A program made the translations under genes and the position numbers. The notes under the pieces are model-generated. The model saw only the letters and a program-made list of their open reading frames with translations. It made no database searches and was not told where the DNA came from. Positions 1 through 64,000 of a DNA stretch of 64,000 nucleotides are shown here, in pieces; positions within the stretch are counted from its first letter, which is position 1; each line of letters starts with the position of its first letter. This DNA comes from Rebecca billardiae RCC1528. Taxonomy: Eukaryota > Protista > Haptophyta. The stretch is from contig OZ251228.1 in the NCBI GenBank assembly GCA_965240325.2, forward strand, positions 2,294,001-2,358,000, in the 5' to 3' direction.

Positions 1-2207
1 AAGTGGCCGATCACGTTCACGCCGAACGGGCGCGCGCCTCGCCGCCGCGCCGCCTCGGCGGCGGGCGGCGGCGCGCGCGCGCTCAGCGCGCGCCACCACA
101 CCCGATGCGGCAGCTGCGCGCTCGCGTTGGGCGCGTGCTCGGCGATGCGTGGGCACCGGCGCTCGAGCTCGGCGAGCAGGGAGCCTGCCGGTGGTGACCA
201 GTCGGGCGGCGGTGACTCGAGCTCGGCCGCGCGCGCGCCGTCGTCCGCACCGCCGCGCGCCCACCAGCGCAGCGCCGGCGTGGGCTCTGGCAGCAGCGGC
301 CCCCGCCTGCCGCTCCTGCCGCGGCCGCCGCGGCCGCGCGCCCGGCCGTCGAAGAGCGCGGCGCAAAAGGCCGGGGCGTGCTCGAGCAGCGGGTGGCCCT
401 CTGGGCGCGCGCTCTGCGCGGCGGAGGGCGCGCGCTCGTGCGCGAACGGATCGCCCGGCTCCGCCGCGCGCCAGCGCGCCAGCGCGGCGCACTGCTGCGC
501 GACGAGCTCGCGCACGCGGCCGTTGCCGAGCGCGGCGCCGTCGCCGTACGCCCCGAGCACCACGCCGAACGAGAGGCCCCAGCTTGTCACGGCGGGCGGC
601 GCGCCGCACTCGGCGGCGCGCACGCCGAGCGCGCCGAGCAGCCGCTCGACAAAGTTGGGCACGTGCGCCTCGGCCACGCCCGCGAGTACGACCGAGGACG
701 CGCTGGTCTCGCCCAGCCACGCCCACAGCGAGCCCTCCGCGCGGTCGTCAAAGAGCCGCGCCGCGCCGATCTCGCGCAGCGAGGTTGCGTGCTCGGGCTC
801 TGGCAGGTACGGCGCGCTCGGCTGCGTGCGCCCCTCGGCGTGCGTCTGGAAGAGGAGCGCGCGCACCCACGGCGGCACGCGCACGCCGTTGTCAAAGTGG
901 TTGAAGCCGTACGCCACGCGCCGGCAGCGCGCGTGCCGCTCCGTGCCGGTGAGCGCCACGTACAGCCTGAGCAGCGGCCGAAGGTTGGTGAGCTCTGCCG
1001 CGCTGAAGCGCGTCTGGTGTGGCGAGATGTGCTCGGGGTCGAAGCGCTCGGTGGCCATGCCGGAGAAGTGGAAGAAGACGAGCGGCGCGCCGGCGTACAG
1101 CACCTCGACGGCGCGCGCGTCGCTGCCGTTGCCGCGCACCTCGACGTGCCGCCCCGTGTAGTGCAGGTTCCAGTACGCGACGTTGTACCGCGGGTCCTGG
1201 AGCACGTGCACCGCCGCACTCGGGAAGAGCGCTGGGATGAGCGAGCTCCACCCCTGCTCGCTGTGCAGCCCGCGCGAGAGGTCGACCTCGCCCTGGTAGC
1301 GCAGCCGCGCGGCCCACCACGCGACCAGGTCGGCAGCCACCCCGGGCTGCGCGCGCGAGAGGCCGACAAAGCCGACGTTGAAGACGCCCGCGCGCAGCAG
1401 CTGCAGGTCAGAGGGCCACAGGCCGTCGGACGGCGTGGGCACGAGGACGTGCGGCGTCAGCACCACGCTGCGCGCGCGCAGCCGCAGCGCGACCTCGTCG
1501 AGGCCGGCGAAGACGAGGATGTCCGGGTCGAAGTAGAGCACGGCCGACGCGTTCGTCTGCAGCAGCCGCGCAAAGCCGGCTGGCTTGAGCGCCGCGCTGA
1601 ACTCCTTGAGCTCGTAGCGCATCGCGAGCTCGAGTGGGTCGTACGCCATCGCCAGGCCCGCGTCGGCGACGCTCATCATCTCGACGCGCCGCGGGCGGTA
1701 GAGCGCGGCGAGGTCGTCAAACTCGGCGCGAATCGTCGAGACCTCCGGGTCGGACGTCTCCCACCGGTCCGCGACGAGCCACACCGCGCGCTCCAGCGCC
1801 GGGTTGGTGGACAGCACCGACGTCAGCAGCACGCGCACCAGCGCCCAGTTGTTCCACGCGGACACGGTCAACGTGACAACGCCCGCCCACAGCGCAGGCT
1901 GGTGACGAGCGCGCACGGCGTCGAGCGCGGCGCGCACCAGCGTCTCGTTGCGCACTCCGTCGCAGCTCGACGGCCCGCCGTGCACGAGCGCGAGGCAGAG
2001 CGGCTCCGGCAGCTCGCCGCACGCGGTCGCGAGCGGCACTGCCTGCTCGCCGACGAGCCAGCCGAGCCAGAGGCCGAGGTCGCTGCACTCCTGCTTGGGA
2101 CGAAGCCCCCCCGGCCCGACGGGCCGGTCGGCCACCGTCACAGCGCCGCGGGCCGCCCCGACCGTGAGAAGCCCGAGCAGGAGCCATGCGCGGCCTCGCG
2201 CCGCCAT
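1..2207 (-). CDS. Bacterial-like glycosyltransferase: signal peptide, GT-A-like domain, then probable start of a GT-B (GT4-like) domain; 3' part lies outside the window
   Basis: Not in the ORF track because it has no stop in the window. ATG at 2207 gives MAARGRAWLLLGLLTVGAARG; motifs YELKEFSAALKP, YFDPDI (DxD), VVLTPH, GVFNVGF, DPRYNVAYWNL, PLVFFHFSG; frame ends at the edge with PFGVNVIGH. The + ORF 378-2303 is its antisense shadow. Confidence 0.8.
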   Translation of the reverse strand, partial: MAARGRAWLLLGLLTVGAARGAVTVADRPVGPGGLRPKQECSDLGLWLGWLVGEQAVPLATACGELPEPLCLALVHGGPSSCDGVRNETLVRAALDAVRARHQPALWAGVVTLTVSAWNNWALVRVLLTSVLSTNPALERAVWLVADRWETSDPEVSTIRAEFDDLAALYRPRRVEMMSVADAGLAMAYDPLELAMRYELKEFSAALKPAGFARLLQTNASAVLYFDPDILVFAGLDEVALRLRARSVVLTPHVLVPTPSDGLWPSDLQLLRAGVFNVGFVGLSRAQPGVAADLVAWWAARLRYQGEVDLSRGLHSEQGWSSLIPALFPSAAVHVLQDPRYNVAYWNLHYTGRHVEVRGNGSDARAVEVLYAGAPLVFFHFSGMATERFDPEHISPHQTRFSAAELTNLRPLLRLYVALTGTERHARCRRVAYGFNHFDNGVRVPPWVRALLFQTHAEGRTQPSAPYLPEPEHATSLREIGAARLFDDRAEGSLWAWLGETSASSVVLAGVAEAHVPNFVERLLGALGVRAAECGAPPAVTSWGLSFGVVLGAYGDGAALGNGRVRELVAQQCAALARWRAAEPGDPFAHERAPSAAQSARPEGHPLLEHAPAFCAALFDGRARGRGGRGRSGRRGPLLPEPTPALRWWARGGADDGARAAELESPPPDWSPPAGSLLAELERRCPRIAEHAPNASAQLPHRVWWRALSARAPPPAAEAARRRGARPFGVNVIGH

Positions 2208-2659
2208 CGCCTGCTGATGAAGCACTTTCCCCGGTCCGGGTGGGCACTGGTGACTCAGGGTGGTGACTGCCAGGCAGGACTTGTGACTTGTCGGGTGGAG
2301 TAGATTTTCTTTTCCGCCGGCGGAATATTTTGGTGCCGGCCCTACTATGATATATTTAACGACGTGGTATGCAACGGGCAAGCGTCAGGCTCAGAGGATA
2401 TTAAATATATACATAGTACTACGACGTACGGTAGTACTACTACAAAGTTACGCGGACTTGACGTGTCGTGCTGAGTCAGTACTCACGGCGAGGCTGTGTC
2501 ACTCCGCACTCGGCAGCGGAGTCTGCTCTGGTGGCGGTGCTCCGACCAATCAGGCAATAGAATCAATCATATATGTCCAATATCGCTCAGTTATATAGTA
2601 ATTATAATAATATACACCAGCAGCGGCGCGCCAGGTGCGCCCAGCCGGGCAGGGCAGGC

Positions 2660-3114
2660 ATCCTGATCCTCAGCGGCCAGGGCGACGACATCCTCAACGG
2701 CAAGGGCGACGACTTCCTCTGCGGCCAGGGCGACGACTTCCTCAACGGCAAGGACGACGACTTCCTCAACGGCAAGGGCGACTACTCCCTCAACGACAAC
2801 TCGGCAAGGCCACTAGGCCGCGCACACCGGCCCTGGCGACCACATCCACTACCTGCACTACGGCATCAACTTGAACAGCCTCGGACGACGACGCGGGCAA
2901 CTACATGATGACCAAGGCCGACGACGACTGCAAAAACAGCGGCATCCCCGGGCGCCTACTACCTCAGTGACCGTGTGATCAGCATCGGTTACGACGACTC
3001 CCTCACCCGCGGCCAACGCGCTCCGACATCCTCCATTAACTCCATTCAGTACTTCGACAGACGAATCAGGAGAGCAGCTGCGCCCTCGTGCCTGTGTCTT
3101 TAAATCATAGAATT
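2660..3114 (+). mobile_element. 5'-truncated 3' UTR of a LINE-related element: 24-bp minisatellite plus shared 3' tail
   Basis: About 5-6 copies of ggcaagggcgacgacttcctcaac at ~2660-2800; 3057-3114 matches the reverse complement of the LINE terminus 57740-57794 apart from a 3-nt insertion. Confidence 0.65.
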
Positions 3115-3351
3115 AGTATAATCACTACTATACCATTATTAGACTGATGCTGCCTGAGTACCTTAGTTGCCGACCGCGCCGGCGGTCTGCTGACGACTCA
3201 GATCACTCAGTGCTTGAAGTTGCTTCATCATCATCATCGATCGTTCTCATCCATATTGAAAGAGTTTCGTCTAATGAGACTCCCTCGGCGGCTTTCTTCT
3301 GCACTGTTCAGGCTTCATCATTGAGTCATTCACAGCACACCGAGAGCTCCG

Positions 3352-5099
3352 TCACCACGCGGAGAAGTCGGTGAGCTCGGAGCGAAGGCGCTTGCCCTTG
3401 CCGCCCGCTCGACGCTCCTCCTCGTCGCTCCCGTCGTCCGCCGCCCCTCTGTCGGGAGCGTGCGAGGCGGTGAACGCCGACGCGGGGAGGTACTTGCCCA
3501 CGCCGTCGTGCAGCGGCGTCGGCCTGTCGGCGCGCGCGGCGCGCGGCGCGACGGCCGGCGCGGGCGCAGGCGCCGCTGCGGCCGGCTCGCTGTCGACGAC
3601 GTCGAACGGGTTGGCGAACACGGCCGCGCGCTCGATCCGGAGCTCCTTGCGCGGCCGCTCCTCGGCGTCCGTGGGCAGCCGCTCGATCTCATCCAGCACG
3701 CTCCCGCCGCCCACCACGCGCCCAAAGATGGCGTGCTTGCCGTCCAGGTGCGTGCACGACTTGAACGTGATGAAGAACTGAGAGCCGTTCGAGTCCGGAC
3801 CAGAGTTGGCCATCGAGACGATGCCGCGGCCAGTGTGCGAGAGCCGGCGCGCGATCTCGTCTGCGAAGGGCTTGCCCCACATCGACTCGCCCCCTTTGCC
3901 CGTGCCTGTCGGGTCGCCTGCGTGCGGCGCGCCCACAGCGCGAGCAGGAGGGGGTGTGGAGGGCGCGCGCGGCTTGGCTCAGGGTCGCGCGCCGCCGCCT
4001 CGCGCGGCGCGCGCCGCCCCCGCCGCCGCACGCGACGAGACGTACCGCCCTGCACCATGAAGTTCTTGATGAGCCGGTGGAACTTCACGCCGTCATAGTA
4101 CCCAGTCGCGCAGCGGTTGAGAAAGTTCTCACACGTGCGCGGCGCGAGGTCGACGTGCAGCTCGAGGTTGAGGCCGCCCAGGGAGGTGCTCAGCTGCACG
4201 TACGCCTTCTGCCCGAGCGCCTTCACGCGCGCGTACCGCTTCGCCTCGAGCTCGGCGGCGGTGAGCGGCGCGATCGCGTTCGTCGTCACCGGCGCGAACG
4301 TCGTCGACGTGAACCCCGCGGCGCAGTGGTGCGTCGTGCGGCGGTACGTGGTGAGCGAGTCGGGCGCGCTGCCGTCGAGCGCGCGGCCGGCGCGCTCGGC
4401 GCCGGCCGCGCCCGCGCCCGCCGCCCTGGCCGAGCCAGCCGCGACCGCACCCGCCGCGCCCGCGGCGGCGCCGCCCGCGCCGCGCTCCGCTGAGACGCGC
4501 TCGAGGATGCGCGACGCCGTCGGGTTCGCCCTGATGCTCCCGTCGTCGCCCTCGTGCGCCTTGAGCTTCTTGCGCACGTGCACAAACCGGTCGATGTTGC
4601 GCCGCTCGTCGTCCTCGGGGTCGTAGAGCACGATCAGGTCGGAGGGCGTGAAGGGCTCCTCGGTGAGCAGGTCGCGCAGGTTGCCCGGCCGCAGGCAGAG
4701 CTGCTGCACCGCCGCGTACGAGTACACGTTGCCCGTCGGCCGCACGGCGACGATCTTGGTGTTCTCGTTGAATGGCTTGAAGAGCACCGGGCACTGGTAC
4801 TTGCCGTCCGCGTCCTTGTGGAAGTGGAGGCGCGTGAGCTCCTTGGCGGAGAGCGGCTCGCCCGTCAGCGGGTGCTGCCGGAACTTCTTCAGGAACGGCA
4901 CGATGTTGAGCAGGTCGAACACGGCGCCGTCGGGCGCGCAGAACGGGTCCTCGAACGGCGTAAGCGAGATGGCGCAGCAGTCGAACGGCAGCCGCTTCAC
5001 GCGCGTGGCCGCGCGGTCCGATTTATTCCCGCCCCACTCCACGGCCCACTCGCTCGCCGTGATGTGCATCGGCGCCTTCGAGTGCTGGTTCTTCCCCAT
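3352..5099 (-). CDS. PPIL2: Peptidyl-prolyl isomerase-like 2 (Cyp60; U-box/Rtf2-RING plus cyclophilin); exons 5099-4046 and 3917-3352
   Basis: [40 protein letters not shown], cyclophilin [12 protein letters not shown]|[32 protein letters not shown]; the GT-AG intron 4045-3918 restores QGGDPTG. Confidence 0.93.
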
Positions 5100-6061
5100 C
5101 GCGCTCGCGGCGCCGAGCCGGCGCTCGTCACGATGGCGATGGCGGCCGCGAACTTAGCACACCCGCACCAAGGGTGCCCGCACCACCGGTTCCGGGCCGT
5201 CCCGGACCAAGGCCGGCCGGGGCCTACCCAGCCGGGGACAGGCGCCGCGCCGCTGCGCGGCGCGGCGCCTGCGGCGCCGTGGAAGGCGCCTACGGCGCCT
5301 CGGCGGCCTCCGGCCGCCGGGAGGCGCGCCTGCGGCGCGCCTGCGGCGCGCCTGCGGCGCGCCGGGAGGGGACCCCCAGAACGCCTACCCAGCCCGCGTA
5401 CGTAAGCCTGTCTGTCTGTCTGAACCGCGGTGTTACGTGAGTACTGTATGATAACAGTACTATAGCAGTAGCTAACACAGTCAGTAGTAGGACTAGGACT
5501 GGTGAGTTTCTGCCTTCTGGTTACTGTATCATAACGCCAACGCCCGGCAACGGGCGAAGTGCGTCAGCCGGCTGTCCACAGTAATAACCTATACAGTTGT
5601 ATTTGTAACTAAGAATAAGCCGACGCACAGAGCTCAGGCAGTCATGCAGGCGAGGTTGACGCCCGCCAACGGTCACCTGCCATGAGGCCGTCGCCGATGG
5701 TAGCGCCGTTGGAAGATTCATTCCAGTAGTAACTAGTATTCAGACGGCGTTATTGATGAATTCAGCCTGCGTTCGCCGTTGGCAGCCGATCACTTTCAGT
5801 CCGTTCACTGCCGGCCGTTTAGACGGGCTAACAGTAAACAGACGGCGCGGTGGTGATATCGCACCAGCATCATGGTTGGTTCGAATGACGAGACTATGAC
5901 GATACCACCCGCCGCATCATCGTCGTCGTCGCTGCTCTGAGTGCTCGCTCGCCGTCAAACCGTCGTCGCGACAGGCCTGCCAGGCTTCCGACTTCGTGTG
6001 TGTGTGCAGCATCTGCCATCTCATTCCGTCAGAGCCAGGGGTCGGGCAGCTCGCGTGTTGC

Positions 6062-7102
6062 CTACGCATGCGAGGGGCTCTTGATATCGAGCTGGTCCAA
6101 CGAAAGCCTGCGCGCCGTCGCCTTGTTCGTGCGCACACGGTAGACGCCATAGCCAATCGCACAGAGCAGCACCATGACAGCAGGCACGACGATGCCGACG
6201 ATCATGGAGATGCGCTCCGAGTCGTCTGGAAGGGCCTGAGCGGACGGAACGATTGTCGGCGAGCTGTCGTCGTCGTCATCGTCTCCGGACGAGCTGGACG
6301 AGCTGGACGAGTCCGAGTCCGTGCTTGCTGTCGTCCACTCGCCACTGTCTGCGGGCGCGGTGACGGTGGTCGTGACGAGCGTGGCTGCCGTCTGCGTGAG
6401 GATGCGGCCGTTGAGCGAGCTCGACGCCTTGAACGCGGCGTGGGTCTTGACGAGCAGGACGCCCTCCAGGTGCGATCCTGCGCCCGCGTCCACGTAGCCG
6501 GCCACCTGCCAGAAAATGTTTGAGGGCTGGGGCAGGCCGTTGCCGGAGCCATCGTCGACCAGGATGATCTGCGCGCCGGCGCCGACGACCATGTTCCCCG
6601 CCGACTGGAAGATGAACACGTCAGTGGAGCTGCCGTTGATGTAGATGCTCGAGCTGATGTCGATGCTGGTTCCCCAGGTGTACACGCCCGTCGAAAACGT
6701 CGCTCCTGAGATGAGGCCGCCGAGGACGTCGAGGTTTGCGCCGCCCGAGGTGGCGCGCCCGGCCGCATCCGTGTAGGCGGTCTGCATGTTGGAGATGGCG
6801 GTCGTCAGCTTCGACGGCGTGGGCGAGGTATAGCTTGCGGCGAAGACCTTCCCTGTGACCTGCGTCGACGTCGAGTACGTGGTGCCCGCGTCGAGAATCA
6901 GGGCAAAGCCAGTGACGGCCGCGGACGCGATCGGGCTCACGCCCATGTCGCCGACGATGACCGAGGAGGGGACATTCGTGATGCCCGTCTTGGCGAGGAT
7001 GGCGAAGCGGCCGCAGACGCCGATCTCAACGGTGGGGGTGGCCGCCCCCGCCACGAGCGTGGTCAGGAGGGCGGAGACGACGACGTGCTGCAGGATTGTC
7101 AT
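6062..7102 (-). CDS. Ice-binding-like protein (DUF3494) with signal peptide, Ser/Asp linker and C-terminal transmembrane helix
   Basis: FAILAKTGITNVPSSVIVGDMGVSP, AISNMQTAYTDAAGR, GVYTW, VFIFQ, NIFWQVAG, GRILTQTA; TM segment ISMIVGIVVPAVMVLLCAIGYGVY. Confidence 0.93.
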   Translation of the reverse strand: MTILQHVVVSALLTTLVAGAATPTVEIGVCGRFAILAKTGITNVPSSVIVGDMGVSPIASAAVTGFALILDAGTTYSTSTQVTGKVFAASYTSPTPSKLTTAISNMQTAYTDAAGRATSGGANLDVLGGLISGATFSTGVYTWGTSIDISSSIYINGSSTDVFIFQSAGNMVVGAGAQIILVDDGSGNGLPQPSNIFWQVAGYVDAGAGSHLEGVLLVKTHAAFKASSSLNGRILTQTAATLVTTTVTAPADSGEWTTASTDSDSSSSSSSSGDDDDDDSSPTIVPSAQALPDDSERISMIVGIVVPAVMVLLCAIGYGVYRVRTNKATARRLSLDQLDIKSPSHA

Positions 7103-7416
7103 GGCTGGGTCGGGCGAGGAGCGAGGTCGTTCGGCGTGGTGTTCCGGTCGGTTCCTCAGCTTTCTTCAACTTTCATCCCCCGCCCATCTTCAATCTTGAG
7201 TGTCGAGATATATGCGCCGGTCGTAGGTTTGAAGCAAGTCGTACTTTAGGTGGTTGGTATACTTGTAAGCACTAGCTTGTGTCAGTAGTCTCAGTACCCA
7301 TAAGCGATACACCCGTCCGGCAGAGTGCATGTGGTTGGAAGCGGCGGACGTGCACGTTTGTAAGTTGACAATTCACGCTTTCAATGCTGGGCAGCATGCG
7401 AGGAGTGAAATACGCC

Positions 7417-7640
7417 TTTTTTAAATTCCCCTTTATAACGGGCTCCGGGTGATCAGGCTGGCGGCCGAAGCCTCCAGCCCTACCCTGGCCAGCCCCCAAC
7501 CAACCACCACCCTCACCCAACCTCAAACCACTGACCGAGACACCTAGTGTCTTGACACCACTCCACTGTGGACAGCCCGCCTCCAGAGGGGGCGGGGGTA
7601 TGCCATTGCCAACAGCATACGAGCCCAACACTGTGGGGTG
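7417..7640 (-). repeat. Dispersed repeat, probable 5'-truncated retroelement 3' end
   Basis: 7423-7527 is nearly identical to 32575-32682; the minus strand ends ataaaggggaatttaaaaaa (short A tract). Confidence 0.55.
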
Positions 7641-8234
7641 GGCCGTTCACTCACGACAGCAATCACGCCCATTGCCTTTTTGATTGGTGGCTCAAGATGG
7701 CTAATTTTAGCAACCGGCCATTTTTGAATCGCGTGCCGCTGTGATTGCTTGTGATTGGACTCACCTTTTATTGCAAGAACGACAATCGAATCTCAAAGCA
7801 ATCACGGTATCCGTCCGCGGCGCGGCGCGAGGCATCAACGATAGCAACCAATCACAACGCCCGGGACCCGTCGGAGTCTTAAAACGTACGACCGTGCCGA
7901 ATCGCAAACAACTCTCTGAATGCGCGCCACCAGGTTCGTCGCCACCGGCGTCTACCTATCGTCGTTCAACCTGCAGAATTCTGAAAGTGCTCGGCCGGCA
8001 TTCCACATGGTTATTCACCTGATCCAGTGATACGAGGACGCTAACCACCTTCATAGGGGCGCCTAAAGACAGTACGACTCGCAGGCCTAAACCGTCAAGA
8101 CCAAGCCGAAGGGCCCCGTGGTCCTCGTGGTCAGACCTACCGGCGCGTATCTGGACACACTACGAAAGTTGAAGAAAGCTGAGGAACGACCGGAACACCA
8201 CGCCGAACGACCTCGCTCCTCGCCCGACCCAGCC

Positions 8235-9278
8235 ATGACAATCCTGCAGCACGTCGTCGTCTCCGCCCTCCTGACCACGCTCGTGGCGGGGGCGGCCACC
8301 CCCACCGTTGAGATCGGCGTCTGCGGCCGCTTCGCCATCCTCGCCAAGACGGGCATCACGAATGTCCCCTCCTCGGTCATCGTCGGCGACATGGGCGTGA
8401 GCCCGATCGCGTCCGCGGCCATCACTGGCTTTGCCCTGATTCTCGACGCGGGCACCACGTACTCGACGTCGACGCAGGTCACAGGGAGCGTCTTCGCCGC
8501 AAGCTATACCTCGCCCACGCCGTCGAAGCTGACGACCGCCATCTCCAACATGCAGACCGCCTACACGGATGCGGCCGGGCGCGCCACCTCGGGCGGCGCA
8601 AACCTCGACGTCCTCGGCGGCCTCATCTCAGGAGCGACGTTTTCGACGGGCGTGTACACCTGGGGAACCAGCATCGACATCAGCTCGAGCATCTACATCA
8701 ACGGCAGCTCCACTGACGTGTTCATCTTCCAGTCGGCGGGGAACATGGTCGTCGGCGCCGGCGCGCAGATCATCCTGGTCGACGATGGCTCCGGCAACGG
8801 CCTGCCCCAGCCCTCAAACATTTTCTGGCAGGTGGCCGGCCACGTGGACGCGGGCGCAGGATCGCACCTGGAAGGCGTCCTGCTCGTCAAGACCCACGCC
8901 GCGTTCAAGGCGTCGAGCTCGCTCAACGGCCGCATCCTCACGCAGACGGCAGCCACGCTCGTTTCGACCACCGTCACCGCGCCCGCAGACAGTGGCGAGT
9001 GGACGACAGCAAGCACGGACTCGGACTCGTCCAGCTCGTCCAGCTCGTCCGGAGACGATGACGACGACAACGACAGCTCGCCGGCTATCCCCCCGTCCGC
9101 CCAGACCTTTCCCAACGACAAGCAGCGCATCTCCATGATCGTCGGCATCGTCGTGCCTGTCGGCGCGGTGCTGCTTTGTGCGATTGGCTACGGCGCCTAC
9201 CGTGTGTACACGAAGAAGGTGGCGGCGCGCCGGCATTCGCAGGACCAGCTCGATGTCAAGAGCCCCTCGCACGTGTAA
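8235..9278 (+). CDS. Ice-binding-like protein (DUF3494), inverted paralogue of 6062-7102
   Basis: ATG at 8235 (MTILQHVVV); nearly identical DUF3494 domain, same linker and TM architecture. Confidence 0.93.
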   Translation: MTILQHVVVSALLTTLVAGAATPTVEIGVCGRFAILAKTGITNVPSSVIVGDMGVSPIASAAITGFALILDAGTTYSTSTQVTGSVFAASYTSPTPSKLTTAISNMQTAYTDAAGRATSGGANLDVLGGLISGATFSTGVYTWGTSIDISSSIYINGSSTDVFIFQSAGNMVVGAGAQIILVDDGSGNGLPQPSNIFWQVAGHVDAGAGSHLEGVLLVKTHAAFKASSSLNGRILTQTAATLVSTTVTAPADSGEWTTASTDSDSSSSSSSSGDDDDDNDSSPAIPPSAQTFPNDKQRISMIVGIVVPVGAVLLCAIGYGAYRVYTKKVAARRHSQDQLDVKSPSHV

Positions 9279-10120
9279 GCAACTCAGGAGCAGCCCGGCC
9301 CCTGGCACCGACGTATGATACTGCACACAGCACACACAGCAGGCATGTCGCATCCTGGGCGCACTTGATTGACGACGGCGGCGAGCAGCGATGGTGAACG
9401 ACGCGTGACCGAAACCATGGAAGACCGATGACGACATCAATAATCATAGCGAGTGACATCATGTAGCATCAGTATCGCGTCACCCACCCCCGCCGCGCCA
9501 GCAATCACGACTAGCTACAGTACTGTCACAGGATGCCTTCGGAGTGGCGACGATATCACCACCGGCACCCGGGTTTACACATGCAAGCAATAAGCATCGT
9601 CACATCATAATAATGTGTACTCCGATCATCGATCTGATTGGCACACGACAGGCCACTGCCGCACCATCATCTAAATAATAAATATTGCCTATTGACTGAT
9701 GACTAACTAGCTCATCATGCTCATTCTATGATTTAACGACACAGTTACTGCCTGAGTGCTGCTGCACTAACAACGGCCGGCGGTCCGCGCCATGTGAACT
9801 CGCGAGTAATATCGCGCGCAGCAGCAGTCGTATTATTTATTTATAATAATGGTATAGCATACTACTGCTAGGACGACTGCATCAAAGCAGCGGGACAGCA
9901 GACAGCAGTGACAATGCATGGTACCATTGTCAATGATGCAGGCGCACGTCATGACGTCATCAAGCGCCATCCGGACATCAGGGCGTACTACATCATATAT
10001 ATATCAGGAGTCATGCCCGATCATCTGTCGAGTTGCCATGGCATTATAATATCGTCAGTTCAGCCGTCGTCGTCGTCAGGTGATCATCATATCGATATGC
10101 GCATACGGATACGCAGACGA

Positions 10121-12291
10121 ATATGACCGCGTTCCGCGGTCCTTTTCCGTAGAACCAACGCAGTTGGGGGCCCGCGGCGCAGTGGTTGAGAATGAGACCG
10201 TGACGTCGTCAATCCGCACGGTCTGGCGTCTGCCTGGCAGTCAGACAGGCAGCCGCACCGTCTCGGAGAGTGAGTGAGAGTCAGACCCGTCCGTCGGACT
10301 CGCGGCGCGTGAATGGGCGCGCCGACGGCCAAGGGTGGCCGGCACGGGACACCAGCGGACGGGCCGCGCGGGGAAGCGGGGCGGCGCGCGCGCAGGGCGA
10401 GAGGCGCGGACGGGCCGCGCGGGGAAGCGGGGCGGCGCGCGTGCAGGGCGAGAGGCGCCGCGCGGCGCGGGCCGGCGCGTGCGCGCGTGCGCGCGCACCT
10501 GCTTGAGGTGCTCGCGCTGCGCCATGCGCTCGACGAAGGGCCGCTGGTCGCTCAGCCGGCGCGCCTCGGGCCGGCATAGCGAGAGCGCGCGCCACTGCTG
10601 CCCGCCCACGCTGCGCAGCCACGCGCAGACCGAGCGGAGCTCGGGGTGGGACGAAGCGAGTGGCGTGTCGCGCCCACCGCCAGGCGCACGCGTGCCCTGC
10701 TCCGCACCGCGCCGCCGTGCTCGCCCGCCGCCTGCTCCGCCGCGTCGGCCTCGAGGATGGCGGCGGCCAGCGGCAGGCTGAGTGGCGCGCGCTCGCCCAC
10801 CGTAGCTTCGAGGGCCGTCCACACCTGCTCGAGCTGCTGCAGGGCGTGGACAAGGGCAGCGCGCGCGCCCAGCGCATCCGTGCCGCGTGACGCAGCGCGT
10901 CGAGCTCGGCGTCTCGCTTCGCCAGCTCGGCGCCCAGCGCCTCTGCGCGCACGCGTCGAGCTCGGCGTCGCGCTTTGCCAGCTCGGCGCCCAGCGCCTTC
11001 ACGCGCACGTGCTCGTGTATCTGCGCGCGCACGGCCTGCGCGCCGCCGCCCATCTGCGCGCGCAGACTCGGACTCGTCGCGGCTGGCTGCTAGGGAGTGC
11101 TAGGGTGCGCGCCGCGTAGTCGATGGCCAAGGCCTGCAGCCAGCGCGCCTGCACCGAGAAAAGAAGGCGCGGCACGCGCGCTATAACCCAGTCCACGCAG
11201 ACACGCGAGCGCGTGCTCGAGCGGCGCGCCGGGGGCGACCGTCCACGTCGGCCGCGCGGGAGCCGCAGGTACTCTCGCGTGCCTGCGCGACGCAGCGCGC
11301 ACGCACAGCGAAACGGGCGCGGGGTAGAATTCAGGAGAGCGCCGCCGCCCGCGCACCACCCCACCGAGAGTGCGCACATGCGCACGCCACGACATGGCAC
11401 GACATGGCGCACGATTGACGCAACGCCCGACAGACAGAAGCCTTCATCGACAATCCGCGCGCGCCCGCAAACGCGGCCGCGCGCGCGGGCGGGCGCGCGG
11501 GCGTGCGTGCGCCACCCGCGCGGGAGGCGCCCGCGGCCGCGCGGGCGGCGCGCGCGCGGCGCGCGCTCCGCGCGGTCGTCCACACCGATGGCGGTCGATC
11601 GAGGGCTCGCCCCGTTTGGCGGTCGATTTTGATCGAGGGCTCGCCCCGTTTTTGGAGCGAGCGCGTGCCGCGCGCCCCCTGGCTCCCAACTGGGTATGAT
11701 AATACCCACAATTACCCAAAATGACCTTATGCCCCCAACACCGTTATCATAGCGAGCCAATGTACTGATATGATAGACTGAACGATAGTACCCACAATTA
11801 CCCAATCAAGAGGCGATACAGCCCTTGCCTTGCTCGCTATGATATGATAGACTGAACGATAGTACCCACAATTACCCAATCAAGAGGCGATACAGCCCTT
11901 GCCTTGCTGAATGTCTCGCACTATTGGAGTTGGTTGGACTCGGCTATAATGTTGATCAACTGTCGTTCTAGTGATGGCATCTTGCGGCGGCGAGGCCATA
12001 TTATTTTACTATGGTCACACTACATTAAGGAGAGTCTACCCACAATTACCCTGCCTCGCACACTTGGGCGTGGGTTTCGTTGATTCCTCTGTTCACTATT
12101 CAAGACGGCGGACGCGCCCTTTTTCGACGCTAATGCACCTGTAAGGGAGTCTCAAAATCGAAACTCGGTCTCCTCCAGCCCTAAAAAATCGCCCCCCGTC
12201 CCTTTTTTCTTGATCAAAGATCTTTTTGAAACGTGGTTCGGGCCCGCTGGTGCGGGCTCCACGCTGCGCGCTCCGCCCTGCACCGCGGGCC
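10121..12291 (-). mobile_element. Non-autonomous Helitron2-like element (family A) carrying a captured gene fragment
   Basis: 5' end GGCCCGCGGTGCAGGGC (12291) and ~180 bp shared with 35948+; 3' end with subterminal cgccgcgggcc and hairpin gaccgcg-gaa-cgcggtc-atat as at 37538-37596; interior unrelated to the other copies. Confidence 0.65.
10490..11150 (-). pseudogene. Captured or degenerate exon fragment of an unknown coiled-coil-like gene
   Basis: Acceptor-like ttttctcggtgcag at ~11150, ALGAELAKRDAELDA duplicated, ends FVERMAQREHLKQ|gtgcgc donor at ~10498; frames are disrupted. Confidence 0.45.
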
Positions 12292-12496
12292 ATAATATAT
12301 ATACGACTTATTATAATAATAATAAATGATGACTGCTGCCGCCTGCCGCTGCGATGATGTGCCTGGCACTGGCAACGACGACGATGCTGCTGAGTTTTAT
12401 TGCTGGCACGGCTCCGTGTTGTCTGAGACTGCGCAAGCTCAATGAATTGTACATCAGAATAGGGCATCAGCGTCGAGCCATTACCCCGTCGAGTGT

Positions 12497-13244
12497 TCAG
12501 CACGACTTATATATGATTGGACGCGCATCGCCCTCGGCCGCGTCCACCGCAGTGCATATGGCCTCCTCCGCCTCGGCCATCGCGCGCGCCTCCGCGGGCC
12601 CGGCGTGATCGTGCCCGAGCAGGTGGCACAGCGCGTGTGCGCACAGCAGCCACACGCTGTCGTCCAGCGAGAGGGGCCGCGCGCGCACGCGCGCGTCGCG
12701 ATGCTCGGCGTGCAGACGAGCGTACGCGCCGATGGCGGGCGGCGTCGGCGGCGGCAGGGAGACGAGAGAACGTGCGCGCGACCCCGACGCCTCGGCGCAC
12801 GCGCGCGCCTCCTCCACGCCCACCGCCACGTCGCCAAGCCGCGCGTCGCCCGCGTGCGCGGGCGGCGGAAGCACGCCGGGCGCGAGCGCGTGCGCGTACG
12901 GCAGCGCCAGCACGTCGGTCGGCGCGTCCACGCCGCGCACGCGGCGATTGAGCGCGCGCATGCGCTCCGCGCCGAGCAGCTGCACGCCCAACGCGTACCG
13001 CGGCAGCTCGAGCAGCGCGAGCGCGTGCGAGAGCCGGCGCGTGAGCAGCGGCACATCCACGCTCTGCACGAGCGGCGTGCGCTGCGCGCGCACGCGGATG
13101 CCTGAGGGCGCGGGGCGGGAGGCAGGGCGTCGGTGCTGGCACGTGGCACGCGCGTCGCCGCGGGGTGCGGGGCGGCGCCAGCGGCGTGCGCGCACGCGCG
13201 GTGGCGAGGGGCCTCCTCGGCCAACGGGCAGCCGAGGCCGCCAT
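12497..13244 (-). CDS. ybeY: YbeY-family endoribonuclease (UPF0054); exons 13244-13196 and 13101-12497
   Basis: MRALNRRVRGVDAPTDVLAL, LGDVAV, HALCHLLGHDH (HxxxHxxGxDH), AMAEAEE; intron gtgcgc...ctcag at 13195-13102 keeps the frame. Confidence 0.88.
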
Positions 13245-13363
13245 CGTGCGCTGGGCGTGACTCTGACGACCGCCGCGCGGGCGTGAACGACTGACGAAGC
13301 AAGGGTGGTACTTCCCGCAGGCCTCAGGCGGCGCGAGGCGCGCATCGCATCGCGTCGGCGGCG

Positions 13364-15945
13364 ATGGCGTCGGCCGAGCGCTTCACCTCGTCCGGGCGGC
13401 AGTGCCGGCTGCGCCTCAACGCACAGTGCCCGCTGTGCGCCCGCTACTTCCCCGCCGACACCGTTGAGGCGCATGCGGCCACGTGCGCGGCGGGCCGCCG
13501 GCCGAGCGGCGGCTCGGTCGGCGCCGGTGCGCAGAAGCGCGCGCCGGCGCGCGGCATGGCGGCGTACGCGCCGAGGCGCAAGGCGGCCCGCGTGAGCTCG
13601 TGCACACCGAGCCTCAAACGCCGGGCGCTCGCCACTGGCGCGGCTGGCGAGCGCGCGGGCGCGCCGAGCCCGCGGCCTTTCGCCGCGCGCGCCGCCGATG
13701 CGGACGAGCAGTCGGCGGCGGCGGCTCCGGAGGCGGTGACGGCGGCGGCGGAGGAGGCGGCGGCGGCGGAGGAGGAGGAGGAGGAGGAGGCGAAAGAGGA
13801 GGAGGAGGAGGCGGCGCGGGTGGCGGAGGCTAGGTCAGTGGCGTTGATGGTGCCGCCGCCCTCTGCCGCCGAGGTGCGCCGTCGCCTCGCTGCGTGCACG
13901 CGCATGCCCGCGCCGCCGGCGCCGCGCTGGGCGCTCGCGCCGCTGCCGCCCGTGCCCGCGCGCGCGGGCGCGGCCGCGCTGCCGTCCGCGCCCGCGTACG
14001 CGCTGTCCATCGCGCGCGTGTGCGCGGAGGGCCGCGAGCTCGAGCTCGAGCTGCGCTGCCCCGGCGCGGCCCTGCTCTCAGGTCTGTGCACCTTGCGGCT
14101 GTACTCTGAGCGCGCGGAGGGCGGGCCGGGCGCGTGCGCGTGGCTGAGCGCGGACGGGCTCGGCACGCTCGCGCTCGCGCACGCGCGCGCGCAGCGGTGG
14201 CGGCAGGGCGCGCACGAGGAGGAGGGCGCGGCCGCGCCGCTGCCGGGCGTCGCGCCGATGCCAAACGTACGCGCTGTGCTCGACGCGCACGTCGCGTCTG
14301 TTGACGCCGCGCAGCTGCTCGCGCCCGACGCGGCGGCGGCGGCGGCGGCGGGCGCGGCGTGCGTGCGCGCGCGCTGGCGCGTGCCGGCCGCGGGCGGCGG
14401 CTGCGCGGACGGGCTGTACCGGCTGGCGCTGCTGCTGCCACACGGCACGGACGGCGCGGCGGCGGGCGCGGCGGCGGGCGCGGCGGCGCGCTCGGCCACC
14501 GAGCTGCGCCGCGCGCTCGACGCCGCGCCGCGCGCGGCGAGCTCTCAGGCGTTCGAGCTGCGCGTCGCGCGCGTCGCGCGCGTGCGGTGCGCGCCCGGCG
14601 CCGCCTCGGACGGCGTGCCGCAGCTGCTGCCTTTGCGGCCGCACGCGCTGCACGCGCCGCCGCTCTCACCCGTCCGCGCCGAGAGTGCGGAGGCGCGCGG
14701 CGCGCGCGCACTCTTCCCTGTGCTGGCGCTCGAGGGGGGCGGCCACGGCGAGTCCTCGTCGTGCTGCGTCGAGCGCAGTGTGCGCTGGGCGTACGGGATG
14801 ATCGAGAGAGAGTCGCACCTCTCCTGGGGGCTCACCTCGGACTACGAGGGGCTCGAGGCGACGCGCAGGTGCAGGCTGCAGCGCACGGCGGGCGGAGGCG
14901 GCCGGCACGCGAGCGGGCGCGGCGGTGACGGCGGCGGTTACAGCGGCGGTTATAGGCACGTGAACGGGTACGGCGGGTACACGCTCGGCTCGGAGGGGTA
15001 CGGCGAGACCACCGCCGGCTGCACCGCCGCGCTGCTCGCGCTGCTCGGCTCGCTGCGCGCGCGCGTGCTCAGCCAGCTGCCGGGCGGCTGGCGCGTGCGC
15101 TGGGGCGCGTGCTGGGACTTGGGCGCACACGCGGCGCTGCTGGACGTGGGCGCGGGCTACGGCAAGCTCGTCGTGCACGCGGCGCTCGGCGCGGGCGTGC
15201 GCGCCGCCACGGGCGTCGAGTGCGTCGGCTCGCGCTTCGACACGTCCATGCGCGCGCTTGAGGCGCTGCGCGCGGCCGCGGCCGAGCGCGCCGCGGCCGC
15301 GCCGCCCGGCGGCGACGGTGGCGGCGGCGGCGCGGAGGGCGGCGGCGCGGAGGGCGGCGGCGCGCCGTGCGCGTGCAGCGCGCTGCAGCGCGTCGAGCTG
15401 CTGTACGGCGACGCGTGCGCGCTCGCCGAGCTCGGCGCGTACACGCACGTGTACGCCTTCGACAAGGTCTTCTCGCCGACGACGCTGTGCGCGCTCAGCG
15501 CGCGGCTGCAGGGCTGCGGCTGGCGCGTGCTCGTGTCTTACAGGCAGCCAAAGGCGCGTGGCGTCGCGCGCCGAGGCGGGCGGCGGGTCGCGCGCGTGAA
15601 GCGCCGTGGCCGCGCCGCGCGCCCACGCGCCCCCGCGCCGCGCCCACGCGCGCGCCTCTCGCGCCCCGCCGCCGCGCGCGCGCCCGCGTGCGCAGGAGTG
15701 GTGGGCACTCGGGCTGGTGAGCGCGCAGCCGGTCGCCAAGATGCGCATGCGCACGACCGGCCGCGAGGGGTGCACGGTGCGCGCCCGGCGCCGCCCCGCG
15801 CGCACGCGCTCCCGCGCCCGGCGTCGCGGGCGGCGGCGCGGCATCGCGCCCGCCGACGCGGCGGCGGCTCGCGCGCGACGCGCGCCCGGCGGTGTGTGGC
15901 GCGCAGGCGTGGGTCTACATCAACATGGAGCACGCGCCGCCCTAG
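13364..15945 (+). CDS. DOT1-like SAM-dependent methyltransferase with N-terminal UBZ-type zinc finger; exons 13364-15553, 15696-15776 and 15907-15945
   Basis: CPLCARYFPADTVEAHAATC (UBZ4-like); YGETT, LLDVGAGYGKLV, GVEC, YGDAC, THVYAFDKVF; a GC-AG intron then a GT-AG intron give ...YRQPK|EWW...GCT|AWVYINMEHAPP*. Confidence 0.75.
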
Positions 15946-16682
15946 CCGCAAGCGCAAGCTGCACGCCTCGTTTGATCACTGGCGCGTGTTGGCTCGTCGG
16001 CGGCCGCCGCCACGGGACCGCACTCCCCATATCACTAGAGCTACGCTGCGCATACTGATACGTATGAGTAGTCGTTGCGCATGGCACGTTACTAGCCACT
16101 AGGCGTGTCGCATGACATCACGGATCGACCCGCCGGATCAACCGCTCGTAACAGCGCAGGCTGTCTGGCTTATTATAACAATAATTGACCTGATGCCTAA
16201 GCCAGAGACGCGGGCACTGTGAGCTCCTGAGTCATGAAGTCACTTGTGAATTAGTCGTCGTGAAAACTGCACAGGAGGGCCTCAATGGATGCCTAGATGA
16301 TGACGATGACTCCAGAGCGAGATTGATGGGCCAACATGAACAAGCACTTCCTCTGTAGTTCAGACTCTACTTTACTATGTATTTACCCATTTCAGACTCT
16401 GCTGATGGTCAGAACACGGTCCGGGAGCGACCCGGATGCACCCGTAGCTATTGGAATAAATATCCGCAAGCAAATATGTCACCGGACTGGGCGGTAAATT
16501 GCTATGAAAGATACAGTCTGAAGTAGTCACAAACTGATTTTCACACCCTGGGCACTTATTGGCCATCCATAGCAACCCCGGCTTCGGGCCGCCCTGTGGC
16601 TGTGGGACACTTCGGGCCGGTTCATTCGGCCGCGGGAATGCGATGATCATTTTCGGAATTCGGTACGCCCGGTTTCTATTAC

Positions 16683-16782
16683 NNNNNNNNNNNNNNNNNN
16701 NNNNNNNNNNNNNNNNNNNNNNNNNNNNNNNNNNNNNNNNNNNNNNNNNNNNNNNNNNNNNNNNNNNNNNNNNNNNNNNNNN
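16683..16782. other. Assembly gap (100 N) with ~110 bp duplicated on both sides
   Basis: 16573-16682 is nearly identical to 16783-16890. Confidence 0.95.
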
Positions 16783-17018
16783 CAACCCCGGCTTGGGGCC
16801 GCCCTGTGGCTGTGGGACACTTCGGGCGTTCATTCGGCCGCGGGAATGCGATGATCATTTTCGGAATTCGGTACGCCCGGTTTCTATTACCGGACTGGCA
16901 GGGGTCAACCGGAGCCAGAGCCCGCGGTCACGTCTAGAGCTGATATCACGCTGTCAGCATTGATAAGTGTCGTAGTCATTGCATATAACTCAGCAGCGCG
17001 CAGTGGTGTGATGCTCAC

Positions 17019-17195
<177 letters not shown>

Positions 17196-17609
17196 CGCAC
17201 TCTACTTACTGCTTATCGGAGTCTGTGATGAGTAGATCGACTACGTACTATCCGGCATCGTCGTCAGGATCTCATTCATCATCAGCAGCATCGGCGGCAC
17301 TGCTGCCATCGTCAGCGCTGTGCGCGCGGCGCGCGCACGCGGCCGCGGCACGCGCGTCGAATGCGTCGATCGACGGCGGCGCGGCCTCTGCGACGGCGGC
17401 ACGGTGCGGCGGGGGCAGCGGCGGCGCGACGGCGTCGGCGGTGGCGCGCTCGCACAGCGTCTGCCGCGCGTAAGCGCAGCGTCACTGCGTGTGCAGCAGC
17501 GCGCCGCTCAGCTGCCGCCGCTCCACGCCGCCGCCGCGGCGCGCGCGGCGCATGCCCGCCTCGCCGCGTGACGCCTCTGAGTCTGGATCGTCACGCGACT
17601 TTGCTCGAT

Positions 17610-17905
17610 CAGACCGTCCAGGACACTACTGGTACACTTATATTTCAGAGAGCCCTTATTGATTGCAGATAGAGCACAGCGTCGAATGACACCCGCATTA
17701 TTGGCTTTGAATCAATATTTGCAATACAGGAAGTCCAGGCTTCTTGTCAGGAAGTAATACGGGGTGAGGAATCTTGAATCACAACCGCATCATTGAGTTT
17801 CCCGCTCAGACTGTCCAGGACACACCGCTTTTCAGAGAGCTCCTAATCATCATCGCAGATAGAGGACTACGCGAATGCCACCTGGCATTGGCTTTGAATC
17901 AATAC
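17610..17905 (+). repeat. Two diverged ~100-bp direct repeats
   Basis: cagac(c/t)gtccaggacac...ttcagagagc...gcagatagag...attggctttgaatcaata at 17610 and 17807. Confidence 0.7.
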
Positions 17906-17924
17906 ACTGCTTCCATATGAGGGT

Positions 17925-18196
17925 TTTTTCCTATTTGAGTTCCATTCCTTCTAGTGCTTACCATGCGCCACAAAGTAAGTAATACGGGCAGGGGAATCGG
18001 ATAGTACGAACGCAATCAAATCTAATCAAGGGCAGTGCAATCCATGGACTCAAATGCGCTTTACAGACCTAATCCACCTACAAAATCCCCATATGCAAAA
18101 TCCTGCGCGATCCTCTTTTCTGATTTGGCGGAGCACGTGCGCCGCCGCCCCGGCCGGCTTTCGCTCACGCTCAGACCTTTCGGGGGGGCCTGCGCC
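17925..18196 (-). mobile_element. 5' portion of a second Helitron2-like family (B)
   Basis: Reverse-complement match to 35693-35930; starts at|GGCGCA with a long GC hairpin followed by an A-rich tract, resembling the family A 5' end. Confidence 0.5.
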
Positions 18197-18210
18197 ATAA
18201 TAGAAGAGGG

Positions 18211-18257
18211 AGAGAGAGAGAGAGAGAGAGCCAGAGAGAGAGAGAGAGAGAGAGAGA
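18211..18257 (+). repeat. (GA)n microsatellite
   Basis: Direct observation. Confidence 0.95.
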
Positions 18258-18296
18258 CGAAGAGAGTCGACGCGACGACATCAGCATCGGAGTTCA

Positions 18297-20372
18297 TCAG
18301 ACATCATCGTCGGAGGACGACAGATCGGATACCATCACCGTCCAACGGTCAGACTCATCATCAGTGCCTGTGTCACCGTGTGGCGGCGTTCGACAATCCG
18401 CCCCGTTGCCGCTCTCGAGTCTCTCGACTAGCGGCGGCGGTGGTTGGGGCAGCTGCGGGGCGGCGTCCGGGACAGTGGCAAGGTGGCTGGTGCGTTTCTG
18501 CTGTCGCTTCGCGGCGCGTGTGCTCTGGTCCCCGGTGCCATGCTCCAGTCTGCGCTTGGGGACGGCGAGCCGAGTGTTAACCATGCCTGCCAGCTTGTGC
18601 GCAGCGCACCGGCTGGCGCGCGTGTCGCCCGGCATGCCGAACAAACGCCCCTTGGTACAGCCGGTATGATCACACTTGGGGTGCATCACGTCGACCATGC
18701 CGGCCAGCTTGTGTTCAGCGCACCGGCTGGCGCGCGCGTCGCCCGACATGCCGAATGAAGGCCCCTTGGTGCAGCCGGTATGATCACACTTGGGGTGCAT
18801 CACGTCGACCATGCCGGCCAGCTTGTGTTCAGCGCACCGGATGGCGCGCGCGTCGCCCGGCATGCCGAAGTAAGGCCGCGTGGTACAGCCCGCGTGATCA
18901 CACTTGGGGTGCATCACGTCGACCATGCTGGCCAGCTTGTGCGCAGCGCACCGACTGGCGCGCGCGTCGCCCGGCATGCCGAATGAAGGCTGCGTGGTGC
19001 AGCCCGCGTGACCACACTTGGGGTGCCTCGCGTCGACCATGCCGGCCAGCTTGTGCGTAGCGCACCGGCCGGCGCGTGCGTCGCCCGGCATGCCGAACGA
19101 AGGCCACGTGGTGCAGCCCTCGTGATCACACTTGGGGTTCTTCACGTCGACCATGCCGGCCAGCTTGTGCGCAGCGCACCGGCTGGCGCGCGCGTCGCCC
19201 GGCATGCCGAAGTTAGGCCCCTTGGTGCAGCCGGTGTGATCACACTTGGGGTGCTTCACATCGACCATGCCGAACAGCTTGTGCGTAGCGCACCGACTGG
19301 CGCGCGCGTCACCCGGCATGCCGAATGAAGGCCGTGCGGTGCAGCCCGCGTGACCACACTTGGGGCTCACCACGTTGATCATGCCGGCCAGCTTGTGTTC
19401 AGCGCACCGGCTGGCGCGCGCGTCACCCGGCATGCCGAATGAAGGCCCCTTGGTGCAGCCCGCGTGATCACACTTGGGGCTCACCACGTTGACCATGCCG
19501 GCCAGCTTGTGCGTAGCGCACCGGCCGGCGCGCGCGTCACCCGGCATGCCGAATGAAGGCCCCTTGGTGCAGCCCGCGTGATCACACTTGGGGCTCACCA
19601 CGTTGACCATGCCGGCCAGCTTGTGCGTAGCGCACCGGCCGGCGCGTGCGTCGCCCGGCATGCCGTACGAAGGCTGCTTGCTGCAGCCGGTGTGATCACA
19701 CTTGCGGCTCACCACGTTGACCATGCCGGCCAGCTTGTGCGTACCGCACCGGCTGGCGCGCGCGTCGCCCGGCATGCCGCATGAAGGCCCCTTGGTGCAG
19801 CCGGTGTGATCACACTTGCGGCTCCTCACGTCGACCATGCCGGCCAGCTTGTGCTCAGCGCACCGGCTGGCGTGCGCGTCGCCCGGCATGCCGTACGAAG
19901 GCAGCTTGCTGCAGCCGGTGTGATCACACTTGGGGCTCACCACGTTGATCATGCCGGCCAGCTTGTGCGTAGCGCACCGACTGGCGCGTGCGTCGCCCGG
20001 CATGCCGAACGAAGGCCACGTGGTGCAGCCCTCGTGATCACACTTGGGGTTCTTCACGTCGACCATGCCGGCCAGCTTGTGCGCAGCGCACCGGCTGGCG
20101 CGCGCGTCGCCCGGCATGCCGAAGTTAGGCCCCTTGGTGCAGCCGGTGTGATCACACTTGGGGTGCTTCACATCGACCATGCCGAACAGCTTGTGCGTAG
20201 CGCACCGACTGGCGCGCGCGTCACCCGGCATGCCAAACGAAGGCCACGTGGTGCAGCCCTCGTGATCACACTTGGGGTTCTTCACGTTGACCATGCCGGT
20301 CAGCTTGTGCGCAGCGCACCGGGTGGGGGCGTGGGGCGCGTCACCGCGCGTGTCACCCGGCCGGAGCGTCAC
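18297..20372 (-). CDS. EsV-1-7-type Cys-rich repeat protein, copy 1 (15 full 38-aa repeats; start uncertain)
   Basis: Repeat KCDHxGCxxxPxFGMPGDARASRCxxHKLAGMVxVxxx (C-x4-C...C-x2-H), 114-bp period; tail VPKRRL...AAKRQQKR...DDESDRW...SSSDDDV. Confidence 0.85.
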   Translation of the reverse strand: MTLRPGDTRGDAPHAPTRCAAHKLTGMVNVKNPKCDHEGCTTWPSFGMPGDARASRCATHKLFGMVDVKHPKCDHTGCTKGPNFGMPGDARASRCAAHKLAGMVDVKNPKCDHEGCTTWPSFGMPGDARASRCATHKLAGMINVVSPKCDHTGCSKLPSYGMPGDAHASRCAEHKLAGMVDVRSRKCDHTGCTKGPSCGMPGDARASRCGTHKLAGMVNVVSRKCDHTGCSKQPSYGMPGDARAGRCATHKLAGMVNVVSPKCDHAGCTKGPSFGMPGDARAGRCATHKLAGMVNVVSPKCDHAGCTKGPSFGMPGDARASRCAEHKLAGMINVVSPKCGHAGCTARPSFGMPGDARASRCATHKLFGMVDVKHPKCDHTGCTKGPNFGMPGDARASRCAAHKLAGMVDVKNPKCDHEGCTTWPSFGMPGDARAGRCATHKLAGMVDARHPKCGHAGCTTQPSFGMPGDARASRCAAHKLASMVDVMHPKCDHAGCTTRPYFGMPGDARAIRCAEHKLAGMVDVMHPKCDHTGCTKGPSFGMSGDARASRCAEHKLAGMVDVMHPKCDHTGCTKGRLFGMPGDTRASRCAAHKLAGMVNTRLAVPKRRLEHGTGDQSTRAAKRQQKRTSHLATVPDAAPQLPQPPPPLVERLESGNGADCRTPPHGDTGTDDESDRWTVMVSDLSSSDDDV

Positions 20373-20427
20373 CCGGACGGGCGCGCCTTGGAGCCTGGTG
20401 CCGGACGCCGGCCGGCGAGCTCACAAA

Positions 20428-21920
20428 GCGCGATGGAGGCGGCCGGCGTGTTGGTTGCTCGCTGCTCTCCCGCGGCTTGCAGGCGCCGCAGCGCAGGGTG
20501 ACTCGTCGATCCCAAGGCAGCCTTGCCCGGCGTGCACGACGAGCGCCTCTGCGTGCACTCTCCTCGTGCCACCGCGCGTGTGCCAGCACGGCGACGTCGC
20601 AAGCTCGCGGCTGCTCCTGCGTGCGCGCGCGCCGGACGCGTCGCCCACGGGCGCCGGCGGCGACGTCTTCACCGCGTGGCTCCACGACCGTGCGAGCGCT
20701 CCCGAGCCGACACCACCAGCGTATACATATCACGCCCCGCCATTCCACTGGGCGCTCGAGGTGCGCGACCGGTGCAACGGTGAGTACGCGCTCGAATTGC
20801 CGTCTGCAGACCTGATCTTTGAGCAGCGCAGGCGCGCCGCCGCGCGGCTCGAGCCGGCGCGCTTCCACGTGAGCGTGTACGTCAACCACGCGCTCATACG
20901 CGCGCGCGTCCCACCAGTGGTGGTGCCCCGAGCGCGCGCACAACTTCAGCGCGTGGGACGGTCTGGACGTGCGCGCGCTCTTCTCAGGGTACGGCTGCGA
21001 GCACGGGTTCGCCCGGCGGCGGGCACGCCCACGGCGCTGCCGCTCGGCGACGATGGCGCGGCGGGCTCGCCCACGCCGCCATCCGCCGGCGCTTGCGCCA
21101 GGCTGCGCTTCCTTTCGCGCGCGCACACGCCACTGCCGTTTGAGCCGTAGCTGTGGCCGTGCGCGGCGGCGGGCCGCGACGCGCCGCCACCGCGCGCGAG
21201 GAACGTGCTGCGCTTCCAGAGTGCCCGCTTCGAGCACTGCGTGCGCGAGGCGGGGCGGCCAGAGTGCCCGCCGCTGCGGTACGAGACGGAGCCCCCCGCC
21301 TGCCTCGCGGGGAAGCGCGTCACGCTCGTCGGCGACAGCGTGACGCGCGGCACGATGATGGACGTGGCGCACATGGGGGCGGGCGTGGACGACTCGCTGC
21401 CAGACGGCACGCGCGCCGCGCCGGACATGCGCGCGGTGCCGGGGCGCTGCCGGCCGATGGCGAAGGGCACGTTCGAGCCGACGTACGAGCACTTGTTCGA
21501 GCTGCTCGCCAACCAGAGCGCCGCCCCCGCGCCGGGCCCTGTGCGCTTCGAGCTGCTCGACGTGATGCGGCCGCTGTTCGTGGGCGCGCGCGCGATGCTG
21601 ATGCAACACGGCGTGGCGCTCGACCAGGCGCTCACGCGCAGCGACGTGCTCATCCTCGAGTCGAGCCGGCAAGCCATGTCCGGGTGAATCTGAGCCACCG
21701 CCGCCCCATCGGCGAGTGCAGGCGCTCCCTGCACGACCTCGCCGTCCACCTGCGCATCAGGTGCTCGCGGCTGAGGAAGAAACAGGGGCACACGCCGCGC
21801 GTGCTGTGGCGGGCGGCGGTGGCCCCGCCATCGGACCTGCCTGGCTGCGACTGGCACCAGGGGGGCAACCTGGCGCCATTCGTCGAGCTGACCAACCCGA
21901 TCGCGTCCGAGGCCTTCCTT
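20428..21920 (+). pseudogene. NXPE/PC-esterase (SGNH-like) gene fragment, copy 1
   Basis: Signal-like WRRPACWLLAALPRLAGAAAQG with no in-frame ATG; GGDVFTAWLH..VRDRCNGEY; CLAGKRVTLVGDSVTR; in-frame TAG at 21148-21150 where copy 2 has TGG; frameshift near 21670; 3' truncated. Confidence 0.7.
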
Positions 21921-22348
21921 ATACTTACTCGTTACGACTGCCGCCGCTTATCGGAGTCTGAGACCGTCCTACTACCGGACATCATCGTCGTCAGCAGGAT
22001 CTCATCAGCAGCATCACGGCCGCTCCTCGCGCAGTCTCAGCAGTGACACGACGCTTGACTGTGATCGACTGTGAATTCGTGTGTCGTGATGATGTGATGT
22101 AATATTGCCCCCCGCCCGCCCCCAGCGCTACGCGGAGTAGATCATCAGCGATGATCGACATCAGAGGAGATCGATCGACGCGACGACATGGTCATGCGGT
22201 GACATCAGACAGCATGCATCAGGGCACTCCGCGAGGATCAGCCTGTAAGTGTATGTCTGTCAGACAGCATATCAGCGCGGCATCATCATCGGAATATTCT
22301 ATCGTCATCATTCATCATCATCGTCGGAGGACGACAGATCGGATGCCA

Positions 22349-23824
22349 TCACCGTCCAATGGTCAGACTCATATCTTTAATGTCTGTGTCACCGTGACCG
22401 TGTGGCGGCATTCGGCAATCCACCCCGTTGCCTCTCTCGAGTCTCCCGACCAGCGGCGGCGGTGGTTGGGGCAGCTGCGGGGCGGCGTCCGGGACAGTGA
22501 CAAGGTGGCTGGTGGGTTTGTGCTGTCGCTTCGCTGCACGCGTGCCCTGGTCGTCGGTGCCATGCTCCAGCCTGCGCTTGGGGACGGCAAGCCGAGTGTT
22601 AACCATGCCGGCCAGCTTGTGCGTAGCGCAGCGACTGGCGCGCGCGTCACCCGGCATGCCGAATGAAGGCCACTTGGTGCAGCCAGCGTGATCACACTTG
22701 GGGCTCTTCACATCGACCATGCCGGCCAGCTTGTGCGTAGCGCACCGGCTGGCGCGCGCGTCACCCGGCATGCCGTACGAAGGCAGCTTGCTGCAGCCGG
22801 TGTGATCACACTTGCGGCTCACCACGTTGACCATGCCGGCCAGCTTGTGCGTAGCGCACCGGCTGGCGCGTGCGTCACCCGGCATGCCGAACGAAGGCCG
22901 TGCGGTGCAGCCGGTATGATCACACTTGGGGTGCATCACGTCGACCATGCTGGCCAGCTTGTGCGTAACGCACCGGCTGGCGCGCGCGTCACCCGGCATG
23001 CCGAACGCAGGCTGCTTGGTGCAGCCCGCGTGATCACACTTGGGGTTCTTCACGTCGACCATGCCGGCCAGCTTGTGCGCAGCGCACCGGCTGGCGCGCG
23101 CGTCGCCCGGCATGCCGAAGTAAGGCCCCTTGGTGCAGCCGGTGTGATCACACTTGGGGTGCTTCACATCGACCATGCCGGCCAGCTTGTGCGTAGCGCA
23201 CCGACTGGCGCGCGCGTCACCCGGCATGCCGAATGAAGGCCGTGCGGCGCAGCCCGCGTGACCACACTTGGGGCTCACCACGTTGATCATGCCGGCCAGC
23301 TTGTGTTCAGCGCACCGGCTGGCGCGCGCGTCGCCCGACATGCCGAATGAAGGCCCCTTGGTGCAGCCCGCGTGATCACACTTGGGGCTCACCACGTTGA
23401 CCATGCCGGCCAGCTTGTGCTCAGCGCACCGGCTGGCGTGCGCGTCGCCCGGCATGCCGTACGAAGGCTGCTTGCTGCAGCCGGTGTGATCACACTTGCG
23501 GCTCACCACGTTGACCATGCCGGCCAGCTTGTGCGTACCGCACCGGCTGGCGCGCGCGTCGCCCGGCATGCCGAACGAAGGCCACGTGGTGCAGCCCTCG
23601 TGATCACACTTGGGGCTCTTCACGTTGACCATGCCGGCCAGCTTGTGCGTAGCGCACCGACTGGCGCGCGCGTCACCCGGCACGGCGAACGAAGGCCGTG
23701 CGGTGCAGCCGGCGTGATCACACTTGGGGTGCCTCGCGTCGACCATGCCGGTCAGCTTGTGCGCAGCGCACCGGGTGGGGGCGTGGGGCGCGTCACCGCG
23801 CGTGTCACCCGGCCGGAGCGTCAC
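22349..23824 (-). CDS. EsV-1-7-type repeat protein, copy 2 (10 repeats; chimeric)
   Basis: Same repeat; N-terminus like copy 1 (RPGDTRGDAPHAPTRC), C-terminus like copy 3 (HGHGDTDIKDMSLTIGR). Confidence 0.8.
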   Translation of the reverse strand: MTLRPGDTRGDAPHAPTRCAAHKLTGMVDARHPKCDHAGCTARPSFAVPGDARASRCATHKLAGMVNVKSPKCDHEGCTTWPSFGMPGDARASRCGTHKLAGMVNVVSRKCDHTGCSKQPSYGMPGDAHASRCAEHKLAGMVNVVSPKCDHAGCTKGPSFGMSGDARASRCAEHKLAGMINVVSPKCGHAGCAARPSFGMPGDARASRCATHKLAGMVDVKHPKCDHTGCTKGPYFGMPGDARASRCAAHKLAGMVDVKNPKCDHAGCTKQPAFGMPGDARASRCVTHKLASMVDVMHPKCDHTGCTARPSFGMPGDARASRCATHKLAGMVNVVSRKCDHTGCSKLPSYGMPGDARASRCATHKLAGMVDVKSPKCDHAGCTKWPSFGMPGDARASRCATHKLAGMVNTRLAVPKRRLEHGTDDQGTRAAKRQHKPTSHLVTVPDAAPQLPQPPPPLVGRLERGNGVDCRMPPHGHGDTDIKDMSLTIGR

Positions 23825-23869
23825 CCGGACGGGCGCCTGGTGCCGGACGCCGGCCGGCGAGCTCACAAA

Positions 23870-25359
23870 GCGCGATGGAGGCGGCCGGCGTGTTGGTTGC
23901 TCGCTGCTCTCCCGCGGCTTGCAGGCGCCGCAGCGCAGGGTGACTCGTCGATCCCAAGGCAGCCTTGCCCGGCGTGCACGACGAGCGCCTCTGCGTGCAC
24001 TCTCCTCGTGCCACCGCGCGTGTGCCAGCACGGCGACGTCGCGAGCTCGCGGCTGCTCCTGCGTGCGCGCGCGCCGGACGCGTCGCCCACGGGCGCCGGC
24101 GGCGACGTCTTCACCGCGTGGCTCCACGACCGTGCGAGCGCTCCCGAGCCGACACCACCAGCGGATACACACCACGCCCCGCCATTCCACTGGGCGCTCG
24201 AGGTGCGCGACCGGTGCAACGGTGAGTACGCGCTCGAGCTGCCGTCTGCAGACCTGATCTTTGAGCAGCGCAGGCGCGCCGCCGCGCGGCTCGAGCCGGC
24301 GCGCTTCCACGTGAGCGTGTACGTCGACCACGAGCTCATGCGCGCGCGCGTTCCACCAGTGGTGGTGCCCCGAGCGCGCGCACAACTTCAGCGCGTGGGA
24401 CGGTCTGGACGTGCGCGCGCTCTTCTCAGGGTACGGCTGCGAGCACGGGTTCGCCCGGCGGCGGGCACGCCCACGGCGCTGCCGCTCGGCGACGATGGCG
24501 CAGCGGGCTCGCCCACGCCGCCATCCGCCGGCGCATGCGCAGCGCCGCGCCCCCTCTCGCGCGCGCACATGCCACTGCCGTTTGAGCCGTGGCTGTGGCC
24601 GTGCGCGGCGGCGGGCCGCGACGCGCCGCCACCGCGCGCGAGGAACGTGCTGCGCTTCCAGAGTGCCCGCTTCGAGCACTGCGTGCGCGAGGCGGGGCGG
24701 CCAGAGTGCCCGCCGCTGCGGTACGAGACGGAGCCCCCCGCCTGCCTCGCGGGGAAGCGCGTCACGCTCGTCGGCGACAGCGTGACGCGCGGCACGATGA
24801 TGGACGTGGCGCACATGGGGGCGGGCGTGGACGACTCGCTGCCAGACGGCACGCGCGCCGCGCCGGACATGCGCGCGGTGCCGGGGCGCTGCCGGCCGAT
24901 GGCGAAGGGCACGTTCGAGCCGACGTACGAGCACTTGTTCGAGCTGCTCGCCAACCAGAGCGCCGCCCCCGCGCCGGGCCCTGTGCGCTTCGAGCTGCTC
25001 GACGTGATGCGGCCGCTGTTCGTGGGCGCGCGCGCGATGCTGATGCAACACGGCGTGGCGCTCGACCACGCGCTCACGCGCAGCGACGTGCTCATCCTCG
25101 AGTCGAGCCGGCAAGCCATGTCCGGGTGAATCTGAGCCACCGCCGCCCCATCGGCGAGTGCAGGCGCTCCCTGCACGACCTCGCCGTCCACCTGCGCATC
25201 AGGTGCTCGCGGCTGAGGAAGAAACAGGGGCACACGCCGCGCGTGCTGTGGCGGGCGGCGGTGGCCCCGCCATCGGACCTGCCTGGCTGCGACTGCCAGG
25301 GGGGCAACCTGGCGCCATTCGTCGAGCTGACCAACCCGATCGCGTCCGAGGCCTTCCTT
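23870..25359 (+). pseudogene. NXPE/PC-esterase gene fragment, copy 2
   Basis: Near-identical to 20428-21920 (period ~3.44 kb); same missing start, frameshift and 3' truncation. Confidence 0.7.
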
Positions 25360-25785
25360 ATACTTACTCGTTACGACTGCCGCCGCTTATCGGAGTCTGA
25401 GACCGTCCCACTACCGGACATCATCGTCGTCAGCAGGATCTCATCAGCAGCATCAGCCGCTCCTCGCGCAGTCTCAGTGACACGACTCTTGACTGTGATC
25501 GACTGTGAATTCGTGTGTCGTGATGATGTGATGTAATATTGCCCCCCGCCCGCCCCCAGCGCTACGCGGAGTAGATCATCAGCGATGATCGACATCAGAG
25601 GAGATCGATCGACGACATGGTCTTATTGGTCATGCGGTGACATCTATATAAGACTAAGACATGGTCATGCATCAGGATCAGCCTGTATGTCTGTCAGACA
25701 GCATCAGCGCGGCATCATCATCGCTCAGAATATTCTATCATCATTCATCATCATCGTCGGCCGGAGGACGACAGATCGGATGCCA

Positions 25786-26670
25786 TCACCGTCCAATGGT
25801 CAGACTCATATCTTTAATGTCTGTGTCACCGTGACCGTGTGGCGGCATTCGGCAATCCACCCCGTTGCCTCTCTCGAGTCTCCCGACCAGCGGCGGCGGT
25901 GGTTGGGGCAGCTGCGGGGCGGCGTCCGGGACAGTGACAAGGTGGCTGGTGGGTTTGTGCTGTCGCTTCGCTACACGCGTGCCCTGGTCGTCGGTGCCAT
26001 GCTCCAGCCTGCGCTTGGGGACAGCGAGCCGAGTGTTAACCATGCCGGCCAGCTTGTGCGTAGCGCAGCGACTGGCGCGCGCGTCACCCGGCATGCCGAA
26101 TGAAGGCCACTTGGTGCAGCCAGCGTGATCACACTTGGGGCTCTTCACATCGACCATGCCGGCCAGCTTGTGCGTAGCGCACCGGCTGGCGCGCGCGTCG
26201 CCCGGCATGCCGAAGTAAGGCCGTGCGGTGCAGCCCGCGTGACCACACTTGCGGCTCCTCACGTCGACCATGCCGGCCAGCTTGTGCTCAGCGCACCGGC
26301 TGGCGTGCGCGTCGCCCGGCATGCCGTACGAAGGCTGCTTGCTGCAGCCGGTGTGATCACACTTGCGGCTCACCACGTTGACCATGCCGGCCAGCTTGTG
26401 CGTACCGCACCGGCTGGCGCGCGCGTCGCCCGGCATGCCGTACGAAGGCTGCTTGCTGCAGCCGGTGTGATCACACTTGCGGCTCACCACGTTGACCATG
26501 CCGGCCAGCTTGTGCGTACCGCACCGGCTGGCGCGCGCGTCGCCCGGCATGCCGCATGAAGGCCCCTTGGTGCAGCCGGTGTGATCACACTTGCGGCTCC
26601 TCACGTCGACCATGCCGGCCAGCTTGTGCTCAGCGCACCGGCTGGCGCGCGCGTCGCCCGGCAGCGTCGC
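25786..26670 (-). CDS. EsV-1-7-type repeat protein, copy 3 (5 repeats; first ATG at 26613)
   Basis: Same repeat and tail; no in-frame ATG upstream of the array. Confidence 0.75.
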   Translation of the reverse strand, partial: ATLPGDARASRCAEHKLAGMVDVRSRKCDHTGCTKGPSCGMPGDARASRCGTHKLAGMVNVVSRKCDHTGCSKQPSYGMPGDARASRCGTHKLAGMVNVVSRKCDHTGCSKQPSYGMPGDAHASRCAEHKLAGMVDVRSRKCGHAGCTARPYFGMPGDARASRCATHKLAGMVDVKSPKCDHAGCTKWPSFGMPGDARASRCATHKLAGMVNTRLAVPKRRLEHGTDDQGTRVAKRQHKPTSHLVTVPDAAPQLPQPPPPLVGRLERGNGVDCRMPPHGHGDTDIKDMSLTIGR

Positions 26671-26798
26671 CCAGACGGGCGCGCGGCTGCCACTCGTTCG
26701 TCCGACCAGCCACTGGGAGTCAAGGGTGCGGCTCTGTCTGCAGACTCAACCTCGTTGGTCTGGGGGCTCAGGCAACCTCGGCCCCGTCCGCGCGGTTG

Positions 26799-28456
26799 AT
26801 GCTGCGCCGACTCGGCTTGGCATCCGCGGGTCTCGCGGGTGCGGCGCTGGTGGCGGATACTGTGATCAATGACGAGGTCGACGAGTGGACCCGCCCGATC
26901 ACGCGCCGGCTCCGCAGGCCGCCGCTCGACGAAAGCGGCGCCGAGCGCAAGCGGCGCGTGGTCGTGCTCGGCACCGGCTGGGCGAGCCTCTCGTTCGTGC
27001 GGAAGCTCGACCTCGCCACCCACGACGTCACGGTGGTCAGCCCGCGGCCCTACTTCTTCTGTGCGCGCGTGCGCCCATCGCGGGCTCTGGGCCGCGCGCG
27101 CGCCCCGTGCGCGCCTGCCAGCCGCGCGCTGACGCGCTCAGCCGCGCGCGTGTGTGCGCGCGCGCAGACACGCCGCTCCTCCCGGGCTGCGTCTCGGGCT
27201 GCGTCTCGGAGGCGCATGTGCTAGAGCCGATCCGGAACTTCTGCGACCGCGTCGCGCAGCGCGCGCACTACGTGTGCGCCCGCGCCGAGCGCATCGACCT
27301 CGGCGCGCGCGTCGTGCACTGCGGCATCGACGGCGGCGGCGCGCTGTCGCTGCCTTACGACGAGCTGGTGGTGGCGGTGGGCACGCGGCCCAACCCGGCG
27401 GCGGTGGAGGGCGGCGCGGCGCACGCGCTGCCGCTCACCGAGCTCGAGGACGCGACCCGGCTGCGCACGCGCCTCTTCGCCAACCTCGAGCGCGCGAGCG
27501 CGCTCCAGCTGGGCGGCGCGGGCGGGGCCACTCTCTCTGCACTGGTGCGCGTGGTTGTCATTGGGGGCCCTCCGGCCGCGGTCGAGCTGGCGGCGGAGCT
27601 GTGCGACCTGCAGCGCGCGGAGGTGGCGCGCGCGTTCCCGACGATCGCACACCAGCTGCCCGCCGTCACCCTCGTCGACGCCTCGCCCCGGCTGCTGCCC
27701 ATGTTCGACGCCCCGACCTCGGAGTACGCGGCGGAGCACCTGCGCGCGCGCGGCGTGGACGTGCGCGCCGGCTGCAGCGTGCGGCGCGTGCGCGCGCGCG
27801 GAGTGGAGGTGGTGGGCGCAGACGGACGCGCCGACACGATCGACGCGGGCATCGTCGTGTGGGCTGCGGCCAAGTGCCCGCACCCCATCACCGACGCGCT
27901 GCGCGCGTCGATCGGCGCGGCGGGCGCGCAGGCGGACGCGCGCGGGCTGCGCGTCGACGGCCGACTGCGCGTGCTCGGCTGCGAGCACGTGTGGGCGCTC
28001 GGCGACTGCGCGCGCAGCGGGTACCCGCCGACGGGGCAGGTCGCCGTGCAGCAGGGCAAGTACCTCGGCCGCCTCTTCTCCGCCATCGACGTCGCCTCCG
28101 CGGACGCGCGCGCCACCGCGCCGCCCTTCGAGTACCATCACCTCGGCACGCTCGCCTACATAGGCGGCTCGGAGGCAATCGCGCGGCTGCCGTCGGCGCG
28201 CGAGCTGCTGCTCGGCGGCAACACGGCGGTGGACCACGCGTGGTGGCGCGCGCAGTACGTCCGCTGGCTCCCCGACGAGCCGATCTCGGCGCACGGCCCG
28301 CTCACCTTCGCCGCGTGGCGCTCCGTCTACTTCTCCAAGCTGCTGAGCGCGCGCAATCGGGTGGGCGTGCTCACCGACTGGGCGCACGTGTGCGCGTTCG
28401 GGCGCACCACCGCCGTGGTGCGCCAGCACGACGACGCGCCGAGCAAAGCGGCCTGA
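26799..28456 (+). CDS. Type II (alternative) NADH dehydrogenase; exons 26799-27060 and 27168-28456
   Basis: RVVVLGTGWAS, VVSPRPYFF|YTPLL, LPYDELVVAVG, ALGDCA, PPTGQVAVQQG, FEYHHLGTLAYIG, WRSVYFSKLLS; intron 27061-27167. Confidence 0.92.
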
Positions 28457-28986
28457 CGACGCGCGCGCTGGAGCTGCTAGCTGCACGGCGGGCTATATAT
28501 CATAGCCGTGGTGTAGCTTACTAGTTTCAAATTTAAAAGTACCAGTTATTAAATATGGCGGGCCCGGTTAAATTATCAGTCCGAATCATCATATTATATC
28601 AATCAATATCATCGTCCGCGCTCGTCGCCGTCGGACCGTCGACGGGCGTCGTTGCCTTTTGACTTGAAAGTTGAGAGTGATTTTGCGTCCGATCGACCGA
28701 TCACGGATCAGTTGCAATGCCGGAAATCCGAGGGCGCGTAATCAGCAGCCCGCGAATAATACTGCCGGCGGGCCTGACCGGCCGCGTCCGCCACTGTTAT
28801 TACTAACTATAAACTAAGCCCCCGCGTACTGGCCGCGAACTCGTACGGTAGCCGCGTGTGGGCAAAGTCCGTCAAGGACTCAGGAGGCGCCTACTGTTAT
28901 TGAGTATTGGCTTCTTGCTCCGGTACTGAGACTGTGACTCGGTGCTGATGTGACGAGACTCAAGTCATGCCGACGGACCACGCCAC

Positions 28987-29862
28987 CTTCGAGTACCATC
29001 ACCTCGGCACGCTCGCCTACATAGGCGGCTCGGAGGCAATCGCGCGGCTGCCGTCGGCGCGCGAGCTGCTGCTCGGCGGCAACACGGCGGTGGACCACGC
29101 GTGGTGGCGCGCGCAGTACGTCCGCTGGCTCCCCGACGAGCCGATCTCGGCGCACGGCCCGCTCACCTTCGCCGCGTGGCGCTCCGTCTACTTCTCCAAG
29201 CTGCTGAGCGCGCGCAATCGGGTGGGCGTGCTCACCGACTGGGCGCACGTGTGCGCGTTCGGGCGCACCACCGCCGTGGTGCGCCAGCACGACGACGCGC
29301 CGAGCAAAGCGGCCTGACGACGCGCGCGCTGGAGCTGCTACTCATGCACTGCTAGCTGCACGGCGGGCTATATATATCATAGCCGTGGTGTAGCTTACTA
29401 GTTTCAAATTTAAAAGTACCAGTTATTAAATATGGCGGGCCCGGTTAAATTATCAGTCCGAATCATCATATTATCAATCAATATCATCGTCCGCGCTCGT
29501 CGCCGTCGGACCGTCGACGGGCGTCGTTGCCTTTTGACTTGAAAGTTGAGAGTGATTTTGCGTCCGATCGACCGATCACGGATCAGTTGCAATGCCGGAA
29601 ATCCGAGGGCGCGTAATCAGCAGCCCGCGAATAATACTGCCGGCGGGCCTGACCGGCCGCGTCCGCCACTGTTATTACTAACTATAAACTAAGCCCCCGC
29701 GTACTGGCCGCGAACTCGTACGGTACGGCCGCGTGTGGGCAAAGTCCGTCAAGGACTCAGGAGGCGCCTACTGTTATTGAGTATTGGCTTCTTGCTCCGG
29801 TACTGAGACTGTGACTCGGTGCTGATGTGACGAGACTCAAGTCATGCCGACGGACCACGCCA
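28987..29862 (+). pseudogene. Tandem duplicate of the NDH-2 3' end and downstream flank
   Basis: Near-identical to 28127-28986; junction cacgccac|cttcgagtacc. Confidence 0.9.
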
Positions 29863-30436
29863 CGGGGTCAGCCCGTGAGCCCTGATCAAATCCGTCCGCG
29901 ACTCCGTCCGGACCGGGTGGCGGCCATGTGTGAGTATTGTGTCACTGCGCCGCTGTGACTAGCAGCGGACGGGGAGAGCTGGCACCTACTATACGCGATC
30001 GCTGGTATAGAGGCGGGCTCATCGCGGGCCATCCGGTACCATCGTTCACTCTCGCCTCTCGGGCGATCACTAAAGCCTCATCCAGCAAGGGCCAAGGGGT
30101 CTCCCTAACTGGCCCCTGCCCAGCAGACTGGGATCCAGAGCTGCCTTCGCCCGTTGAACGGAAACAGTACCATACAAATAACAAGAATCCTGGTCTGAAT
30201 CGGCGGTCTGATTCCACTTTCCAATAACTGTACGGATGTACTGTGTAAGTTCCCTGGCTCCAAATCATCCAATCAGTGACGCGTTGAAAAGACCCTGATG
30301 GGCCTGATTGGCTGATGAAAATGAACTCGAACGCGCGCGTTCGTGGGTGTCCTTTCGGTTTGGTCCGACACGCGACGACCCTCAAGTCCTCAACCCCGTC
30401 CGCAAGAAACAACACGTACTGCACTTCCTCCCTTCC

Positions 30437-31882
30437 ATGACGCTGGCCGTCGTTGTCGTCGACCCGCGCTCGACAGGCGCGACGATCGCCGAGCGTGCGT
30501 CCGAGCGCGGCTACACCGTCCTCCGCGTTTGGTCCGCCGAGTGCCCGCCGCACCTGCGCGCGCACGTCTCACACAGCGCACGCGACTGCTATGCCGCGAC
30601 GCTCGAGCACACCGGCGGCGCGGCTGCGCGTGGTGCGGTCGAGGAGACGGCGCGCAAGGTGCGCGCGCTCCCATTCGACGTGGTGGCCGTGCTATGTGGC
30701 TCAGAGTCCGGCGTGCTGCTGAGCGACGCGTTGGCTGCCGCGCTCGGGCTGCGCGGCAACGACCCCGCGTTGGGCGACGTTCGGCGCTCCAAGTACCACC
30801 AGCAGGAGGCGGTGCGCGCGGCCGGGCTGCGCGCGGTGCGCCAGGCGCTCGCGACCAGCAGCTCAGAGGCGCGTGCCTTCGCAGCCACGCTCCCGCCGCC
30901 GCTGCGAGCCATCGTCAAGCCCGTCGCCTCGGCAGGCTCCGAGGACGTGGCGCTGTGCCGCTCGCTCGAGCGCGTGGCCGAGCATGCTGCCGCCATCCTC
31001 GCCAAGCGCACCAACGCCCTCGGCGAGCGCAACGCGGGCGCGCTCGTGCAGGAGTACCTCGAGGGCGACGAGTACATCGTCGACTGCGTCTCGCGCGACG
31101 GCGTGCATAAGTGCGTCGCCGTGTACGCGTACGACAAGCGCGAGGGCAACGGCTCGCCCTTCTGCTACTATGGACAGCGACCGCTCGGATGTGACGGCGG
31201 CACGGCAGCCGAGGACGCGCGCGCGCGCGCGCTCGTCGCGTACACGCGTGGCGTGCTCGACGCGCTCGCCATCCGCAACGGCGCGACGCACTCGGAGCTG
31301 ATCGTCGGGCACGACGGCGCGCCGTGCCTCGTCGAGTGCAACTGCCGGGCGCAGGGCGGCAACGGCGAGTGGCTCCAAGTCGCAGAGGCAGTCGGGGGCG
31401 GGCGCGCGACCGCCACGACGCAGGTGAGCGCGCTCCTCGATGCGTTCCTCGAGGACGAAGGCCCGGCGAACGCGTTCGCCGCGCTGCCCGCCGAGCCGCC
31501 CGCGCTGCGCGGGTACGGCATGGTGGCGTGGCTGCTCGCCTTCGACGAGGGCACGCTGCTGGGCGCGCCGGGCCTCAGCGCGCTGCGCGGGCTCCGCTCG
31601 TACGCGGAGGGCTCGCTGCTCGTGCGCCCGGGCGAGCGCGTCGTACGCACCGTGGACGCGAACACCGTGCTCGGCGTGGTCGTGCTCGTGCACGCCGAGC
31701 GCGAGGTGGTCGAGGCGGATTACGCGCTCGTGCACCAGCGCGCCGCGGCGGAGGGCTTCCTCCGCCTCAAGCAGGCAGAGCCGCGGCGCGTGGACGAGCA
31801 TCGCGCGCGCGCGTGCACGGGCGGGGTGTGCGGCAAGGCGGGGGGCGGCGCTGCCAGGGTGGTGGGCACTGCCGGGGGCTGA
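30437..31882 (+). CDS. ATP-grasp carboxylate-amine (amino acid) ligase-like protein
   Basis: VVVVDPRSTG, CGSESGV, RRSKYHQQEAV, IVKPVASAGSEDV, VQEYLEGDEY, GATHSE, VECNCRAQG; ATG at 30437. Confidence 0.88.
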   Translation: MTLAVVVVDPRSTGATIAERASERGYTVLRVWSAECPPHLRAHVSHSARDCYAATLEHTGGAAARGAVEETARKVRALPFDVVAVLCGSESGVLLSDALAAALGLRGNDPALGDVRRSKYHQQEAVRAAGLRAVRQALATSSSEARAFAATLPPPLRAIVKPVASAGSEDVALCRSLERVAEHAAAILAKRTNALGERNAGALVQEYLEGDEYIVDCVSRDGVHKCVAVYAYDKREGNGSPFCYYGQRPLGCDGGTAAEDARARALVAYTRGVLDALAIRNGATHSELIVGHDGAPCLVECNCRAQGGNGEWLQVAEAVGGGRATATTQVSALLDAFLEDEGPANAFAALPAEPPALRGYGMVAWLLAFDEGTLLGAPGLSALRGLRSYAEGSLLVRPGERVVRTVDANTVLGVVVLVHAEREVVEADYALVHQRAAAEGFLRLKQAEPRRVDEHRARACTGGVCGKAGGGAARVVGTAGG

Positions 31883-32574
31883 TACCACTCATATCCGAGC
31901 TTAGCATGATCAGCGCATTGCTGCAGAGTACTCGCGAGCATGGCGTCGCGGAGTGTGGGCTGACGGCCCTTGGCGTAAGACGCGCGGTACGGCTGGCCGT
32001 CCCGCCGCGCGCGCCGGCCGTGCCGGCCGGCACCCCGCATCAGTCGGGCCATCAATCATCACTGTGTAAATCTGTGATTATGGTAGAGCATCACCAGATG
32101 GGCTTATTATAAAAATAATAATAGTACTTCTGCGCGACTCAGAATACTTAGAATAGTCAGTCTACCGCTATTTTAATAAAATATATTTGAAAATAAATAA
32201 TCAGTACCATTGAGTGTCTAGTAGTATAAGACCGAGTACCCGCTGACGTACTGACTGGTACCGCCCACTCAGGCCGGCATAAGCCGCGCCGGCAGTGTTC
32301 AGTTAGGACCTGAGTCCCAGCACTCCCTGTACCGCCACTCGCCGTAGGATCTCGGGCGACGTCAGGGCGAGTAGTCAGCCACGGTGCCCGCCCACGGCCC
32401 GCGCGGTGCGGACGTCACCGGCGGACGTGCAATCGGCCGCTGTGTCACTGTGAGTTAAATCATAGAATGATCGAGTACTGTACAGTTTACTATGATTTAA
32501 CGTGCACACAGTCGTATCAAAGTGGTCGTATCTCCCCGGTACCTAGTCCTCGTGTACAGAATCAGGCTACTATT

Positions 32575-32682
32575 AAATTCCCCTTTATAATAACGGGCTC
32601 CGGGTGATCAGGCTGGCGGCCGAAGCCTCCAGCCCTACCCTGGCCAGCCCCCAACCAACCACCACCCTCACCCAACCTCAAT
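32575..32682 (-). repeat. Second copy of the 7423-7527 dispersed repeat
   Basis: Near-identical, with a small AT insertion. Confidence 0.85.
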
Positions 32683-32745
32683 ACTGTTTTCGAAAAAAAC
32701 CGTTCAAACTCACGTACACTCAGAATACCCGCATCCCATCGTTTT

Positions 32746-32805
32746 ATGAACCGACACCTGCTTACTTAATGAATCGACACCTGCTTATTTAATGAATCGA
32801 CACCT
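32746..32805 (+). repeat. 23-bp tandem repeat, ~2.6 copies
   Basis: atgaatcgacacctgcttattta units. Confidence 0.85.
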
Positions 32806-32926
32806 ACTATCATACTAGGACTCAATGAGAAGACACTACAATTGGAACAATTCAGGCACCGATGAGCAAGCAACTTTTAAAATTGGACGCCGGCCGCCCG
32901 ACGGGCGGGCCGCGGGCGGGCGCGGG

Positions 32927-35394
32927 ATGCCCCCAACCGTGCCGATAGGCGCGAAGTGCCGACGCTTCTTCCCCGGCTATGGGTGGCACGATGGCGAGGT
33001 CACCGAGCGGAAGGAGGGTGGATCCGGTGCAGGGCCGCAGTACGTCGTGCACTTCGACGACGGCGACACCCGCGTGTACAAGGAGCGCGACATCGAGCGC
33101 ATGGTGCAGGAGTGGAAGCATAAGCACGAGCGGCTACGCCTCCGCGTGCGCTCGCGCGGCGGCGGCGTGTGCCTGCACACTGTCCATGTGGATACCGCCC
33201 ACGGGCTAGATGGCCTCATCCGCACGGCCTGCGCCGCCCTCGGCCTCGACACCAACCAGCAGTGGGGCGTTTACCTCACGACCAACGATGACGAGTGCAA
33301 GCGCAAAATCATCGTCGAAGGCGTGGACGAGCTGAGCGAAGACGACGAAATCACGCTCGCGGCGGCGGCGCAGCCTGCAAGCGGTGCGGGCATGTCCGCG
33401 CCGAGTGCGGGCCCAGCCACCTGCGCTCCCGCCGCCGCGGCCGCGGGCACGCCCGGGCTCAAGCTCCAGGCGAGTGCGCCAGGTGCGAAGCCCAACGCTG
33501 CGGGCGCCAAGCGCAAGGCGCCACAGCCGCCGCCTCCGCCGCAGCCAAAGCAGCCGAAGCAGCCGAAGCAGAAGAAGCAGAAGACGCAGGGCGGGGTAGG
33601 CGGCTCGTGGAATCACGTGTTTGATCTCTCCGGTGACTCGGACCCCGCCGAGGACGATGGCCGCGACGACGCTGCGAAGGAGGCGGCAGATGAGGAGGAG
33701 GACGACGGGGAGTGCGAAGTGCTCCGAGAACGGACTTTTCAGGAGGGGCAGCGCGCGCGCTTCCTGCGCGCGGAGGAGGAGGGCCGCGTCATGGACATCG
33801 AGAGCGACGGTGACGAGTCCGCCTCGGGCGAGGGCTCCGAGGAGGGCGGCTGGGAGCTCGGTGACGACGAGCAGGAGCGCGCAGGCTGGTACGACGCAGA
33901 CCGCGCGCAGCTCGAGGCGCGCAACAAGGCGCGCGCTGCGCAGCGCCGCGCGAATGCGCCGCGCAGGGGCCGCGTGACCGTGGAGGCGGTCGTCGACGAG
34001 TCCGTCGAGGCGCCGGGCGCGGTGCCCGAGCCCGACGCGGTGGATGCGGAGCTCGAGCCGGTCAAGAAGCGCATCCGCAAGGTGCGTCACGCGCCGTCGG
34101 GCCGCGCCTGCGCTCGCTGGCGTGATCGGAGCCCGCGAGCGCGCGCGTGCCTGCCGCAGCCGACTCGCGCACCCGCCGCCCGCCCCCCCACTGGCCCTCG
34201 CCCCAGATGCTCGCGCTCGGCTTGCACACGTCGTCGACGGAGGCCGAGGTCAAGAACGCCCTCGGCCGCGCGGCGCGGCTGCTCGCCAAGTACAACATCA
34301 ACGAGGCGCAGCTGCTGCTGGCGGAGGAGGCGGCGCCGGACTCGTTGGCGGGCGGGATGGCGGCCGTGCGCATCGAGGACAGGGCGACGCGCGCGCCGGT
34401 GCGCTCGATGGAGTACTTCTGGAGCGTCGCGAGTGCGGCGGCGGAGAACTTCGACGCAAGCTACTTCCAGGATTGCTACTACTCGACCTCGTGCAAGGAG
34501 TGCAAGGTCACGTTCTACGGCATCCGCACGAACGCGCAGATGGCGGCGTTCGCGTTTGCGGGCGCGTTCAACCGCGTCGCCGAGATGACGGCTGCGTACA
34601 AGGTGGCCGCGGCCGAGTGGCAGCAGAGCGGCGGCTTCAGCGCAACGGGGCACGGCTCAGCGGCGGCGTACACGCAGGCCAAGCGGCGCAGCTATCGCAC
34701 CGGGCTCGCGTCGGGCCTGCGCGATGCGGTGCACCAGGAGGCGAAGGCGCGCAAGGCCGGCGAGAGGCAGCGGCTGGCGGGTGCGCGCGCGGCCGCAGAG
34801 CAGGAGGCGGCTGCGCTCAGCGCCGGCGAGCGCGGCTGCCTGCTGCTGTGCGCGGCACCGGCGGCCGAGGGGGCGACGCCCGCCGCGGCGCCGCTGGGCG
34901 CGCCCGCCGCCGCGCGCAAACTCGAGCCGCCCGAGCCAGCACACGCATTCCGGCTGGGCGAGGCGGACGAGGACAGCGATGCTGACGACGCTGAGCGCAC
35001 GCGGGTGCGGGCAGACACGCTCGCGTGGCCACGTGGCGGCGAGGACACGCTCGGCGGGCCGGTCGCCGCGCCCGCTGCCGCGCCCGCACCGAACGAGGCC
35101 GCGGCGCCCGCCTCCGCAGCGGGCGCGCAGTCGGCGTCGGCGGCCGCCAAGCTCGCCGAGCTGGAGAAGGAGGCGGCGGCCTCGCACGCCCTCGTCGTGC
35201 ACAGCAAGAACGTCGGTGAGGACCTCCTCAAGGCGAAGGGCATCAAGCTCACGCAGGGCCGGGGGTACCGCCAGAGCCGTCTGCTGTCGGCAGCCTATGC
35301 GGATGGCGTCCGCGACTCCAAGCAGATCAACCTCAACCAGCGCACGTTGGCGACGACCGCTGCGACGGGCCCCGCCACCGCTGGCAGCCCTTGA
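32927..35394 (+). CDS. Protein with N-terminal Tudor-like domain and DUF2786-type domain; exons 32927-34081 and 34207-35394
   Basis: RRFFPGYGWHDGEV..YVVHFDDGD; VKKRIRK|MLALGLH..EAEVKNALGRAARLLAKYNI; VTFYG, SYRTGLASGL, AYADGVRDSKQI; GT-AG intron 34082-34206. Confidence 0.75.
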
Positions 35395-35692
35395 TCGATG
35401 AGGTGCCAGCACGATCGACGGCGACGCCGCGATGAGTCGACTGTCGCCGATTACGTTGGATCCCTTGCGCTGTGACCCTCCGGGGGCGGCGGGCCCAGGG
35501 CAGCCGCATGACGACTGATGATTCTATGTATGAATAATTGTATGACGACACAGCTAGTAGCAGGCATGAGGGCGCCGCTCTCCTGATTCGTCTGTCGAAG
35601 TATAGCAGCATCAGACGACGGATAATATAAGATAGAAGAACGCGACGACTCCGGTCGCTGAATAATCATCGCTCCTGATGATGATCGATGAT

Positions 35693-35947
35693 GGCGCACG
35701 CCCCCCCCGAAAGGTCTGAGCGTGAGCGAAAGCCGGGGGGGGGCGGCGCACGTGCTCCGCAAAATCAAAAAAGAGGATGCGCGCAGGATTTGGGGGATTT
35801 TTGTAGGTGGATTTAGGTGTGAAATCCGCATTTGACTCGATATCGCTGATGCTCATGATTGCGTTTATACTGCTCCTTAATCCTTGGATAGTAAGTAATA
35901 GAAGAAATCGAACTCGAATAGGACAAAGGCGTCTGCACCTTTCTGAT
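35693..35947 (+). mobile_element. 5' portion of Helitron2-like family B, interrupted by a family A insertion
   Basis: Matches 17925-18196 in reverse; abuts 35948. Confidence 0.5.
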
Positions 35948-37596
35948 GGCCCGCGGTGCAGGGCGGAGCGCGCAGCGTGGAGCTCGCACCAGCGGGCCCG
36001 AACAACGTTTCAAAAAGATCTTTGATCAAGAAAAAAGGGACGGGGGACGATTTTCATGGCTGGAGGAGACCGAGTTTCGAATTTTGAGACCCTCTCTAAC
36101 ATGCATCACGGCCGAAAAAGGTCGCGCCCACGGCAAGTTCATAGTAAAGCGTGGAGTGACGCCCGTCCAAAAAACTTCACGCCCTTTAGGATCCCTAACG
36201 TAACGAACCGTTACAATAAGCGATTTTTCCGGCCAATGAGATTGCAGCAAGGTCCAAGGAGCGATGACGTATCTAGATAGAGATTGCCGCGAACCGATGT
36301 GACCATGTACGTCCCTTGAATCAGTTGAATCAACTATTCAATCGCGCCGTGTCTGTATCAGGAGCCGACGAGGCAAGGGTCAGTAGCCGATGGGCCAACC
36401 TCGGCGAATCTCAATACTATCTGACACCGGAGCGGGAGCCGGGGCGCCGGCGGGCCCGCGTTTTCTACGCCACGGCTGCGGCGAGACCGCGAGAGGATGA
36501 GGCGAGCTGACGAGCGACCGACGGGTGAGGACGGCGATGGGCAGGTGCGCGCGGCGAGTTGCGCCTGGAGCGCGCGGCTGCGGCGGGTCCCGACTGCCGT
36601 CGACATCGCGTTCGTGCCCCCGCTCACTCCGCGCGCCCCCGCCGCCCCGTGTCGATGCCTGCGCGCGGCCGCGCGCCGGTCGGCGCCGCGGCGCCCCGGC
36701 CGCGCCGCGGCAGCCGCCCTGTATTCGGGCTCTCGCAAGCTCGGGGGCAGCGGCGCCTGATGCCGGACTGATCGATCTCTGAGTCTTCGACTTCACCACG
36801 CGCCGCCCTTGCCATGCCTTTCCGGGGAGCGCCGACGATCCGAGTCCATCGTCGACCGGTCGACTCTGAGCGAGGGCTACGCCTCGGAACTGAACGGTAC
36901 TCTACGAGGAGGACGAGCTGCGCGGGCGACGGTGGTGCGTGACGTCCCCAGAGCTGGCTGTGCCTCTGCAACGCGTGCCGAGCCTGATCGAGGTGTGTCA
37001 GCCCGTGCACGCGCGGCGTGCGCGAACGATCTGTGACTGGTGCCCAGTCGCACCTCCGACCTCGGCACCGTGCTCCCTCGGGCTGTCAGCTCCGCGTGGC
37101 CTGGCGTGCACGTCGAGTTGCGCTCATGCGTCGATCACGCCTCGCGCCCGCCTGTCGGCCGTCGCGCAGGCGCTGGTCGAACCCTACTCGGACCAGTGCA
37201 AATCACCTAACTATCCTGGCGCTGCCGCGGTGCGCGGTGACCCGCGGCGGGACAGCGGTCAGTCAGCAGCAGCGGCCCGAACGAATCCGCGGCCCCGCAC
37301 CGTGCTCCCTGGCTGTCAGCTTCGCGTGGCCTGGCGTGCACGTGGAGTCGCGCTCATGCGTCGATCACGCCTCGTCGCATCCGCCTGTACACAATCGGCG
37401 CCGCGCCGGCGGCTGCGAAGTGCGCCGATGGGCCCGCGCCCCGGGCGCGGCGGGCGGCGGCGCGCCGCTGGAGTCTAGTTGTACGGGCATGCAACTCCGG
37501 GTCTGTCAATAGACGACTGCGATGGAGGGTGCACCGCCACCGCGGGCCCTGAACTACGTTCGTTCTACGGAAAAGGACCGCGGAACGCGGTCATAT
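35948..37596 (+). mobile_element. Non-autonomous Helitron2-like element (family A)
   Basis: 5' GGCCCGCGGTG can pair with gcaccagcgggcc to form a 5' hairpin; its inverse CACCGCGGGCC is at 37538-37548, followed by a perfect 7-bp hairpin at 37576-37592; no TSD seen. Confidence 0.7.
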
Positions 37597-39437
37597 GGTG
37601 GGCCGTTCGCACAGAACAAACTTCCCTTGTGTTCGAACATTCTATGCTGGTAAGATGTCTGAGTTGTAAGAGCCTGAAACAGCTCACCAAGTATAGGAAA
37701 GAGAGTTTGTGGATCGGCTCTTCTGCCGCTTGAAGTGGGGTGTGTGATCGTGGTTGGTATTTGGTTAAGCCCCTTGATCAATACACATGTAAGATCTCAT
37801 CGAAATCCTATGGGGCGACCGGTATCTTTGAATGAAGCGCCAAACACGCCATCTTTCAGCGCGCCTACAGTTTACTTAAGAATAAGAGACGCATCTTCGA
37901 AGCGAAACGCTGATATTAGGCGCGAGGCCGCGCAAAACGCTACGACCCGTATGGATTTTTGGACGGAATCTTACCGGCAAATAGTATTTCAAATTATACG
38001 CCCCTTCTATACCTGATTAATATGCAGCAAGCTAACTAAGGCCGGGTAGGTCGTATAGTTTCAGAGTGTTTGCCTCGGCGGCTCGGTGCGAGCAGCGGAA
38101 TCAGCGGAGGACTCGGGCGGTGAGGCTGCGCACGGCGTGAGGCGCGGCTTCGGCCGAGTCGGTCCGCGGAGGATGCGCCGCGCTCGGCCCGCTGCGCAGC
38201 GGCAGTGTGCCTCACTTTGCCCCGAGCGCCGTCCTCCGCGTTGCTCGCACGAATGGTTTGCTGTGCCGCTCACGCCGGACACTCGTCGGGTCGATCAGCA
38301 AGGTGTTGAGTGACATTGGATACCCACGACGAAGGCCTAGCCTTGTGTACCCCTTCTCAGCACGAATGCAAGCGGACGCTAATGCTCCACATCGATGGTA
38401 CCAACACTCACGCCGCCGTCTTTTCCAGCTTCCCATCAGTCGACAAGTCGCCGGGAAGCATTTGCAGGAAGCCGTCGTGCGTTTCCGAGCGAGTCGCTGC
38501 AACTGCCTGCTCGGTCATCGGTGGCGACCGCTGGCGGCTACGACGGCAGCGGGCTCAGCAGCGAGCTCAGCGGCGGGGTCCGGGCTGCGATTGTGATGGT
38601 GGCGGTGATGGCAGCCGGCTTGGTGGCGGCGATGTGCGCAGCGACGTCAGTCACTCGTCAGGTGCCCGTGCGGGCGCGGCGGCGGGCTTGGCGGCGGCGA
38701 TGTAGGCGGTGATGGTGGCGGGCTCGACGGGGGGGACTGTAGCGGTGATTGTGGCGGCGGTAACTGGTGGCTGTGGGTGGCGGAGTGGCAGTGAGCCAGG
38801 CAGCTGACAGCGGTGATTCAAGGGCTCGGTGACCGGCGCCGGAGTGCCCGGTCGGGCTCGGGCTCGGCGGCGGGCTCGGCAGCCCCGTTGTGGAGACGAG
38901 CTGTGAGGCGGCTAACTACAGACCCGCGAGACCGAGTGTGCTTGGAATTATTGATGCAGTCGATGAGTCACATCATCTTGCGCGCCGCTCTGCCTCGCTG
39001 CGTCGCCGTTACTCACTGTCACTGACAGCTGTGAGCAGCATGATGGGCCTCGGATCCGCGCAGTCCGCGCGGACCGTCACGGCTCATGCACCGTCGGACC
39101 GCGGTACGACCGTGTCGCGACACAAGTCACAAGCCGGCTGCTGCTCACGATGAGCTGCGCGATTCGTGAAGTACTGGGTCACTGAGCTGTGAGCAGCCGA
39201 TGACCGAGCAGGCAGTTGCGACGGCAGGCAGTTGCTGCTCTCCGCAGGCAAGTCCGACACAAGCCGGCTGCTCGGCTCACCGAATAACGTGTCAACTCGT
39301 GGGCTGCGCGATTCGTGAAGACTGAAGTACTACTGGAACAGTGTCAGAACGCGACAACTAGGGCCGTGCGCCCTCAACTTCGTTGTTTACTACCCGAAGA
39401 TCGGCGTAGCCGATCATATATCGAAGATGAATAATAT

Positions 39438-41136
39438 ATATGACCACGTTCCGCGGTCCTTTTCCGTAGAACGAACGTAGTTCAGGGCCCGCGGTGGCGG
39501 TGCACCCTCCATCGCAGTCGTCTATTGACAGACCCGGAGTTGCATGCCCGTACAACTAGACTCCAGCGGCGCGCCGCCGCCCGCCGCGCCCGGGGCGCGG
39601 GCCCATCGGCGCACTTCCGACTTCGCAGCGGCGCCGGCGCGGCGCCGATTGTGTACAGGCGGATGCGACGAGGCGTGATCGACGCATGAGCGCGACTCCA
39701 CGTGCACGCCAGGCCACGCGAAGCTGACAGCCAGGGAGCACGGTGCGGGGCCGCGGATTCGTTCGGGCCGCTGCTGCTGACTGACCGCTGTCCCGCCGCG
39801 GGTCACCGCGCACCGGCAGCGCCAGGATAGTTAGATGATTTGCACTGGTCCGAGTAGGGTTCGACCAGCGCCTGCGCGACGGCCGACAGGCGGGCGCGAG
39901 GCGTGATCGACGCATGAGCGCAACTCGACGTGCACGCCAGGCCACGCGGAGCTGACAGCCCGAGGGAGCACGGTGCCGAGGTCGGAGGTGCGACTGGGCA
40001 CCAGTCACGGATCGTTCGCGCACGCCGCGCGTGCAGTCGTGCACGGGCTGACACACCTCGATCAGGCTCGGCACGCGTTGCAGAGGCACAGCCAGCTCTG
40101 GGGACGTCACGCACCACCGTCGCCCGCGCAGCTCGTCCTCCTCGTAGAGTACCGTTCAGTTCCGAGGCGTAGCCCTCGCTCAGAGTCGACCGTCGACGAT
40201 GGACTCGGATCGTCGGCGCTCCCCGGAAAGGCATGGCAAGGGCGGCGCGTGGTGAAGTCGAAGACTCAGAGATCGATCAGTCCGGCATCAGGCGCCGCTG
40301 CCCCCGAGCTTGCGAGAGCCCGAATACAGGGCGGCTGCCGCGGCGCGGCCGGGGCGCCCCGGCGCCGACCGGCGCGCGGCCGCGCGCAGGCATCCGGCGC
40401 CGACCGGCGCGCGGCCGCGCGCAGGCATCGACACGGGGCGGCGGGGGCGCGCGGAGTGAGCGGGGGCACGAACGCGATGTCGACGGCAGTCGGGACCCGC
40501 CGCAGCCGCGCGCTCCAGGCGCAACTCGCCGCGCGCACCTGCCCATCGCCGTCCTCACCCGTCGGTCGCTCGTCAGCTCGCCTCCTCTCCGCTCTCGCGG
40601 TCTCGCCGCAGCCGTGGCGTACAAAACGCGGGCCCGCGCGCCCCGGCTCCCGCTTCCGGTGTCAGATAGTATTGAGATTCGCCGAGGTTGGCCCATCGGC
40701 TACTGACCCTTGCCTCGTCGGCTCCTGATACAGACACGGCGCGATTCAGAATAGTTGATTCAACTGATTCAAGGGACGTACATGGTCACATCGGTTCGCG
40801 GCAATCTCCATCTAGATACGTCATCGCTCCTTGGACCTTGCTGCAATCTCATTGGCCGGAAAAATCGCGTGTAACGGTTCGTTACGTTAGGGATCCTAAA
40901 GGGCGTGAAGTTTTTTGGACGGGCGTCACTCCACGCTTTACTATGAACTTGCCGTGGGCGCGACCTTTTTCGGCCGTGATGCGTGTTAGAGAGGGTCTCA
41001 AAACTCGAAACTCGGTCTCCTCCAGCCCTGAAAATCGTCCCCCGTCCCTTTTTTCTTGATCAAAGATCTTTTTGAAACGTGGTTAGGGCCCACGGAGCGG
41101 GCTCCACGCTGCGCGCTCCGCCCTGCACCGCGGGCC
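39438..41136 (-). mobile_element. Second family A copy, inverted relative to 35948-37596
   Basis: Near-identical reverse complement over ~1.65 kb, with small indels and a 29-bp internal duplication at ~40363-40430. Confidence 0.75.
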
Positions 41137-41252
41137 AATAATACATGATCGTCATGATATCAGCCGGTGATGGCAGATGGGCGGGGGCGACGCGCAGAAA
41201 GACTTAGACTGCGCACGCACGCACGTGATGTCGCCAGCAATCATCTCGAGCA

Positions 41253-42899
41253 TCAGCCGCTCGGCGCTGCCCTCGCCACTGATGCATACCGCCGCCTGCG
41301 CCCGCGCTGGGCCGGGCGACCGTGCGCACGTCGAGTGGCGTCAGCAGTGCCGCGGGCGGGTAGCACCGGGCCGCGCGGCGCGTCGGCGCGCCGGCTGAGG
41401 CAGACGGTTGCGCATGTCAACGCGCACAAGGAGAGCTTGCCGAGTGCGGCGCGTTTGGCGGCGTCCTTGGGCACGACGTCGGTGACGAGCACGTTGCCCT
41501 CCCACCGGCTCGTCTTGGTCATCCTGAGCTCACCGTCGATGTCGTCGTCCGTGGGCACCCCTATGGGCAACACCTCCGTCTTGGCCCCCCTGGGCGTCTG
41601 CGCCGTGAACTGCCACACCGACACGCCTTCGTGCTTGCTCCAGCTCTGCTGGGGCCTGATGCGGCCGGCGAGCTTGCGCCGCATCCAGCTCACGCCCATC
41701 GCCGCGAGGTACTGGTCGCACCGCGTCGACTCGCGCAGCTCCCACAGGCCGCTGAAGTCGACCGTCCCGTCCGCCTCCGCGCTGGCCTCCGCGCCAGCCT
41801 CTGCGCCGAGCGCCGCGGCGAGCGCCGCGCCGGCAGCTGTCGCGCCGAGACCGCCCAGCCGCGCCATGAGCGCTGGCTCAACAGCAAGCAGCCGGGCGGC
41901 CGCCCACGGCGGCAACGCCATGTCGAAGAGCTCATCGTCCTCCGCGTAGTACCGCACGACGCTCGCGAGCGCCGCGTCGCTCGCGTAGTAGCGCCGCTCG
42001 AGCTCGGTGGTCACGTGTGCGTTGTGTCGGGGGCTGCTGCTGCTGCTGCGGCTGCTGCTGCTGCTGCTGCTGGGGCCGCTGCCGCTCGGCGCGGCTGGCG
42101 CACGCCGCTTCGCCCACGCACGCCGCCAACCGTCCGCGGGCTGCGGCGCCGGCCGCTTGCGCGGAGCGCCGTCGCCCGACTGCACGCTGCGCAGCACCGC
42201 TGCGCGCGCGTGCTCGTCGGGGAACAGCTTGTCCAGCTCGGGCGCCAGCGCGCGCACGTCCACCCCGACCGCGCGCAGCATGCGCTCGACGGCTGCGCGC
42301 GCGCGCGTCGGCTCGAGGCGCTCGATCGTCGTGCACGCGCCGAGGGTGGCGTTGAGCCCGCCGCAGTGCTCAGACTGCCGCATCTAGTGCCGCTTGCGCA
42401 CGCGCCCTCACCCGAGCGCTGCCGCCGCCTCGTCGAAGCTGGGGCGCGACACGCCGAATGCCTCCGAGCAATGGCGCGCGCCGTCCATGTCACGGCCCGC
42501 GGTGCACTTGGACGCGTACGCCGAGGCGAAGCGCTCGAGCGGCACTCTCTAGAAGACGGCGGCGTGCCACGTCGGCTCGGCCAGCCGCGCCGCGGCGTCC
42601 TCCACGCCCAGCCCGAAGTAGCGCAGCGTGTTATTGGTGTTCTGCACAAACAGCTGCTTGCGCAGCGCCGGGTCGTGCGGCGTGCGGACCGCGCGGAAGA
42701 GCTGCACGAAGTTCTGGCTCGCGACCTTGTCGATCTTGCAGAAGAGGAGCCGGTGCTCCGGCACGAGGATGAAGGAGCTGTACGAAACGAACGCGGCGCT
42801 TAGCGAGACCGCCCCGTCGCGTTGCTCCTCGCGCCCGCGCCATTTGTGCGTCAGGGATGCGGCAGGGCATGCAATTCCGCTCCGAAAGCTGATGACCAT
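41253..42899 (-). pseudogene. Sulfotransferase-family-2-like gene fused to a FABP/lipocalin-like domain, with three in-frame stops
   Basis: LLFCKIDKVASQNF, AVF*RVPLERFASAY, H*MRQSEHCGGL, RYYAEDDELF; then DFSGLWELRES..DQYLAAMGVSWMRRKLA; stops at ~42549, ~42407 and ~42385. Confidence 0.7.
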
Positions 42900-42908
42900 T
42901 GGCGGCTG

Positions 42909-44939
42909 ATGAAACCTCGATCTTGGAATCGCGCGGGCGTGGATCCGGTGAACTGGCGCGGCCCGGCGGACGAGCTCGCCGCACCACGCGCGCCCGTCCG
43001 GGTGACGCTGCCGGGCGACGCGCGCGCCAGCCGGTGCGCTGTGCACAAGCTGGCCGGCATGGTCGACGTGAAGAGCCGCAAGTGTGATCACACCGGCTGC
43101 ACCACGCTGCCTTCATTCGGCATGCTGGGCGACGCGCGCGCCAGCCGGTGCGGTACGCACAAGCTGGCCGGCATGGTCAACGTGGTGAGCCGCAAGTGTG
43201 ATCACACCGGCTGCACCAAGCAGCCTTCGTTCGGCATGCCGGGCGACGCGCGCGCCAGCCGGTGCGGTACGCACAAGCTGGCCGGCATGGTCGACGTGAA
43301 GAGCCGCAAGTGTGATCACACCGGCTGCACCAAGCAGCCTTCGTTCGGCATGCCGGGCGACGCGCGCGCCAGCCGGTGCGCTACGCACAAGCTGGCCGGC
43401 ATGGTCGACGTGAAGAGCCGCAAGTGTGATCACACCGGCTGCACCAAGCAGCCTAACTTCGGCATGCTGGGCGACGCGCGCGCCAGCCGGTGCGGTACGC
43501 ACAAGCTGGCCGGCATGGTCAACGTGGTGAGCCGCAAGTGTGATCACACCGGCTGCACCAAGCAGCCTTCGTTCGGCATGCCGGGCGACGCGCGCGCCAG
43601 CCGGTGCACTACGCACAAGCTGGCCGGCATGGTCGACGTGAAGAGCCGCAAGTGTGATCACACCGGCTGCACCAAGCAGCCTAACTTCGGCATGCTGGGC
43701 GACGCACGCGCCAGCCGGTGCGCTGCGCACAAGCTGGCCGGCATGGTCGACGTGAAGCACCCCACGTGTGATCACACCGGCTGCACCAAGCAGCCTTCGT
43801 TCGGCATGCCGGGCGACGCGCGCGCCAGCCGGTGCACTACGCACAAGCTGGCCGGCATGGTCGACGTGAAGAGCCACAAGTGTGATCACACGGGCTGCAC
43901 CAAGGGGCCTTCATTCGGCATGCCGGGTGACACGCGCGCCAGCCGGTGCGCTGCGCACAAGCTGGCCGGCATGGTCGACGTGAAGAGCCACAAGTGTGAT
44001 CACACGGGCTGCACCAAGTGGCCTTCGTTCGGCATGCCGGGCGACGCGCGCGCCAGCCGGTGCGCTGCGCACAAGCTGGCCGGCATGGTCGACGTGAAGA
44101 GCCGCAAGTGTGATCACGCGGGCTGCACCAAGGGGCCTTCGTTCGGCATGCCGGGCGACGCGCGCGCCAGCCGGTGCGGTACGCACAAGCTGGCCGGCAT
44201 GGTCGACGTGAAGAGCCGCAAGTGTGATCACACCGGCTGCACCAAGAAGCCTCACTTCGGCATGCCGGGCGAGCGGCGCGCCAGCCGGTGCGGTACGCAC
44301 AAGCTGGCCGGCATGGTCGACGTGAAGAGCCGCAAGTGTGATCACACCGGCTGCACCAAGAAGCCTCACTTCGGCATGCCGGGCGAGCGGCGCGCCAGCC
44401 GGTGCGCTACGCACAAGCTGGCCGGAATGGTCGACGTTAAGAACCCCAAGTGTGATCACACTGGCTGCACCGCACGGCCTTCTTTCGGCATGCTGGGCGA
44501 CGCGCGCGCCAGCCGGTGCGCTGTGCACAAGCTGGCCGGCATGGTCGACGTAGTGAGCCGCAAGTGTGATCACACGGGCTGCACCAAGTGTCCTTCGTTC
44601 GGCATGCTGGGTGACGCGCGCGCCAGCCGGTGCGCTGTGCACAAGCTGGCCGGCATGGTTAACACTCGGCTCGCCGTCCTCAAGCGCAGGCTGGAGCATG
44701 GCACCGGCGACCAGGGCACGCGTGCAGCGAAGCGACAGCACAAACGCACCAGCCGCATTGCCACCGTCTCGGACTCCGCCCCGCAGCTGCCTGAACTGCC
44801 GCCGCTGGTCGGGAGACTCGAGAGAGGCAACGGGGCGGATTGCCGAACGCCGCCACACGACGATGGTGACACAGATGATGAGTCTCACCATTGGACGGTG
44901 ATGGCATCCGATCTGTCATCCCCTTACTTCCGACGATGA
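42909..44939 (+). CDS. EsV-1-7-type repeat protein, copy 4 (14 repeats)
   Basis: Same repeat; tail VLKRRL..AAKRQHKR..DDGDTDDESHHW; in-frame ATG at 42909 is a tentative start. Confidence 0.82.
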   Translation: MKPRSWNRAGVDPVNWRGPADELAAPRAPVRVTLPGDARASRCAVHKLAGMVDVKSRKCDHTGCTTLPSFGMLGDARASRCGTHKLAGMVNVVSRKCDHTGCTKQPSFGMPGDARASRCGTHKLAGMVDVKSRKCDHTGCTKQPSFGMPGDARASRCATHKLAGMVDVKSRKCDHTGCTKQPNFGMLGDARASRCGTHKLAGMVNVVSRKCDHTGCTKQPSFGMPGDARASRCTTHKLAGMVDVKSRKCDHTGCTKQPNFGMLGDARASRCAAHKLAGMVDVKHPTCDHTGCTKQPSFGMPGDARASRCTTHKLAGMVDVKSHKCDHTGCTKGPSFGMPGDTRASRCAAHKLAGMVDVKSHKCDHTGCTKWPSFGMPGDARASRCAAHKLAGMVDVKSRKCDHAGCTKGPSFGMPGDARASRCGTHKLAGMVDVKSRKCDHTGCTKKPHFGMPGERRASRCGTHKLAGMVDVKSRKCDHTGCTKKPHFGMPGERRASRCATHKLAGMVDVKNPKCDHTGCTARPSFGMLGDARASRCAVHKLAGMVDVVSRKCDHTGCTKCPSFGMLGDARASRCAVHKLAGMVNTRLAVLKRRLEHGTGDQGTRAAKRQHKRTSRIATVSDSAPQLPELPPLVGRLERGNGADCRTPPHDDGDTDDESHHWTVMASDLSSPYFRR

Positions 44940-45654
44940 TGATTAATTCCGATGATGCTGATGCGCATGATGCTGTCTTTGATGATCTCCGCGCCCTCGA
45001 CTCCGCTCTCGGATAGCACGTACGTAGTAGTAGCAGTACAGTCCTCTTTTATCTCCGGTTAATAATAAGTAAGTATAGCACGGCGGCGGGCCCGCGGGCC
45101 CCGCGGCGGGCCGGTGGCCGTAAGCTACACGGGGGGGCGGGGCCCCGGGCAGGGGACTGCTGTCTGTGAGGAGCTCGCTGATGCTGCGCTGCTGCTGATG
45201 ATCTAATCCTGCCGGGATATCTCGTCAGGCTCATCCGATACGACGTCATACGATGATGACGACGATGTCATCCGAGTATATATGACTCGCGACAGCTAGC
45301 TGCTACTACTTTAGATTATTTACTTATGATACATTCGATATCCGGGCTCCGGCGCGATACATCGAAATCGTCCTGTCCGTCCAGGTTACTGATGCCTGAT
45401 GGCGATGCGGTGATGTCGTCATCACGGTGTGACTCGGGCTCGGCCACACGGACGGTTGGTTAGCTACTGCTCAGTGCTCACTCAGTCACTGAGTCACTGC
45501 TGCTGCACTTGTTCGCGGAGTCCCTCCGGTCCCGGATCAGCTTGGAGTGGTATTTTGTAAGCCCCTTGGTTCCACTGTCCGGCCCAGACCGGATTCGCTG
45601 ACTGGACTCTGGAGTAGCGGACCGTCCGAAGCGTCACGGAAAATTCCGTTGCTG

Positions 45655-45656
<2 letters not shown>

Positions 45657-45725
<69 letters not shown>
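45657..45725 (+). repeat. (CT)n microsatellite
   Basis: Direct observation. Confidence 0.97.
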
Positions 45726-45726
<1 letters not shown>

Positions 45727-46682
45727 GATATAGATATAGATATAGTAGATATATAGTGGCCCTCAAGTTTAAGCGATGAAATCAAGCGGCGGCTCTGTCG
45801 TGATCGTCGGCGCTGAAGGTGAAGGCCGTGGTGCTGATGGCTGCGTACTTGGGGCTGATGCCCGCCCACAGTCACGTGTTCAGCCTTGCCGTGTCGTGCG
45901 GGAGGCGGCGGTAGCGTGCGCTGAAAGTAGATGCAGCCGATCGGCGAGCTCGACGGTAGCCGCGCGGCGGCCTCCCGACCAAGCCGTGTGAGGCATCCGC
46001 CGGCCTGCGCCTGCGAGTCCTCCGTGCGTGGAGCTAGGCTCCCACGCGTGGCCCGAGGCGTACGCGGGGTGCCGTCCGAGCGCGCCAGTGCACACCGAGC
46101 GCAGCAAGCTGGGCACCCTGCGAGGCAGGAGCATGCAATCGAGCGAGCGCTGCCCACGAGCTGAGCCTGTCGAGCCGCTGGCACAGCCCGGCGCGGCAGC
46201 TGCGCGAAAGTCTGTGGTGCGCCTGCACGTGGTCAAAGCACAAGCTCACACGCTGTGTGTGGACCAGGGACACAGAGCGTACGTGCATGCGCACCACGCT
46301 CGAATTTATTGCGTGCGCGGAGCGGCGCTGTGCGTGCACGACCCGATGCTGGTGCATGTGAGACCAGTCAGGTCTGTGCGCGATGGCCGCGGCCGCGCGA
46401 GCGCGCGCGTGCGCGACACAGCACACTTGCGGGCGAGCCGTGTGTCTGCGCAGACGTGGGTGCTCCCCGACCGTGCGCCACGAGCGAGAGAGCCGCCATG
46501 GTGCGCTCGTCACGGCGTGAGCGGGCGTGCAATCACGTAGTATAGCCAGCGAAGCGCGGACGCTTATTATGAACCTGAGGGGTACCCGTACTAGTACCAC
46601 TAGTGCCTAGTGAGTAGTGGCGTCGTGACCGCGTCATCAGCCGGCCTACTATAATATAGCAGCAGCTGGATGAGTGACGAGC

Positions 46683-46746
46683 ATATATATATATATATAT
46701 ATGTATGTATATATATATAGATAGATAGATAGATAGATAGATAGAT
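46683..46746 (+). repeat. (AT)n/(ATAG)n microsatellite
   Basis: Direct observation. Confidence 0.95.
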
Positions 46747-46862
46747 GCGTGATATTAACGGCGGCTGATGACGACGACGACTCGTAGTCGCGAGTTCGCA
46801 TGTGCGACGTCCATTCTGCGCATCACCCGCCGGCCGCCGATTGAGCTCACACGTCAATTCTG

Positions 46863-49800
46863 CTACATGGACGCCGCGCTGAGCACGCCCAGCTCGGCGC
46901 CCGCGCCCGCGCGCGCAGAGACGGTGCCCAGGCCGCCGAGCGCCGGGCGCTCGCCGATGTCGACGGCCTCGACGGTCTCGTCCTGCTCGGCCGCCATGAC
47001 GCGCGGCAGCGGGATCACCACGCGCTGCGCCGCCGGCGCGGCGAGCGCGTTCGCCTCCGCCTGCGCCTGCGAGAGCCGGTCGGTGAGGCGGCGCGTCGAC
47101 TTGCGCGTGTTGATGCGCGCGCGGTGCATCTTGGCCTGCGCGATCGAGCGCGTGCTCCCCGCCGCGGCCCACGAGCGGTGGAACGCCTCGCGCGAGCGCG
47201 AGACGCGCTCGGCGGTGCCCTCGCTCGAGCCCCTGCGGTCCTCCTCCTCCTCCGACCCGTCGCCGCCCGGCGCGGGGATCAGCCCGACGTGGCCGAGCGT
47301 CGGCAGCGGCGCGGCGGCGCGCTTGGGCGTGCGCGCGGGCGGCAGCGCGTGCGCCGACTCGGGCGTGCCGCGCGCCGCGGGGCGGCGCGGCGGCGGCGAG
47401 GCGCCGACGGTGAGCGGCCGGCCGTCCGGCCGCGAGCCGTCGTCGTACCGCGTGCGCAGCGTGCCGAACGCCGTGCCGTGGTACGAGATCGTCGAGAAGG
47501 CCTGCAGCGCCATCTCCTTGGCGCGCGCGCGCTCGGCCTCGAGCGCGACGCGCCGCTCATCAAACGCGGCGGCCGATTTCTCCAGCTCGGCCTCCATGCG
47601 CCGGAGGACGGCGACGCGCTCGGCGGGGTGCGGCGCGGCGAGCTCGCCGCGCACGCGCTCGAGCCGCTCGCGCGCGCGCTGCCCGCGCCGCTGCGCGCGC
47701 GCGCGCGCCTCGGCGTGGTCCGCGTCGCGCTGTGCGATCCTCTGCGCGATGAGCTGCAGGTCTGGCGCCCACGGCTTGGTCGGGCCGCCGTAGCCGGGGG
47801 TGAGCATGGCGAGCTCGAGCATGAGGTGCTCGTTCGCCGAGCCGAGCTGCAGCAGCTCCTTCTTGAGGTACAGCACCTCGAGGGCCTGCGCGGGGGGGGG
47901 GGGGGGGGGTCGCGGGTGGCGCGGGTGGCGCGGTCGGCGTGTGAGCACAAGCCAGCCCCGGCGCTGCGCGGCGCGGGCGGGCTCGGCGGCCGGCGCGGCG
48001 CGGGGCCGCGCGCGCCATTGTGGCAGCGCGCGCGCGCGCGCACCAGGTTGTCGTTCCGCGCCACCAGCTCCGCCTCAGCCGCGGCGTCGAGCATGGCAGC
48101 CGCGCCACCAGCCTCGGCCGTGGGCTCGGCAGCGGCAGAGGCGGTCGCACCGCCCAGCGCGGTCGAGTGCGCACCTCCTCCAGGCTCGGTGGGCGAGGCG
48201 GGTGCGGGCTCGGCCGCGGCGGCCGGCGCGCTGCGCTCGCGCGTGGGCTGCGGCGGAGCCTCGGGCTCCGGCGCCGCCGTCTGCGCCGCCGCGTCGGCCG
48301 CCGCGGCGGCAGCGGCGGGCTCTCCGCCGCCGCTCGCCGCCTCGGCCGCACCGAGCGCATCGGCCGCGGCCGCGCTCGGTGGCAGGGCCGAGGCGACGGG
48401 CGGTGCCGCCGGGTGCGCGCCGCCCGCGCCCTCCAGCTGCTGCGCCGCGCTCGGCGCGACGGCCGCGCCGCTGGCGGGCGCGGGCGGCGCGGCGGGCGGC
48501 GCGGGCGTGACGGGCGGCAGCGCTGCCGTGGGCGTGGGCGTGCGGAGCGTGGCCGCCGGGGCCACGCCGCCGCGCGCGGCCGGCGACGGCGGCGCGACGC
48601 CCGCGCGCGGCGAGCGCGCGCCCAAAAGCCCTGGGCTCGGTCGCGGGCTCGGTCGCGGGCTCGGGCTCGGTCGCGGGCTCGGCGCGGGGCTCGCGCGCGG
48701 CGTGCCGCCGCCCGCGCCCGCCTGCCGCGCCGCGCGCTCGATCGTCAGGTGCTCGATCCGCTTGTCCAGCACGCTCATGATGTGCGCGTCCGAGCTCAGA
48801 CGGTCCACCTCGGCGCCGAGCTCGGCCGCGCGCGCCTCGAGCTGCGCGCGCTCTGTCTCGAGGGCGGCGAGGGCGGCGGTGGTGAGGCTGGTCTGCGTCT
48901 GGGCGGGCGCGCTCGGCGGCTTGCCGAACGACGCGCCGCGCTTCATGCGGCCCGTGGGGCTCGAGGGCACCGAGGCGGAGACGCCCTGGCCGGGCGCGGC
49001 GAGCCGGCCGCCGCGCGCGCCGTCGGCGGCCGACGCGCCGCCCTCGCCGCCCTCGCCCTCCTCGTCCGCCATCGCGGCCTGCGCGGCCTGCGCGGCCTGG
49101 CGCTGCGCGAACATCTGCGCGGCGCCCATCAGCTGGTGCGAAGGGCGGTCCTCCTCCTTCCGCTTCTTCTGCAGCGCCGCGCGCGTCTCCGCCAGCTTCT
49201 CCTTCGTCTCCGCCAGCTGGCGCGAGAGCGTTTCCACCTCGGCGCGCGCCTCGGCGGCCGAGCGCTGCAGCCGCTCGTGTGCTGCGCGCGCGCGCGTCGC
49301 GCCCGTGTGCACCGCCTCGGCGAGCGTGGCGACGTGCGCGTTGGAGCGCGCGCGCAGCGCGGGCACGGTGGGCAGCGCGGCGGGCAGCAGCGCGTCCGGC
49401 TGCGCGGGGCTGCGCGCCAGCACCTCCTGCAGCTCCTTGAGCGCAGCGGACGCGCCCGCGTCCGCGCCGTCCGCGCCCGCGTCCGCGCCGTCCGCCTCCT
49501 CCGAGCCCTCGGGCAGCAGCAGCGACTTGGCCTCGGCGGCGAGCTCGGCGGTGCGCGCGCGCAGCGCGTCGGCGGCCTGCACCTCCGAGATCGCCGTGAG
49601 GCGGAGCTGCCGGCGCAGCGCGCGCTGCGCGTGCCGCAGCGCCGCCACCGGCGCGGCCAGCGCCGAGCGCGCGTGCACGGCGGCCAGCGGCTTGCCCGCC
49701 GCCTCCGCCTCGGCGGCCTCGGCCTCCGCCTCGGTCTTGAGCGCCAGCGCCTCCTCCGCGCGGTCGGCGGGTGTCTGCGGCCGCGACGCCGCCGCCTTGG

Positions 49801-52800
49801 TGCTCTCCGCCGCCCCCGCCGAGCGCCGCGCGCGCACGAACGTCGCCATCGCCTCCTCGAGCGCAACACCCTCTCGCAGCGCGGCCGCGGCCGCGCGCGT
49901 GTCCGCGCGCGACGCGTCGAGCTCGGCCTCGAGCGACTTGATCTTCTCGCGCGCGCCCTCGCCCGCGGCGGCGGAGAGCAGCTGCACCGCCTCGTCGCGC
50001 TGCCTCGAGACCGAGCTCACGCTCGCCTCCGCGCGCGCCTCCGCCTCCTCCAGGGCCACGCGTCCATCCTCCTCCGCGCGTCGCGCGTCCTCGCGCGCAC
50101 TCTCGAGCTGCGAGCGGAGCACGACGCTCAGCGCGCCGGTCTCGGCGACGCGCGCGCGCAGCTCGCGCGCGGCGGAGGCGGCGTCGGCGAGCTCGGCGTC
50201 CGCGCCGCGCAGCGCGTCGAGCACGCACGCGGCGCGCGCGCGCGCCTCCGCGCCGGCCGCGCGCGCGGCGCCGAGCTCGCCCGCGAGCGCAGACAGGCGA
50301 TCTTCAGACTCCCCGCGTCCGGCGCTGGCGACGGCCGCCTCGGCCTCGGCGCGCGCGGCGTCGAGCTCGGTCGAGCGCGCGTCGAGCTCGGCGGAGAGCG
50401 CGGCGCGCTCGCGCTCGAGCGCGCTCGCGCGCCCCTCCGCCTCGCGCAGCTGCGAGGACAGCTCATGCAGCTCGGCCGCGCGCTGCGCGGCGGCCCGCTC
50501 CGCGTCCGCCGCGCGCCCCTCCGCGTCCGCCGCGAGCGCGTGCGCCTCCTCCGACGTGCGGCGAGAGCCCGCGGCGGACGCGGCGGCGGCTGGCGAGCCG
50601 TGCGCGCCGTCGGAGCCGCCGGCGCGCTCGGCGCTCGAGCCGCCGAGCGCGACGTCCCCGGGCTGCGCACGTCGCACCGCGCCGCCGCCGCCGCCGTCGG
50701 GCGGCGCGTCGACACCGAGCGCGCGCGCGTTGGCGCGCTCGAGCGCCAGGCGCACGGACTCGGCGACGTGCACGGAGAGGAGGGAGCGGCGGTGCGGGTG
50801 CTGGCGGGTAGGGTAGGGCTGCTCGCGCGGGGGCGCGCCGTCCTCGAGCGCGCGCATCCGCCTGCGGTGCTCCTCGCCGCCCGCCTGCTCCGACGGCTCG
50901 GCCGAGGCGGGCGCCGCCGCGCCCGCCGCCGCGCCCGCCGCCGCGCCGCCGCCCGCCGCCTCCGCCGCGAGCGCGGCCACCGCCGCGACCGCCTCGTCCT
51001 CGCCCCACGCGCCGCCCTCGCCCTCCTCCTCCTCGTACACCACCACCTCCTCGTCCTCCGACGACGCGCCGCCGAGCACCTGCTCGCGCCAGAACGCCTC
51101 GAGGTCGGCGCGGCGCGGGCCGACGCGCGCGCGCTCGGTCGACAGCGGACCGCCCTCCCCGTCCGAGTAGACGGCGGGAGCGCCGCCGAGGGCGAGGGGC
51201 GGCGTGCGCGGGACGGGCTCGGCGCCGCGCGGCGCGGCCGCGTGGCCCTCGCCCGCGCGCGCCGCGCCCGCGCCCTGCTGCCCCGAGCCGCCGACGGGCG
51301 TGGGCGCGAGCAGCGCCGCTGCCTTGGCCGCCAGCAGCTCCGACTCCGCTCGGTCGAGCCGAGCGCGCAGCGCGCTCGCGTCCGCGCGCGCGCCGTCCGC
51401 CTGCCGGCCGAGCTCGGCCTGCATCTCCTCGATGCGCGAGAGCAGCGTGCGGTTGTCCTCCTTCAGGTCGTGCGCCTCCTGCGCGTGCAGAAACCCCGCC
51501 GCGGTGGCGGAGTGCGCCTCGGCGAGCAGCGAGACGACGCGCCGCGCCTCGGACTCTGCCGCGCCCACCTCGTTCACGAACATCGAGCGGAGCATCTCGG
51601 AGGCGGCGCGCGCCGCGGCGGCGTGCGCGCGCGCCTCGGCCAGCGCGTGCGCGTGCTCCGCGCCCTTCGCCTGCAGCTGCAGCGCGACCAGCGCCTCCGC
51701 GCCCGCGTCCGCCTCCTCGCGCGCGCTCTGGCGCGCCGCGTCCGCGTCCGCGCGCGCGGCGCCGAGCTCGGCCTCGAGCTCGGCCACGCGCTGTCGCAGC
51801 GCCTCCGCCTCCTCGCGCGCGTCGGCGAGCGCGCCGTCGGTGGCGGAGTGCTCGGCGAGCCGCGCCTCGAGGTTGTCCGCGCGCCGGCGCTGCGCCTCCG
51901 CCTCCGCCTCCGCGCCGTCGGCGCGCGCGCGCTCGTCGTCGGCGCGCGCGCGCCACTCCGCCTCCGCCTCGCCAAAGCGCGCGTCGACCGCGTCCGCGTG
52001 CGCCTTCGCGTCGGTGGCGCGCTTGGCGGCGGCGTCGCTCGCCGCGCGCACCTCGACGAGCATCGCCTCCAGCTCGTCCACCCGCGCCTGCGAGCCGCCG
52101 CCCTCCGCGTCGCGCTGCGCCAGCTCCGCCTCGAGGCCGGAGAGCGCCTCGCGCTGGTCGCGTGCCTCCTTGCGCTCGCGCGCGAGCTCGTCGCGCGTGC
52201 GCTTGAGCTCGGCGTCGGCCTTGTGCAGCGCGAGCTTCGACTCGGTCGCGGCCGAGGCGACGCGCAGCGCCGCCTCGCGCACGTCGTTCTCGGCCGCCTG
52301 CAGCTCGGCGAGCGAGAGCTCCCGGTCCACGCCGAGCTCGGCGAGCCCGCCCTGCAGGTCTGCGATTGCGTTGTGCAGCTTGGCGATCTCGACCTCGGAC
52401 TGCGCGAGCTCGCCGAGCCGCGACTGGAGGTGCGAGACCTGCCCCGCGTGCGCGCGGCGCAGCCTGCTCGCGCCCGCCGCCTGCGCCCGGCGCACCTCCT
52501 CGCTCAGCTCCCCCGCGCTCGGCCCCGCCAGCACCTGCTCCAGCTCCTCGAGGTCGGAGAGCGCCTCGCGCTCATCAAACCGGGAGAGCGTGTCAAAGTG
52601 CTTCGAGTCGAGGGGCACGTCGGCGCCGCGGATCTCGCGCTGCGCGAGGGCGGGGGCGGGCGCGCGCGGGGCGGGGGCGGGGGCGGGGCGGGGGGCGGCG
52701 CCAGCGCGCGCAGCGCGACCGAGCGACGTCAGCGCGCGCGCGTGTCGCGCGCGCCGCGCCGCGCGCGCCGCGCCGCGCGCACCAGCGTGGCGGCGCGCTC

Positions 52801-53460
52801 GTTGCACAGCCGCTTGTAGTCGATCACCTTGACGAGCAGCGTCTCCTTCGCGTCGAGCAGCCGCGCCGCCGCGCCGTTCACGTACGCGTGGTGCAGCTCC
52901 TCAAACTCGAGGTCGTCGTCCTCGTACTCGCGGCCCTGCGAGTGCGCGGCCGCGCGGAGCGAGCGCGCGTTCTCGAGCGCGCGCGCGCGGCGGTCCGCCT
53001 CCTCGCTCGTCGCGGCGTCGTACGCCTCGAGCACCTTCGAGATCCGCTGCTCCACCAGCTGCAGCTCGCCCTCCGCCACCATGTCCTCGAAGATCTCCTT
53101 CGCCTCCACGTGCTCGGTGATGCCGCGCACGGGCTTGAGCGCGAGCGGGCGCCCGCTGTACTTGGACGCGGCGCTCTGGCTCGTTCGGCCCCACCGGCTC
53201 CCGGTGCTCCGGCCGCCCTGCGACACGTTGGTCGGCGTGGGCGAGGGCGGCGGCAGGCCCGACTCGTGCAGCGACGTCGCCTGCACGTCGAGCGTCGCGC
53301 CGCGCGCGCGCTGGCCCTGCACAGCCATGCTCCGCCGGGTGCGCGAAGTCGACGCAGGCGCGGGCGAGGCCGCCGCGCCCGGCGTGCGCGATCGCGCCGC
53401 CGGCGAGCGCGACGGCGAGCGCGAAGCCGATCCCCGCGTGGCGGAGGGTCGGGTCGACAT
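46863..53460 (-). CDS. Large (~2100 aa) Ala/Glu-rich coiled-coil protein of unknown function; exons 53460-52783, 52639-48044 and 47885-46863
   Basis: Three ORFs joined in frame by gtgcgc...gcgcag introns; long heptad-like A/E/R/L stretches and Pro-rich linkers. Confidence 0.75.
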
Positions 53461-53587
53461 TGTGTGTGTGCGCTGGGTGCGCCACCCTCGGCCACCGTCC
53501 CACCGTCTTGCTCGTCGTTTCAGCACCCTTCAGTGACCCTGTAACAGATGCGCCTTGTACTAATCGACGAGCGCGCAACGATGGGCG

Positions 53588-54409
53588 ATGGCGGACCCGC
53601 ACGTACCGCAAGCCGGCCTCCTCGCCGCGACGGAGCACAACGGCATCATCGTCGATGAGCCGCTGCCTCCCGCGTCGCGCTTCGCGCTCAGCGATGGGCG
53701 CCCGGCGCGCGACGAGGACGGCGCGCCGCCCGCGGCGGACGGCGACGGCCCGGGCGCACCAGGGTCGTCGCGCCCCGGCGACGGCGCGCAGCCCCCGAGC
53801 GAGCGCGCTGGGCAGCACCGGCTGCGCTGGACGATCCGGCTGGCGCTCGTCCTCGCGCTGCTGCTCCTCCTGGGCGCCATCGGCCGCGCGTCCGGCGTAC
53901 GCCGCCTGCTGCGCGTGACGGTGCTACGCGAGCGCATCGGCGGCCTCGGCGCGGCCGCGCAGCTTCTCGGCGTGTGCGCGTTCGTGTGCGCGTTCTGCGT
54001 GGGCGAGCTGCTGCAGGTGCCCGCGCCGATCTTCATCATGATCGCCGCCGTCACGTGGGGCCGCTGGCTCGGCGCCCTCGTCGCGCACGTCGGCGCGCTC
54101 GCCGCAGTCGTCACCAGCCTGCTCGCCGTGCGGCTCGTCGGCGGCGAGCGGCTGGGCTCGCGCGTGCCGTCGCGCCGGCTGCAGCGCATGCTCGCCGAGC
54201 TCGAGCACGCGCCCGTGCGCGGGGTCGCGCTGATCTGGGCGTGCTGCTGGGTCGTGCCGTACATCAACTACGCCCTCGCGCTCTCGCCCGTCACGCTGCG
54301 CGAGTACGTGCTCGGCTCCGCGCTCGGGCTGGCGCCGTGGACGTGCGGACTCGCGTTTGCGTTTGACGCGGCGCTGCCGCTGCTCGAGAGGGCGGGGGTG
54401 GTGACGTGA
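53588..54409 (+). CDS. VTT/DedA (TVP38/TMEM64-like) membrane protein
   Basis: Hydrophobic helices, VPAPIFIMIAAVTWG, VPYINYALALSPVTLREYVLGSALGLAP. Confidence 0.82.
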   Translation: MADPHVPQAGLLAATEHNGIIVDEPLPPASRFALSDGRPARDEDGAPPAADGDGPGAPGSSRPGDGAQPPSERAGQHRLRWTIRLALVLALLLLLGAIGRASGVRRLLRVTVLRERIGGLGAAAQLLGVCAFVCAFCVGELLQVPAPIFIMIAAVTWGRWLGALVAHVGALAAVVTSLLAVRLVGGERLGSRVPSRRLQRMLAELEHAPVRGVALIWACCWVVPYINYALALSPVTLREYVLGSALGLAPWTCGLAFAFDAALPLLERAGVVT

Positions 54410-54643
54410 GCACCGCGGCGCGCGGGCGGAGCGCGCGCCTGCTGATGCGGGCATCGCCGCCATCTAGCTCGCCGCGCGCGCGCGCTGACGGTCACAGTCG
54501 CACTCGGCGTACACCACTGGCGGTCGAGACATCACATATGAGTATTCTACCCCGCACTCGGTGTTAGGCAAGGTCCGGAGAGGTATTGAGGACTGATGAG
54601 GAGGGAGGAGGGCGCACCTCCCCGGGGGCGCCGGACGGCAGCG

Positions 54644-57013
54644 CTAAATCAGCCCGGGCCGATTTAAGCTTATCTCAGCCCGGGCCGATTTAAGCGCTTA
54701 AATCGGCCCGGGCTGAGATAAGCTCCGCGCGAGCTTATCTCAGCCCGGGCTGAGATAAGCGCTTATCTCAGCCCAGCGGCTCGCGACTCGGCCTCGCGCG
54801 GTGCGGCCCGCCCGCTCCATGGCTGCACGCGCTGCTGTGTCTTCGGTGGCCACAGGGTGAAGTGTGCTGAGTCTAGTGGCGGGCCCAGCTCCACCCACCC
54901 CCTTCTCCCTGGCCCGCCCCGCCTGCCCTCGCCTGCATCGGATGCCTTCCTCGCGCATGCAACGGCCTCAGCCAACGCCATTGTTCCACCATCGATTCCA
55001 CCATCGACGGTCGCGGGTACTTGTACGTCGTGTGCTGTACATGTGTGTCATGTGTAATCGCACGCATGTGGCCACGGCCCACGTGCACCTGTCTGCCGTG
55101 TGCCGTTGCCCTTGTACCACGTTGCCCTTGTACCGTTCGCGCGTTGCGGCATGTGCTTGCCCAGCTTGGCATACTTGCCGGTCACGCTCGACGCTGGATC
55201 AGCCAATCATCGCGATCCCGTCAGATCGAAACGGTCCCTTCGCGCGGCGCACTACTCTGCGCGGCGGCTGCCGGTTCACGACCGAGCTTGGACCATCGGC
55301 TGACAGCTGTGGTGTGCGGCTCGCTGCGTCTCAAGTGTGGCAGGCGCTTCGGCAGAGTAATACACTGTCGACGGTCGTGGCGCCGCAGCTGGTGGGCTCA
55401 CCGGCGCCGTCGCGCTCGCAGCTTTCGGCGCGCTTGGCGAGCACGCCAAGGTCGCCGCGCGCACCGTGGTCCGCGTGCACACAACGGCCGCCGCGCGCGC
55501 CGCAGCCGTCTTGCGCGCCGCAGCCGGCGAGCGCGCCGCGGCCGGCGAGCGCGCCGCGGCTGCTGAGCGCGCCCGGCCGGCGAGCGCGCCGCGGCCGGCG
55601 AGTGCGCCGCGGCTGCTGCGCGCGCCCGGCCGGTGAGCGCGCCGCGGCTGCCGCGCGCCGCGCGGCTGGCGATTGCGCCGCGGCTGCCACGCGCGCTGCG
55701 GCCGGTAAGCGCGCCACGGCGGCAGACAGCGTAACTCGGCCGTCGCGCCCGGCCGGCGAGCGCGCCGTGGCTGCTGCGCGCGCCGCGGCTGCCGCGCGCG
55801 CCGCGGCCGGCGAGCGCGCCGAGGCCGACCAACGCGCCGCGACCGCCCCGCGCACGGCGACCGAAGGCGAGTCTGTGGCGGATAGCGAGCTTGCCGCTGC
55901 GGCTAGTGAGCGCGCCGCAACCGGCGCGGATGGATGGTGCAGCCGGGGCTTGCGCCACCGCGACCGGTGAGCAGGCCGCGCCAGCATGCGTAGGTATTGG
56001 CGAGCGCGCCACCGCAACCGGCGAGCGCGCACCGCACGGGCCACAGATGCCCATTGGCCCAACGCCGCAGGTGCCCATCAAGCCTGGCGCCAACACGTGA
56101 CAGTTGCGCGATGAGGCTGAGCGTGCTCGCCGGCCGCTGCGCGCTCACTGGCCGCGGCGGCGCGCTCGCTCGCTATCCGCCACAGACTAGCCTTCGGTCG
56201 TCGCGCACGGCCGCGGCGCGCTGGTCCGCCGCGGCGCGCGCGGCAGCCACGGCGCGCGCGGCAACCGCGGCGCGCGCGGCGGCCACCGCGCGCGTGGCGC
56301 ATGCGGCGGCCGCTGCGTGCGTGCGGACCGCGGCGCACACCGCAACCTTAGCTTGCTGTCCGTGCGCACCAGCCCCTGAGCCGCGGCACGCGCTGCGAGC
56401 TTGGCGTGCTCGCCGTGCGCGCCGACAGCTGCGGGCGTGCCGGCGTCGGCGCGCCCACTAGCCGCAGCGCCATGATCGTCCATGGAGCTGCGCCGGTGCC
56501 CATGCCTGTGCCGCTGGCACCGGTACGCCCGCGCGCGGCGGCCGCGGTGGCAACGTTCAGCACATTTTGAACAACGTGCAATGGCAACAGCACACAACCG
56601 ACTGTAGCGCACGGGCCGTGTTCACCCGCGTGCGACTACGCGCGGACATGGTCAACTGGCGAACGTCGATGGTGCGTCCATGGTGTTGGCTGCATGCTTC
56701 TCATGCGGGCAGCAAGTCCACAAGCCGAGTTGCCGCCGTGGAGTTGCATGCGCGAGGAAGGCATCCGATGCGGGCGAGGGCAGGCGGGGCGGGCCAGGGA
56801 GAAGGGGGTGGGTGGAGCTGGGCGCCCGCCACTAGACTCAGCACACTTCACCCTGTCGGTGTGGCCACCGAAGACACAGCAGCGCGTGCAGCCATGGAGC
56901 GGGCGGGCCGCACCGCGCGACGTGCGCTCCGAGTCCACGGCGGCCGAGTCGCGAGCCGCTGGGCTGAGATAAGCGCTTATCTCAGCCCGGGCTGAGATAA
57001 GCTCGCGCGGAGC
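54644..57013. mobile_element. Foldback-like non-coding element with long inverted arms made of iterated palindromes
   Basis: 54722-54963 is the inverse of 56743-57013; weaker symmetry between 55375-55500 and 56360-56475; interior GC-rich 18-21-bp repeats. Confidence 0.75.
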
Positions 57014-57018
57014 CAACC

Positions 57019-57739
57019 GGTCCAGACCTCAGGATTATCCTTAACCTGCACGCCAGTGGGCGGGTTAAGGGTTTCGTCAGGTGCGCGCGCTGTGGCGGAC
57101 GCTCCCGCCGCCACCTCGCTCTCGCCTTCCGCCGCCAGGGCGAGGCCGCGCGAAGTCCAGTAGATCTTCCGATGGGACGCAGCGGGGCGGTAGCGAAGCG
57201 GTGAACTACTGTCGCTTGCGCGTGGCGCAGCGCTTCGCGCCCTCGCACCTCGACGGTCAGCTGCAGGCCCGCGCGAGCGCGAGCCGGTGTGCCGCCGCCA
57301 CATTCAGCCAGAGACATGCCGCGCCTTGCCTGCCGAGGCAGCGAAGAGGCACGCACGTGAAGCCGCTGGGCGCCATGGCGCGCGCCCATGACCGTACTGT
57401 CACATGGCTCACGCCGTCCTGGGATGCGCGCCTCGGGTTGCGCTCAGCGCGCGCATACTTTGCGGGGACGACAGCACGGCTGAAGCCGAGAGGCGGCGCA
57501 CACGCCCGTGCGGGCTCAAGGCGCCGAGAAGATGGTCAGACGCGAGTTGCCCGGCGCAGGGCGGCGCAGAAAGGCCCTATGCCTCTGCCCGACCGCGTGC
57601 GCCATCGCCGCGTGCACGTCTACGACCGCGGCGGCGCGGCAGCGGGCGGCGCCTCGCGGCGGATGGCTGTGGCGGGCGCACGCGGCGGGTTTTGATTTTT
57701 TCTCATTTTCCGAGTTTCCCAAATCCTGAGGTCTGGACC
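57019..57739. mobile_element. MITE-like element with 18-bp perfect terminal inverted repeats
   Basis: ggtccagacctcaggatt (57019-57036) and aatcctgaggtctggacc (57722-57739); no TSD visible. Confidence 0.7.
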
Positions 57740-58080
57740 AATTCTATGATTTAAAGACACAGGCACGAGGGCGCAGCTCTCCTGATTCGTCTGTAGTGGT
57801 ACTGGTCGAAGCTTGCAGCAGTGGCAGTGGTGTGAGCGCGTTGGTGTTGGTCCCCATGGCGGATGTCGTTGTTGTCGTCGTCCGGACGTCGTCAGGCCCA
57901 CCAGGAAGTGCATGGGTACGAAATCAAAGGCGAGTGAGCATGTTGGCGTCGGCCAGGCCGTCCCCTACTTGGTCAGCAGCTGGTGCGGATGATGTCGTCG
58001 CCTACTTGGTCAGTGGCAGGTCATGGTGGACGATGGTGTAGCCTGTTCTTGGTCAGCAGCTGGTGGATGATGTTGTGGCC

Positions 58081-58558
58081 GAAGTTAGTAGTAGTTGGAC
58101 TCGCCTGAGTTAGTAGTAGTTGGACTCGCCGAAGTTGGTAGTAGTTGGACTCGCCGAAGTTAGTAGTAGTTGGACTCGCCTGAGTTAGTAGTAGTTGGAC
58201 TCGCCGAAGTTAGTAGTAGTTGGACTCGCCGAAGTTAGTAGTAGTTGGACTCGCCGAAGTTAGTAGTAGTTGGACTCGCCGAAGTTAGTAGTAGTTGGAC
58301 TCGCCGAAGTTAGTAGTAGTAGTTGGACTCCCCGAAGTTAGTAGTAGTTGGACTCGCCGAAGTTAGTAGTAGTTGGACTCGCCGAGGTTAGTAGTAGTTG
58401 GACTCGCCGAGGTTAGTAGTAGTTGGACTCGCCGAGGTTAGTAGTAGTTGGACTCGCCGAAGTTAGTAGTAGTTGGACTTGTCGAAGTTAGTAGTAGTTG
58501 GACTCGCCGAAGTTTGTAGTAGTTGGACTCGCCGAAGTTAGTAGTAGTTGGACTCGCC
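58081..58558 (+). repeat. 25-bp minisatellite, 19 copies, in the LINE 3' UTR
   Basis: gaagttagtagtagttggactcgcc units, one with an extra tag. Confidence 0.97.
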
Positions 58559-58733
58559 GTCGGGGACTGGTTCCGGTACTTGTGGGGGATGGTCGTGTCT
58601 CTGCTGGGCCTGGTGGTTCTGGTTGAGCTCATCCTCCTCCCCCCCCCCCCCCCCCCCGGCGCTTGGGCAGTTCCCCCACCCTCCCCAGCAGGGGCCTCTG
58701 GCCAGCCTGAGTTCTGCCTGCGGGCCAGTGGCC

Positions 58734-61700
58734 TCAGTGGGCCTGACCTCGCAGTGCCCTTGGGACTGTGGTCCTGTAATGGCCCCTCCAGTGAGAGATG
58801 ACCCTGGTCTGTCCGAGTGCGCCCGCTGCCAGCCTGGTGGCCACTTGGGGCCAGGGTAGCACCTCAATGTGCAGCGGGTCGTGCCGGTTGTACTGGGGGG
58901 AGCCTGGGCTGTGGAAGACCTGGACCATACGAAGAGGGGCGCCGGTGTGAGGGTCTCTGGTGACCAGGACGACTGTGGTGTTCGCCCCTGCTGCCACACA
59001 GGGGAGGAGTGCATCTGCCAACGGGGTGCCAGCCTCTCGAACCGTGCCCAGGGTGGCAGCCGCTGCTGCTGCCCTCTGTGCGCTCCCATTGGGCTCGAGG
59101 TGGGCCGGCTGGGGGGCCACTGCGGCCGCCAGGACCCCCTGGTGCTGCGCACTCAGGGACAGGGCGTGCTGTACGGTGGCTTGCCTCAGTGCCTGGGCGC
59201 TCCTGGTTGCCCCTGCTGGGTCTTCGCGGGCCCCTGCGCGGGTGACGCCCAGTACCGCAAGGAACCCGCAGTTGGCACCAGTGCCATCGACGTCAGCATC
59301 CTGCAGTTCAGCTGCTGCATAGTAGGCATTGAGGGCCTGTTGGCCAGGTTCCTGCTGGGCCAGTGGGCCAGGGGGTGGAGGGGCCCTGCTGCCGGCAGGG
59401 GGCTGGCGCCCCCCTGCTGGGCCCTCCTGGCTGCTTGATGGGGGTCGGGGGCCCTGTGTTCGGTCAGGGGAGGGTGTGAGTCTTGGGCCGCTGGCGGACG
59501 ATCCCTGGGTCTGCCCATCTCTGGGGCTCGCTCCCCCTGTGAGGCGGCCGCGGCGGAGAGCGGTGAGGAAGTGTGCGAGGTCGTACCGGCGCTGGCGGCC
59601 CTCCGTCCCAGCTGTAGCTAGCTCGAGGCGCTTGTGGTGGATGTGGGTGGTGACGCTGACGATGGTAGAGTGTAAGCTTCCCACCTTGTAGCTGCCGTCC
59701 CGCCCGGCTGGCTGGCCATCCTGCTCGTCTGACTGGTCTGCATCGGCAGAGGCGCTGTTACTGTCTCCCCCGTCCCGCGCGGTCCGCCAGGGGTACTGTT
59801 TTGCGCTCTCCTGGGCGGCTGCCACTACTGCCTTGGGGATCTGGCCCGCATAGTAGTGCCGGTGGGCTGTAGCCTGCTCTGCCAGGTCTTGCCTGTCTTG
59901 CATCGGCATCCTGCCGCCAGTGCGCTTGTCAAGCATCCGGATGATGCTATGCTGTGCCATGCTCCTGGCGTCGGCGTGGGGGCAGTCACAGAAGACGTGC
60001 GTGGCAGAGTCCGGCCCAGGGGCGGCCGATCCTGCCTCGAGGCAGAACAGACATTCGGTGCCCAGCGTGCAGTCCGGCCATTGCTGGCTATATGGGACTG
60101 CATCCAATCCTGGGTTGGCCCCCGCAGCATCTTGATTATACTCCAGTGCCCCGACGCAGCACCTGAGGACGAACTTGGTGAGGCGCTCTGGCTTGGTGAA
60201 CTGGTTCCGCAGCGAGAGGGTGGATTCCTGGGTGTGTAGGGAGTCGTCCCCCATCTTGATGGCGTACTTGGCGCTCCTGCGCTGCCTCTCTGCCGCCTGT
60301 TCGGGGGACTCGTCGTTGCCAGGGGTGGGATCCAGGCGCGCCTCCAGGGCTGCTCTGCGGGCGCGCTCTATTACCAGCCTCCTGACAGGGAGGGGCCCTG
60401 ACTGCAGGAGAGCCCCTGCAGTGTCCACCAGCCCATATGCTGCAGGGAGCCAGACGTTCTTTCCTAGCCTGTGTGATGGGTCCATGCCATCCACAGCCAC
60501 TCGCTTGGCTGCCCAGTCCGCACACAGGTTGCATACAGTGCGGTCTACGTCTTCGGAGGAAGGTTCGGTGCCCACGAAGGCCCTGGTGGCTCTGCGCAGC
60601 GATGCCAGCTGGGGAGGGGGCACTGTGTAGGTGCCGCCCGACGCGTCCGGTTCCGGCTGGAGAATTTCGCGCACCATATCGTCCAGTGATGGTCCACCCC
60701 TTCCGCGTGAGTGGCCGCTCATTTGGGGGTAGTACATCCAGGTGGTGCCGCGAGAGCACTCGTCAATCACATGCAGGAGCCTGGACATGTGCGGGTTGTG
60801 GGCCTGATTCTTGCTCATTCTGGGCTCCCAGCCTGGGGGGCGGGTGGTATTTGGCTGGGCTGCCTGGCCCCCTGCTGCGGAGTCCAACGCTGGCCTGGCC
60901 CAGAGGAGGTGCTTGAGTGCATCGTCGCAGTCCCAGCTGACATGAATGGTGCTACCTGGTAGGCCAGCCAGGAGTTTGGTGAGGAGTGTGGCAGATGCCA
61001 CCTCCGAGTTGGCTGCAGTCTGCTGCCCGTGGTATGTGGCACTTGCCAGGCGCACGCACTCCTGGTCTCGCAGCCGGCCTGCGCCACGGGCATGTACAAT
61101 GTAGGCGGCCCCAGCGGCCCCTGTGGCTGTGTCTGGCTTGTACGACCCATCTACCCCCGCTGTGACGGTGGCTGCTGCCTGGGTCACGTCTGCTGGTGCA
61201 GTGGGCACATCTGCCTCATAGGCGGCCGTTCTGGCTTCCTGCAGATGGGCGGTGTACAGGAAATTTGCGGGGCTCGTGGCCAGTTTTACCGCAGTGCGGA
61301 CAATGAGGCCTGCCATTGCTTCCGCAGCTCCTGCGTGGTGCTGCACAGCCGTCCACACCATGCTGCTGCCAGTGTGTGTGAGATGGCTGAGAGCTGGGGT
61401 GCCCTGTGCGTTGAGCAGACGTTCCATGGACGTGCCATTATCGCTCAGGATGCTGCTCTCCATCGGGCTAGGCTGGCAGTCTCCCCCTGCACTTGCAGCC
61501 TGCAGCAGGGTGCCCATGGGGGTGTCGCCCAGGGCTGCGTAGTCCCGCGCGTCCCAGTCCGCTAACAGCTCCACGAGTCTCTCCTGATCAGAGGCCCTGC
61601 TAGGGATGAGGGGGGACCTGCAGGCCTCTCGCAGGGTCAGGTTGGCCAGTGTTGCGGAGCAGGCCAGCAGCCATGGCTCTGTGCCCCTGGGCGCGAGCGA

Positions 61701-64000
61701 CAGGGCCTCCATTCCGCCTCTCACTGCAGGGGGCGCCAGTGTTCCGCTGGCCGGTTGTTGTCGGTGTGCCTCCAGGCAGGTCCTGGTGAGCAGGCCCACT
61801 TGTGTGGGGCTGTTGGCAGTCCGAAGGAGGGCAGCCGCTTGCACCCCGGCCTGCAGGGCGCTCGGCTCCTCCGGGCCTATCCCCATGCTGGGGGCTGGCC
61901 CACTGCCTGCTATGCGGGCCGCGGAGGGCGGGAGACCAGCTCTGCCCCACACGATGTCCATCACGATGGCGCGCATTTTGTCTGTGATGCCGTAGCGGCG
62001 CACATCGCTCGCAGCCAGGTAGTAGCCTGCCACAGAGACCACATCATGCTGGAGGAGAGTGCCTGTGGTCACAGTGTGGCAGGCCGGGTCCCTGGCCGCT
62101 ACTGCCACTTTCCAGGAGGCCGCGCGCAGCTTTGTCTCCAGTTTTGCGGCGTGCTTTGACCAATCGAGGTGGAGGGTGAGGACGTATCCGAGGTACTCAA
62201 AGTGGGTGTCTGGTCCGATGGAGGGGACAGTGGCCTGCTCACCGGCTATCTCAACGCGGAGGGGGGGCAGAGGAGGCACGCCGTGCGCCCCTCTGCCCCT
62301 TCCTTTCTTTGCGTGCACACACTTCGAGGGGTTGAGTGCCATGCCGTGAGCGCTGAGGAATAGTCCCAGTGCGCGCACTTGGGCGGCGCTGTCCGTCTCT
62401 GACTCTGCAAGGAAAGCTATGTCGTCCATGTACCCCAAGATGCGCACCTTCAGGGAGTCTCCTGCGCCAGCGTCATGCCTGGCTGCTGGAAACGAGTATC
62501 CATGGTCAGGGTGGCTGGCTGAGTAGGACGCAATGAACATGTTCATGAAGAGACAGAATTTTATGGGACTTAGCGGGCAGCCTTGCTTGCACCCACGCAG
62601 TATCGGCACTTTGTCAGTGTGGCCATAGGGGGTCCTGGTGGTGGCCACAGAGTGAGCGTCCAGTCGGTCAAGTTCATCAATTAGTTGGGCGGAGAAGCCG
62701 TGCAGGAAAAGGGCCTTCCTCAGCGACTCATGGGGCACTCTGTCAAAGGCCTTGCTTATATCACATGTAGTGACGTGGATCTCGGCAGAACTGGCCTTGG
62801 CATGGGTCATGGCTGCCACCAGTGCCGCCACTTGGAGCTCCGGCTGCCCGTGCTTGCTCGCTGCCGCTTGTTCCGGCGAGATCAGACCCAGCTGGTCACA
62901 GATCGACTGGATGCATTTCGCCCTGTGTGCTGCCGCCAGTTTGTACACAGTGCTTTGGAGTGCCACTCCCCTATAATTGTTCAGATCGTGAGGGTCCCCT
63001 TTGCCTTTGTAGAAGTAGGCAAGCTCTGCGTCTTTGAGGTGGGCTGGTACAGCCGCTGCGCGGAGGATTGTGTTGACGATGTTGACCAAGATGCCTTCAA
63101 AGGCTTTGTTGATCTTTATCAAGAGTTTCAACGCGCATACTTGGATCCCGTCCAAACCAGGGGCAGCGTTCGAGTCAGCTTTTGCCAGGAGGGAGCGCAG
63201 GCCTTCCAGGTCCAGCAGGGAGCTTTCCAGCGCTCGCTGGGCCGGAGTCCATCTGCTTCGGATCTCTTCCCAGACTGCTTCATTTGTATCCTCAATGGCA
63301 GGCCCCTGCCTGCAGCTCGGCGCTGTCCCCACGTTGTTCGCCGTGTGCGCCTCTGCGTAGCGTTTGATTTTGCTTGGGTCGGAGGTAATTTTCCCACTGC
63401 CAGCGTCCAGGTCATTGAGCATCATCATCTCGAATCCAGCATGGTTTGATTTGGGGAAGAGCATTTTGCGAAAGTGGCGGGTGCATTTCCTCCGCATGTC
63501 GTCTTGGATTTTTCTCGTCCTGTCCTTGGCAAGAGTGTCCTCGTGCTCGCGCTGCAGGAGCTCGTATTCATTTTGGTGCAAGGCTTGTCGTGCTTTCAGT
63601 TCCGACAGCCACTGTGCTGTCGAGGCGGGCCCAGCCTGGTAGATGGCCTCCAGGGTGGGGAAAGGCAAGCCGAGCAGCTGGGGCATACCCTCAGGGGGGA
63701 CGTTTGCGGTAGTCAGTGCCGATTCATAACTGTCCAGTGCTTTTGCCAGGCGCACCGGCTCCGCAAGTCGCCCATGCCTGCTGTGGCTGCTGTACCTGAA
63801 GCCTGTGTGCACTTCCCCATGCTGCTCGCTAGCACCTGGGCGGATTTGCTGCAGCCTGGTGATCACTGCGACCTGGCGGCGGTACGCATTCCCCAGTTTG
63901 AAATCCCTGAGGGCATTCGGCGCGATCGCTTTGGGGGCCCGCCTGCCAGGGGCTACTGTGGTCTCCCGTGGCTGCTGGCTGGAGTCGAGTGCAGACGTGA
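58734..64000 (-). CDS. LINE polyprotein: reverse transcriptase, RNase H, CCHC finger, OTU-like protease; open to the window edge
   Basis: APGLDG, YKGKGD..NNYRGVAL, DISKAFDRV, GCKQGCPLSP, YMDD (62421-62432), YLG; RNase H VDGS/NSE/WDC/GHS/NLCADWAAK; CLFC..DSATHVFCDC; VDGTGANCGFLAV..LRQATV..GHY. Confidence 0.92.
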   Translation of the reverse strand, partial: TSALDSSQQPRETTVAPGRRAPKAIAPNALRDFKLGNAYRRQVAVITRLQQIRPGASEQHGEVHTGFRYSSHSRHGRLAEPVRLAKALDSYESALTTANVPPEGMPQLLGLPFPTLEAIYQAGPASTAQWLSELKARQALHQNEYELLQREHEDTLAKDRTRKIQDDMRRKCTRHFRKMLFPKSNHAGFEMMMLNDLDAGSGKITSDPSKIKRYAEAHTANNVGTAPSCRQGPAIEDTNEAVWEEIRSRWTPAQRALESSLLDLEGLRSLLAKADSNAAPGLDGIQVCALKLLIKINKAFEGILVNIVNTILRAAAVPAHLKDAELAYFYKGKGDPHDLNNYRGVALQSTVYKLAAAHRAKCIQSICDQLGLISPEQAAASKHGQPELQVAALVAAMTHAKASSAEIHVTTCDISKAFDRVPHESLRKALFLHGFSAQLIDELDRLDAHSVATTRTPYGHTDKVPILRGCKQGCPLSPIKFCLFMNMFIASYSASHPDHGYSFPAARHDAGAGDSLKVRILGYMDDIAFLAESETDSAAQVRALGLFLSAHGMALNPSKCVHAKKGRGRGAHGVPPLPPLRVEIAGEQATVPSIGPDTHFEYLGYVLTLHLDWSKHAAKLETKLRAASWKVAVAARDPACHTVTTGTLLQHDVVSVAGYYLAASDVRRYGITDKMRAIVMDIVWGRAGLPPSAARIAGSGPAPSMGIGPEEPSALQAGVQAAALLRTANSPTQVGLLTRTCLEAHRQQPASGTLAPPAVRGGMEALSLAPRGTEPWLLACSATLANLTLREACRSPLIPSRASDQERLVELLADWDARDYAALGDTPMGTLLQAASAGGDCQPSPMESSILSDNGTSMERLLNAQGTPALSHLTHTGSSMVWTAVQHHAGAAEAMAGLIVRTAVKLATSPANFLYTAHLQEARTAAYEADVPTAPADVTQAAATVTAGVDGSYKPDTATGAAGAAYIVHARGAGRLRDQECVRLASATYHGQQTAANSEVASATLLTKLLAGLPGSTIHVSWDCDDALKHLLWARPALDSAAGGQAAQPNTTRPPGWEPRMSKNQAHNPHMSRLLHVIDECSRGTTWMYYPQMSGHSRGRGGPSLDDMVREILQPEPDASGGTYTVPPPQLASLRRATRAFVGTEPSSEDVDRTVCNLCADWAAKRVAVDGMDPSHRLGKNVWLPAAYGLVDTAGALLQSGPLPVRRLVIERARRAALEARLDPTPGNDESPEQAAERQRRSAKYAIKMGDDSLHTQESTLSLRNQFTKPERLTKFVLRCCVGALEYNQDAAGANPGLDAVPYSQQWPDCTLGTECLFCLEAGSAAPGPDSATHVFCDCPHADARSMAQHSIIRMLDKRTGGRMPMQDRQDLAEQATAHRHYYAGQIPKAVVAAAQESAKQYPWRTARDGGDSNSASADADQSDEQDGQPAGRDGSYKVGSLHSTIVSVTTHIHHKRLELATAGTEGRQRRYDLAHFLTALRRGRLTGGASPRDGQTQGSSASGPRLTPSPDRTQGPRPPSSSQEGPAGGRQPPAGSRAPPPPGPLAQQEPGQQALNAYYAAAELQDADVDGTGANCGFLAVLGVTRAGAREDPAGATRSAQALRQATVQHALSLSAQHQGVLAAAVAPQPAHLEPNGSAQRAAAAAATLGTVREAGTPLADALLPCVAAGANTTVVLVTRDPHTGAPLRMVQVFHSPGSPQYNRHDPLHIEVLPWPQVATRLAAGALGQTRVISHWRGHYRTTVPRALRGQAH

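Follow-up and report, generated by a model that had tools for sequence, protein, structure and literature searches.

A divergent domain with a predicted OTU fold at the C-terminal end of a LINE protein of Rebecca billardiae

Introduction

The Dualen/RandI elements of green algae are APE-containing LINEs that combine a reverse transcriptase (RT) and an RNase H with a Josephin-related cysteine protease (PMC9977147, PMC13405545). In Haematococcus the Josephin protease has been reported to be N-terminal (PMC13405545). A Ulp1-like cysteine protease is found in the NeSL and Utopia-1_TSP LINEs (PMC4640811). For Symbiodinium necroappetens a LINE ORF2p fused to an OTU deubiquitinase is mentioned in one sentence of a 2026 preprint, which gives no analysis of it (PMC13405545). 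Outside the LINEs, Ginger1 transposases and animal Helitrons and Helentrons have an OTU as C-terminal accessory domain (PMC2836005, PMC4067079). A first-pass annotation of the DNA studied here had named both the OTU domains of Ginger elements and Helitrons and the protease of Dualen, in agreement with the literature (PMC2836005 and PMC9977147, respectively). It further stated that no well-described RT–RNase H–CCHC–OTU LINE was known; an OTU–LINE ORF2p fusion had already been mentioned, with the OTU at the N-terminus and from Symbiodinium (PMC13405545). An OTU add-on is rare for LINEs, and given this preprint the idea of such a fusion is not wholly unprecedented.

Here we describe a LINE from the haptophyte R. 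billardiae RCC1528 whose protein ends in a domain with a predicted OTU fold. Like Dualen/RandI it is an algal APE LINE with a protease of the deubiquitinase type, papain-like and here predicted, in the same polyprotein as RT and RNase H (in our element an RNase H-like region), but the protease fold is Josephin there and, by prediction, OTU here. With the ORF2p of S. necroappetens it shares an OTU-type domain, here a putative deubiquitinase, fused to a LINE ORF2-like protein; in that protein, however, the OTU is N-terminal and a second RT is found at the C-terminus, whereas here the OTU-fold domain forms the C-terminal end. A Ubl-specific papain-like protease in the LINE polyprotein, putative in our element, is also present in NeSL and Utopia-1_TSP, where it has the Ulp1 (SUMO protease) fold, is N-terminal and belongs to restriction-like-endonuclease LINEs of nematodes. 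The recruitment of an OTU, predicted in our case, at the C-terminus of a transposable-element protein is common to our element and Ginger1, Helitrons and Helentrons. Those are DNA transposons whose OTU is recognised by pfam02338, whereas the present domain belongs to a retrotransposon and is invisible to the profile.

Results

The element and its genomic copies

The window, that is the whole stretch of 64,000 nucleotides that was analysed, contains part of a single LINE open reading frame on the minus strand. From ATG to stop the reading frame encodes 2159 aa (locus L011:2734-9213(-)). It passes the window end at 64000 and begins outside the window, at position 65213 if the window numbering is continued. 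The endonuclease had been left to be identified from the 5' end, and the retrieved end encodes an APE endonuclease.

58734..64000, minus strand: in-window share of the single LINE ORF
Outside the window, aa 43-270 of the 2159-aa protein: APE endonuclease (Pfam Exo_endo_phos, E 4e-6)

Within this one ORF the APE is N-terminal to the RT (Exo_endo_phos, RVT_1), as in APE-type non-LTR retrotransposons. There is no separate ORF1; the LINE consists of one giant ORF with the domain order APE, RT, RNase H-like region, CCHC knuckle, flexible linker and OTU-fold domain.

The genome, which is GC-rich, has at least 13 copies that are ~99% identical over the C-terminal domain, and the full open frame of 2170/2171 codons is retained in seven genomic copies. 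Altogether 31 matches to the element were found across many contigs, with open frames of 199-2171 codons. The 5'-truncated copies among them retain the 3' part, so that the element shows the dispersed multi-copy pattern typical of LINEs. Its 3' ends agree to within a few bases between copies. A search for target-site duplications at both termini of two full-length copies gave no direct repeat of at least 6 bp; from copy to copy the 3' end shifts by a few bases. Pieces of the element were found only in short DNA contigs of four runs. We conclude that the element is a young, multi-copy LINE of the APE type.

In the following, family A denotes the LINE described here, and B and C denote two sister LINE families; the RT of family B is 55% identical to that of A. 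Genomic copies that seemed to be diverged proved to be near-identical copies with frameshifts and add no diversity, and a 53%-identical remnant of family B was set aside as too decayed for use.

Downstream of the stop codon the ends of the copies were compared with each other, which delimits the 3' untranslated region.

57733..58733, minus strand: 3' UTR of the element (copy-to-copy comparison of ends)
58078..58559, no strand assigned: tandem array within the 3' UTR, 25-bp unit, 19 copies (Tandem Repeats Finder)

The 3' UTR contains, in this order, a homopolymer run of G (in the orientation of the element), the tandem array and a unique tail of ~340 bp ending ...GAATTGGTCCAG. The number of 25-bp units differs from one element copy to another. 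Poly(A) is absent from the 3' end of the element in the same copy-to-copy comparison.

Domains upstream of the C-terminal domain

The first-pass annotation had listed an RT, an RNase H, a CCHC motif and a Pro/Gly linker ahead of the C-terminal domain, and this order was followed through the reading frame.

62181..62984, minus strand: reverse transcriptase, aa 744-1011 (Pfam RVT_1, E 1.5e-24 and 2.1e-24)
60474..61166, minus strand: RNase H-like region, about aa 1350-1580 (motifs only)
59982..60053, minus strand: CCHC zinc knuckle, C-x2-C-x14-H-x4-C, aa 1721-1744
59532..59981, minus strand: conserved tail after the CCHC knuckle, aa 1745-1894
59337..59531, minus strand: Pro/Gly/Ser-rich low-complexity linker, aa 1895-1959 (translation)

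Pfam confirms the RT (RVT_1, E 2e-24), whose nearest solved relatives in a sequence comparison with the PDB are R2 proteins (E 5e-10). For the RNase H the outcome is divided. When the three LINE families A, B and C are aligned, the columns D (of DGS), E, D, H and D do not vary, whereas neither Pfam (E<=10) nor a PDB profile search returned a match to the region. We therefore regard aa 1350-1580 as a candidate RNase H defined by its motifs. The CCHC motif is present as annotated and is kept in families B and C as well as in the metagenome protein P0002 (see below). As far as aa 1890 the tail following it can be aligned with family B, and it also aligns with P0002; a Pfam scan (E<=10) of this tail gave no match. 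The linker is likewise present, its composition being rich in Ser in addition to Pro and Gly. When the whole ORF and pieces of it were compared with Pfam at E<=10, RT and APE alone were matched.

Dualen also has a restriction-like endonuclease. A domain of this kind after the CCHC knuckle was considered for our element and rejected, as a PD-(D/E)xK motif is not apparent by eye in A or P0002; in this respect the element is unlike Dualen.

The C-terminal domain, its relatives and its catalytic motifs

The C-terminal domain had been placed at 58734-59330 by means of a quoted peptide. This peptide is present and continues the upstream ORF in frame without a stop, but the actual placement is on the minus strand at 58737-59336(-), which translates to 200 aa.

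58737..59336, minus strand: C-terminal OTU-fold domain, aa 1960-2159 (AlphaFold model, Foldseek, VIA-align, Atlas, language-model features)
59268..59270, minus strand: putative catalytic Cys codon, domain residue 23, Cys1982, in the motif GANCGF
58779..58781, minus strand: putative catalytic His codon, domain residue 186, His2145, in the motif GHYRTTVP

The domain extends without a stop from ALNAYY to RGQAH and is followed by a TGA at 58734-58736. An exhaustive phmmer search of 1.84 billion representative proteins returned only two matches, P0001 and P0002, which are LINE fragments from metagenomes and ~40% identical to the domain of family A. In word-indexed protein searches (the full-length protein with the search confined to the domain, the isolated domain, and a profile) P0001 was the sole match, and two scans of metagenome contigs and one of viral contigs found nothing.

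All four sequences (A, P0001, P0002 and family B) keep the Cys box and the HY box unchanged, which includes both outside relatives at 40% identity and the sister family. Compared with its two ~40%-identical relatives, family A shows a pN of 0.33-0.44 versus a pS of 0.67-0.72, with Cys and His invariant. Within family A dN/dS has no power, as copies differ at only 3-9 positions per 600 nt. In the equivalent domain of family B dN/dS is 0.09-0.25 among 8 copies, again with invariant Cys and His boxes.

The third residue of the triad is a different matter. The residue at His+2, which is Asp, Asn or Glu in the OTU triad, is Arg (HYR) in family A, P0001 and P0002. It is Glu (HYE) in family B and Asp, Asn or Gln in the canonical OTUs of the same genome. 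In addition, an acidic residue at Cys-3 is absent from family A. The Arg in place of Asp/Asn/Glu and the missing acidic residue would fit a domain that folds as an OTU yet has lost all or much of its catalytic activity, and that would serve as a ubiquitin- or Ubl-binding module docking the LINE particle on ubiquitylated host proteins or chromatin. So would a drift of the sequence so large that PF02338 gives no score. We consider this alternative rather unlikely: Cys and His are invariant at only 40% identity and in family B, as expected of a working dyad, and in several bona fide OTUs the third catalytic residue is situated at another place.

Is the fold that of an OTU?

None of the methods comparing sequences recognised an OTU in the domain. 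PF02338 did not match it by hmmscan at E<=10, and in a six-frame scan of the genome this profile found 14 canonical OTU loci above the cut-off with zero LINE copies among them. Searching the PDB with phmmer gave nothing from the A domain and nothing useful from the family B domain. When A was compared by hhalign with the genome's own OTUs, the result was not significant (P 0.15), and hhalign together with Smith–Waterman shuffling gave nothing significant when A was set against family B or against the canonical OTUs of this genome.

Structure prediction led to a different picture. An AlphaFold model computed on an alignment of four sequences (A2: A, P0001, P0002 and family B) reached a pLDDT of 80.9 and a pTM of 0.80. 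In this predicted model, with the family B row included, a helical lobe and a beta-sheet lobe are formed as in OTUs; Cys23 opens the helix 23-29, and His186-Tyr187 start the strand 186-192. Foldseek against the PDB placed OTUD3 first (E 1.6e-3), and the top matches were all OTUs (OTUD3, Wolbachia OTU, DUBA, OTUD1, nairovirus vOTUs and OTUB1). With VIA-align against 48,161 representative chains, OTUD3 was aligned with Z 12.9 and an rmsd of 2.9 Å over 134/141 residues, and ranks 1-31 belong entirely to the OTU family, while unrelated folds score about Z 4 or less. A shape search of the ESM Atlas yielded OTU/Otubain clusters with TM 0.58-0.69. Finally, protein-language-model features of the domain alone and of P0001 alone ranked the same cluster first (0.93 and 0.88), 19% of whose members have a PF02338 OTU.

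The predicted fold resembles OTU deubiquitinases (OTUD3, OTUD1, OTUD5/DUBA, yeast Otu1/Otu2 and nairovirus vOTUs; PF02338) with Z 9-13 over ~130-150 residues. As in cellular and viral OTUs, the Cys stands at the N-terminus of a helix after a Gly-rich loop, the His-aromatic pair lies on a late beta-strand, and the helical lobe precedes the sheet lobe. Unlike them, the LINE domain has no significant sequence similarity to the family and has Arg at His+2; its Cys loop is longer and without Asp at -3; and it is fused to a retrotransposon protein, whereas cellular and viral OTUs are free-standing or part of a viral replicase.

The confident model depends on the alignment. From the single sequence AlphaFold arrived at a pLDDT of 39.6, and a fold search with this model gave meaningless matches. 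The family B row has no significant sequence similarity to A and is weakly similar to one canonical OTU (z 4.5), for which reason it may have steered the prediction towards OTU. The domain could then be no OTU: the model would be an artefact of the faintly OTU-like B row in an alignment of four rows, and the Cys and His motifs chance occurrences in a lineage-specific C-terminal extension. The uninformative single-sequence model and the missing statistical support from sequence for A versus OTU or A versus B are in keeping with such an artefact. We nevertheless hold it to be very improbable. The language-model features are alignment-free and lead two independent family members to the OTU-containing cluster. 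The order of secondary structure elements in the C-terminal half is already the same in the single-sequence model as in the confident one. Three motifs, namely the Cys box, the helix–strand motif LPCxAAxxxxxIxLV and the HY box, follow each other in the same order as in the genome's canonical OTUs and fall on the right structural elements. Moreover, the mean pLDDT is 75.8-80.9 across the five models.

The OTU-like domain with which, according to the first-pass annotation, the LINE protein ends is thus supported by the AlphaFold model, Foldseek, VIA-align and the Atlas. As to its identity as an OTU, the structure searches agree, whereas the sequence methods (PF02338, hhalign) do not, and with Arg at His+2 the third residue is non-canonical. 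On the predicted structure, the domain is very probably a highly divergent papain-like cysteine protease of the OTU fold.

Discussion

The reading that best explains these data is that a young APE-type LINE encodes a C-terminal OTU-fold domain which works as an isopeptidase (we give this a probability of roughly 0.55). For the mechanism of a deubiquitinase in particular, the chances are about even. The domain is part of one polypeptide with the endonuclease and the RT and would for this reason travel with the element's own ribonucleoprotein. As a putative isopeptidase (a deubiquitinase or else a related hydrolase of Ubls) it would work in cis or close by, where it may take ubiquitin off the LINE protein, or off host factors or chromatin where the element inserts. 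The complex would thereby be shielded from ubiquitin-dependent degradation or restriction. We infer all three, the catalytic activity, the substrate and the benefit to retrotransposition.

A protease at the end of a polyprotein could also act in cis as a processing enzyme and split the 2159-aa chain into its functional parts. Tymovirus and arterivirus proteases of the OTU fold process viral polyproteins besides deubiquitinating. One giant ORF without a separate ORF1 would suit such a role, and so would the long flexible linker before the domain, at the start of which the sequence RLTGG (aa 1889-1893) resembles the C-terminus of ubiquitin. By position only, a V/F-R/E-G-G motif may be common to A and B. 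Yet RLTGG itself is not kept in family B or P0002, and LINE ORF2-type proteins in general function uncut. The structural matches do include proteases of the tymovirus type, with low scores (4a5u, Z 4.7; 7mia, Z 3.4), but the best matches are cellular and nairovirus deubiquitinases and not processing proteases. A processing role appears improbable, and the isopeptidase is the preferred reading.

The accessory enzymes of a retrotransposon reveal which obstacles it has to surmount in its host. Several unrelated LINE lineages are now seen to have Ubl-specific cysteine proteases, namely Ulp1 in NeSL/Utopia, Josephin in Dualen/RandI and the predicted OTU here and that of Symbiodinium, and they occur also in DNA transposons and RNA viruses. 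Domains such as the present one can escape profile searches and be visible by structure only, and catalogues of LINE domains may therefore under-count them.

We tentatively propose, at less than even odds, that families A and B both end in an OTU-fold domain which is under purifying selection and is an active deubiquitinase. If this is true, the two families would share with nairoviruses and arteriviruses the stripping of ubiquitin as a counter-measure against host restriction or degradation, and they would be a tractable case of an anti-defence enzyme encoded by a LINE. With its C-terminal domain of predicted OTU fold and several intact copies, the young element offers a concrete system for asking whether target-primed reverse transcription, or the survival of the LINE particle, requires the removal of ubiquitin.

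Architecture and copies of the family A LINE

The ORF listing of the window contains a minus-strand open reading frame from 63866 to 58734, and translation in this frame remains open up to the window end at 64000. The complete frame was read from the genomic locus L011, whose coordinates are converted to those of the window by adding 56000; the window itself was placed on contig G000:C11 of the 72-Mb genome (41 contigs). The LINE, termed family A, encodes the following features:

L011:2734-9213 (-), complete ORF, 2159 aa counted from the ATG
aa 43-270, beyond the window (-), APE-type endonuclease (Pfam Exo_endo_phos, E 4e-6)
62181-62984 (-), reverse transcriptase, aa 744-1011 (Pfam RVT_1, E 2e-24)
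59982-60053 (-), CCHC knuckle C-x2-C-x14-H-x4-C (motif)
aa 1895-1959 (-), Pro/Gly/Ser-rich linker downstream of the RNase H-like region and the CCHC knuckle
58737-59336 (-), C-terminal domain of 200 residues directly after the linker, then a TGA stop

As Exo_endo_phos and RVT_1 lie in one frame, family A is a single-ORF LINE of the APE type. The C-terminal domain is part of this ORF. The first-pass annotation had described a domain in frame with a LINE ORF and free of stops, preceded by reverse transcriptase, RNase H, CCHC and a Pro/Gly linker, and had proposed to identify the 5' endonuclease. The 2159-aa ORF bears out this order and supplies the endonuclease; only the RNase H call stands in part. 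When three of the genome's LINE families are aligned, D, E, D, H and D of the region form invariant columns in the expected order, and neither Pfam nor a profile search against PDB sequences recognised it, so we call it RNase H-like by its motifs. The CCHC motif is common to both sister LINE families and one metagenome relative.

The 200-aa domain has 31 matches in the genome, at least 13 of them about 99% identical across the full length. Seven copies have an open frame of 2170 or 2171 codons around the domain, and some others are 5'-truncated. Comparison of two full-length copies gave an element of about 7.9 kb:

5' UTR, 446 bp
ORF, 6480 bp
3' UTR, about 1 kb, including a run of G and an array of 25-bp tandem repeats (window 58078-58559)

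The element ends with ...GAATTGGTCCAG, without poly(A), and no target-site duplication of at least 6 bp was found at its ends. The 25-bp array and the G homopolymer preceding it vary in length among otherwise 99%-identical copies (e.g. L012:7700-8700 at a second locus). Short near-identical contigs of the element occur in four DNA sequencing runs, one of which is a riverine metagenome, and the public record contains no RNA run.

Just past the LINE 3' end, about 2.3 kb of sequence (54667-57013) form a palindrome-like structure. Its outer arms (54722-54963 and 56743-57013) are 99-100% complementary and enclose GC-rich imperfect inverted repeats. The short hairpin-forming sequence GGGCCGATTTAAGCGCTTAAATCGGCCC then GGGCTGAGATAA is found in the palindrome arms (54682-54725) and also directly 5' of the LINE (L011rc 291-341, about 65660-65710, beyond the window); the site of LINE insertion may therefore have been in or next to a copy of another repeat. 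Sequence reading alone had also indicated Helitron-like elements elsewhere in the window. The region 47279-52832 has a GC content of about 81%, at which chance alone is expected to give long ORFs on either strand; it contains two frames in opposite orientation, open for 1842 and 1599 codons, and the minus-strand frame translates into a coiled-coil-like sequence rich in Ala, Glu and Arg.

Sister families

A reverse transcriptase search identified two sister LINE families, B (55% RT identity to A) and C (36%). Family B is 39% identical to A over aa 24-1890, and its open frames comprise 1880-3371 codons, the long form of 3109-3371 codons being much longer than the frame of A. One such ORF is located as follows:

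L018:10-9339 = G000:C12:1141010-1150339 (+), family B ORF, OTU-like part at L018:7786-8574

At the same position as in A, the family B domain contains a G-D-C-L-L-L-A-A box, an I-P-A-V-A-A ... I-A-V-F motif and G-H-Y-E, and is followed by about 260 more low-complexity residues. Family C, whose open frames reach about 2090 codons, ends in low-complexity sequence without an OTU-like domain.

The family B protein also contains the peptide G-E-A-K-N-P-G-P (aa 541-548, about L018:1630-1653) immediately N-terminal to the APE domain and preceded by an extension of about 540 aa. Its NPGP end resembles that of a 2A ribosome-skipping peptide, but the D-x-E of the consensus is absent. 2A-like peptides just 5' of APE have been described in DUB-bearing LINE ORF2 proteins (2026 preprint, PMC13405545).

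Sequence relatives of the domain

At E<=10 Pfam gave no match for the family A domain, its relatives or the family B counterpart. A six-frame genome scan with PF02338 found 14 canonical OTU loci over the cut-off, none of them a LINE copy. Two lie within about 2 kb of LINE sequence, G000:C10:1964564-1964854(-) near a family B copy (C10:1962223-1963113) and G000:C1:1286871-1287128(+) near a family A fragment (C1:1285027-1285113), which could be coincidence in repeat-rich DNA or a hint at the source of a captured domain. A phmmer search of the domain against the PDB found no match, and three word-indexed protein searches yielded a single protein, P0001. As neither family scans nor word searches had identified the domain, 1.84 billion representatives were searched exhaustively with phmmer; the hits were two proteins, P0001 (E 1e-20) and P0002 (E 1e-16), both with 40% identity and both from short JGI metagenome contigs. 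P0001 covers the C-terminal domain alone. P0002 has the CCHC knuckle and tail of family A upstream of the domain and is therefore a fragment of a related LINE.

Invariant in the three-way alignment are the Cys of an N-C pair, an L/I-P-C-x-A-A ... I/V-x-L-V helix-strand motif, a Trp and H-Y-R-T-T-x-P. Against nine canonical OTU domains of the same genome hhalign was non-significant (P 0.15); forced collinear, it matched Cys box, helix-strand motif and HY box to them in the right order. In an alignment-free search with protein-language-model features the domain and P0001 both ranked the same cluster first (scores 0.93 and 0.88); 19% of its members carry PF02338 OTU, and we treat this as a lead only. 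No sequence method supports an OTU identity of the domain.

Predicted fold

A single-sequence AlphaFold model of the domain had a pLDDT of 39.6, and a fold search with it returned long-helix noise only. MAFFT joined the family B domain to the A group with the Cys, helix-strand and His motif columns in register (23% identity), and the four-row alignment of A, P0001, P0002 and B was given to AlphaFold. The best model had a pLDDT of 80.9 (75.8-80.9 over five models) and a pTM of 0.80, with Cys23 opening helix 23-29 and His186 opening strand 186-192. With Foldseek, OTU domains occur all through the best 50 PDB hits, led by OTUD3 (E 1.6e-3, TM 0.69 by target). VIA-align, which is independent of Foldseek, was run on 48,161 representative chains and also placed OTUD3 first (Z 12.9, rmsd 2.9 Å, 134/141 residues), with Wolbachia OTU (12.3), OTUD1 (11.5), yeast Otu2 (11.5) and nairovirus vOTUs (about 10) further down. 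Ranks 1-31 are all OTU-family proteins; unrelated folds reach Z <=4 and other papain-like folds (staphopain, AvrPphB, UfSP2, ZUFSP) Z <=2.9. An Atlas shape search gave OTU/Otubain clusters, mostly from Chlorophyta (TM 0.58-0.69).

Could the OTU fold be a modelling artefact? The family B domain has no significant likeness to that of A (Smith-Waterman z <1) but is faintly OTU-like (z 4.5, weak, against one canonical OTU), and its row could therefore have nudged the prediction toward OTU. The order of secondary-structure elements in the C-terminal half is equal in the single-sequence and four-row models, and this, together with the alignment-free feature search, counts against that worry. With these caveats, the models support an OTU fold for the domain, as initially proposed.

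Selection and catalytic residues

Between family A copies there are only 3-9 differences in 600 positions, too few for dN/dS within the family to have any power. Between family A and P0001/P0002, pN (0.33-0.44) is well under a nearly saturated pS (0.67-0.72). The OTU-like domain of family B is under purifying selection (dN/dS 0.09-0.25; eight copies, dS up to 0.15), and its Cys and His boxes are invariant among these copies.

At His+2, family A, P0001 and P0002 have Arg, family B has Glu and the canonical OTUs of the genome have Asp, Asn or Gln, so that the Cys-His dyad is kept and the canonical third residue is not; the acidic residue at Cys-3 is missing in family A. The Arg would fit a ubiquitin-binding pseudo-enzyme. 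The domain might also be a cis-processing protease comparable to the OTU-fold proteases of tymoviruses and arteriviruses; an RLTGG motif where the linker starts could speak for this, but the motif is not kept in family B or P0002.

Relation to known elements and possible function

OTU domains are known from Ginger1 transposases and animal Helitrons (PMC2836005, PMC4067079), Ulp1-like proteases from NeSL and one Utopia LINE (PMC4640811) and a Josephin-related protease from Dualen (PMC9977147), in agreement with the first reading on Ginger, Helitrons and Dualen. A 2026 preprint (PMC13405545) briefly mentions that Dualen/RandI ORF2p of Haematococcus carries Josephin DUBs and that a Symbiodinium ORF2p has an OTU DUB at its N-terminus, whereas the OTU-fold domain of family A is C-terminal. 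In the open literature we found no paper on an APE LINE with a C-terminal OTU that follows reverse transcriptase, RNase H-like region and CCHC, in line with the first reading.

The domain would be translated in one polypeptide with the endonuclease and reverse transcriptase, the flexible linker acting as a tether. An OTU-fold Cys-His enzyme placed in this way would most plausibly remove ubiquitin or a related modifier, either from the LINE protein itself or from host proteins or chromatin close to the integration complex.
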